This document shows positions 1 through 64,000 of a stretch of DNA of 64,000 nt, piece after piece. The stretch covers positions 16,988,001 to 17,052,000 of the forward strand of contig OZ059896.1 in the NCBI GenBank assembly GCA_964057225.1, in the 5' to 3' direction. The position numbers and the translations under genes are program-made. This DNA is from Auanema rhodensis (taxonomy: Eukaryota > Animalia > Nematoda). Numbering within the stretch: position 1 is the first letter of the stretch; each line of letters opens with the position of its first letter. The notes under the pieces were generated by a model that was not told the origin of the DNA, made no database searches, and was given only the letters and a program-made list of their open reading frames with translations.

Positions 1-212
1 ATTTATTAAGAAAACCCCTTATTCTCACTGGATGACATGTATTGTGATTAGTGGGCTAAGATTGAAAAGAATGAGCAAATACAGGTTTTGCCAGGCTTCC
101 TACAGGGAATTACTGGGCGACTAACTGTTGCAATTTCGTGATCACCGTCATTTCTCATTAAAATATTTTGAAGAATATAGAAAGAAAAAATATTATGAAA
201 ATGCGATTTTAC

Positions 213-3200
213 CTGCGAATAGATACAGTTACAGGTCCAATTAATTTACTTTTAACAGAATAACTGCCTCTGTAATTCATTTCTTCGATAACGATAGAAG
301 CTGTTGCTCTGTAGTGAGGAGGAACCTGAATCAAATAAATGGTAAAAACTACATGAAAACAACTTTTAATAGGGGAAATATTAAAGCATACCTGGATATT
401 ACTGTCAACACCCCAGCTGAGAACTTCTGTTTGACAGTTCTCTGTCAGATTATTGAAGTGCATTTCATGCTTAAAGCCAGCTTTAAACTCAGCGATTTCA
501 CCTGAAAACATGAAAATTTATAATTAATCTTGTGATTTGAAGAAAGAACAAGTCATTTCTTTCAAACAATAGTAGATCTTTCTCTATATATACACAAATG
601 GATTGATTCTATGTTGCTTTTGCAAAAACCTATTAAAATTTCAATGGGAATTGAAGAAATTAAACACCAATTAGAAGAAATAATTCGAAATTGAGAGAAT
701 GAGAGTGGCCAAGTGAGCAACCTAATCCATTGGGATTAAAAGCTGAAGGTTTCAGAAGAGCAAAAGAAGCTGACTGAATACATAGTTTGAATAATAAATA
801 AGTGAATTGTGATAAATTAAATAATAAGTTATTATAAGTTATTAATAAAACATCATCAAAAACATATTTCTTCATTATTTTAAGAAAAAAGTTTAATAAA
901 GCAGAATTTTATTATGTACTGTCGAGTGTTGCTATCTCAATTTCTGATTTTTGAATATTAACGAACAAAAATATCAGATTGGATAGTTAAATATTCTAAC
1001 TTTAATTATGAAAATATAATAATTAATGATCAAATTATTATTTAAAATAAAACTAATGTTGTACTTACATGGAGTTTTTAAAGTTAATTCAGCTTCAGCT
1101 CCTATACTATAACCTTGCTCTCGGGCTACAGCACATAGGGATTCAGTTGTTCTTTCCGTTTTGAATGAATATTCTTGTTGACTGAAATAAGAAATATCAA
1201 TCTGAATTCAATAATAATTAATTAACTGACCGATCAGTGTTGTTAGTGTACACAGATTTGAACAACGTGTATGGCTTGGCTCCAGCCGGTAGCATAGTTT
1301 CATATTTGGGATCTTCATGAACAACAACCAGATGTTTACGATTCTGTAAAAAAAATATGTTGAGAGTTATAAGAAGGCCTTTCCCCCAAGGTTTGCTCTC
1401 AAATAAAGAACGAGACTTTTCTCTTAGCTTCTCATATGACAGAGATGAGATATTGAGTCTTAAGCTATCTTTGCCGTTTCTCTTTCCTGTGTAAGCAGGC
1501 TCAGATAATTACGGAAATGGCAGTTATTGTGGAAGTAGAACTCATTGGTGGCATTGCTAAGCCCTTTTAAAGCATGGATTCGGTCATTTTTCATGAAATT
1601 TCTTCAACAATGTATATTTCGTGGTATATATGCATACATATCAACCAGCCAGATAATCAGGGCAGCATTGTTGACACTTTAAAACGTGTTTCAACAAGCT
1701 AATTGATCCTCCGTTTTCGAACAGCATAGTTAAGACATTGAAACTATAATTAAGTGAAAATATAAGAATGTAAATATAAACTAGCTGTAAATTTTAGTAT
1801 TTCTTATTCGCTTTTTTTTGAAGAATAATATACGAATATTTATGTGAGGAGTAGCTGAGTAATGCTGACCCGTCTCCGGTTCTTATTCTTTCTCTCATTA
1901 TAGTTTATAAAACGCTTTATAAATTCTCATTCATCATTCATAATATCAATATTAATCATTCTTATTTAGTTTTAACCTAATCGTTTAACAAGATGTATAT
2001 TATACATCATTACTATTTCTCTCTATTTCTATCTATTTCTCTCTTCACTCGTGTTAGAAAATAAATTTTAAACTTGAAAATGTATCCTTTTATGGACTTC
2101 ATGGAAGAGAACAAGCTCGTTAGTCTCACTCAAACATATGACCAAAGTTGTAAAAAGAATACTAAAGAGAAAATGAGAGAAAAGGAAGAATTGAAAGAAG
2201 ACTATCACAATTCCCGAGAACTAAATCTCTCCCAGGAGGCTTTCCCTTTTCACATCTCTAACTGGCTTCTATCTATAACATCATTATTGCTCAATTTCTT
2301 TTCAAATACTATGACGACAAAGCAGAGTGAAATTCAACTTCTTATCGGGCTTGACCATCTTATCGACTTTAGTTAAATCAAAATTCAGAATGCTTACTGA
2401 ATTACGGATAAAACAACGATGCTACCTATCAGTATTGTTTTTTCCTGCTTTACGCTCCGACGGTTACACTAAACCGTTTTGAATCTATCCTCTTAACTCT
2501 TCTAATTTTCGACTTTTCTTCTTCAATGCCTTTCTCTTTCTTGTTTCCTCTTAACCCCTCTCTCTCTTTCTCTTCCCTATGTTTGACGATAATCTTCAAC
2601 TGATTAATCCTCTTTACGCCGACCATACTATTGAATAGGAAAGATTGGAGGACATACATAAGAATTTATACCAAACTCTTCTAGAAGTCATGTTTTTGTG
2701 TTTTGGCACCGCCTAGGTCTACAAGGTCATCGGTATTACCCCTAGTATCGTGGTCAACATCACAAAAAAAATCTCTGATCTCAAAGGCAGGATTTTAATG
2801 TTGAACCGAAAAAAAATAAACTGACTAAATTCAGTAAATCAGATGTATCATTGTTGAAGAGATGAGCGAAAAAAAATTTTTTTTAAAGATTATCACTGAG
2901 ATATGAGGCCGCTGCGGTTATTAAAAGAAACAAAACATCAATGTCCCTGAACTATATTTTCATTTTTTTCTTTCTTAATTTCTATTCGAAATTATTTGGA
3001 TTTTTCATAGAATGAATTATATTGACAAATTTAAAATTGAATTATTTGAATCTAATTAGTCGAGCAAAGCAAGTTTGAAAAGAAAATCAGGTGGTATTGG
3101 CTGTCGAAATTCACTTGAAGAGCACGACAAGCTGACAGCTGGCAAACAACACTTAGACTATTACATAATAGCAAACGATTGCCATGTCGAAGAAATAGAA

Positions 3201-3366
3201 TTAAGCTATGAAAATGAAGTTTTTAAAAACTTACAATATTGAATTCACAGTCATCACGATCTATGTTCTTAAAGTCAGCTAAGCGGGTTTTGCTCACAGA
3301 CTGCACATCCCTGAACTGTTTCCATGCATAATCCTCCAAAATTTGTTCTACATCAACATGATTCAT
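213..3366 (-). CDS. LIN-24-like aerolysin/ETX-MTX2-family beta-pore-forming protein (multi-exon; 3' end unresolved, probably beyond the left edge)
   Basis: Exons at about 3366-3235 (MNHVDVEQILEDYAWKQF..CEFNI), 1344-1231 (NRKHLVVVHEDPKY..LFKSVYTNNTD), 1181-1069 (QQEYSFKTERTTESLCAVAREQGYSIGAEAELTLKTPC), 502-392 (EIAEFKAGFKHEMHFNNLTENCQTEVLSWGVDSNIQ) and 326-213 (VPPHYRATASIVIEEMNYRGSY), with GT-AG ends. The YTNNT..QEYSF and SWGVDS..VPP motifs are typical of LIN-24/ETX-MTX2 proteins. Confidence 0.82.
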
Positions 3367-4975
3367 TTCTAGCTGCAATTTATAAAAGTTAAGTTAAAGA
3401 ATAGACAGGTACATATGGGATTGAAGTTATGAATGTCAATAAGAATTCAAAAAATGAGAAAAAACATTTTGTAACATCTAACTTTGAAGACAGAAATCTT
3501 TAATACCATACAACCTCAATTGATTGATCAGGTGAAAAAAAATTGGTGAGAACATTTTGTTTTCTAAGAAAATTCACACAGACAAGGATTGAAAACAAAT
3601 ATATCGAAATGAAAGACGTTGATGGTAGTAAAGAAAAATCTAAAGAAGCTATGTAAAGTCACATGAGTCATCTGAGCTCCTTTTTATAAAAAAATAAAAA
3701 TTAGCGATGAATCATTCGATCTTTCGTACAGATTCATTGAGGGTTCTAATGCGCGAAATTTCTTTCTGGTAGATAAGATCAAAACCTTCTCAGTGCTGTG
3801 TATCTGAGTGAAAAATCAAAACGATCTGGCAGACGGTTCATAGTTGTCACCTAACCGTCTATTTCCATTGCCTAATATATCAATTTTCAAAACCACCGTC
3901 GATCTAATTCATCCGGACGGATTTTAATTTGTGAGAAAAATCTCAATAGAACATCTCGAAAACCATTGAATTTTTGCATAAATTTTCAAGAATGGGAAAA
4001 GAAACTGATAGAAAAGCAAAGGCAGAAGTGTAAAAATCTAATCAATGGTGTTGCACAAATGACTAGCTGACGAACGTTATATGAACATTAAAGCTGATAA
4101 GATATGATTGCTTAGTAGAAGTATAAAAACTAAATAAAGAAGCTATAGAAGAATATTAAGGAATATCCTTAGAATTTGGAGTCTAGGCAACGGAGAGATG
4201 CAAGGAGGGAAGGAAGGCCAGTAACTCCGCTCCACCCCTCCCACTATTCACCCGCCGTAGGCGGAGCCATGGACTTAGAAGAGAAATCAATGGTTTCTCA
4301 ATCTTTTAGAAAAGCTAATAACGCTATTAAATATATGAAATCGCTCTTAGTTTTAGTTTGTTAGTTTGTACACTGATAGATATTGCTCATATGCATCAGT
4401 CGTTATCTGTCTTATCTATTATTATGTCATCATCATCGCAATAGTATTCATACCGAATACAAAAAGAAAAAAACCTATGAGCAATCAAACATACTTCTGT
4501 TGTTTTGTTTTTTTTTCTAAAATTACTTAAACATTCCCTAGAAATTCATTTTTTCTAAACATTATAGACAGACAATCTAACAACCTGCTAATTCATTGAA
4601 TGTCAGAATATGAGGATGTGAACACAGGACCTTTTTGTAGCAAATCTACTACGACTGTGTTATATGAGTGTTTTATAACAAAAATAATCAAATAACTTGA
4701 AATAAGCTTTACTTTCGATGAATAGTACAAAAGAGTACAAAGAAAACTAAACTATTACATCTCATTAATATTAATAAAAATATCTACAAGTTAAGTTATT
4801 TCTTCAGGTCAAACAATTAAATAAAACGAATTTTGGCATTTTTTTTCTCACAATTAAGTAGGTGGTTGGCTATCTTTGATTAAGAAACTAAACGACAGAT
4901 ACTAACCAGACAACTGCGATCACAAATCGAAAGAGCTCTTAATGACATAACCTATATTATTTTATGGCAAGAAAT

Positions 4976-6761
4976 TTAGGAATTAACAGAATCTTCGTTG
5001 ACGTCTTCAGCGGTGGGAGCAGGAGTTTTCTCTTTTTCGGGAGTAGGACAGTCGTCATAAGGTCTTTCATCGAGCAGTTGAGCGACACAACGGGGGAAAT
5101 ATCCTTTATTTTTCTCAGCTCCCTTCTTATGTCCATAGAACCAATGTTTCTGACCACGAGTAATAATCCATTTTTCATCCCTATTGACCTAATATAAAAA
5201 TTATACAAGAAAAAATTAAAATGTGTTAGACTTTCACACGAGGATCTTCACTCCATGGTTGGCAGAAAAAGACTTTGAAGCCGAACTTGCAAGCTCCGAA
5301 AATTCCACCTTTGAAGTCATCTGACAAAAACTGTTCAATTGTTTCAATTAATATTAAATAAAACCTGTGATGAGAACTACACGAGCATTGTTACGCTTAA
5401 TCTCCTTCTGTCTCAACTGCTCACTCTAAAATATTAACAGAGATTTAGAGAAGTTGGAGGAATGATAGGTTACTGTTAACGTATATTGATCGCATCCTTT
5501 AACTATTGGCCACCAAATTCCATTTCCGATAGTGCTACACAATATATTTTAAGTCGGATTAGTTCAACGTAGAAACATACTTTCCGGACCATGTTCCGAG
5601 AACTTCACGAATGTTTCGCTTATATCCGATATCATATGGATAAACCCATTTAACAGGTACTTCCTCTTCGTCTTCAACATCTCTTCTGGCAATAGCTTTG
5701 CCATCTAAAATTCAAAAATTATATTAATTGGTGGAAATTTTCTAACCAATATATTCTTCTATTCCTGTTCTATTTTTTAAAATATATTTAATTTGCATAT
5801 ATAAAAGTATACTAAGTCCAATGGAAACTCCACAAGCAAAACCAAATGCTCCAATAAGAGCGATAATTGACCAAATATTCATCTCAATTAGAGGTTCACT
5901 TCCATCACCATACCTAACATAGTAACCCTGAAAGAAGATACAAATCTTTCATCACAAGCGGGACAGATTCCGGACAATGTTCATCGCATGATAAAATGAA
6001 ATGCAGTGAATAACAGCAGAATGTGCACATCCTGTTATAGCACCCGTTAGAAATCTGACGAACCATGCTTGATTTCTATGACCAACGCAATTATTTATCC
6101 ATGCTGCAAACATATTTTAATTGCGCTATAAACGGTGAGTAGACTTACGACAATGGTGATCCATTTTCAGAGAGCAGCGTTTACATTTGGAGCAATGGTG
6201 TGATCTGGGAGCTTTGAAACCTTTACAAGGTGAACAATATTGGAGTCGAGCCTTGTCTTCGGGCTAAAAAGCTAAGATAATATTCAAAACTATAAGGTAT
6301 TCACCTGTGGAGGTACCCAACCTAAAGGTACTCTTCCAGCTCCATTGCTGGAAGCATTTATCATATTTACAACGGTTACATAGTTCCAAAACATATAAAT
6401 ACCAAAATGTATGAAACCAGAAATTGTATCCAATGGCCACCACATCATTAGGAAATGAGTAGTAGTACCGCTAATCTAAAGACGCACAATAAAAAAACAA
6501 CGATATTAAATAATAATTTACAAAAGCTACTATTGAAACAGCAATCATGGGACCCCAGTGAATTAGACGGCCAGGATCCACATCTTCAGCAAAACCTTTG
6601 ACAACATCTGCAGATGGCCAATCAGGAGCTTCCACTATATATTCCTCTGTATTAATAAAAACTAGGTTTTTAAAATTCTTAACGAAATCCGTACCTTTAT
6701 CAACTAAAGGTTTCTTATCATCTATGCCTGAAGTTGCTCTATCTTCTGATTTAATTCCCAT
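4976..6761 (-). CDS. dhhc-6: Palmitoyltransferase ZDHHC6 (DHHC plus C-terminal SH3-like domain)
   Basis: RLIHWGPMIA N-terminus; [75 protein letters not shown]; SH3-like KHWFYG..KGYFPRCV. TTTTTCTTAG acceptor 1 nt before the ATG. Confidence 0.93.
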
Positions 6762-6996
6762 TCTAAGAAAAACCGTGGTGTCCTTACCGATTACTCAAGA
6801 AATAATAAATGATTAAATTACATGATCCGAAAAAACAGGTAGTAGCTTTATCGAGCTTTATTATATGCGAACGTGAAGCAAGATTATGATTAACGAAAAT
6901 CACAAATAACAATGAGATATATTTAAGAGTACACAACAAATTCCTTCGAAGAATCAATGAAAATCTTGAACAGTTTGTGAAATAATCCTTAATAAA

Positions 6997-7886
6997 TTAA
7001 TTCTTGGGCTTATTCATATAAGCGTCAAGTTCAGCATCAAGCTCAGCTTCTGTCTTCTTTTGCTTTCCTTCACCTGTTCGCCGTCCTCCAGTATTTCCTC
7101 CTCTCGGTCTGTTTCCTCCTCCTCTTCTACGGTTTCCTCCTGAAACATCATTGGTAACCAAGGCAGCACCAGCATACGAAATCACCATTTCCACCGAACC
7201 CATCTCTCTTTTGAACTCCACGAGATCTATTTGTGAAATCAAGTCTACTTCCTAAGTCCTGAGTACCGTCAACGAGAAACATTTTCATAATCTTGAAAAA
7301 AAGCTTTAAGAAAAAGTTAATTAAATAATAAAAACATTTCCATCCAAAGCTACACCAGTAAAATCCTTGATGGCTCTTTGTGCATCCCTTTTTCTGAGGT
7401 AGACATCGCCTGTTCCACAGGATTGCCCTAGAAGAAAGTTGTAATAATTTACAAGAAATCACTGAGATACCTAATTCGTCATAGTAAACTGTAGCAGTTT
7501 CAACATTATATTTACCAAATAACTGTTCTAAATCCAAAGACACAACAGAAGGAGCAAGGTTAGTAATATTCACACGAACTACTTTATTCGAGTTGCCTAA
7601 AACAAGAGCATTAGATATCCCAGCAGTGTTGCTACTTACCACCGCTAATCAAGGCACCTTTTGCAGCATCATGGTCGACAAATCGTCTTTGTGGTCTTCT
7701 GTTATTTTGATTATTCTGTCTACCAGGACCTCCACCGCCACTTCTTCGCATACCATTCCCTCTTCCTAAAATATTACATTTAAAATTTTAATATAATGTA
7801 GAGTTGAACTTACGGTTTCCCCCTCCATTTTTTTGTTTCTTTTGAAGAGCGATAATTTCATCAAGAGATAACTCAACAGCAGCCAT
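6997..7886 (-). CDS. aly: ALY/REF (THOC4) mRNA export adaptor
   Basis: N-terminal REF box SLDEII, RGG-rich linkers, RRM (VRVNITNLAPSV..ATVYYDE..FTGVALDG), C-terminal REF box KKTEAELDAELDAYM. Short introns join the apparent frames. Confidence 0.92.
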
Positions 7887-8679
7887 TGAAAACGCAGACT
7901 TAAATTAAAAAAAGAATTATCAAAGAAGACATTAAAACATTTAGAACGATGAGAGCAGAAGAACAGAAGAAGAAACTTAAGAAGATGCCAAAAACCAAGC
8001 CAAGCGCAGAATTATGCCGTCGCAAAGAAAATTGAATATTCGAAAGCCTAATTGCGTATATGATTAATAAAGGAAACAAGAAAATAATATATTCATTAAG
8101 TTTTAAACAAGACAAGAACAATATTATTTTTTAGCAATAAACAAAAACAAAATGAAATTCTAAAATTGAAACAAAAATTATGCAATTTCAACAATAAACA
8201 AAAATATAATTATAGAAGACTTTTCCGTTAATATAACTATATTTCACATAGAACTGAAATATTAATTATTTAAAATATTTCATGCACTCGTTTACTGAAG
8301 TGGTCATTCAAAAATATCAATTACTAGAAAAATAAGAGGGGTGAGATTTCGAATTTGTGTGCATGGCGTTGTTTTATTCAAGGCGGCATGTACAAAATAG
8401 AACATAGATAGCATCGCAATTTTGAATTCTAATATTTCACAAGAATATTCCGATATTCCAAAACTAATAGTTAATAGTAGTAAATTTATTATTTTTCTGT
8501 TATTTTACGTAATGCCTATTACCGTATAATATACATCCCTCCTGGAAGTATATAAATTATATTTCGCATCCTTCTCGTATCGATTCATGATTGTGCTGTT
8601 TTAGCATCCGCAATTAACTGCTAACCCGTTCTTTCTTGGTTATTATTAATATTATGCAATAAGTACTAACAGCTTTATC
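7887..8679. promoter_or_regulatory. Divergent (probably bidirectional) promoter region between ALY and E(z)
   Basis: Head-to-head start codons about 800 bp apart with no intervening ORF of note. Confidence 0.45.
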
Positions 8680-11600
8680 ATGGCTTCAAGATCTGGACGT
8701 GTAAGTATATCAGATTTACTATAAAACGGGCATTTCTTTTCTGCAGGCCGTTCGAAAATCTAGACAAGTTCATGACTATTCGGAAGACAGTTTTCAGGAA
8801 CCCAATGAGGTTCAAAACACTATTTTGAATTTTACCTTGGGAATTGATTACAGGAACCATCACCTACTCCATCCTCATCAAGATCAACATCTAATGCTAA
8901 CTCTGCCAACTCCAAAGCGCGCCGAGTAAAACGTACTAAACGCGGCCCAGCTAAAAAGGTTTCGTTTTTACATTTTTGTGCGTTTAAATCTATTTTTTCA
9001 GAAAGGTAAAAATGTTCCTGAGTCAGAGGCTAGCGATGATGAACAAAAAAAGTCGAAAAAAAGAAGAAGAGAACAGCAACTTCTTCTACAACATGAGCAG
9101 GACAAGCTGCTACTTCCGTACAAAATTTACATGAGCACTGACTCTTCTGATTCTTCCGAATCTTCTGAAGTATGTTATGTTTAGTGCAACTTATTGACCG
9201 GTATTGTTTACTTAGGACGAAAAATGTGATTATGACGTCTTATTGGAAGCCAAGAAATTAGTAATGGAGTCGTATACGCCGTTGTTTGTCAATCATGTTG
9301 AAACAATGAGAGCTTTCTTCAAAGTAACCAAATGAAAACGCTTAAATCATCTAATGTAATAAATTACAGGATAAGTTTCAACGTAATTTGGATAGTTGCA
9401 TGCCCGTTATGTATAAAACATTTGACGGATCTGAACCTGTGTGTGCAGATTTGAGACCATTACCACTTAAGCAAGGCTATGATGTTTCTATGGTGAGTAA
9501 ACATCACATTTTCTTAATTGATTGTATTCTTTTATAGATAAGAAATAAGAAACTTACTCGTATGTTTCCTTGTGTGGTCAAGACAATTCCTGCTGCAGTT
9601 CCACTTCCTCGAATGCGATATTTTGTTCATATCGAAAGAAATATAAAGGCAAGTGTGGTTAGAAATTGAAAACTTCACATTGTATTTTTAGACTGAAGAT
9701 AACTTGAGATTATCTCACATTCCATATGTAGCCGATGATCATGACTCCGAGACGTTCTGTGCTGAGCTGAAAAAGGCTTATCCTGAGGCATGTTGATATT
9801 ATTTTTTCTCCCTGAAATAATGATTTCAGGGTATTCATGGCTCTCGTCGTGGATGGGGTATACCTATTTCCGACAACTTGCTATACAAGCTTCTTAAAAT
9901 CACTACACCGAAATGGGAAGCAACAAACCATCGTAAGATTATTTGTTTTGAAGCTTAATCAACTATTTTGTTAGCTATGGAGTATCTTTACAAGGCTATT
10001 TTCAAACTGTTCCCTAATAAACTCACTCCACGTCAGTTGGAAACTGCGTTAGTACTACAATCAAGAAAATAATTAACATAAATTTGTTTAAAGGTTCACT
10101 ACTCTGGATTTGAGGTTTAATGGACCAGAAGCCTACGTTAAATATAAGAAAAAGCAGCAAAAGGTTTGTCTGAAGCCATTTACTCTTACTTTTATACGTT
10201 CGATAAGTTAAGGATGATGTATATCACTCCATAGCTGCCATGTTCTGCATAAAGTGCAAAGAGTTTCATTGTTTATTGCATGGTATGTGACTCGTCGTTG
10301 TTGGTATACACTATTACTTGTTCAGGAATGTCTGCTGAGGATTTCAGAATGCATCGTGAATTACCTGAGAGCAGTGACGATGAATATTCTGAACCTTGTG
10401 GGCCGAATTGTTATTTGAAAATGCCTGAAGTACAAGTAAGTATTTGAATATGGTTTTAATTTTATATGTGCATAATTTTTAGGATTCGTTTAGATCAGTT
10501 GATGAAGAAAATCCAGATAAGCCTCGAATTCCTATTAGGCTGACATTAGAAGTACCACCATTTGAACCACCTGTTGACAACCTTTTTAAAAAAATGGTAA
10601 ATAACAACAGGTAAACCAAAGTTTACATAGAAGTAAATTTATTTAAATTCTCTAGAAACACTGTTTGTCAAATGCAAGCTATGATGGAAATTATTGCTCC
10701 AGATCAACCTCGTACATGCAAAGAGGTAAGTATATAGGAATGTATTTTTTTCTTACCCAATTTTTTCCGATATTCCACATGATTCAAGTAGTTAAACCGA
10801 GTCTGCGTGAGCGAAGCCCTGATGACATTTTAAAGCGAAAAATGTTAGTATGCTTTTCACCCAATTTTGCTCTCAATTCGTTTCAGTTCTGTTCGTGATC
10901 AACAAACTATGTTTAGAACTTTCACTTGGGTGAATGGGAGAGGCCAAGTAACTTATTTCCTATTTCTTTATTAATTTTAGGTTACAGGTAGATAATAGCG
11001 TACAGCCTGTACCATGTAAGCATGAAGGACCTTGTCGACCCAGAACAGATTGCTGCTGTGGTCAAAATAATACACTTTGTACTAAATACTGCTCCTGTGG
11101 ACCAGATTGTCGTATGCGATTCCCTGGATGTAGATGCCAACCAGGTTTTGATATCTTATATACGAAGGTATTTTAATTTTTGGTTTAGGCCAATGCAGAT
11201 CCAAACAATGCCAATGTTTTTTTGCCAAATGGGAATGCGATCCCCATCTATGTGAATCTTGCAACTGTGGTATTTTTATTATTATTTTATAATTTAAAAC
11301 AAACATACACAGGTGGTCGATCTTTTAATTCTGCTGTCCCACTCACTTTGGCTGACTTGACAGATAGTAGTGATGAAGATGGTGACAAAAAAAATGGGGA
11401 TGGCAACGGAGATGATAATGACGATGATGATGGTAACGACGAACGTTCTAAGCGTAAGAGGCTACGAGCATTAATTCATCTGGATGAAAGGGATCAACCA
11501 ACTTGCTCGAAATACTTATCAAAGCAGGATGGAAAAGAATTTTTCTCTTCTGCCATGTCAACGGATGGTGACAATGAAGACGATGATCAAGAAGAGATAG

Positions 11601-12543
11601 TTAGTATTGACGACGATGCTGTAGTTACAGCTCTTATGGAGCAAATATACGGACGATCTACAAGTTTGTGAAAATGTTTTAATTATTTCACATAAATGTA
11701 TCTATTCAGACGACGATTCGGATGACACAGACAATGATTCAGAGAGGAACAGAAAATCGCGCAGAGGTATGCTAATCATATTTCTAATAAATTCAAAACG
11801 ATTTATTTAAAGCTAGAAAAATTAAAAAAGCTAAAAGAAGGAGTTTAAAAAAAGGTGATAAAGGTTCTGATGAGGAAGATGTTGAGTTTGAAATAACCGA
11901 TGTAAGCCCTTACGGTATGTTTTGTTATCTCACTTCTTGTTCTTGATCTCCAAGTTTTCAGAATCTGATGAAGAACAATGTTCCAATGCTAACATTCAAC
12001 TTGGAAACTACAAGCGATTACGTGTATGTGGATTTCATAGTGTTGTAAATAAATTTATCTCACTTTAGATAGGTGTATCATCTGTGTCAGGCTTCGGATG
12101 CTTTATTTCCGAATCTGCTGCCCCTGGCGATTTTATTGCTGAATATACCGGAGAAGTTATATCACGTTGGGAGGCTGAGAGACGTGGAAGAATCTATGAT
12201 GAATTCAAATGTAGTTTCATATTCTGTAAGAATCCCTTCTCATTTCTAGTATCACGTATTTCGCTTTAAGCTTTGAATAAGGAACAATCTGTAGATGCAA
12301 CTCGCATTGGAAATCGTATTAGATTTGCTAATCATTCTGATCAAGGGTGTAACTGCTATTCTCAGGTAATCGAAATTCTTCTTATTAATATGTATAAGGT
12401 TTCAGATTATTCTTGTTAATGGAGAACATCGCATCGGAATATTTGCTAAACGTTCTATAAGGCCTGGCGAAGAACTATTTTTCGACTATCAGTACAACAA
12501 AAAATGGAAAGAAAAATACGTTCCTGTCGCTGTAGCCGAGTAA
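8680..12543 (+). CDS. mes-2: Histone H3K27 methyltransferase E(z)/EZH2/MES-2 (PRC2 catalytic subunit)
   Basis: NIKTEDNLRLSHIPY, YPEGIHG, CXC domain (PCKHEGPC..CTKYCSCGPDCRMRFPGCRC..CQCFFAKWECDPHLC) and SET domain (GFGCF..FIAEYTGEVIS..EAERRGRIYD..DATRIGNRIRFANHS..VNGEHRIGIFAKR..GEELFFDY). Many small exons; start codon inferred. Confidence 0.93.
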
Positions 12544-13236
12544 TGAATTACTCGTCAAAACAGTCAAATCTTCAGTATTCTCTTCTTACCACCCACATTT
12601 ATTTCTTCTTTCAAATGTATCAACCACATATTCCGCTCTGTGAACGTATCAAAAACAAACAAGTTATATCACTTCCGATGATCTTGTATTATTTTATTTT
12701 ATAGTTGCCTAACATTGTATGCTATTTCTATTTCTTATCCTTGCAATATTTTGGTTTATGCTATGTTTTTCCTTTGTATTTTGAATATGATATGTTTCCA
12801 TGCACCTTTTAGCGTTCAACTTTTAAATATTTTGATCTCTTTTATAATTTTGTAATGGCATTTTCATAATTTAGTTTAACTTTTTGATAAATCTTTCTAT
12901 TCTTAAACAGCGAATACCATGTGTTATGCCATGTGACAAGGAACTTCTTTCCGCTACATTCTAGCCCGCGTGTATCAGAATCAAAAGAAAAAAGTTGTAA
13001 TGTTCCACGCTCAATGTCCAAAGGTGACAAGGATAGGTCTGAGAAATGAAATAGTTCTAATGCCCTTAAGGTTTTATTAGCCTATTAACTAATTTATAGA
13101 CTTAAAAGATAAACACAGACGTTCATACTAAAACTACAATCTGCCATGCGTTATGATCTCTTTCTTCTATTTTCTTATATATTTATGAAAATTTATAAAA
13201 GAGGAAAATTATTGTTTTCTCCTTTCCAGCACAATT

Positions 13237-15885
13237 ATGAGTACATTTTCGCAACAACATACCCTTCCATCTTTACCTGTACCTGATCTTAACACAACAT
13301 TGGATCGATATTTACAGTCAGGTACATATTTCTCTAATTTATCTATATCGTTTGTGTTTCAATTTAGCTACTGCTACGGTAACAGATGTACGAGAAATTC
13401 AAAGAATTCAAGAGATTGTTCAAGATTTCCGGATTAATCCATTAACTGATAAGCTGCATAGTTTGCTCAAAGAGCGAGCTGTAAAGCATCGAAATTGGGT
13501 AAGAACGTTTTTGATTTTTAAAACATCCTTTTGAAAATTTTGCATTGAACTTCGTTTTTACAGTTAGAAGAATGGTGGCTCGATTCTTATATGACTATTA
13601 GGGAGCCATTGATCCCATTTTTGAGTTTTGGTGCTAAAGTTGAGCATTTAACACCATTAGCGAATTCTCAACTTCACCGAGCTTCTGACATTATTCATGA
13701 ATGGGTTAAATTCTGGTTATTAATTCGACAGTTAGTTGAACACGCTGAATTAAGTAGTGTACGTTGGTTTTTTAGAGAGAAGATCCCCCCGTTTGTTCGC
13801 CAAGGAGATGTTTGGGATATGTCACAATATCATTTCTTATTTTCAAGTAATCGAACTCCCTCTGTTGAAAAAGATATTATGAACAGGTATTTCAAAACAG
13901 GTTTGAACATAAACATGTTCTTTAATTCATGACATCTTTACTTTTTTTAAGAAAAAGAAGGTAAAAGTCCAACTCACATAGTGATTTTGTATAAAGGACA
14001 AGTTTGGAAACTAAATGTTGTTAAAGAGAATGGAACTCCAAAAACGCCTGATGAATTGTTCCAGGTATTTCATAAAATATTTAATTTTTTAGAAAATATA
14101 TTTTGTGTTTAGGCTGTTAAATATATAAAGAATAATACAGTCGAAGAGAAGCATTCTGTGATATCACTAACATCGTTAAATCGTGATGATTGGGCCGAGG
14201 TAATTTGAAATTATGAACTTTGTTTCATAGATCTTTTGGTCATTTATTTTTTTTTATAATGGAAATAGTGAGAATATAATCTTTTTATAGTATCACCATC
14301 ACCTTTTACGGATTTCTGCAACAAATAAGGAAAATATTCAAATAATCGAAGAGAGTATTTTCTGCTTAGCCTTAATAGATGAAATCGAAAATGATTATAT
14401 CAAAGTAAACCATTGTATTTTTATTATTTTAGTTTTAATTTATTTGGAATTTTAGCTAAATTTTAACTCAATGCTTAACAAAACTACTCATCAATGGGCT
14501 GATAAAAGTGTTTGTTTTGGTATATATGAAGATGGACAAGCCACTATGCTGGTTGAAGTAAACGAATATTTTTTTTTATTTTCATTATATAAACATTAAT
14601 TATTATATACTCTTAAATTAAAAAGTAATTAAGTATAACAAATTTTATGTATTTCAGCACAGTAACGTTGATGCAATTGTAGCTCTTCATGCAGAAACTC
14701 ATTCTAACTCTCATGTTCGAAGAGAATTTTGGCAGCCTAAAGTATGTTTTTAATTAATTTTAATCTTTTCTTTATTTTCTATTATTATTGTTTAATAGTT
14801 TTGAAGTTTTTTTTCAGAAAGTGGCTTTTGAGAAACCTCAAATTCTGAAATTTAATTATGATTCAGATATAGTTAATGGAATAGAGAAGGCTAATAAAGA
14901 ATTTGAAGAAAAGGCATAATTAGAAATATATTTTTAAAACTTTATTTTTGATTTTTCAGAAATTATCTTTAAATTCACATATATATGAATATGATGGGTA
15001 TGGAGCACAAGCTTTGAAGAAAATCGGTCTTTATCCTGATACGGTTGTTCAAATTGCTCTACAATTAGCCTTTGCTAAGCTTCATAAATCGTAATTATAA
15101 AATAATTTAGATTTTATATATAAATTAAAATATTTAAAGTTTTGCTCCAATCTATGAAACAGCATCAACTAGGAAATATTACCATGGAAGAACAGAGACT
15201 GTCAGAGGACGTACTAGAGAATTAGTAGAATTTGGAAATTCTGTATTACAATCCAAACCAGTAGATTATCCGTTTCATTTCTTCAAAATATATTTGCTTG
15301 TTTCAGAAAAAAAACCAGAAACAATTATTTCAAAAAGCCTACAGCAAGCACAATGAGTTGATGAAGCATTCAATGAATGGAGAAGGTAAATTTCCGACAA
15401 GTTATTGTATATTTAAAACTATTGCCAGGTATTGATCGTCATCTTATGGGTTTGAAAGTTATTCAACAAATTCACTATCCTGAGCATCCTATTCATCCAA
15501 TTTTCAAGGATGTATCCTGGAAAGATAATGGAGGAGATGGCAATTTTCTTTTATCGACAAGGTTTCAATAATTCCTTTAAATAATAAAATCAGTAAATGT
15601 GATTGTAGTTTTGTTGGATACACATCAGATAAGCCAATCAGTAAAAGTGGAAACTTCTGTGCTGCAATGTGCCCGAATGGCTATGGTGTATTCTATAGAA
15701 TAGCTGCTAACAAGTATGCTTTTGAAGAAGATTTTAAGTATTTCTTTATTATTTCTTTTTTTTTCAGATTTTACTTTAACATAAGCAATTACAAAAACAC
15801 TCAATCGAATGCAGAAGCTTTTGAGTCATCATTAGCTTGGGCATTAAACACCTTATTTGATTTATTGATGCCTTCATCTCTTTAA
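13237..15885 (+). CDS. Choline/carnitine O-acyltransferase, peroxisomal carnitine O-octanoyltransferase (CROT)-like
   Basis: LPSLPVPDL, NWLEEWWL, WADKS, catalytic EHSNVDA, QIALQLA, YETASTRKYYHGRTETVR, GIDRHLMGL, CROT-type GGDGNFLLST, GYGVFY; ends in -SSL (PTS1-like). Confidence 0.88.
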
Positions 15886-17625
15886 TTGTCAACACTTAAA
15901 AAATATCTGAAAATAAAGTGAATATCGCATTGATTGAACAATAATGTTTTATAGTCGATAATTTTTTAAAATACAAACAATTACATTACACACAGTCTTG
16001 AAATAATAATGGGAATATCTTCGAGCTTATTTCGTAAATGCTTATATACTATTGATTATATATGTTTTGTTAGTTTTAGGAGAAACCTTGATAAAGAAAC
16101 GAACAATCGTTTAAGCACTAAATCATCATTAACTATATACCTTTAGGGAATAGAGGACAATAGTGAAATCTTAATGGCCCACACAACACACTTCTCTGAC
16201 AGATGTAACAACAAATTTCTGTTCTACTAAACCAATACGAAGCTTACTCTATTTTAAATGTTATGTATTAAATACAAAAAAATGCTGTTAGTCATAAGGA
16301 AAACATCTAAATGACGCATGTCATTCAAATATTTTACGTGTTCCTGCTCAAATCTCTTACCATACATTAGTTTACTAAATATTACTAATAATGAAAATAA
16401 TAACAATGTGTTGTCCGAAATGGCCCAGTAACTCAGCTCATTGCTTGCATCTCATACATGTAGCTGACAGATGAAAGCCTTATCCATAGAAGAATAACCA
16501 GCACATGTTGATGTTTGTTTTCCTATGGATTCATATAATAAATGATCAATGTTGTAACTAATAGATGATATTTTCAGATCTAAACATATAGCCTTTAATA
16601 CTAAACAACAGAAATAAAATACAAACTACTTATTATAATATATAAATATAATTAGTTATTGATATATGTATTTATTTGTTTTTTCTGTTAATTGAAAATT
16701 TCATTTCTTGCTCGCGTGTACTTTTACGTGTAAAATAAGCTTTTACGTCAAAGGTCACGTAAGCACATTGTGCATTCAGAGCGTTTGGCAATCCCAAACT
16801 GAAAATCTGAAAATTCAAAGCATAAAATATGTTTTTTCCCAAAAAAAAAAATAAAATAATTAGGTTAAGAGAAACATATATTAGTGTGAGAAGTAAACAA
16901 GCGCCTCAGCTGTTTTTTTTCCAAAAAAATAAAAAACTCTTTTGTATTTTCTTTCTTTATTCTTATATGTATATGCTTATGAAATATTGTTTATATAATA
17001 ATAAAGCTGAAAAATATTCATGTACATATAAGTATTTACAACAAACACATCAATACATAGCTTATATTTATAATTTCATGGATAATTTAACATTATATTG
17101 TGAGTACATGAGAAGGCTGCCTTCCTTTTTCCAATACACCAATACTTACATCTTAAAATTGCATATATGGTTTGAGATTGCTTATAAACATTAAGTGTCG
17201 CTGTTTTCTTTCTATAAAAAGAAGAAATAAGCCTAAGCTCTTTTGTTCAGCTCAATAGCTATTGCATGGTAGTAAAAATAAATAAAAATTATTTTTTTGC
17301 TGTTGTTAGGTGAGGTCATTCTTCACTGTCTGATATCAATTTATCATTTTCACTCGATTTTTACACCTACGATTGCAAAGAAACTCAATATGCTCTCATT
17401 TATAACAATGATTGTATTTTTCAAGTTTTCCAAGTTGCTTATCTTAGCAAAGTATAGCGTTCACTCGTTTTTTTATTTTTTTTTCGACTGGACACAATGT
17501 TTCTTTATGTAGTTTTTCAAGCTGGAAAAAAACATTTATCAGCCTTATGTTGTTTGTTTGTTAACTTAGTAAAAGAAGTTCAAATATGTGATATCTAAGT
17601 TACTCTGTCTCTCCTACTCTCTGTT

Positions 17626-17648
17626 GCTCTCTCTCTCTCTCTCTCTCT
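17626..17648. repeat. (CT)n microsatellite
   Basis: Direct inspection. Confidence 0.9.
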
Positions 17649-18159
17649 TTGGGAGTCATTCTCTTTTTTCAATACTAAAAGAAGAAAACGAAGTAGAAGA
17701 ATAGAAAGAAAAAGGAATTGAAATTGAGGAAGAGGGTACCAGAATGAAAGAGAAAACTTAGTGAGGGTCAGAGGGCATTACGAAGGGTCAGAGAGAGCTA
17801 AAAAGAAAGACAGAAATGAGCAACAAGAGAATATCATTATGTAGGAGAGAATGTGAGAAAAAGAAAACGAAACTTACAAAAAGAGAAAGAGAGATACACC
17901 GAGAGAGAGGGAAAGAGAGAAAGAGAGAGAGAGAGAGAGAGATTGCTTGACTATTGTCTTATTTTTGCTCTCGTCTGTCTATTCCCTATTCATCATTCAC
18001 AGATTTTCAAAGAGCCTGCAAATCAGATTTTGTGTGTTTCTTCTTTCAAGTACCAAACTTATGCCATCATGTTGCTACATTTACACCATATATAGAGATA
18101 GTTAGAGCGATAGGGAGAAGTACCCAGAAAAAGAGAGAAGGAGAGGAAGAAAGAAAGAA

Positions 18160-18170
18160 GGAGAGAGAGG

Positions 18171-18226
<56 letters not shown>

Positions 18227-18248
18227 AAGAAAGAGAAAGAGAGAGAGA
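18160..18248. repeat. (GA)n microsatellite / purine tract (related tract at about 17900-17942)
   Basis: Long GAGAGA run; explains the ERERER and SLSLSL pseudo-ORFs. Confidence 0.95.
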
Positions 18249-19975
18249 CCTACGACTTCGAAGATCATGATTATTATGATATCACTCAGTCTTTTTTTCA
18301 AACCAAACACGCCTTTATTTTTTTGCAAACTATTAAATATAACTTATATTTTGTTTATATCATTACTTTATGTTCATCAATTCATTGGACTTTCGAAGTA
18401 GATCATCTGAATAAATTCTAAAGAGTTGGTTGTCATCATCTATCCATACCTGTTATTTCTACTAAATGCCTACATAATCCAATCCAAATATGACTATTAC
18501 TCTCCTGGACAGAAGGAAAAAAACGTAAAATAAATCTTTTATTGTCAGATCTTCACGCACAATAGCGTCAAGGGAAAATAAATCCAAACTTTTCTGTTTC
18601 GGCTCAAACTCTGATAGCTAGAAGTTGGGCTTTACATCTGAAGCCCGTTGTTCATATCATCAGTCATTTTAAATCCCAAGATGCTCATGATTTATGCGAT
18701 TAAAGTCACTTTCTCTTTTTTTCCATAACAAGAACAGAAAAATCTTTTAGTAATATGAACCTTCAGATATAACTATGCTTTTAATATTATTTTTTTCTCA
18801 TTTTAGTATTCCGTCAACGAATTTTAAATTTTTTTCCACAACAATGTTTTATATTATGATTTTCTTTTGTTTTTTTCTTCTTTTTCTTTTTTTTTTCGTT
18901 CGTTCAGCTTTCTATATCGTCTCCAGAATTTAGGAAGAGTAAAAAGAATAAAAATAGAGTTGTTCTTCATGCTGTTGTTGAATTTGCTTTGTGTGTTTCC
19001 GGTTGACTTACTGGATATTTCAACAGAACCTTCACCAATCACAGATTAAATATGAAATTTTTGTGACAGATCTTCACTTTTCATTCTTTGAATAGCATGA
19101 TAGTTATCTTATCGTACTTGATGTGTAGAAACATCAAGCTTTGTATCATTTTCACATAACTAGTTCATCGTTTTGCTGAAATGCTCTAGCCTGGCAACAG
19201 AGGATAGGTTTAGTTTTCCATTCTATCTCTTTTTATTGTTTCTCTTTCTCTTTTTTTCCCTTTCTCTTTATTTTTGTCTTTTTCCTCTATATAAGTATAC
19301 TTCTTGACGTTATACATACATATACCTCACTTATTTTCTTCTTTATTTTGTTCTCTCACCTCCTTATCTGTTGCTATGAAACTTCTCTTCTATAGCCCAC
19401 CAAAGTGCATTTTCCTTTGAATTTATAACTTCCTATAGCCTGAACTTGTCAAAACGTATATATATTTAACAATTATTTCCCGTTTATTTTATAAGTTAAA
19501 AAGAATTTAATCATAATAAGCGCATTCACAACTACAAAGTTCGAACGTCATGTAATTGCTTCGTTTAAACCCTTTTCAAAGATTTTTCAGCCAATCTGAT
19601 TTGATTTATTTCTATTTAACTGTAATGCTAAACCTGAAAACTTGAGCAAGATTATACAAAAATTTATATCTGTTTGACGCACTTGATTAAGCCAATTTCT
19701 TGTTTTTTTTTATATATTTTTAAATAGATAACGTAGTTTTCGTTTGTAAATGTTTGAAAAGCATGAAACTACTCCTCCTCTTCGTCGTATATTCTGTTTA
19801 GCTTTTCAAAACTTTAGAAATTTTTTAGAAATATGATGATGAATAACTTCTTCTTTTTTCTCTTTTTTGAATTGAATATATTAAGTTCTTTAACTCATTT
19901 ACAAAGTGTCAGACAGAGGAAACTGAGCGAGAAAAGAGATGGCAAATGATCATGAAAAGCTTTTTATCTTCATCA

Positions 19976-19979
<4 letters not shown>

Positions 19980-20029
<50 letters not shown>

Positions 20030-20030
20030 T
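19980..20030. repeat. (TC)n microsatellite
   Basis: Direct inspection. Confidence 0.95.
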
Positions 20031-20795
20031 TTCTATTCGAATAAAATGCTTAAAATGAAGTCTTTTCCTCAAATTTTCCTTGATTTATGCGCATTTCGAC
20101 GGCTTTTTCGAATATAATAACTTCTCCTGTCTATGTATGCATGTACATGTGAGTGTATGTGTGGGTCTAAGTATGTGTGTGTATGTCGAGGTCCTCAATT
20201 CACTCTCGGGTTCCTTTGACCACTTTTGCCCATCAAGTAAAGCTCATCTTATCCGAAAATATGAATTTTTCTGATTATCTTCTATTCATTTTTGAAGTTC
20301 ATGCTTTCTATCGCCCTTGCCGCCTAAACAATATTTTTTCAAAACTCTTTTGATTCAGGACTTCCTTAGACTGCTCCTGTTCAGATGCACTCCTTCTCTC
20401 TCTTTCCTTATGCTTCACGATTCCAATAAGACGAATTTTGCTCAATCTCTTACTTTCTGTTTCCTCACAAAACTGAGCAAAAATCAGTTCATCACCTTTG
20501 TCTTATAATTTGATATTTTTTTTGCCCTGATTCTTCAACGGAATTAGCTTAGAAGAAGAGTTGAAATTGAACCTTTTCATTCATATTTACATACTTCTAA
20601 CAATCCTTCCTTTTGATCATTAAACAAACGTTTTGACTTTTTATATTCTTCATCTTTAATCCGTACTTTCCATCTTCGATGATTGAATGTTGGCTTAATA
20701 TTTTCTAAAAAAAGTCATTTATCTCTCTCGTTATAATATATATTTTTCAGCTTTTCAATGAGATTACTATATGCAATTCAAAGGAATAGTTTCAT

Positions 20796-22787
20796 ATGAT
20801 GAAGCTTTTCTTTCTTTCTATTTTCATCTGTTCCTGGACATTGTGCAAATCACGAGAAACATGTCATTCACGTAACTTTCATCATGTTTTGAAACAAGAA
20901 TCAGATGATTATCTGATATACGGGTTAACTCAGGTTAGTTCTCATGCTTTTCATATTTGCCCATATTTCACTGTTATTCTCCTCTTCCTTGAAAAAATAT
21001 TAAAAATTTGGTTCAATTTCAATGTATTTATAGGATTGTCAAATTGTTTTCCTTCGACCGTCCCAAATTGCTTTATTATCAACATTAAATGTGAATATAT
21101 ATAATTCTTATTGTCACCCAAATTTAGTTCAGATGCATTTACAGGTGAATTTTTATTAAAAAAAATTTTTTTCCAGTATATTATCTTTCCTTATTATCAA
21201 TTTTATATTAATTTAGTCAGGGGATACCCTTCTTTTGGTGACAAAACAAGCTGGAAATCGCATTTGTACATTGAATGTTACAATTCCACCATTTGATTTG
21301 TTATTTGGAGATCATCTATTTAGGTTTTTTTTCTACAAATTATGCAAAAAAATTATTTTTTCAATTCAATTTTAGCTATTCTATATTCAATTCCTTATCA
21401 TATGCTGTATGCTCTCATTCGCCGCCAAATTCCTATCAACTCGAAGCTGATCTATCATTTCTGGATACAATATACAATGTAAAATATTGTTTATTTTCCT
21501 TTTTTTTAAAATAATTTATTTAATACTTAAATCTATAATTATGCAAGTTTTCAGAATGTTATATACTTCATTAATGGCCATTCAGAAGGTAGTGATTGGA
21601 ACGTTCTGCAATTTTTCATAAATAGTGAAGGATATCTACGTTATTTAGATAAGATTCCAATCGAAAATCATGCAAAACGTAAGAAATTAGAAATTCTATA
21701 CTATATACTCATACTTATACTTGTATTTCAGGAGAATGGACGGGACCTGATATTGCTAATGAATATGTAGTTGGATTAGATACTCAACGAAATTTTTTGT
21801 TCAAACGCAATCGTTTTCAGCCAACTTTTGATTATGAATGTGCTTATGATCTTCTGTTTCGGTTGAAATTTTTTGATTCATTGATATGTTTCATATTCTT
21901 TCAGACCAACGTTTGTTACAACACAATATGGCAATGATAGTGCTCACAAAGCAGGAACATGGCTCAATTCAATTGCCGCTGATAACAACATTCTACTTTA
22001 TCCTGAGACTGATCGAACGGTAAGTTTATTAGTAAATTATGTTTAAGAGAAAAACTTTATTTATAGTTTGAGTTTGGCTCAAACTTGGAGAAACTTAAGA
22101 ATTTCTAATTTAGGTATCACCTCCCGTAACATACATACGTTCAAAGAATGTGAGTAGCATCAATGATACATCTTCATATTGCTTAACAACTATTGGATAT
22201 AGTATGGATATGGGAATTGTCCGTGAAAGTACTTTACTTAAGATTCAAAAGAATCCATTACCTCTATTTGGTATGTTTTCAGATTGTTTTGAATTGAACA
22301 AAAAGCAATTTTAGATACTAATGGAAAGATGAAGAAGCCATCAAGTATCTCTTCTATGACAACTCATCGACATCGTAAAACGACGCTCAAAGCTGTTGCT
22401 CCTGAAGTGACTACAATCAACTCTGTTATGACTTCTGTATCTGGTATCAAGATTGAAGAGGAAGACGATATCTCTAACGAAGACGAGTACAATGATACTC
22501 CAGGCGGTGTAAACGATGATCAGGAACATTCTGACCTAGACAACGACGCTGCTAGCACATCTAAGCAAAAAGTAGTTGAATTGCCGATCGAGAGTCATCA
22601 TGATTCCAGCAAAGGAATGACGGTGTCTTCCGGAGCAGAGACGTCTGATGATCGACAGACTTCAGACAACCTGCAGCATAACTCCCAATCTGCTCACATG
22701 AACAAAACATCAGAAAATTCGTCTGTAAACCTTCAATCAACCATGCTCTCATTGTCACTACTATACGTATTATTAGTTATATTCTGA
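20796..22787 (+). CDS. Uncharacterised secreted, probably GPI-anchored, nematode protein
   Basis: Signal peptide MMKLFFLSIFICSWTLCKS; about 9 exons with GT-AG ends (first five checked in frame) encoding a Cys-containing domain; last exon is a S/T/D/E-rich stalk ending in hydrophobic STMLSLSLLYVLLVIF-stop; AATAAA overlaps the stop. Confidence 0.75.
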
Positions 22788-23213
22788 ATAAAATATTTGT
22801 TTCTTAAAAATTTAAATTGTTTTCTAATTTCGAAGAATATTCTAAATCTCAGGTCTTTTGTAGAAGGAAGTTTTATTAGTGACCTTATAGAGCTTTACCC
22901 CTTCTTGCAGTCAAGTTCCTCAAATTGGTCAGTCATCCATCTCATTCTCACGCTGACTGTCAAACTTGAAGCACATGTTAATATGGCTTTAACAAATTTT
23001 TATCCGACAAATTATTGAGCTTTACATTAAATTAAATAGATTTGTACTATAAACGATTACGAATTAGCTAAATTTAAAAGATTAATTTTCAATTTTATAG
23101 TTTTTCTCTAATGACAAAGACAATTGTCGACCCATCCAATTATAAACGAAATTCATGTATTAACCCAAAGAGATGAAAGTATATTCGAAGATATGTTCGC
23201 CTATATGAAGGAG

Positions 23214-23325
23214 TTAGAGAGAGAGATAGAGAGAGATATTGAGAGAGATGGAGAAAGATTGAGAGAGATAGAGAGAGGGATTTAGAGAGAGAGTGAAAGA
23301 GAAAAAGAGAGGAAGTAAGAGAGAA
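23214..23325. repeat. Degenerate (GA)n purine tract
   Basis: Interrupted GAGAGA repeats. Confidence 0.85.
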
Positions 23326-26300
23326 TAAGATTTTTGAGTTCAAAGAATGCAGATGCATTTTCAACCTTCTAGTAATGTTTCTTGTTTTGCTTTCTTTTCT
23401 TTTTCCATAAACTAAAAACCTAATTTTTCCTAATTTTTATTATTTGTTCCAACTTATTTTCTGCTCGTTTGTCAGCAAAAAAAAACTTTTTTTTTCTCGT
23501 TGAGATGATTCAGTAATGTTTCTGCTACACATCTTCTGTACTTAACATTTACTTGAGTGTGATTCTTATTGTTCGAAACTCACAAGATACCAGAGACCTG
23601 ACCAATGAGGAGAAGTTTGAGTAGTGCAAGCTTATGTAAATCTCTTCCAGTTTCGTTCACTAAAGCATTTAAGTGCATTATTTTTTAAAAAGAAGAGTGA
23701 AAGAGAAGAGAAAAAACCTTCAGAAGGACTTTGACTTCAAGTTTCTAAATACTCAGTCTTATTCTACTTGGCTGGCCTAGCATCACCAACACATCACTAG
23801 CACCCCAACCACCAACACCCATATACATATGACTCATCCACAATACACTTAGGACTTTTCAAATCAAAACTATACTATTTTTTCTATTTTTTTAGAAATT
23901 TTTTTCCAATTTTCTAACCAATAAGTATAGATTTAAAATCTCATTTGACTAGAGAAGATGTATGAATCTGACTCAATTTGCCTATAATATCACAAAAAGA
24001 AACCGGAAGAAGAAGAGAATGAGGAAGAAAAGAATAGCTTAAGCTTGTTTAATTTTATTTATATTCTTCCTACTATTATTCTTACAAATAGCTCAAACAT
24101 TAAGTATATTAGGTCATTTTCTATTTGCTCAACCCATTCTCTGATCTTCATTGTCTTTTTTTTTGCTTTCAGTTTCCTTTTTCAGTTTTTTTTGAATCAG
24201 GCAGCAAAACCCTGCCCCCACCACCATGATCTCTTCCTTTCCGAAAATGAAAGAAATTCATTGGGCTGCTTTTAGAGTACCGATATGGATATCGTTTCAG
24301 TCAAGCAGTTTTTATGAGAAAAAGAAGCGGAAAATTTCCCGAAATCTCAACCAATCTTACTCATTTTACTCTGTCTTGAGCATCGGTATAACCCCATAAC
24401 ATTCATCTTGCTGCAGGCATCTATATCTAGCTTCGTAGCAGCTATATGCTATTCCTGTGTTTGTGAGCCAGCACATTTGTGGTTCAAGATCTTTTTAGAA
24501 ATTTTAAGTGAATTAGCAGATATTGTTCTTAAAAAGTTTTTTTTCTTCACATTTTCTTCTATTTTTCGTTTACTTTGCTGGATGCTGCTAGCTGTTCGCT
24601 GTCCTATATGCATTCATGTAAACATAACATTTCGGGCTTTCACAAAGCTGTTCAAAAAGGTGTACTCATGTTGTTCCTTTGGTATGATACAGATAAGCTT
24701 TAGCTGTCTTTTGTTTTCTACGATGACGAAAATTGAATAAATTGTCAGAATTTCTTCTATGATAATACATAGATTGTTGCAGATATTTTAAAAAAAGCTC
24801 AAATTTCCTCTGAAGCGTTAGGTAATATTCTAGAATGTAGAAGATAAGAAAGAAATGAACTAGAATTGATTTCAGTTGAGCAACATTCTTATATCATAAA
24901 AGAGTTGCAGATGCAGCAATGTTTCTGAAACAAGTAGCTGTTTTGATTAAAAAAAAGACAAAAAAAGAATGAAAGAAGAATTATCAACCGTTCATTTTGA
25001 TCATTTTCTGCAAAAATGATTTTTTTGTATTTGACGTAACTGTTCTTCACGTAATTTTTTGATATAATGATTGTTGAATGTTGACTAATATCGAGATTGC
25101 TCAAAGCTGAAGAACGAGAGAAAGAATAAAAGAAAAATAAAGAATAACAAAAGTGAAATACAATAGAAATGTCTAGAAGTTACGTAAGGAGAGAGAGGAA
25201 TGGAGGGAGAAAGAAATAGACGAATTTGTGAATAGAGTATCTGAAAGCAGTTAGACGAAGAGAGATAGAAGATATAGAAATTGACAAAACCGACATCTTG
25301 TGCTCTGTACCTCGCTAGTAAATTTCTTTGACTTCTCCTTATCTCAACATCCATTCTAAGCTTTCATTTTCAATTTTTCTCTCTTTTCTCGGAGTAGATA
25401 GTAGTGACTCATAACATTTTCAGTTATTTTATCGTTTTTTCTATTCTTTTTGTTTAAATTTAATACTTTCTTATGTATATATTACAAAAATGGGATAAAA
25501 ATGGTGAAAGATTAAAGTGCTGAGATGCATTTCAAATTAAATCCCAAATTCAAAGAAATTTGATATGTCATACTCGTTGTTGCCTCTTAACTTTCTTGCT
25601 CTTATTTGAAAATCTGATACTGTGAAATAAGAAATAGTACTTCTCGTAACAGATCCTCGTCTTCCATTAGCATATAATCTAACAAGCATAGTTATTTCAA
25701 ATTTTTCAAAATGTTTTTAAAGTAAACTCTTCTATTCATCTAAGCATATATTGCTTTACTAAAGAAAATATAAACAAATGTATATGCTATAAATCATATA
25801 CATACATACACTTACTAACTTATTTTACATTTTAATTCATATATTTTATATATTTTAGTTTAATTTTAGAATTTAAAATACAAATTAAGTTAAAGTTCGT
25901 ACAAAGCAAGTATATGGATCATAGTCTTGTGATTTGGCTTTTTCTTCCTATTTTAAATCATCTCTGATCATATTCCAACAGTTTAAAACGATTAAAAACG
26001 TTTTATTCAATCTAAAGTCTAATTTCGGTTGAAGAAATCGTTTTTAAATACATTTGGCATCAGATCATCTAAGATTAATCATATTAGCTCTTTCATATAT
26101 CGTTTTAAAATCATCAATAATGAAATGCTTCCAATTGTAATTAAACTATATAATTTGTTTTTTATAATTTATATTTCTTTCAAATTTCATTTTTTTGTAA
26201 TTATAAATGGAAGTAGCATATGATTTAGACCGCCTTGTCTTTCAAGAAGTCATCCAATAAAAACCATAAAAAGACGCCTTGTGATGCGTTTTAAATTTTT

Positions 26301-28260
26301 TTTTCTTTTGGATTTTCAAGAAAACGTTAAATTTTATCTTGCCATTTGAGATAATAGTTCAAAATAAAGAGAAAAAGAAGCATGAAAAAAAAACTTATAG
26401 TAAGATTCAAAATGTTGATCCATATATGTATATTATTCCAAAAAATTATATGTTTCAGATGAAATTCTGCAAATTCTATTACCAACTCAAGAATTATTCC
26501 CAATAAGAAATATAGAAAATGAAGAGTTTTCCTAATTTCAAAGTACTCAAATTGTTTTTTTTTTGTTTTTTTCGAATGTTTTTTTGCAAAACAAAAGAAT
26601 GAAAAAATATTGAGGAACAGCATGCTCCATCAGCAATCAAACCTCTCTCATGTATATTAAGATATATTACATGCTGGTTCAGATCCTTTTATTATTCTTT
26701 CTACCTGAAGTTTTTGAAAAAATTAATTATTTTTTCCTTTTTTTATATGACCCTAATCATATCCTTTTTTATTCTTCTTATTAAAAATTGTTGATATGTT
26801 CAAGCAATCATTACAATTTTTTTACAAACAATTGCCAGTGAGAGATGATTTGTAAGGCGGAGTTTTTTTTTTCGAATAATTATCTATCTGCAATCAGAAT
26901 CTGATTCAATTCTCAGTATATCCAAACAAAATTCTTAGGTGGTCAAGTTATAGCCGACCAGATATAGACATATGTTCCAAAATATGTAATCAGCATTACT
27001 CAATGGCTTACAATCATAGACACTAGAGAAAAAGAAACCCCAATAAATAATGTATTTCTCAGCAGTTTTAAAAAAAAAAAAGGTGAAGACACATGAAACG
27101 AGGTGGGGGAGGAGATAAATGAAATTTCAGCTTGAATATTCAAGTATTTTTCCATTTACAGTGAATTTTATGCTCAAATGCCCATGACTTTTCCCTATTT
27201 CTACCTTCATGCACATACCTGAAGACGTTCACTTCCTATTTTATCTAATTGAATAACTAAAAAGCAACGAATTCGTTTGTTAAGCTATATTATAGTATCT
27301 GGAAGTATTAAAAGTAAAAAACCATCGGTGTTAACATTTTTTTTGTTGCAAAGCATATGCAAGTCTGTAAAAATCAAGCTGGTGCTCTGACGAGCACTGC
27401 TCTTTCGCATCCGGTCGCATCTCGGCGGGATGACTAATTCAGTTTTCAGACTATGCGTTTTTGAATATTATTCTCCTGAATCTGACAGGAAAAAATACTT
27501 GTTTCATGTAAAAAATATAATAATACATATAAACACAGATGTATTATTCTATCACATTTTGATTTTTATACCATATTTCTTACTTAATTAATATTTTTTT
27601 CATATAATTTAAATTGACTGAGAAATAAGCAAAAGAATAATAAACCTGTTCATATCGTGCAATATCTGCACAGATGCTCAGACATATACATGCTCATGTA
27701 TACTACCTCGCTGTATACAATGCCAATTTGATTTTTATTTATATCTGCAAAGCCTGAAGCACCCCGGTTATTCGGTCTTCGTTTTGAAATCAGACTCATC
27801 CATATTTCTATTTTTTACCCTCTGCCCAAAATGCATATTTCATCATATATTCGAACAAATAACTAAATATTCTTAACTATTCTCTTACTTTACAGAAATT
27901 TGGGTCTATTGCTATAGTACATTATGTTCATACCTCTGACCTTATTCAAATATCTCAACGAATTGCAATTTGCATTTTGATGAAGCAAGTAAAGGTTAAA
28001 CAATGAAAACAAGGAACACTTCTAAAGCTTTTTGGAAGACCAATTAGCAATGTGTTGCTGAGGGCGATTTTTGATCGTCCAGCCATACCTGAATACTATC
28101 TTGCTTGTTACCATATCATTGCTCGCATCCCCCGCTAACATTACATCTTTCACTCATCAAAACATGAAGTAAAACAGCCCAAATCTTCTGGTTATGACCT
28201 ATTTTAGAAAATAAAAAAATGTGCAGAGGTGCATTTATTTCTAGTTTTATTAGAATTTAT

Positions 28261-28303
<43 letters not shown>
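28261..28303. repeat. Compound (TC)n(TA)n microsatellite
   Basis: Direct inspection. Confidence 0.95.
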
Positions 28304-28306
<3 letters not shown>

Positions 28307-30834
28307 TAGCCGATCAAAATTATATTTTATTCGAAAATTATAATTAAGACTCACCTGATATCCAATTACTTTCCAACACATATACAACCGTTCACCTGAC
28401 AACTACTCAAATAAATGATATTTTTCACGTGGACAATATGAGTGTACGTCAACACATATGTAAATGAATATATATATATATGTGTATATCTAGATATCTG
28501 TATATTCTTCATTTAAATATCTTGTTCATGCATGTTTCTGCATAATTAATAACAAAAATCTGTACAACCCTTAGATATATATACATAAGCTACATCATTC
28601 TTATTTGTGATTTTGTCAATTAGAAAAACGATTTAAATAAACAATGACCAGAATAATCAGTATGAAATCTGAGAGAGACTACACTATAGCTTCATTCTGA
28701 TTCTATGAGACTTAAGGTTGTTTATATTCGGAACTCAGCAAGGAACCTATACTTTATACATTTTTCTTCTTTTTTTTTTCTTTTTTTCATCGCCTTCAGT
28801 TTAAAAAAAATTAATATCTATATTTTTTTAAATATACTTTATTATTTTAAATATATTATATATATATATTATTGTTATTATATATATTACTCTTCTTATA
28901 AATCAGTTCCTCTCCCTCTTTTTTCCTGTATATTTAAAGCCTAAGCAAATTAGAAAAAATCTTTTTTTTTGTCTAGAATAAATCAAAGCCACTATCACAT
29001 TGTATGACACATGATATAGTATTTTATATAAATAAGAGATATAATAGCTTTACAAATAATCTAATGAACTAGATTAGTTTAGATTATTGGTCCAGAAAAC
29101 TCCCTGAAACAGAGTTAAATTTGATTATGATGTTCATCTAGTTATGTAGTTTCTATAGTATATTCGAGATCAAACTACTTAAAACGAAATTCATCTATTT
29201 AACCATTTGTTTCCACTTATTTCTTATATAAATAAATAAATATATAGATATACATGTAAAGATATATATATATGTTCATCTTATAAATATAAGCAATGTT
29301 TTATTTATCTTTCTGCAAACTTATGTTTGACAATCATTTCAAGCAAACCTATTACCCTCATTAATGTAAAGCATTTGCTTTTTTCGCTCAAACTTATCAT
29401 TTAAAACAAATACAATAAGATAATCCGCCACTTTTTTTCAGCTCAAAAGCACACGCTGCTTCTTTTCTTCTTTTTTTTTCTTTTTCTGCACATATTATCA
29501 TACAATAATGAGCATCGAAGTAAGAAGAAGAGAAATACTTAAGCTAATAAGGTTAAGTAAAATATGAATTCAAATAGATAGTAAGATATAGATATATAGA
29601 TATATAAAGCTGACAATCTTACTTCAAATTAGTTTACTGAATATACAACTTGATATCTTTGTCTTTGAAGTCCTTAAACGCCATTTTTCTTTGTTTTTCT
29701 TCCACAATTCTTCAGATTTTGTTGTCTTCATCATCTGTGTCATTAGGCATCATGTACATCTTCGACTTGTCTCCCGTTTCCGTTCTCTTTTCTATTCTCA
29801 TCATCTCTACCCACCCCCATCTTGGACGACTCATTTTTTTCTCCAAAAAAAAACATAGCAATCTTCATGATATTGCAGTTCCTTGTTGATATAGTAGCAT
29901 TTGAGGTATCGTCTCTATAATTACAAATTTCTTTGATTGTTTTTAGCGCATCATTTTCTGTCTTCAACCGTATATATCATGATTATCAGCTATTTACCAT
30001 GTTTTTCATTGGTGCTCAGGCAATAAACGTGTATTAAGCTAGAGAAAGACATGGAAAAAACGAAAAATTGTTCGTTCACTTCTGCTTTGTTTTAGTTTTA
30101 CTTATGCTGTACCCGCCCATGTTTTCGATCTGGTTTTACACCTTGTTTTTGCTCCATTTATTTCACTGCTCATTCATGTCAATTTTCCGTTTCTCTATCG
30201 CTCAATGATCGTTTTAGCTCATATTCCCTTTGCAACCAACAATCAAAGATAAAGTTTTGAGATCATTTCTCATAAATGTTGTAGACCTCTTGTATTTCCA
30301 AATTTTTTCAAGTATGTTCTTCACGGCAATTATCGAAGTCTCCTCCTTCATATCTTATATGTTGTTTCTCTTTAAAAGTTCACGCCTTCTTGAAATTTAA
30401 ACAACTGATACAAAAAAATATATATACTATAAGAAAGCTCGTCAATATAGTAGAACATCATTTAGAAATTCTATATCTTTCATATCTATCCCAACAATTT
30501 TTAAATATTATATTAAGCTTATAATCGCAAGTTCCCTAACTGCTTTTATAAATTCCATTAAAAAAAGAAAAATCTTTAAATCTAAAGTAATATAAGATGG
30601 TATTATATTTTTTTAGAATTTTAACGAACAAGAAAAAGCGAAAAAATCCAAAACTTACAGCGTTTTCTTTGTAATTTCTTTCCTCATACTGATACTTCCT
30701 TTATCCCCACGTCCACTTTCTATCTCCGTCTCTCTCGTTTTATTGTGCATAATTACTTTATACTTTTTGTTTTACGCATTTTCCAACATATTTTTACGCA
30801 TTTGAAACTTGAATAAGCAACATGTTTTCAGAAG

Positions 30835-33800
30835 ATGACTGCCGAAGAGGTAATGCTGGAAATATATCCTCCAGATAATTCAACAGATGAATTATGCTTA
30901 TTCATTCCTCCACCTATGACAGAATTACGCTTTTGGCTTGTAACAGTATTTGGATCTGTAATATCCTTTATTAGTATGGCAAATAATATTCTTTTATTCT
31001 ATAATTTCTTAACAAAGTAAGTTTATTTAGTGTTTAAACCTTAAAAATATGTTGGAACTAAGATTTAAGCAGAAGTGTTGTCAACATATCTGTTATAGTA
31101 ATCGAAATATAATAGTTATAGCCCTTTTAAAGGTCGTTGTATGGACATATCAACACATACATTTACAAATTAATGTTTATAAGTTGTTAACATTTGAATT
31201 AATAGCTTAATGAACTTTATTCCATTACTGTACAAATAATAGCTTTACACCTCAACTTTACAACTTTTCCATATTCATATTTCTATTAAATTACTAAAAA
31301 TTCTCTACTTTATAAAAAATAATTATTTTATTTATTTTTAGAAAACATCATCGCACTAACTATAACCTATACCTGATGTTATTAGCATTTTTCGATATTT
31401 TTGTAAGTATGGCATATGTATTTCTGATGTCAGTTAATGTTCTTTCTGATTATCTTCAATCACCGTTATTATTGAAAGCCTGGTAAGTAGTTATATACTT
31501 ATATATATGTATAAAAGCATAATGAAACAAGTTTTAACTAATTTTTTAGGTATTTCTATATGGTACCAATGATTACAATATCACATATTGCTATGACATC
31601 ATCATCCAATCTCATTGTGGCAGCCACATTTGAACGATATTGTATGACAGTTAACATGAAATTATTACCATTTGTTCAAAAGTAAGATTTTATTATTATA
31701 TTAACAAGAAAATAATATATTCTTTCTTATTCTAATATTTATTTTAATTTTAGAAATCGCAAATTAATTGCGTTTGTATCTATTCTTCTGGGAATTGTTA
31801 GTAAGGGTACTATGTGCTTAGAATTTGAGGTTATTATTATATTTTAATAAAAATTACTATTTATCATTAAAATTTATATACTATACATATAAATAATTTT
31901 TAGATTTTTGATAATCCGGAGTGTGAAGGGACAATGAGTGCAACAAGTTTAGCCTATCGTCCATTCGTATTTGATACTCCTTATCATATCGTCTGGAGAT
32001 TTTGGTATGTTTCTTCTTCAAAATAGCTGTATTTGACTATAATTTTATTGTAATTTCTTTAGGTATCGTAACTTTGTAACAATATTTGCTCCATTTTTCA
32101 TATTAGCATTTCTTAATATACGAATTGTTAAAGCATTAACAATCCATACAAATCTCACAGTTTGTCAACTAGCAGGCAATGCAGCAGTAGAGCAAGCTAA
32201 GAGAAAGGTAATTTTAAATTTTTTTCCAATTGTCATCTTATTTTTACAAAAAAAAAGAAGAACAAAAAAAGCAAATTTATAATTATTTTAAAGAATTATA
32301 TATGACCTAAATGAAACAAAAATGTTTTTTTAATACATAAAATTAATTTTTTACGAAATTGTTTTCTGTAGAATACAGAGGATAATGGTAGAAGTGCTGC
32401 TGAAAGGAAGGTAAACATGTGATGAACAATAGCATTTTCATCAAAAAAATAAAGATTGAATGAAAGAAAGAGCATGATAAACTATCTGCAAATAATTTTT
32501 TGCTTGCTTGAATTTCAAATAACTATTTTACCTATTTTAACTTTGGTTATCTGAATGCAATAGATATGCATATGTTAATTTATTATATAATTTAGAAATA
32601 GTAGAATTATTTTAATAATTATTATTAATATAACATTAATTTACTATAGTTTTGTTTATTTATTTATTTATTTTTGTTTAATTTTTTAGATTTATTGGCA
32701 ACCCATTACTTATTATTATTTTGAAATATATTATAATATATTCATTTCAATTCAATATATCTGAATGTTTAGGCTACCGTCCGAGCAGCAACACGAACTC
32801 TAGTTTTGGTTGTCTTCTGTTATCTCATCAGCAATATTATTAATGTAGCTTTAACTATTTGGGAACATTTGGATAAAGAGGGTCTTCAATCCACACATAT
32901 CAAGTAAGTTTTTCGTTATATACATGTATATATCAACTTCTCGAGTTTAAATTTGTTTGTTGTTCCAACTAATTTTGAAATATTTGAATAATTAGGAGAA
33001 GAAGAACATTCAATGTTCCTTGTTATTACAATAGTTTATTTTGCTTTTTTTCGGTATTTTCTATGAAAAAAAAAAGATTTTTTTGTTAAATAAGATAATT
33101 GTTTATATTATTCAAAAAAAAAGAAAAAATGATGTTAATTTATTTATTTAGTGCCTATGTTATTGCTGTTGATATGGTATCGTTGCTGACAACATTAGCC
33201 TGTGCTTTTCGATTACCCATTTACATGTCATGTCAAGTTGCATTAAGACGAGAACTTTTGGATATATTAAAAGATTTATTTTCAAAGGATGAACTTAAGA
33301 AAAAGGTATTTTACAATTTACTGCTATGAAACTTGTTTTGAGAGCCTACATAGCATTGCTTTGAGGCACAAGTATCAAGCTTTAACTTTGTTTCAAAGAA
33401 AACCTCAGCCAACTTGAACTCAAAGAATATAAGTTAAGACAAAGTTATTGCCACACTCTAATCTTAAAGAGATTTAGATGAAATTAACGTTGATTAATGC
33501 TGTAAAGCATTCATTCATTCATAATCCTTTTCCCTGATCTTCTCACTTTTCAGAGCAAAGAAACCGAATATCTAGTTGGTAATGATAAAAGATTTTCCAT
33601 AACCATTACAACACGAGCATCAGCATTAGAATGCTCACAAGAAGGGAAAGAAACACCATTGGTAAGCATATATCTTCATTAAAAAACTTTTTTTTTGTAA
33701 ATTAATCATTTCTGGTAACGTACGATAGCTTATGAACAGCTGAAATCTTTTCTTTTTCTTTAGCTATTGATATCTCTTTTTCTTTCTTTTCTATCAAAAC

Positions 33801-34745
33801 TATGCTTTGATTCTTTTTTTTAATTTTTAAATTTTCATTGTTATCATTCAATTTTTATTAATTTTTTTTGTCTGCAATGCTTAAATTTTTAAACAAAAAA
33901 TGTTGAATGTACTAATAGGTAGTGGATAAGCAGTCGACCAACGGATATGGAGCAATTGATTGTTAAGGTTTAAATATAACTTAATATTGAGTATATATGT
34001 ATGTACATATGTATATATTATCTGTTTTTGGCTTTTGTTTTTTACATTTATTTATATCTTTTTAACTATAATTTTAATAACTAAAAAGTGATTGTGAATA
34101 TTATTCGTTTTGCATAACGGCACTTATAATTTGATCATCCATCAAGCTGCAACACAGTGTTTTAAGCGTTTTTCATCACCAGCTTTTTTTTTCCTTTTCT
34201 TTGCTTACGTTTTGGCTTAACATATTGCTTTAACCGGATGTAGCATTTTCATGTTCACTTGCTCAAAAAACATTTTTTTTCGCCCTGAGATCAAAGTTGA
34301 GTATAGTATTCGGAAGAAAATTGAATTTCTTTTTTCAATTTTTTTTGATTGAAGCTTATTAAGGAAAATTGAGAAAAAATATTTATTGAGCATTTATTTC
34401 AAAAGAAGAAACTATCAATTTGAAAACTATACACACATATACACACATACACATAAGATTTTCAATTGAATTCAATGTTTTTAAATTTATAATTTATAAG
34501 AAATATTTTGAAAATATTTTAAATATTTGGATTCAATTGAATATAATCAAAGGATTTTTAATTTTAATTTTATTGTTTTCAAATTATAAATAATAATTAT
34601 TTAATTATAATAATATAATTACTTTCAGAGTTTATTACCAATTGATGGAGATGAAAATTATCCACTAGGCAAAGAAGTTTTAACTGGAGATCATAAATAC
34701 GAATGGAATCAATTTATTGATAATTCTTATGAAACAACTTTATAA
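30835..34745 (+). CDS. Class A (rhodopsin-like) peptide-type GPCR, nematode FMRFamide-receptor-like group
   Basis: TM1 FWLVTVFGSVISFISMANNILLF, TM2 YLMLLAFFDIFV, TM3 end IVAATFERYC, TM5 YRNFVTIFAPFFILAFLN, TM6 ATRTLVLVVFCYLISN, TM7 DMVSLLTTLACAFRLPIY; final exon ends YETTL-stop (PDZ-ligand-like). Confidence 0.88.
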
Positions 34746-35448
34746 GATCAAAAAGAATTTTGAGATATACATAAATACAAACAAACAAACAAATTGATTA
34801 TGTATATTACTGTTGTTAAGAAATATATGAAGTTTCATCTGAATGCCAACAAATATTTTATGTATCTGAAAATTTATAATTGAATTGAATTATTGGCATT
34901 TTATTATTACTTTTTTTCTTGTTAAAATAATATATGTTATGTGAAAAAACAATTTTCTTGAAAATTTATTAAAATCTTTATGTTTATTTGTTTTTTTTTT
35001 AAATTTTATTTATAAATTAAAAAAATAATAGAGAGAAACAGCTCTAATAATCTGAGAAACAAGTTGAATGAAATAGGAACAGAGACATCTAAATCATTGA
35101 CTTCGATTTACTTCTTTGTTCATTTCACTCTTCATCGTTCAAATCTCACTAATCTTACGAGCTGGTTCAATATTTTCTTCGACTCTCTAACAGGAAATAC
35201 TTACTTGAATCCGGATGTAGGCAAAGCAAGTTGGGCAGTTTATGGACAGAAAAATACCGATTTGATTGACGGAAGGATTGGAAAACAGATCTGAAAATCT
35301 TCTAACAATTATTGTTTAAAGATATTGACCTCATTAAGCTTATATAAAACAACAATATTTTAAAAGAGAATGTTATTTGTTCTTCAATTTACTACAACCT
35401 TTTTTTTATTGCTACAGTATATTCATATAACGCATTGCTGAAACAAGC

Positions 35449-36162
35449 ATGTTCACTAAGTTTCAAGCTTTTTTCCTTCTCATAGTATTGCTACATATCG
35501 TCTCCTCTTGCCCAGGCTTATTAGGTGGAGGAGGAGGTGGAGGTTGCGGTTGTTGCGGAGGTGGCTGCGGATGTGGTGGTTGCGGGTGTGGAGGAGGAGG
35601 TGGAGGACTACTCGGCCGAAAGAAACGGTAAGTATTTACATGTTTTTGTTGAAATTTGGTATACTGTCGTGTGAGTGAAGGATATCAGCTGGATTCAAAA
35701 ATGAAGGTTCACACTTTATAATATTCATAGTTGAACTACAAAATCTTATATTTCTGAAGAGTAAAATGAAACGTCAGAAACGGTGTTTCAAGCTTTCTGT
35801 TTACAAACTCCAAAACATGCGTACATATATGTGCATATAGTATCTTCATATCTTTATTTAATTTATTTTTAATTCAGGTCAACTGAAGTTGATGAGAAAT
35901 GTAACAATGATGAGTTAAAAAGAATAATTTTTGAGGTTTGATTCACATATTATTTTCTTATTTTAATTTGTAAAAATTAATATAGAATATGGATAAAGAT
36001 GCTGAAAAATCAAAAACAAAAATTCATGAAGCATTGGCTAATAAATCAGCGACATTCTCAGTTTTTTGCCATAATGATACTTCGGCCATTGTTGTAGCAG
36101 ATAGCATTGCCTATTGTACTGTGTCAAATTCATTCCATAGCTGTACAGCTTTAAGTTTTTAA
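35449..36162 (+). CDS. Ground-like (grl) hedgehog-related secreted protein
   Basis: Three exons: signal peptide, Gly/Cys-rich segment, RKKR, then ground-like domain CNNDELKRII..SKTKIH..FSVFC..YCTVSNSFHSCTALSF. Confidence 0.85.
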
Positions 36163-36353
36163 GTTTTAAGTTTATCATGTAAAATAATAATATTGAAATT
36201 TCTAATAATAATTGTTTATTTGATCAAAAAATAAAATAAGTTAAGTAAGTTTTCTGTAATCTTTCAAAGCACAATGGAAATAACACAAAATTCAAACACA
36301 CCAACTGATGGTGATGGCTTGAATTTTATCTACTCATGAAGCTTAAAGTTGAA

Positions 36354-37828
36354 TTAAGTTATTCGATTTTGCCACCATTTCTTAAACTTGATGTATATCT
36401 TTGGATGGCTTTTCAAGAGAAACAAAGGAAACAGAGCATGTAGATAAATGATTGGTATATACCACACTTCCTGAAAATGAAAAGTTACTCATGCGCCTGA
36501 AACTGAGATCAAGCTTTACTAACCCTTTGAAGCATTCTCTCTGAATACGTAAAGTTGCGATTAAGTGAGTAGAAATCAATAACTATTGGTAGAAAGAAGC
36601 AAAAAGCAATAAGAAGGTTACATTTTGTCATGAATAAGCTTGTGGCCAAATTTTCTCTCATTTGAAATCGGATTGATAGCGTAGAATAGTGATGTTTCAA
36701 ATATTCTAGCTCATGTTGTAGATTTTTCTGAAAAAAATTCAAAAGAGTTTAGTCGTTCTTAGAAAAATAGTTCCAAATAATTCATTATCAGTAAAACATA
36801 CCCGAAACAGATTAAAAAATATTCCACAAAATATTGAATTAAAGAAGAAAACTATAAATATCCAGGCATTTCGTTGATAAATAGTTTTATTTAATTCATT
36901 CAATTCACAAGCAGAGAATTCTTGTTGAGCTTGTGCAAAAGAATTAAAATTAAATAAAATTATAAATGGTAATGGTAGCCACTGAAAAGAGCAAAAATTT
37001 AAAAAAAAGGACGAAAATCAAGAGGAAAGTCAGCTTATTAGGATGATTAAAGTTGGAAAGTTAAAATTTTGATGATTTATTACTCAAACGTAATTAATTT
37101 GCTGAAATAGAGAGAAAGAGAGAAAGAGAGAGACAGAGAGAAAGAGAGAGAGAGAGAGCGAGAGAGTGAGAGAGAAAGAGAGAGAGAAAGAGATATGAAA
37201 AAGTAGTAAACGAACCAAAATGGAGCAAGTACGATTGAGTATAAACGTCCAGCTGGTATATTCGTATGAACGATAGTTATGAGTAGCATAAACTCGTTCT
37301 ATTATTAATAAAAAAGTAAAAATACAGAATATTATACATAAATAGTTAGGAAATGAAGTATTTGCAGAACAACTATCATCGGATAAATCAATTATTAATG
37401 AATTGATAGTATTCTGAAATTATAATATTGAAATTTAAAATCAAATTATAAAAAATATTTTTATATTTTAGTAAAACAATTTATTTTATTTACATATATT
37501 TATTATAAATTAATTATTTAATTACCGATTGTGATTGCCAGTCAGATATTGCCAATATTGAACGAAATATTCCAAAAATGGATGAAAATAAGAAGATTAA
37601 ACAAATATGTTGAATGATTAAGCCCATATGAGCATGAAAAGACGAATCATTTCGTATTATGATTCGTAGAACCACACAAGTCTATATGGAAAACATATAG
37701 ATTACTGAAATATATATTATATGGATAGGTTATGTTATAGTTATGTTTGAATTTAATACATAGTTACAACATATAGTTAATGAAAACTTACAAATATCAA
37801 AGAGACGGAGAGCAGTTAGAGAATCCAT
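36354..37828 (-). pseudogene. Serpentine chemoreceptor (Sra/Srab/Sre superfamily), 5' end apparently disrupted
   Basis: FHAHMGL, IIERVYATHNYRSYE, LSIRFQMRENL and TM7 exon EVWYIPIIYLHALFPLFLL..stop. The best N-terminal model needs a frameshift in a CT run near 37800 and has an in-frame TAG at 37684-37682. Confidence 0.6.
37109..37192. repeat. Degenerate (GA)n tract inside a chemoreceptor intron
   Basis: Direct inspection. Confidence 0.85.
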
Positions 37829-38809
37829 GACTTTGGCTTTTGATTACCTGTTGACGTAAAGAGAGAGAAAAGGAGAGAGAGAGAGAGAGAAATCACTCGT
37901 TGAATGAAACAAGTAAGCTGAAACGTGGCACAAGTTAATCACAAAGCATATTCGTAATGAAAGAAACAAATAGCTAAAGAACATCGAATATACAGATGGG
38001 AAGAGGAAAAAAAAGGTGAAAAGAGATGAAATGCTTTTTCAGATGACTAATGTAATGGTTTTGAAACAAAACATTGTCTTTTTATTGTTTTTCAATGAAT
38101 GAGAAAAGGATAAATACATAATAATAGAAGTTTAATGAACAATGTAAAGTTCTGTTTATGTGTCATCAAATGAATGAAAATTTCAAAATTCTAAAAAAAG
38201 ATAATCGTTGTATCGATAAGAGATTAGTGAGCAAAGATGGTCTAGGAAGATATGAGTAATCTCATTAATTTTTATTTAATTTTTAAAAATACAAATAATG
38301 ATAAACAACATGAAGTTAAAGAACAAATTTTAAAAATCCACAAAAATCATTGAGATTAAAGTATGGAAATCAATCTCAATCTACAAGTTGACATTGGTGC
38401 ATATAGTAACTCAAATTCAACATTATATATTTCGAAATTTAAAAGAAATTTCTTAATTTAATAATAAAACGATGGAGCCATATGAGGAATAGCATGTCAT
38501 ATTGATAATAACAAGCACGTGACAACTACCTACTCAGATGACGACGGCAGCAGCAACGACAAGCATGACAACGTTCGAGGCGGCCGGTGTTTCTGGTAAT
38601 GGTGGTGGTGTTGGAGGAATCAATATGGCACAACTAAGATATCTTTAACAAAGCTGAGAACGTGGCTAAGATATAATATGTAGATATTTATGAGATTCCT
38701 ATTCTCTAATTCTCTTTCTCTCATTCTTTTATGTGACAACATATGCATACATATTTTTATTTTAATTCACATATATTATATAATATATACTATATATACA
38801 TACATATGT

Positions 38810-38810
<1 letters not shown>

Positions 38811-38855
<45 letters not shown>
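38811..38855. repeat. (CT)n microsatellite
   Basis: Direct inspection. Confidence 0.95.
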
Positions 38856-39624
38856 CCTTTCTGTTCCTCCATGTCCACCTTTCAGTATATATTTTCTCTG
38901 CCATCTCCTACTGTCTACCGATCTTTTGAAAAATTCATTACACTTCCTCCTACTTTGTCTATTTTCCCTTAAATATAGTTATAAACATTCTTACAACTTC
39001 CATATTCTATAGAATATATGTGGTATACATCGATATTTATATATAAAATAAATTAAATAGTTAACTAAATTTCTTTAAATTGAAATTGAAAACTTTATTT
39101 AATTTATTAGTTGACACTACAATATTCAGAGAACAAATTAATTTTTTACTTGAACATCAAAAAAAATTAAAAACGTATCAAAATTGAAATTCTCAGTATA
39201 TAAAGATAATTTATTGAAAAATAATTGAAAATATTGAAAAAATCAAAAGTTTGATAATTATTTGTTCCAATTACTCCATTTTTATATCAACGTTTCCTTG
39301 AATTTGAGGGTAAAATGAATTCCAAAATAGGACAGAAAATTCAAAAAAAAAAAAGAAAAAAGGGAAGAGAATTTGATAATATATACATACATACTATATA
39401 TCATACAAAGGAAAATATAAAGCAAATAAGATAGGAAATGTCCTTGTTTCCACAAAAATTTCAAATTCATCTCAAATGACATCATTATTGATTTGAATCT
39501 GAATTATTTTCTCTTTTTTTCTGAAATATCAAAAAGGATGTGACAGCTGAATCCACAATCACGTCGTCTCTACATAAATGTTGGAATTCTGAAATGGATG
39601 AAAGACAATTCTTCTACATCCACA

Positions 39625-41480
39625 ATGATTGGTAGGTTTCAATCATTTCACTTTTCAATTTAATTCTTTAATTTTTAAACAAAAGTTTAAATTTTCTTCA
39701 ATAAAGAGAGCAAAATCACCTTTTTTCGATGATATTAATCGTTTGCATTGCTTTTAAGTGTTGCTTAAACTTAAATTAAAACATAAAACTTTAGAAACTT
39801 TTTGAATTATATTATAAGCTTTTAACTATTTTATAATATTTAAGTATTATTCATTCTTCTTGCTACATATGTTCATGCTACACCTCGACTTGTCGATGAT
39901 TCACACTTTTTAACACGTGTTCGTAGACAATATTATTTATGTGGAACATATCCAAACCAATATTACAGTAATGATCGTACGTTTTTAAAAGTTGTAGAAG
40001 TTTTAAAGTTTGTATGTGATATTTAGCATGTTCAACATCAAATAGATGTCCGAATGCGGGAATATATCTTGGAGTAGGATGTACTAGCTCAATTCAATGT
40101 ACTCCATATTTTGCGTGAGTATATAGAATATACAGATTTTCATATATATATACATATATAGTTAATAGTTAATATATATTATAAATATAAAAGTATAGTA
40201 ATAATTAAATATTTTCTTCATCTATAAATTATATAATTTTTTTTAAACTTTAGAGGAACATCTACTTGCATTAATAATAATTGCTGCACGGTTCCAGCTG
40301 CACCTACAACACCACCAATCAATCTGAACAAATTCGGTAAGCGATGACTTCAAATAATTAAAATATCAGTGAAACAACATTAGTAAAAAGCAAAAAAACA
40401 AGAAGAAATAATACAAATTATTATATGTAAATACGTATATTTGCCAAAAATAATTTGTATTTTTTCTTTTAGTAATTTGCTTTTATAACTTATTGTAAAT
40501 ATATATATATATATTAATATTTACATATTAATATGGTATTTTTCATGAATGCAACCACTTGTACATATCCAAGAAATATAAAATAAGAATTACGTGAAAA
40601 TTACGTGAAAACATTATATCTCATATGTAAATTATATGAACAACTCTATAAAAATCGTAGGAGTATATACATAACATAATAGAATATCATAATATTATTA
40701 TAATAAAATCAATTATATCGTTGTATATAATAATAATAATTATTATTATAGATATTAATATATATCTTGTAGAATAATCTCTTAAAAATATTCTTGCTTT
40801 AGGTTATTGCCCAAGTGGACAATTATCAGAAGTGCGATGTAGTGGCAGAAATCAGTGTCCTAATGGCCATGTTTGCATGACAGGGCTCTGTTGCTCAATA
40901 ACTGGAAATGAGTTTCAAGGTTATCATTTTAACTTTTGAAATTAGCTAGAAATTATAAAGAATATATATATTTATATAGATAGATAGATATAAACACATA
41001 AACATATTAATTTTTTTACATTATATATTTTTAAACAAAAAATTGAACTTTTAACAATACATATTCCCTAGAGTATATACTACTAAATATATATATATAT
41101 TTTTAAACTTTTTTTTACAGTGGCATGTGGAAATCAATTAGCATTAGGCGTTTGTACAAGTGGATCATGTAATGTTGGCATCTGTACCTCATCCAATTAC
41201 TGCTGTGAATGCAGCGTTGGTCGCAGTGGAGGGCGAGCTAGAAATGTAAATAATTTTTAACCAAAATTTAAAAAAAAAATAATACAAAAATCAAGCATTT
41301 AATAATATAATATGATCAAAATTGCTACATTTACAGGGCTACTGTGATCCTGGATATTCATGTAATAGCTTGGGATATTGTTGTCCAACATGTCCTGGCA
41401 ATATGATGCCATTTGGTACCTGTCGTAACGGAGTTTGTGGAGCAGGCCGAACATGTAGACCAGGAAATATCTGTTGTTAA
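39625..41480 (+). CDS. Secreted cysteine-rich protein with repeated CC-ending modules (CC/WR1-like)
   Basis: Spliced: MIVLFILLATYVHA..RVRR/QYYLCG..CPNAGIYLGVGCTSSIQC..CINNNCC..CPSGQLSEVRC..CMTGLCC..CTSSNYCCEC..GYCCPTCPGN..CRPGNICC-stop; about 7 exons. Confidence 0.85.
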
Positions 41481-42223
41481 ATTCAAGTACAAATTCTGAG
41501 CCGACTTATGTATATTTCTCAATATATTGTGTGAACGAAAAAATGTGTATCGAACCTCAGAAATTCGACTATTTCATTCATATTTTTATTTTTATTTTAT
41601 TTTGAAAAAAAAAGAAAGAAAAGATGATTAATCTAATTTATGGGTAGCTATTACGACTTAAAGATTTATTTTTCAAAATAAATATATGTAATTTTAATTT
41701 TCTTAAACTTCGACTTGCAAATCTTTGTCGAGTTTAAACAAATTCACCTTTCCATTCATTCATATGCTTTTACTAATAATGATGTCATGAAGTCATTAAG
41801 CATATTAACTCAAGTTGATATGCAAACTATTCGTCTATTTTCCTCCCTCCCTCCAAGCTTGTTTGAAGAAGCACTAACCGATTATAAGAAAGAAAAGAGC
41901 GATTTTCAGTCTTTCAAATTCATAACACCTGGTTGCCATTGCACATGCGTATATGTATGTATATGGCATTATGATTATCTACATTTTCATTTGTGTTCTT
42001 CTCAACTATCATATATCTTTATGTTAAAATAAATAAAGAATACATTTATTTTTTTTATATTTTAGAATTATAATAATAAATTAAAAAGATAATTAGTTAA
42101 CTATATATCTATATAAACTAATTACTATACTATATTTATCTTCTCTTCTTGATTCAATCTTCTTCTTTCAACGCCTATATTATACTATTACAACTCAAAA
42201 TTATTTTATTAATCCCTTTTTGG

Positions 42224-43561
42224 ATGACAACTCTTATACAAGGTTCCAATCGTATTTATATTAATAGTTATGCTCTTAAAATCGTCTTCAATTCTAATGA
42301 ATCTATACCCACAATACTGTATGCATTAGAAATTTTAGTTTTAACGGTAAGATCGAACTTATTCAAGTTGCAAGTAGCAACTTAAATCATTTTTCATTCA
42401 AACCATTAAATGTCATGTTTTACATATTAAGATTGGACTTGTTATGATTTATCTTTTGGGTAGAATAGCAATAGTTAAAAAAGGAGTTCATATAAATCTT
42501 CTCGTAGTTATTTCAAGCACATTTATCTTTGCCATCTTCTATAGTATTGGACGTTTTTTGCTTTTACTTCACGAAACAGGAATTATTCCTGTAAAAGGTA
42601 TTTTTAAAGCAAATAACTATATTTATAATTTTTTTAGATGGAGAATTAAATTCAGTGTTGATATCATCTAGCATGTTCAATCTATTCTGTCTTTTCTATG
42701 TTCCATCGACATTTTTTGCAGTCATCAGTGAAAGGTAAACCTTATTTCAATTCGACTAGCATTAATTCCAAGTTTTAGGGTTTGTGCTACATTCTTTCTA
42801 GTTGATTATGAGAAAAGACAACGATTATACATTCCTGCTACTATTATCTCAACTTTAACAACTTTGTCAATCGTAGCTTCGGTACTAATGACATTTCATA
42901 TCACACATCTTGGTGTTCTTGTTTCAGTTGTAGTATTTACAACTTTTGTTGCTTGTTTGGTGAGTTAAACATTTTTGTTCCTTTTCTACTTTTAAACAAT
43001 TTTATCAAAAAATACTAATGTTGTATACTATTCATATAAAAAATTTGTTATTTCAGGCGTATGTTTGGCTATTTCTATACAATCTAAAGCTCTTCAAAAA
43101 AATAGAAACTATATCTTCAAGTCAGTATTCGTTGAGTAAAAGATTCCAATTACAAGAAAATATACGGGTATTTCATGTAATTATTGCATTTCTAAATAGT
43201 TTCTTATTCTTTCAGTCATTCCAGATTTTTAAAAAAGTCTTCCCTGTATTAGCTATCTTAGTGTCTATGATCATTGTCTTAGAATATATCTTAACTACTT
43301 CTCAATATACATGGCAAAGAGCAGAAACATTCGAAATATTAAAATCAAGGTGATATTTTCCTTAAACCATTTCAAATTACCTCATTTATTTTTAGTTTAA
43401 TACCATCTGTTTCATTTTTATTATTATGTTCATATGATAGATGGCGAGAAGAACTTCTTCGTCTTGTATGTCGGCGAACAGAACGTGCGAAAGCTGTGAC
43501 ACAAGATGTTCAAGAATCCACAGATGCCTATTTTCGAATTTTTAATAATTCCTGGAAATAA
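42224..43561 (+). CDS. Serpentine chemoreceptor, Sre class
   Basis: VHINL, ERVCATFFLVDYEKRQRLYI, YSLSKRFQLQENIRV and C-terminal ESTDAYFRIFNNSWK-stop, all typical of Sre receptors. Confidence 0.85.
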
Positions 43562-44407
43562 GAAATATATAACATAATCTGTTTTAATCATTATAGAATT
43601 TATATAAATAAACTTTGATGTGTATATATGTATATCTGTATTTCTAATATATAATATTTCATTTATTCTATTAGTTTTGCTCATTCTGTTCATCTATTGA
43701 ATATTTAAGACAAAGGAAATTTCTACTATATCTTGATTAATACATACATACATACATATATTTGTACATATATATAGTATAATATATACTATACTATATA
43801 TAGATATATAGATATATACATAATTAGTATTTGAGTTTTCAAATAAATATCTCTTTTATTTTTGTTTCAAATTACGGCAACATTCTGAATAATGTTGTAG
43901 GTGTGTATCAAGAAGAATACTCTGATTTCATCAGTTATTACATAAACATTTTCATTTTTTAAATTAAAATAAGAAGTATGAATAGAAACATCATGCTACA
44001 ATTCATTCATCAAAAGAACAAGAATATTACTTTAGATGTTGTTGCAAATTTTCTTTCACTTTTTCATTATCATAGCCATATATGCATAGTATATCAGATT
44101 ATGACAAAGTGTTAAAACTTTGTGAAGAATATTGTTTTAAATAAACTTTTACAGCCTCACTATCTAATAATATTTATACATTCTATAGAAGATTAAGCAA
44201 TTTTAAAAAGAAAAAAATATATAATTATTAGTTTTATTGTTATCAGATTATATAAATATATTATCAAATTTACATGATATTATGTAGGAAAAGTGTCAGC
44301 TTACAGATAGTTTATCATATTAAAATGAATCAAAAAAATGTGCGAAGATAATGATGAAGAAAACGCATGAGATTTTGAAATTCAGATGAATTATATTATT
44401 ATTATGT

Positions 44408-46469
44408 CTACCAACTTTTTGTTATATAACTTATAACTGGAGTAAATGATACACCACATAAGATTCCTATAAATATAATAATAATACATATTATGTACTT
44501 AGAAGAATTATAAAATATACCTAACATCAGAGCAATAGATGCCATCATTCCACTAATTTTTTGATATTGAGCTGGAACAACACTGAAAATCATGTATAAA
44601 CTGAATCATTTTCAAATATTTTCAAATAAACCTTGGAGTGTATATCATTGCCAAACTACTGAAATAACCACAAGTGAAAGCAAGAGTTGTGCAGCCGAAG
44701 AATGGCCACCATTCACTCTCAAAGATAACCTGATATATGAAACGTTCACTGATCAAGTTCACATTAGTTATTTAAAAACCTCATGTTTTCTTGAATTTGG
44801 TAAATAATTGCAATACATGAAGAAAGGTAGGAAGCCAATTCTTAGGAGATTTGGGACAACAAGCCAACGGGGAGATGGCTGAAAACATATTTTCAATACT
44901 TCATATAAACTTGTAATAAAGAAGTTTCAATAAACATACAAATTGTACATAATTGGCAAGTGTCGAACCAGCAAAAGCAAACAAGTTAAAGTTCAAAAAC
45001 GTATTTATGGCATAGTACAGATTATCTAAAATAATTTAAAAATCAATAATAAAAAGAAATGTCACCTGGAAATACGGAATGTTTTCCACTGTTAGGAGGA
45101 GAATAAAAGGGTGTGTCGGTCATCATAGCAGGAAATATTGTTAAAGAAATAAAATAAACAAAGAAATTATTAAAAAGTTGAACCCAGCACTTGAAAAGAA
45201 AATTAATTACAATAACGATTTTTGAATAAAATTAAAACTCACAAGCTTCAAACAATCCCAATATTGAGCTAAAGATAGATTTTCAGCATCTTCATTTTTA
45301 CGATTTTCAAATCCTAATGCTATGTATTGTTTATAAAAAGGCTGAAATATATATAAATATAGTCAAATATAAAAATATTATTCAGAAAACTAACAATTTT
45401 AACTAAAATATACAATGATATCAAACAGCAGACCAAAATTCCAAGAGATATCGAGAAGTATAGTAAAGCATTAAGTTCGATATTATCAGGAGAAACTAAA
45501 ATCAGTTGATTGTAACTTCTAAATAAAACGAGAAAAACATACTTAAAGTTGTCATTATGCTCATTAAGCTGGTAAAAACTCCACAAAGATTATTTCCAAT
45601 AATTAAAGCATTAATATAATTATCAGGGAAATCAGCACATATACCATAAACAGAACTTTGATATATTCCATTAGCTAAGTTCATTAACATAATGATTATT
45701 AATGTAACTATATAAAACCATTTCATATCTAAATTATTATTTTTTTATAAAATAAGATCTGTCATCTATTTCTAAACAAGTGAGTACAACTTACTTTCAC
45801 CATCTGGTCCAGGTTGTGAAAAAATTACAAAAACTATAATTATTCCAACCAAAATACAGTTTACTATTAATGGAATAACAATTCGAAGCATGAGTGAACC
45901 ACTGAAAATTCTTGGATATATTTCACATCATTAAAGATTTAAAATTAAAAAAAAAGAATTAGGTGCTCAAGTTCAACTTACAGATATGCTAATGCTGCAT
46001 TGAAAAACATGATACCAACATTTGGAACTTGAGATGTTACACCAATAACACTCATGAAACTGTTAGCATAGTGTGTTGGTACTCCATTAATTGAAAACCA
46101 ATAATCACGATAATACTGAAAAATAAATTCAAAAATAAACATATCACATGAGAGATTTCTAAAGTTTAAAGGTTAATATACCTGAGGCGCTATTGTAATG
46201 AACATATTCCATGACATGAGCATTCCTACACCATGTAGAAGAAAAATAAAATATACAATGTAATATGGATCTTTGGCTGTTATGGTTTTAGGTTCCACAA
46301 GCTCTTGTTCCTCAGCATTAAATTCATCTTCTGGATCCGGACACGTCGGCTGTGTCATTTCACCGTCAATCCACGATATTTTCACTCCGCGCACATCGGA
46401 AGTCGTGGGCACAAAATCAGGATGATCAGTCGAAACTGTGCCATCTCTCAGCTTGTACTCAATCGACAT
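44408..46469 (-). CDS. Equilibrative nucleoside transporter (SLC29/ENT family)
   Basis: DPYYIVYFIFLLHGVGMLMSWNMFITIAPQY, ANGIYQSSVYG..FPDNYINALIIGNNLCG, SLTIFPA, FNLFAFAGS, LRIGFLPFFMYCNY, SGYFSSLAMIYTP, SGMMASIALMLGI. Confidence 0.93.
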
Positions 46470-46825
46470 TTGTGCGAAAGCAGAAATGAAACACAAAAAT
46501 ACAAATGATATAGATGATAGACACAGAACGAATAAATAAGGTGTTAAATACTGAAGATCATCGCTAATGCAACGACGAACTAAACTTTCTAATCTTTAGA
46601 TAAGATTTTCATACCAAATAGAAGAATATTTCGTAGTGATAAGAAGCAAGGTTTTGAATAAAAAGACGGAAAATATCATATATGAATGTCGCAAACACAC
46701 AAATATCTTTTTTTTAAATATTTTTAAACAAATAATTTTAAGCGGATGTTCAAAGAAAAATATAAATTAAAATTCAAAACCAAAAACGGTGTAAAATGAA
46801 AAAAAACTAAGCGGCATGTAAGTAC

Positions 46826-49800
46826 TTAAGTCAGAATATGTTGTAATTTTTCAAATATTGAGATTGAATTTATAGCATTCAGCATGGATGAGTGAGTTCC
46901 GGATATCTGTTGCACCTTGATTTCCGGACACCAACTGTAATTCGAATAAATATAATGTTTAAAATTAAAATATACTTTGTTAATATTAATATGCTAATAA
47001 AATATTTTTTTTTTAATTTAAATAATAAAATAAAAGATTTGAAAAATAATCAAAGTATTATTCAATTATAATTAGCATACAATAATAAAATAAATTCATT
47101 TTATAAACAACAATAATTGTGTTAAAGTTGAACTAACTCACTAACATCAAATAGTGGTTACATACTTACTATTCTTATACTTTGTTTCTCTTTTCGTTCT
47201 TTCCTTCTCTCTCCGTCTCTCTCTCTTCCCTCTCTCTCTCTCTCTTCATCTTTTTTTTCTGCGAAACCAATAAATTTTCAAAAACATTTTCAAGGTAAAA
47301 TACTTACTTTTTCCAAGATAGGTCAGTTCCATCAATAGATAATTGATATAATTCCATATTTGATTTGAAACTCAGCTGATGAATTCGAAGCATTTGTATC
47401 AAATCCCATGAATTTACAAGAATAGAATTCATTATGTCAGTGTTTAAGGTATCATCAATATATGATTGTAATGACTAAAAATCGGAAAATTGATTATTTA
47501 AATCTTATAATCTTGATCATACTAACCAGCTTATGCTCATCAAACGTCAACAATTGCAATTCTTCCAACCTTGATGTTGTATCAATCATAATGATTTTAG
47601 GATTTTGAAAATATTCTGATAAAGCTACTGCTAATGTACCTCCCATGGATGCTCCAATCAAAATGATATTTCCTTCGATTTTTGATGACATGTCATCGTA
47701 ATAGGCTTTGGCTAGACTATTCAAGTCAACAAAATATTTTCGATCTTTCGTTACAAAACTGAATGTATTTGGATGTTCAACACACAAAATTCGGCAATGT
47801 TTCCCATTTTTTATAAGAATATTAATCAAATGTCTATAAATAGCACATCCAGCAAACAATGAATGTATAAAAATGATTGTTTTCTGAACATTTGAAGAAG
47901 TTTTAACACAAGTTATATGTTTTTTAATTTGGATATCCTTCACTATGTTACAAACTTTCAACATATCCTCAAACTTTAAATTATTCAATAGATCTTCAAC
48001 ATCAATATTTTTGTTCTTCTGATTTATGAGATGGCAAATATTTACTAGAAGCATTGAATTGCCACCAACAAAAAAAAAATTCGATTGTTCATCAAAGTCA
48101 GTATGCAAGAGTATTTGTCTCCACCACGAAATCATTTCTGTTTTTGTGATTGTACATGAAACAAACTGAGGCTTATTTAGTCTATTTGAGGGTTCAATAA
48201 GATGCTTTAGAGGCTTATCTGATAAAAGATCTTGAATGTTGCAACAGTTTCCACTAGCATCTAATATTTCTAAAGCTTTTAAGGTTGAACCTCCATTTTC
48301 AAGAAATGATTTTTCATAATTTGAAAACCCATGACAAGCTAGAATATGGAGTATATCCTTTTGAGTATCATTCTTCTCTATCATATTCTTTATAGCTTGA
48401 ACATCAATCTTCAAGTTTGGAGTTAAGGGAAACTGTTTTAAGCAGAAAACATGTGTCGGAGTCATGTAAGACGGAAGATGCATCTTGAAAAATTCCAAAA
48501 TATTTTCCGAACTTAAGTTGGTTTGACATAAAACTGTCAAGCTTTGATTACTTTCTTCCCATATTGCTTTACAAAGACTAATAGAAGAATGTCGACATAA
48601 AACAGATTCAATATCCGACAATTCAACTCGATGTCCACGAATCTTAACCTGTAAATCCCGTCTTCCAATAAAAATTATATTTCCATCTTCAGTTTGTTTT
48701 ACAACATCTCCGGTTTTGTACCAAATTTTCTGATTGAATGAAAGTTTTGATGAAGAAGATGCGTTATTCAAGTAACCTCTCATCATACCCACACCCGAAA
48801 GAAGTAAGATGCCCTCAGAATCTATCGTACATGTAGTATTCTGAATTGTTTTTCCAAGGTTTTGTGGATTATCATTTCTTCTCATTAGTCGAGTTAACGC
48901 ATAAGCTGTTGTTTCGGTTGGGCCGTAGTTCTGGATAACATGTATTCCATAATCAATCGCTTTCGTGAGTAAGTTTCCTGGCAATTTTTCGGCTCCCACA
49001 ATCCAGTATCGAAGTTGTTGTAAAGTTTTGAAAGTTTCATCTTTAAATATAGATACAAGAGCTGGAAACAATAGACAGATTGTTATTCCATATTTGAAAA
49101 TAAGCTTTGTAAGCTGACGTGGTATAGTAGGATGGGCTCCTAGAATAAGACATCCACCGTTGCAGAAAGGCATCCAACTTTCCAAAATGCTATTATCATA
49201 TACGAATAACGTAGCCTGATAAACAACATCACGGGAATTTACAAAAAAGTTCTTAAAATATAAAAAATTAAATTTAAAACTTTGAAAAACTAACCTTGGT
49301 ACTACCATTCATCATATGAGCCATGGATTCCTGTTGAATACAAACTCCTTTAGGAGTTCCAGTAGTTCCCGAAGTATTGATGATATAACCTAGATCGTAA
49401 CCAACATTCTTATTCCAACAGCGAATATTCTCTTTCTTTATTGATTTTTCAATAGAAATATGTTTTAACTTTATGTCTTTCCTATATGTTCCAAGATATA
49501 CATAAATTTCTGAAGTTCTGGAAATAATTTCTGTGATCCTGCTCATTGGTAAATCATCTAGAATAGGCATATAACATGCTCCTGTAAGTAGGACTGCTTG
49601 AATCAAAATGTGAACTTCAAACGAATTATGTGAAATTATTGGAATAACATCGTCAGATCGAATAGGTTTTCCAGTAATTTCAATAAACTGTTGGCTGATT
49701 TTTCGAGAAATTACTTGAATTTTCTCTGTAATCTCTTTGTATTTGAAAGATTGTTCATCACAAGTAATGAATGCCGTATTATCAGAATAGGATTCAGCAT

Positions 49801-52800
49801 TTTTTTTCAAAATTTCATAAACAGTTAAATGTGGGAAATCCGATAAGTTTTGATAATCAGATACAGAACTTCTTATTGTTTTTGTAGTTTCAGTTGAACG
49901 ATCTAAAAACTTGTTGTTTTGAAACAGTAAATACGTGATTTCATGAAAGTTTCTTGCTTTCTTGATCTGTTCAAATACAATTTCCAATGATAGTTCATAT
50001 TCTAAATTGTCTACAAACTCAATAAACGACAACGAATTTCCACCTAATTCAAAAAAATTATCAGATTGTTGTATATTATCCAATTTTAAAATTTTCTGGG
50101 CAATTTCGAGTATTTTCGAGACTTCAGGGTTCAAAATTTTCGAATTAGGTTTGATTATATTAAAATCATTTTTTGATGAAAATTGATTAAGTAATTCATC
50201 TGCAAATTCTTCTAATGACTGTGAATTCATAATACATGTACGAATAGTCATTATATATTTATTTTTATATTTATCAATATCAATTTCTATAGGAAATTGT
50301 AAAACATCTGGTAAATCTGAAAGATCTACATCATTATCAAATTTTTCTTCAAGTGTATATCTGAAATTGATGTAAATTTCAAAAATTTGTTTCAACATTC
50401 GACAGTTTTTTACAATTTCTGTAAAAGGCAAATTCTTTTCCATTATTCTATCAACATTTTCCCCAATTTTCTTTAAACTATGTTGTGAAGAGATATTAAT
50501 AACTAAATTATTTAAGAAATAACCATACACATTTTGAACGCACTTGGGTCTGTTGATGTATGGAAAACCTATGTTTATCGAAGTTTTATTGAAACGTTTC
50601 TCATACAATATACTAAATTCTTTCAAAAAAACTGTAAAAGGTGATATAGATGTTGAACAAAGCATCTCAACACCAAAAGTTCTTTGACATTTTATGATTT
50701 CATGTGAGAGTTCTAAGTTGCAAATCAATAATTCATCACAACGTTCCAAATCAGAAACATGATTCTCAAGTAATTCAATCTTTTTTTGGTTATTCTTAGC
50801 TTGAATGTAGTGGATGTAAGTAAAGTTTTTCTTTTCCAGTTTACTTTCAAGATTTAAATCCTTTTCAAGTAAATTTGTTGTCCAAGCATCGGAGACAATA
50901 TGATGAAGCGATAAATACGCAAAAATCTGATTATTATTGTTCAAGAATATACAGCTAATTGGCTCAGAAGTTGTCACACAGCCCGTATTGTGAAAATTTT
51001 CGATAAAAAATTTCAAATTTGAGATTCGAACGATTTCAGGAGAAAAATATGTTTCAGTCATAGACAATACGACTTGTCGTGTTCCATCTTTGGTTTGCTT
51101 AAAGGTTGTCCGAAATTGCTGATTTATTTGAACAATTTGCAAGAATTTCTTATGATATTTTGAAATTTCAACTGAATCATTTAATTTTTTAATAAAAGGT
51201 AAGACGTAATTCTGTTTGTCTTTGGTTTGTGAGAGAAAAAACATCTGTTCCTGTTCAGAAGATAAAGGATAATACTCTTCCTTAATCGATACATCAGCTT
51301 GTTGAGAATGCTTCGTAACATTGTTAATACAATTCTGAAGAGTTTTTTGAAATTTTTCAAGAATACGATTAATAAACTGATGTGAGAATAAGCTTTGAGC
51401 ATAATCAATAATCAATTTATCTTTATGACTATCTACGAATATAGTCAATGGACATTTGACATATTTGCTTTTATAAGCTTTACAAGTCATAAATTCATTA
51501 TTATAACAAGAATAATTATCAAAAACAATCATTATATCATATAAATGTGTGTTTTTTGAAATATTTAATAAATCTTCATACGATATAAAACTATGAGATA
51601 TAGCTTCAATGATTACTTTGCTACAATACGATATATCATTTTTGAAATTGTTTGTTGATTTCATTAAAAGAATTGATGTATGAACAGCATAATCTATTAT
51701 ATTCTGATGTTTTTCTTGTCGAAAATTTACTGGAAAACCAATAGCCATTGGTCGTTTGTAAATGTTTTGAAAAATGTTTGCAAATATAGCCATTAGAACA
51801 TGAAAGGGTGTGAGCATGCTAGACTGCCATTCAGCTGATAATAGTTTTAAACTGTCATGGAATTTTGGTATCGTTAACTCAATTGTAGATAATGTTCTAT
51901 CAAATGTAGGAGAATATTCAGTAAAATTACTAAATTGACTGAACTGATAATCCCAGAATTGTGTATTAACTTGTTTCAGAGCTTCATATTGACTTGATTG
52001 CCATAGATGAAACTCAGCTAAGTTATCTCGTTCTAAAGAATTTCGCGACAGAACTTGTTGAAAATCTCGTAAAATTATATGAAATGAATATCCGTCAGAA
52101 ATTAAATGATTTAAAGATAAAATAAAACTATTTTCTTTAATATATTTGATGGAAAACAGAGAATTATCTGTATTTTCGGTATTTGACCATGGATTCTGAT
52201 AACATTCAGTACCTGAGAGAATCACTTTCTCAAAGTTTTTCTTTGTTTTTGTAAACTTTAAACGAAGTGAAATATGATGCATGATAATATAATTTATACT
52301 TTGAATTAACAAATTCTTTTCTAAACAACGTAAAAACTTAATTTCCAAGCTGATGTCGTATAAGAACTTATTTTCTATATTTTTGAATGATTTTAGTAAT
52401 GTTTTCTGATTTATAGTTGGTTGAATAAAATTACTAACATCAATTATATTATCATATTGTTTCACTTCTTCAAAAATATTTGAAGATTTTTGAAGAAAAG
52501 AAGATAATTCTCTAGGTGTTGGATGTTCAAATAAGATTTTCAATGGTAAATCTTTATTTAATTCTTCTCCAATTAAATAAAGTAGTTTAATTGAAAGTAA
52601 TGAATGACCTCCGTTTTGAAAAAAATTTGAATCAACTGTCAAATCAGCATTTTCTAGAATATCACAGTAGAATTTCAAAATTCTTTCTTCTAAATCTATT
52701 GATATTTCATGGTTAAGCGGCTCTTCTTTCAATTTACAATTGCTCAAGAAGCTCATGAAATCTTGTTCAAATTGAGCTACAGAATCTGAAGATATGATAT

Positions 52801-55800
52801 TCTTCGAATATTCGATTCGAAGTTGTAAACCTTGAGAAGAATTGAAAAAGATAAACGAAATATCAAAATGTGTATGTTGAGGTAATTTCATCTCAACAGT
52901 TACATCAATTTCATTCATTTTTGGAATTACTTCTAAAGATGTCGATTGATATGTGATGCAACTTCGTATAGCATCTGATGGAATATTGAGGAAATTGAGT
53001 ATATCAATCAGAGAATCAGATGAATGATTCATCATATCTAAAACTTCTTGTTTACAATATTTTATAAGTTCTATATTGGATGAAAATACTTCAGTAAATC
53101 CAATTGGTAAGGTTTCAGCAAAGAATCCAATAGAATTCATATTATTGCTCTCTCGATTGGATACAGTTACAGATGTCAAAATTGCAGATGTTTTCATCAA
53201 ATTTCTTATAGAATGAACTATTCCAGCCACTAAAATATGAAAAACTGAACACTCTATCTGATTTGAAATAATTTCCAATCTTTTCTCATATTTCTGTAGA
53301 CACACGATGAGATACGATGCTTCATTTACAATTTCTTTGAAATTACCTTGAATTGCTTTGGCGAAAGTTCTAAACTTAAGTTTCCAAAATTTTTTATCAA
53401 TTTCTGGATTGTTCTTTGGAAATGAATTTTCAAAATTATATGAATTTCCATCATATAAATTAGTTAATTGATCTACTAATATGGCTATACTTCTACCATC
53501 AACAATGATATGATGAAACCATATCACAAGCACATATCGAGATTTATCTTTTCTTTCAAAATTTACTTGAATAGTATCTCTAGTTGATGGTAAGATCAGT
53601 TCTTCATTTCCTAATGAATGAAAGCATTCAGTTCCACTTAGCTGTTCAACTATAAGATCTCCTCTACAAGATATGAACTGTTGTCGCAAACTAAAGTTAT
53701 TCAGTTTTGTTTGGTTTATAACTTGTTCAAGTTTCTTGACATTCAAATTTCCTGATAAGGTTAATTCAAGTTTAATTGTGTAAGCATCTGAATTCGTATG
53801 TAAGCTTTGTAAAAACCAAATTCTTTGTTGTGAAAGACTCATGGCCAAACATTTTTCAGATTTTACATCTTGTTTTTCAACTTTTTCATTATGTTTAGAT
53901 CGGTTTCGAATACGTTCAGAAATATCTCCAACAGTCTTATGCATCATAATATCCATCAACTTTACCGAAATTCCAAACTTTTGAAGATCCTGAATCATCA
54001 AAAGCGCCTTCAAAGAGTCTCCACCGTGGGTGAAAAAATTGGAATTTCTGTTAACATTTGATAAATTCAGATATTTTTTGAATAGACTTCCAATAAAAGA
54101 TTCAATATCATTCAATGTTTCTTTATCTGATTTTGAGTTAGAAGTTGCTGGCAGAGGCAAAGGCAATTTTGATTTGTCAACTTTTCCATTGGCATTTAAA
54201 GGAAATGTTTTCAGAAAAAATATAAGTTTTGGTACTGCATAGTCAGGTAATCTTTCTTTAGCTTTGATTATAATCTCATTTTCAGTTATATTATCCATTT
54301 TCGGTATTATATAAGCAGTAAGATGTTTGTTACCTGTAGTTTCTTGTGAAACAATCAAACAGGACTTAATTTCATCAAAAGTTGTGAAAAATTGTTGAAG
54401 CTGAAATATATATGATATAATAAATAATTTAAATAATACATACATCAGTAATATCAATAATTTGTCCGTTTATTTTTACTTTATGATCAAGTCTAAATAG
54501 ATAATTTAATTTTCCTTGTTGATATTGAACTATATCTCCAGTTTTGAACCTATTCTTGAGCTTTCCAAACTTTTTTCTATTTTCTATTTCATTATTGAAA
54601 TACCCTCTGAGAAATAAAGACTAATATATTATCTAATTCAAGCTTTATACCTGCAAAGCATATTCTTCAAATATAATTCTCCAATAAAACTTCTTGGAAG
54701 TAAGTTACTATTTAAATCTCGAACTTCCATTTCAAGATTATGATATGGCTGTCCAATATCTGATACTGAATCATTCTTTCGAAGTTTTCGAAATGAAGTA
54801 AATACGGTTTGTTCTGTTAAACCATATTCCTAAAAAACAATATTTTAAAAAAGAAATATAATATAAAGATTTAATATTACTTGCATAATATTAATATTCA
54901 TTTCTATTAAATTTTCTAAAGTATTAAGCTGTATAGGTTCTCCACCAAAATGAATTGATTCCAAACATTTCAAACACTTCAATTGTTCAGAAGAAATTGA
55001 AGATAGATAAGCCGGCATAATATAAGCATTAGAACATTTCTTAAGTTCATTTAGTTTTGGAATTTGCTCTGCTGCTAATACACATGAACTTCCGTTTGAC
55101 CAAATTTTAGTCAAGTCGGCAAAAAATATGTCAAATGCATAGTTAACAACCTGAAACTTGAGTTTGGATTTGAATGAATTTTACAGAAAAACCTGGTATA
55201 TAGTAGATCTGGAATTAATAAATAACTTCTTTGTATATTCACATGCTAAATTGCTATGTCCCTTTAGAGGAGTACAAACTGCTTTCGGAATTCCAGTACT
55301 TCCAGAAGTAAATGTCATATAACCCAAATCAGAAGATGCTAGTCTATTGAATTGATTCGAAGAAACGCTTGTGAAGGATTCTGATTCCGAGAAAACATAA
55401 ACATTTTCTTCATTCAAACGATCTTTTAAATCTGAACGATCCGTAATAACAATGCAACTTTTCATTTGTAAAACTGAGTCTACGATCCTATCAATTGGCC
55501 AATCGTAACTGATTGGAATTATTGTTAATCCACACATCCAACTTGAAATAATATTTTGAAGAAGTTCAATATTTCTATTGCAAATTAAGAAAATACTTCT
55601 CTCTATCGCTAATATTTCACCGTGAAATTGGAAGTACTCCTGAGATAGTTGTTGGGAAATAGATAAAGCTTTATCTTTTAATTCTATGAAAGATAGTTTA
55701 TCATTGCAATACTCAATTGAACTATTAACTGATTGATCTTCTTTTATAAAATTTTCAAACACAGTTGATTTAGGGAAATCACTTTTGTTTTTAAAAGAAT

Positions 55801-58089
55801 TATTAGAATCAATCTCTAATTCATATTGTGATATAACTGAGATTTCCGAAATTATGCGATGTATACCATGAGATGAAAGATTCTTCAAAATGAAAATGAA
55901 CTTGTTACTTAATTCAGTAATAAATTGATTTGAATATAAATCCGTTTGATATTCGATAACTATATTATATTGATTTTCTGGAGATTTTCCAAAATACCAA
56001 GTTTGCTCATATTTGGAAAAGTTATGATTCACAAAAGAGACATCATGATTATTTGAATCTGAATGATTATCTTGAACAAGAAGAACCTTAAAATGAATTA
56101 TATTAAATATATTATTATTGTTTCAAACATACCTGGAAAAGAGGTAATAACTCTACTCTATCGCCAGGTGATTGTTTAACTAAATCACGAAATGGTACCG
56201 TTGAATGGTTAATAATCTGGTGAATCTGCTGGGATATTCGAAGCAGAAAATCGTGAAAAGTTAATGAAGAATCGATTGATATGAACAGAGGCAATGTATT
56301 CACGAAGCAACCAATTATATCTTGACTTTCTTCATTCCGTACAGACACAGGGAAACCAATACAGAAATCACTAATTAGAGCAACTTTATGAATTAATAGA
56401 GAATAAATAGAAACGAATATAGAAAAATCTGAGCAGTTTGATGGCTCTCGAAGTTTTCTGATAAATTCTGTAAAAGATGCTGGTATTTCTACAATTTTAC
56501 GGCAACCGTGTGATGATTGCAGGTTTCGTCTTGGAAATTCGCTTATAATTTTTTCAGATTTATCACAAAATTTTGTGAGATTGTCTTCCCAATATTGCTT
56601 ATCCTTTTCTTTTATTTCAAAGTTGCACTCATAATACTGTTTACCTATCTTGATATTCTTCTTTTCCAACAAATATTTTAATTGTTTCATAAAAATTGAA
56701 ATTGAAATACTGTCAATAGCTACATGATGAAAATTGAAATATATTTTGAAGTTATGATCGGAATTTCTCAAAAATATTTTCAACGGAATATCAGTTAAGA
56801 TATTCATATTTGTATCAAAATCATTTAAATGTTGATTTATACAAGGTGAAAGAAAACATTCAGTTCCAGATAAAATTGTAAAAGGATAGGAACGTTCAGT
56901 CATACTGTTAAGCGAAGATTCGTAAATAATTCGAAGAATTTTATGATACATAATCAACTTATTAATATAATGAAATAAAGACTTAATAGAATATTGACTT
57001 TGTTGAAAATTTACAGAAAAACTTTCTAAAAACTGTCCTCTTTCATTTGAATATAATTCATTTAAAATCATAAATTGGATTTGTTGATATGATAATTCAT
57101 AGTTTATTTTATCATTCACCTTCAGTGAATTAGTACTATTCATTTCAATGGGTGATGAATGATGTCGATTACATATTGATTTGATATAACAATATAATCG
57201 AAATATTGTATCATATTCTGATGTTATACCAATTTCAATAGGAAACTCTTTCATTAGCAAAAGTTCTAATTGGGTTCGTTGAAGAGAATCCATTCCCATT
57301 CTGATAAATGTTTCATGCTCATTAAAGCTTTTTGTGGAAAATCCAACAATTTCAAAATATGGTAAGAAAAATCCTACATAATTAAAATCTGTTGCCTCCA
57401 AATAGGATGCTTTTAGCTGAGAAGATAATGATAATTCTTCAAAATGTATGTTCTCAACCTTTGCTATAATCATTCCATTTGAATTACAAACAGACAAACT
57501 CACAGAGCTATTACTTCTTTTTATACATTTAATCTCAATTGAACCACAACAGAAAACTGGTAGAATCACCTTATCAATGGATTGAATATGATTAACATCG
57601 ACCGGAAGTGACTTTTCTAACAATATTTTCATCAATATTATTAGGTGTTCATCTTTGAATATGTGATCCTCAGCCACCGAAATTTTTAGGACTCCCTCTT
57701 CATCCTGCTGATAATGGCTAACGACATCGTTAATATTGTCTGTTTCAAGAAGATCACATATAGTTGCAACATCAGTTGAGCATAGAGATAGTGGAGTTAT
57801 CTTATTATCTGAATTACTCATAAGTTCAATTTCTGTTGAAGTTAGGCTTTTGATATTGGCTGCTAAATAATAATTATCATAATATTTCCATAGATAACAT
57901 CTTCTAAAAATAAAAATAAATAAAATAGCAATATCTAAGTTACGTAACGTACTCATTTCTCTCTGGAAGATTACTCAAATCTGATGTTTTGGTTAAATTT
58001 TCTATCAAAAGTTGAAGAGAAAATGTATCAGACATTAATCTGGCATCAGATACGAACTGAATGAAATTATCCCAAAAATCATTATTCAT
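46826..58089 (-). CDS. nrps-1: Nonribosomal peptide synthetase, nemamide NRPS-1-like; about 3,509 aa; (DH-like)-ACP-C-A-PCP-C-PCP-C-C-PCP-A-PCP*-PCP-TE
   Basis: Ten exons (58089-57944, 57903-56133, 56086-55193, 55150-54881, 54829-54651, 54606-54444, 54400-49295, 49251-47527, 47474-47308, 46934-46826) total 10,530 nt, in frame, with GT-AG introns. Carriers GMDSL, GGDSL, GGHSL, GGNSL, GGNSM; C motifs HHVAIDS, HHIIVDG, NHLISDG, HHIVSDA; A motifs TSGSTGIPK/YGLTE/FKTGD/NGK and TSGTTGTPK/YGPTE/YKTGD/QVKIRGHRVEL; TE GASMGG plus GTHSSML. Confidence 0.92.
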
Positions 58090-58505
58090 CTTTTATAACT
58101 ATAAAAGAATTATAACTAAAAAAAAGTAAGTATATATATAATATCTATAAAAAAGCAATATTCAAAGAGAATAGACAGAAAGAGAGGAAGAAACAAAAAT
58201 GAAGAATACTAGATTAGATACAAACATAATATAGATAGTAATTTGCTGATTGCTGCCAATTTCTGCTAAATAAGTTGTAATTACCCTTATTACAATTACT
58301 ATTATGGCAGAACTTTTAAAAATATTTATTTATAACAATATTTGAGACTAAAAACTTTTTTAAAATTGTTAAAAGTTTTACGCGAATTATCAAATGTTAT
58401 TTTCATTTAATACTGACAGAAGAAACAGTACGGTTGTAATATTTACATCATATATACAATTCATTTACAAATTCTTTATTATTAGTTATTATTATCCTTA
58501 CTATT

Positions 58506-58564
<59 letters not shown>

Positions 58565-59082
58565 GAATATATTCTCTTGATCACTGTGTAAATTTTTATT
58601 AAAGGTACTTGTAAACTGTATTTGAAATTTTACAAGGTCTTATTATTCTAAACACACAGCATTTTTATTATTAATTGTACAATGCTCGCAACTTTTTATA
58701 CATACGTTCAAGCATACGTAAATCATCATTATCATTTTAGAATTAATTTTAATTTTATTTTTTACATTGTTTTCTCAAATTTTTTTGATAAATCCAAGCA
58801 TTGAAATTACTGTGGCTAGGCGGCAGAAGTATTTTTGCTCCAATGCGAAAAATCTGCTCCAATGAGAACATTAAATTAAAACGGCGTACGCAGTATTCAA
58901 CTTTGAAGCTTTTGAAAAATTCTTTTTTTCTGTTATTTTTCTATTTGATAATGTCGATAATTTATTATTTTGTTGCAAATTGTTCATGTTTATAAAATTA
59001 TTGTTCGAACTTAATATATTTTCCCTAATATACTTCATTAACATGTTTAGGTTTATTCTGTGGCCAACCTCTTCCTTTTAAA
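58090..59082. promoter_or_regulatory. Divergent promoter region between NRPS and CTR9/CINP-like
   Basis: Head-to-head start codons about 1 kb apart; trans-splice-like TGTTTAG ending at 59050. Confidence 0.45.
58504..58562. repeat. Compound (TCT)n(TAT)n trinucleotide repeat
   Basis: Direct inspection; explains the poly-S/poly-Y pseudo-ORF 58394-58591. Confidence 0.95.
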
Positions 59083-62000
59083 ATGGCCACTATTTTATCA
59101 GCTCAAGAACGAGCCATGAGGAAAGATCCTCCAAAGAATTGTGTAGTTATTCCACTTCGAGATACTCTAGATGATGTAAGTTTTTTATTTTTTAAATTCT
59201 TTTTCCGTTTGATTGTTGAAGGGGGATCTTCTAGGCCTCAGCTCTTAAAACTCTGCGGAGATTTACTATAGAAGTTTGGAATTTAACCCAAAATTGGATT
59301 ACCTGTTCTCGTAATGCTACGAGCATACTTGAAGTCCTTGTTAACAATCGCTTAAAAATATTATATTCTCGTAATTCATACGCGTTTGATGAGTTTTCTT
59401 CGTCAAAATTATCAGACTTCGAGCGAAAAGAGGCCCTTTCCATTATAGTAGATCATGTAACGCTTATAAACAATGATATTGATAAACTCCAACGTATTAT
59501 CGATAAATTTGGAACTGCCTTGACTAGAACTAATGCATATAATGAATTGTATCCAAAAGCTGGTCCTCAAATAACTCATATCTTGACCACTCTTACTGAT
59601 TGTATTCCCGAAGTTATAGATATGTATGAAAAAGAACTCCAATGCAAGCGTGACGGCCTAACAGATATTTCTAAGTTTGAAAATTTCAATGTTTTTTCTG
59701 CTATATGCCTGTCCTTCAAATATGAGCCATTTGTTGATGAGAACTTGATAGCTAAACTTTATGCATTAGTGTCAACTGAAGCATAGCATCGCTATGAATA
59801 AATCTTTATGCAAAACTATCTTCTTTTCTTTTATTAAACAAGAAGCTACAGTTCAATCCATTACAGGAAAGTATCGAGATCAATTTCGAAGATTTGCCAG
59901 ATGGAAATGAGGTACTTCAAATTTTACGAGCCGAGAAGGCTTATCTTCACTATTGGATTCGATTAGGGGTATAGCTTAAATCTTATGTTGAATATTATGC
60001 CAAATATGCTTATAGCTGGAATATTACCGTAAAGGTTTATATGATGTTTTCGTACGTCTCTTGGAAAATTCGGGAAGTGAAGCATCTCTTGATTATGAGG
60101 ATGTTTCAAACGATCAAATGAAAGCCTTAGATATTTTAGCAGCTTATTTCGTTAGATTGGTGAGTTTTATGAGGTTAATATTAGATGAAAGATTCCTTAT
60201 TAAGGCACACAAGGAGAGGGCTAATAAGGAACGTAAAAGGGATTTATTTGCCAAAGCCACCCTTTTATATACTACAGCTGATAAGCTGAAAATGTACGAT
60301 ACAGACCATTTGACAGGAAGAGCTTACTTTTGTCTCGTGGAAGGAAAGCACAACAAATTGGACTCTGCTGCGCAGCAGTTTAATTTCGTTTTAAAGCAGG
60401 TATTCTATCGGACAACATGTTTTTTTACTTTAAGTATTGCTTTAGAATTCTAACGATATTGCTGCTATGATGGGAATGGCATGTATTTCTTTTAATAAGA
60501 AAGATTATAAAACTGCTCTTTATTACTATAAAAAAGTAATTTTGTCGCCGCTTGGAAAATTTAACTGATATTTGTATTACAGTGTCTAAGACAAAAACCC
60601 ATAGGACCCCCGGATTTTCGGGTTGGAATAGGTTATTGCTTAGCCAGAATGAACAAATATGAAAAGGCTCGGTATTCGTTTTTATATTGTTTTAAATTCT
60701 ATGTTACTATTTTCAGAATTGCTTTTGAAAGGGCACTAGAAATTCAAGCAACTCATGTATCAGCTCTTACTGCTCTCGCAATCATGGATCTAAACGAATA
60801 TACTGAGCACTCATTACAAGTACTGATTTTGTTTTTGTATAGCTGTGTTAAATATTTAAATTTCAGTTAGCCGTTCACAGACTTAGTGCTGCATATAAAT
60901 TAGAGCCTGAGAATCCTGTAGTTTTAGTTCATCTTGCCAACCACTTTTTCTATAGAGAGGTTTAGAATTCTTTCAAATTATTTAGAATTCTTCTTTATTT
61001 AGGATCGTGCTCGTGCTGAACAACTTGCTTGGCATGCTATGTCAATTGCCGAGAGTGATCAAATTCGGGCTGAAGCGTGTTTCCAGCTGGCGCGTTGTTT
61101 TCACTGTAATAAGGATTATGACAAAGCCTTCAAGGTACTTCGAAAAATCCAAATTTTGATGGACATTTTTCTTTGTAGTATTATTACCAAGCTACAACTT
61201 TGAATCATCCCTCCTTCATTTTACCTTATTATGGTCTTGGTCAGTTACATATTCAACGTGGTGAATATAATCAGGTATAATATATAATTATATATAGATC
61301 GTGTTAATTGTCATTTTTTGAGGCTATTCATGCTTTTGAAAATATTTTGAAAGTTCATCCGAACAATACCGAAACTTTGAAAATAGTAGGATCACTTTAT
61401 GCTCATTCCGAACAAGATAATCATGAAAGAAGACAAAAAGCTCGTGATGCATTCGCGAAATATTTGGCAGTGTTCCCTGATGATATTGAAGCATTGATTG
61501 ATATGGCTCAATTATTGGAATATGTTGATCCTCAGGTACGTTTATTCATTTTGCTTGCACTGATAGTTTTTTTCTTCTATAGAAATCATTGAATTATTAT
61601 GAACATGCTGTTGAGTTATTATCCAAAGAAGAAATTGATTCGCCTGCTGAAATTTTAAACAACATGGGATCTCTTCATATGCATTTAGGAAATTTCAAGC
61701 AAGCTTTGGAGTGCTATGCGGATGCTGAGCATCGTCTTCTGGTTTATAAAAATTCCAAATTATCTAAAACATTTTATATTCAAATTTAGATGGAAAATGC
61801 CATGGAAACTTCAGATGGTCAAAATGTTTTACTAACTATTCGTTATAACAAAGGAAGATGTTATGAGCATATGTGTCTTTTTGATGATGCTGCTGACATT
61901 TACAAAGGAATTTTAAAAATCAGAGAAGATTATATTGACTGTGCGTTTCAGCTTCTTATCGCATTTTAAATAACCCTTTTCAGGCATGATTCGCTTAGGT

Positions 62001-64000
62001 TGTCTTGCTAGAGATCGGGGGCAAATTTATGATGCCTCTGTTCAATTCAAGGAAGCAATGTCAATAAACCCCGGTCATGCTGACGCCTGGACTTTAATAG
62101 GTAATTTGCATATGGCAAAACATGAGTAAGTTGATTTATAATTCAACATGTTTTGAACAATTTTTTATAGATGGGGACCAGCCCAAAAGAAGTTTGAGCA
62201 CATTCTCAAACTTGGCGATCTCAAGCACGATGCCTACTCACATATAGCCTTAGGAAATATCTGGTTGGAATCTTTATTCAGTCCAACAAGAGATCGTCGT
62301 AACGTATCATTTTTATATTCCTGTTTGCTTTGTTAATTTTCTGTATTTAGGATGAAAAATACATGGATCGTGCTATCAGCATGTTCGCTAAAGCTATCAA
62401 AATTCAACCAAGAAATATGTGGGGAGCAAATGGTTTAGGTTGTGTATTAGCTTTGAAGAAACAATGGTTAGAAGCTAGAGATATCTTTACTCAGGTATTT
62501 TTTCATTAATTGTTTAACTTATCGTTATTTATGTTAGGTTCGTGAAGCAACAGCTGAATTTTTTGATGTTTGGATCAACATTGCTCATGTATATATGGAA
62601 ACTAGACAATACGTTCCAGCTATCCAAATGTAAAGTTCTCTCTTCGAAATTTAGGCAAGGTTTTTCTTATAGGTATGTCAATGCTATGAAGAAATTCGGC
62701 CGAGAAAGTGATTCTCTTATGCTTATGTATTTAGCTAGAGCCTACTTCCGAGCTAGCAAGCTTCAGGAAAGTAGAGAAACTCTAGAGAAAGCTATCTTTG
62801 AAGCTCCAGATAACGTGCAAATCAAGTTTAACCATTCTTTCATTCTAAAAAAAATGGCTAAAGAAACGTTGGAAGACGTAAAATCCACAACTAATATGGT
62901 CAATGGAGCTATCGAGGATTTACGCACCGCTGAACGGTTTAGCTATCTGTCCATCCCTTGGTTTATTTCTTTATTTCAGTGTTTTAACTTACATTAGCAA
63001 TAACAAAGATGATAGCTTAAGCGGTGCTAGATATATATCACGTACATCAGCTGGAGAAGAAGCTCGTGAATGTAGGGATTTGTTGAAACAAGCTCAAACA
63101 TATCTTGCTCGCGCCCAGCAGCAAGACGAAGAGGAAAGTCGACTCAGAGCAAAACAAGAAGAAGTCTGTGATTTTATATTTTTCTTTCATTGTTTCTTAA
63201 TTGCAGGAGCGCTTATCGTTAATGCGCAAGATGCAAGAGGAACAACAAGAAAAAGAGGCCGAGCGATTACGAAAGGAAGATGAATTACGGTCTCTACGTC
63301 ATACTTATGTCAGTATGACAAAGGATATCTTGAAAATGCCAGAGGTGAGATATCATCCAACTATTCAACTCATATATGGTTGTAATTTTTTTCAGATTGT
63401 TGAAGAAAAGAAATCCAGAGGATATGGAAAGAAAAGGAAAGGAGGCGCCGATGAGGGCGAATTTGTTAACGACAGCTCTGATATGGGAGATTGGCAGGGT
63501 GAAGAAGGAGGAGAGCGAAAGGAAAGGAAGAAGAAAGACGTACTATATATATCTTATTTTCGTGGTGGTATAAATTCCTACTTTTCAGAAAGAATCCAAG
63601 AAAGCTTCTCGTAAACGTAGAGAAAAAAGAGAAAGAGGTGGAGGTAGTGGATCAGATCAAGATGATCGTAAAGCTGATAGACGAAAAAAGAAGGAGGAAG
63701 CTGCTGCTCGAAAAGCTGAATCTAAAATGTCAAAACAAAGTGCCAAATGTATGCATAAATTTGGATATTATCAAGCATACAAATTCATTTTGCAGTTAAA
63801 AGTCGTGCTTTCCTTCCATCAGACGAAGATTCTTCGGATGACAATGCTCCAGGACCTTCAGAACCAAAAGATGACTCAGCTGCAGCTGAATTTGAAGATA
63901 GTCCACCTCGGGCTCCAATCAGTAGCAGTGATAGTGACGATAGTGTACCAAAACCACGAAAGAAGAAGGTATTAGTAATGAAAAGTATATCCAAGTATTC
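59083..64000 (+). CDS. ctr-9: PAF1-complex TPR subunit CTR9 (continues beyond the window)
   Basis: IPLRDTLDD|[20 protein letters not shown] (cf. [23 protein letters not shown]), [10 protein letters not shown], many TPRs, [26 protein letters not shown], acidic/basic C-terminal tail. Confidence 0.95.
59235..59786 (+). CDS. CINP-like coding terminal exon nested in CTR9 intron 1; spliced to the shared exon 59083-59175 it gives a ~214-aa protein
   Basis: 552-nt open frame starting right after TCTTCTAG (phase 0), 59 nt after the exon-1 donor. [47 protein letters not shown] resembles CINP (..WHNLILKW..MYRKELLLKR..YLSMWLHQPYVES). AATAAA at 59797-59802. Confidence 0.75.
   Translation, partial: ASALKTLRRFTIEVWNLTQNWITCSRNATSILEVLVNNRLKILYSRNSYAFDEFSSSKLSDFERKEALSIIVDHVTLINNDIDKLQRIIDKFGTALTRTNAYNELYPKAGPQITHILTTLTDCIPEVIDMYEKELQCKRDGLTDISKFENFNVFSAICLSFKYEPFVDENLIAKLYALVSTEA
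59797..59802 (+). terminator. Poly(A) signal for the nested CINP-like exon
   Basis: AATAAA 10 nt after the TAG, followed by a T-rich tract (59820-59835), upstream of the CTR9 exon-2 acceptor at 59866. Confidence 0.55.

Follow-up and report, generated by a model that had tools for sequence, protein, structure and literature searches.

The first intron of the CTR9 gene of Auanema rhodensis contains an exon that, as profile and structure comparisons support, encodes an orthologue of CINP (CDK2-interacting protein) and very probably takes its start codon from the first coding exon of CTR9 itself. We consider it very probable that the locus is a single SL1-trans-spliced unit, from which two unrelated proteins are made with one start codon by means of an alternative terminal exon. 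The sequence analysed, hereafter the window, is a stretch of 64,000 nucleotides of contig OZ059896.1 (positions 16,988,001 to 17,052,000, forward strand), and all coordinates refer to positions within it.

Organization of the shared locus

An earlier note, made from the letters of the window, had placed CTR9 exon 1 at 59083–59175 (31 codons), ending at a phase-0 GTAAGT donor with two phase-0 acceptors available, at 59235 and 59867. All of these coordinates proved correct, and the nested layout is confirmed in A. rhodensis as follows:

59049–59082, plus strand: SL1 trans-splice acceptor AG and 32-nt 5′ UTR of the shared exon 1, from the loose end of an RNA contig (CCAAGTTTG)
59083–59175, plus strand: shared coding exon 1, 31 codons, with its ATG at 59083 and the motif IPLRDT, ending in phase 0; from sequence and an RNA joint
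59176–59234, plus strand: proximal intron of 59 nt, GTAAGT...TCTAG, very likely removed in the CINP mRNA; no RNA depth at 59182–59234
59235–59786, plus strand: CINP-orthologue exon, 183 codons and a stop at 59784–59786; from sequence, homology, a structure model and contigs of four runs
59787–59813, plus strand: 3′ UTR of the CINP mRNA, with AATAAA at 59797–59802 and the transcript end near 59813; from contig ends
59814–59866, plus strand: 53-nt spacer from the intronic poly(A) site to the distal acceptor TTACAG, within CTR9 intron 1
59867–64000, plus strand: CTR9 exon 2 (59867–59967) and later exons, continuing beyond the window; from RNA joints, translation and tblastn with the Cylicocyclus CTR9 prediction (P0027)

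The peptide of exon 1 carries IPLRDT, a conserved N-terminal CTR9 motif. When exon 1 is joined to the distal acceptor (TTACAG/GAA), the result is the N-terminus of CTR9 in a frame that stays open through all later RNA-defined exons, CTR9 intron 1 then spanning 59176–59866 (691 nt). Joined to the proximal acceptor (TCTAG/GCC), the same exon opens the nested frame, for a product of 214 aa. As the earlier note had read it, this frame is a stop-free exon of 183 codons followed by AATAAA, and a T-rich stretch lies 3′ of the end of the nested transcript. The 59-nt proximal intron had been described there as being of the usual size; the remaining CTR9 introns, as defined by RNA joints, skip 43–49 nt, so that this one is slightly long.

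The nested frame exceeds chance expectation. When the 691-nt intron was shuffled 20,000 times, the longest run of open codons was 157, short of the 183 observed, and the one-frame chance of such an open frame at the composition of the intron is P ~2e-6. Extension of the frame in the 5′ direction is blocked by an in-frame TAG immediately before 59235, and of its 183 codons the sole ATG is codon 130, in agreement with the earlier observation that none occurs until the last ~55 codons.

The spacer between an NRPS gene and CTR9 contains a separate low-complexity open reading frame (58394–58591), in which Ser and Tyr codons occur in runs and over which the RNA depth is zero.

Transcripts of the window

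The RNA evidence comes from four runs (X1–X4) of one study in the form of assembled contigs, from which levels, true ends and rare forms are not derivable. The runs were taken to be RNA because GT..AG introns are missing from their contigs, which also bear the tail of SL1. All four runs contain the joint 59175→59867, with GT..AG ends. At the 5′ side, the 3′ end of SL1 is joined at about 59049–59051, 32 nt upstream of the ATG, in the form of a loose end (CCAAGTTTG) in X1 and X3 which, together with the genomic AG, we read as the 3′ end of the nematode leader. None of the four runs showed RNA depth across 58000–58984. With the SL1 site near the ATG and the upstream 1 kb silent, the promoter and outron of the shared unit are invisible in these RNA data.

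Every run also contains a separate nested contig of 586–608 nt, extending from 59235 (record position 30) to 59813, 59813, 59808 or 59791. The longest of these terminate 11 nt 3′ of AATAAA; a poly(A) tail was not seen as a contig loose end. Between 59182 and 59234 the RNA depth is zero, and the depths of the bins are those predicted from the nested contig alone.

The joint 59175→59235 is absent among the 15 joints listed individually, beside which 8 more are counted. Reading of the three frames places seven CTR9 introns among the latter (four in 61984–62673, one at 62935→62979 and two in 63163–63539), which leaves one joint over; tblastn was unsuitable for this count, as its alignments run straight through short introns. 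Each nested contig begins with 29 letters before 59235, and a piece of the same 29-letter length is what the CTR9 contig has on the tail of exon 1 (‘side 29’). In X2 and X4 no contig lies only partly on the stretch, so the 29 letters of the nested contigs come from the stretch itself, where exon 1 is the sole upstream sequence with RNA depth. A common piece of 29 letters is as expected where a k=31 assembly graph forks at one node. From this prefix, the zero depth of the intron and the count of unlisted joints, with which the orthologues agree, we infer that the joint 59175→59235 very likely exists.

The same data bear on whether the nested exon could be an independent gene, with its own promoter or an SL site at 59235 and another start codon. 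Nematode genomes often contain genes nested on the same strand, trans-splicing to internal acceptors is frequent there, and the CINP gene of Heterodera trifolii does have its own first exon. In the window, however, a TAG stands directly upstream of 59235 and an in-frame ATG is lacking before codon 130. Among the contig loose ends no spliced leader was seen at 59235 or at 59867, though one was reported at 59049; moreover, the 29 upstream letters with which the nested contigs begin exceed the 22 nt of a leader and are located on the stretch, no other upstream sequence is expressed, and the orthologues bear the CTR9 exon-1 peptide. An independent gene is, on this evidence, very unlikely, and the proposal that the nested frame needs exon 1 is upheld by the lack of a usable ATG, the contig prefix and the way in which the orthologues begin.

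The word-depths of the CINP and CTR9 branches are 17:42, 37:108, 23:44 and 34:96 in the four runs, i.e. approximately one-third of CTR9 for the CINP contig, contig depth being a poor gauge of level. Two further observations concern the contigs. In X2 and X4 the depth of the exon-1 contig (58985–59181) is approximately 1.5 times the sum of the CINP and CTR9 branches, and in X1 and X3 it approximately matches that sum; the excess could be short-contig noise or could reflect a third exon-1 product. In X1 alone, a contig enters CTR9 at 63427 after 255 unrelated letters (beginning TTAATCAAGGACGCG), perhaps through chimeric assembly or perhaps as an alternative piece from upstream.

Identity of the nested product

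The earlier note had recognized the nested product as CINP-like from short sequence patterns and total length, and this identification is borne out by both profile and structure. An exhaustive HMMER search recovered 26 nematode homologues of the nested body. The profile of these 26 members, which include the window sequence, matched human CINP in the PDB with E=3.7e-19 (72 bits), profile positions 11–183 (173 of 196 positions) being aligned to CINP residues 21–197; the second-best match in the PDB was IST1, with E=0.002. Searched as a single sequence, the 183 aa retrieved nothing in Pfam, in the PDB (phmmer) or in a word-indexed protein search. A word-indexed profile search returned five proteins and missed C. 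elegans, which was retrieved when the C. angaria segment was used as the query.

The AF2 model of the nested exon product consists of five helices, with a mean pLDDT of 94.4. Its best Foldseek match is the CINP crystal structure 8cih_A (‘FL CINP’), with TM values of 0.77/0.75 and a probability of 1.00. All of the first 10 ranks are CINP or 55LCC entries, the named CINP chains 8cih_A, 9gwj_B and 8rhn_C being at ranks 1, 3 and 4. Protein language-model features match clusters of both CINP-like and CA109-like proteins, and a weak match to the Pfam CA109-like family was obtained for two of the 26 members (E=0.0066). In the profile search of the PDB, no chain named C1orf109 was found up to E=10, though the PDB has such entries; on this ground the nested product is nearer to CINP than to C1orf109/AIRIM. 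Together, these results support the conclusion that the nested exon encodes a CINP orthologue.

Human CINP partners C1orf109 and the ATPases AFG2A/AFG2B (SPATA5/SPATA5L1) in the 55LCC complex, which acts in pre-60S maturation (PMC9004343, PMC11055677, PMC12019325). By analogy with this human work, nematode CINP may likewise bind C1orf109 and AFG2 ATPases and take part in pre-60S maturation.

Conservation of the layout in nematodes

The earlier note had proposed a search of other nematode ctr-9 first introns, and a CINP exon was indeed found between CTR9 exons 1 and 2 in six loci:

C. elegans (L002, chromosome III, BX284603.4): exon 1, 72 nt; proximal intron, 161 nt; from the CINP stop to CTR9 exon 2, 112 nt
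C. angaria (L001): exon 1, 48 nt; proximal intron, 103 nt; from the CINP stop to CTR9 exon 2, 100 nt
Steinernema carpocapsae (L003): exon 1, 39 nt; proximal intron, 63 nt; from the CINP stop to CTR9 exon 2, 43 nt
Logan contigs L005, L006 and L007: nested layout read directly

All six loci read show a phase-0 exon 1, then a CINP exon without a plausible start of its own, a stop and CTR9 exon 2. Hexamers of the poly(A) type were noted 3′ of the CINP stop in L001, L002, L003 and L007. The proximal acceptor, which is off-consensus in the window, follows the consensus in C. elegans (TTTCAG) and C. angaria, so that weakness of the proximal site is not a feature of the mechanism that has been conserved.

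Predicted proteins in the databases reflect the same arrangement in two ways. Short predictions, composed of a CTR9-type exon-1 peptide and CINP, exist for Cylicostephanus (P0002), Parelaphostrongylus (P0007), Gnathostoma (P0012) and Parascaris (P0016, named ‘CTR9-like’). Chimeric predictions, in which exon 1 and CINP are followed by the rest of CTR9 (545–1324 aa), exist for C. angaria (P0004), Dictyocaulus (P0009) and Thelazia (P0013), and further chimeras of this composition for Pristionchus (P0015), Cylicocyclus (P0027) and Enterobius (P0036). In the annotation of S. carpocapsae, exon 1 is assigned to the CINP gene and CTR9 is begun at an internal Met. Given the spread over spirurids, steinernematids and rhabditids/strongylids, and taking the standard nematode phylogeny, the arrangement is probably of early Rhabditida age.

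Taken at face value, the chimeric predictions of six species (545–1324 aa), in which the CINP-like body stands between exon 1 and the remaining CTR9, would describe a single CTR9 protein with a CINP-like internal cassette. In every locus read, however, a stop ends the CINP frame and AATAAA comes after it. In the window, the CINP contigs cross this stop into the poly(A) region while the CTR9 contigs skip the entire exon, and the eight unlisted joints are accounted for without any joint from within the CINP exon to 59867. To our knowledge, human CTR9 has no CINP-like insert. We therefore regard a single fused protein as extremely unlikely, and read the chimeras as two products of an alternative terminal exon merged in prediction.

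Conservation also bears on whether the exon is a non-functional by-product, i.e. a cryptic terminal exon that yields a truncated and meaningless CTR9 isoform. Intronic polyadenylation does often make truncated products, and databases do call this one ‘CTR9’. Such a reading is hard to reconcile with a 183-aa body that different nematode clades have preserved and whose sequence and fold both show homology to human CINP, or with a CINP contig whose word-depth, a rough measure, reaches approximately one-third of that of CTR9 in the four runs; we give it next to no credence, and retain a functional CINP orthologue as the product of the proximal branch.

The cyst nematode exception

In Heterodera trifolii (L004:5001–5912), CINP and CTR9 are arranged in tandem with separate first exons. 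That of CINP has 11 codons, and the ATG of CTR9, whose exon-1 motif is IPLKNS, is found 150 nt past the CINP stop. The CINP first exon of Heterodera ends in ...SVLKNSS, and the corresponding Globodera protein has ...SMPKNTS; both resemble the CTR9 sequence IPLKNSA, which reads ..IPLKNSAEE in Heterodera. This four-residue match suggests that cyst nematodes may have undone the sharing through duplication of exon 1. The nested layout is retained in L007, in which both CINP and CTR9 exon 1 appear tylenchid-like. The 150-nt spacing in Heterodera could be compatible with an operon. In the window, the CINP frame lacks a separate start codon and no leader was seen at either 59235 or 59867, contrary to an operon, in which every cistron starts at a separate codon and the downstream one receives a leader.

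Proposed expression of two proteins from one start codon

In the mechanism that we propose, exon 1 (59083–59175) would provide the AUG and 31 residues to both products. Splicing of its donor to the proximal acceptor at 59235, followed by cleavage and polyadenylation about 11–15 nt past AATAAA, would yield the 214-aa CINP orthologue. Splicing of the same donor to the distal acceptor at 59867 would excise the CINP exon and its poly(A) site as intron 1, and would yield CTR9, a component of the PAF1 complex. The choice of splice site would presumably compete with cleavage.

The contribution of the shared peptide to CINP appears to be small. When C. elegans isoform d was modelled, its exon-1 residues came out with pLDDT values of 43–53 and no secondary structure, the helical bundle beginning at the exon junction. 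The length of exon 1 ranges across species from 13 to 31 codons, and Heterodera CINP has a short, divergent replacement. Exon 1 may give CINP mainly a start codon and a disordered tail, its motif being kept for the sake of CTR9.

Beyond a mere accident of history, a regulated switch can also be imagined, along the lines of the PAF1C feedback loop that the earlier note thought conceivable, in which competition between polyadenylation and distal splicing would set the CINP:CTR9 ratio in a manner responsive to PAF1C, CTR9 thereby tuning its own output against that of a 60S-maturation and replication factor. We consider such regulation doubtful; were it real, it would couple transcription elongation capacity with ribosome production.

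Previous annotation and implications

The earlier note knew of no description of the arrangement. This holds for the literature searched, in which we found no account of a shared-exon arrangement for these genes and, among the papers listed, none containing both CINP and ctr-9. It does not hold for the databases of C. elegans, where a 206-aa product having its start in common with the 1150-aa CTR9 goes under the names ‘isoform d of RNA polymerase-associated protein CTR9’ and ‘RNA polymerase-associated protein CTR9’. The C. elegans structure is already annotated, under a misleading name. B0464.2, which we take to be the cosmid name of C. elegans ctr-9, was found in the literature in an unrelated context only. 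The 55LCC literature checked mentions neither CTR9 nor C. elegans; that CINP-like proteins exist in C. elegans is reported by Ni et al. 2022, the gene not being given (PMC9004343).

The nematode CINP orthologue is, in consequence of these annotations, hidden under the name of CTR9, as isoform d in C. elegans and fused into the CTR9 predictions of at least six other genomes, while in Steinernema the CINP annotation took exon 1 and left the CTR9 prediction truncated. Nematode annotation pipelines can now fix this recurrent CTR9/CINP error. Work on 55LCC gains a target in the worm, where the CINP exon is intronic for CTR9 and so separately mutable. Conversely, ctr-9 reagents that cover exon 1 may affect CINP too, as for instance the RNAi fragment that covers the initial 1000 bases of the coding sequence (PMC9321568). 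For a comparison of nested with tandem arrangements, a naturally ‘resolved’ state is available in the cyst nematodes. More generally, the locus is a clean and long-conserved example of unrelated conserved proteins that have a start codon and an N-terminal peptide in common.

Comparison with known systems

A close counterpart of the A. rhodensis locus is C. elegans ctr-9. Both loci have an ATG exon, annotated as shared in C. elegans and very probably shared in A. rhodensis, a phase-0 GTAAGT donor, a CINP exon without a plausible start of its own, a stop and poly(A) signals, and isoform d (206 aa, P0042) is the orthologue of the window product, with 42% identity to its 183-aa body. The differences are of size, exon 1 having 24 codons versus 31, the CINP exon 182 versus 183 and the proximal intron 161 versus 59 nt, of the proximal acceptor, which matches the consensus in C. 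elegans, and of name, isoform d being designated an isoform of CTR9 rather than CINP.

Human CINP (PDB 8cih, 8rhn, 9lgo, 9gwj) shares with the window product the helical bundle fold, the pattern W-N-L..W in helix 1, and MY.KEL..KR ... [HY]EP[FY]V[DE] near the C-terminus, and is of similar length (212 aa versus 214 aa), whereas identity is approximately 17%. The human gene is standalone and has its own first exon, whereas in most of the nematodes seen here CINP starts with the residues of CTR9.

Alternative terminal exons with intronic polyadenylation form a well-known class of mechanism, and the ingredients of the present case can be found in several classical loci. In the nematode cholinergic locus cha-1/unc-17 and in unc-60A/B, one promoter serves two proteins by means of a common first exon, with a gene nested in the first intron. 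In cha-1/unc-17, however, the shared exon is non-coding, whereas CTR9 and CINP share 13–31 coding residues, the conserved CTR9 motif included. In unc-60, the shared exon contributes the initiator Met only and the products are paralogues, whereas those of CTR9/CINP are unrelated. In calcitonin/CGRP and the IgM heavy chain, as in the present layout, a distal 3′ splice site is the alternative to a proximal one that has a poly(A) site to itself. These genes make variants of related products; in CTR9/CINP, each branch leads to a complete protein of a separately conserved family.
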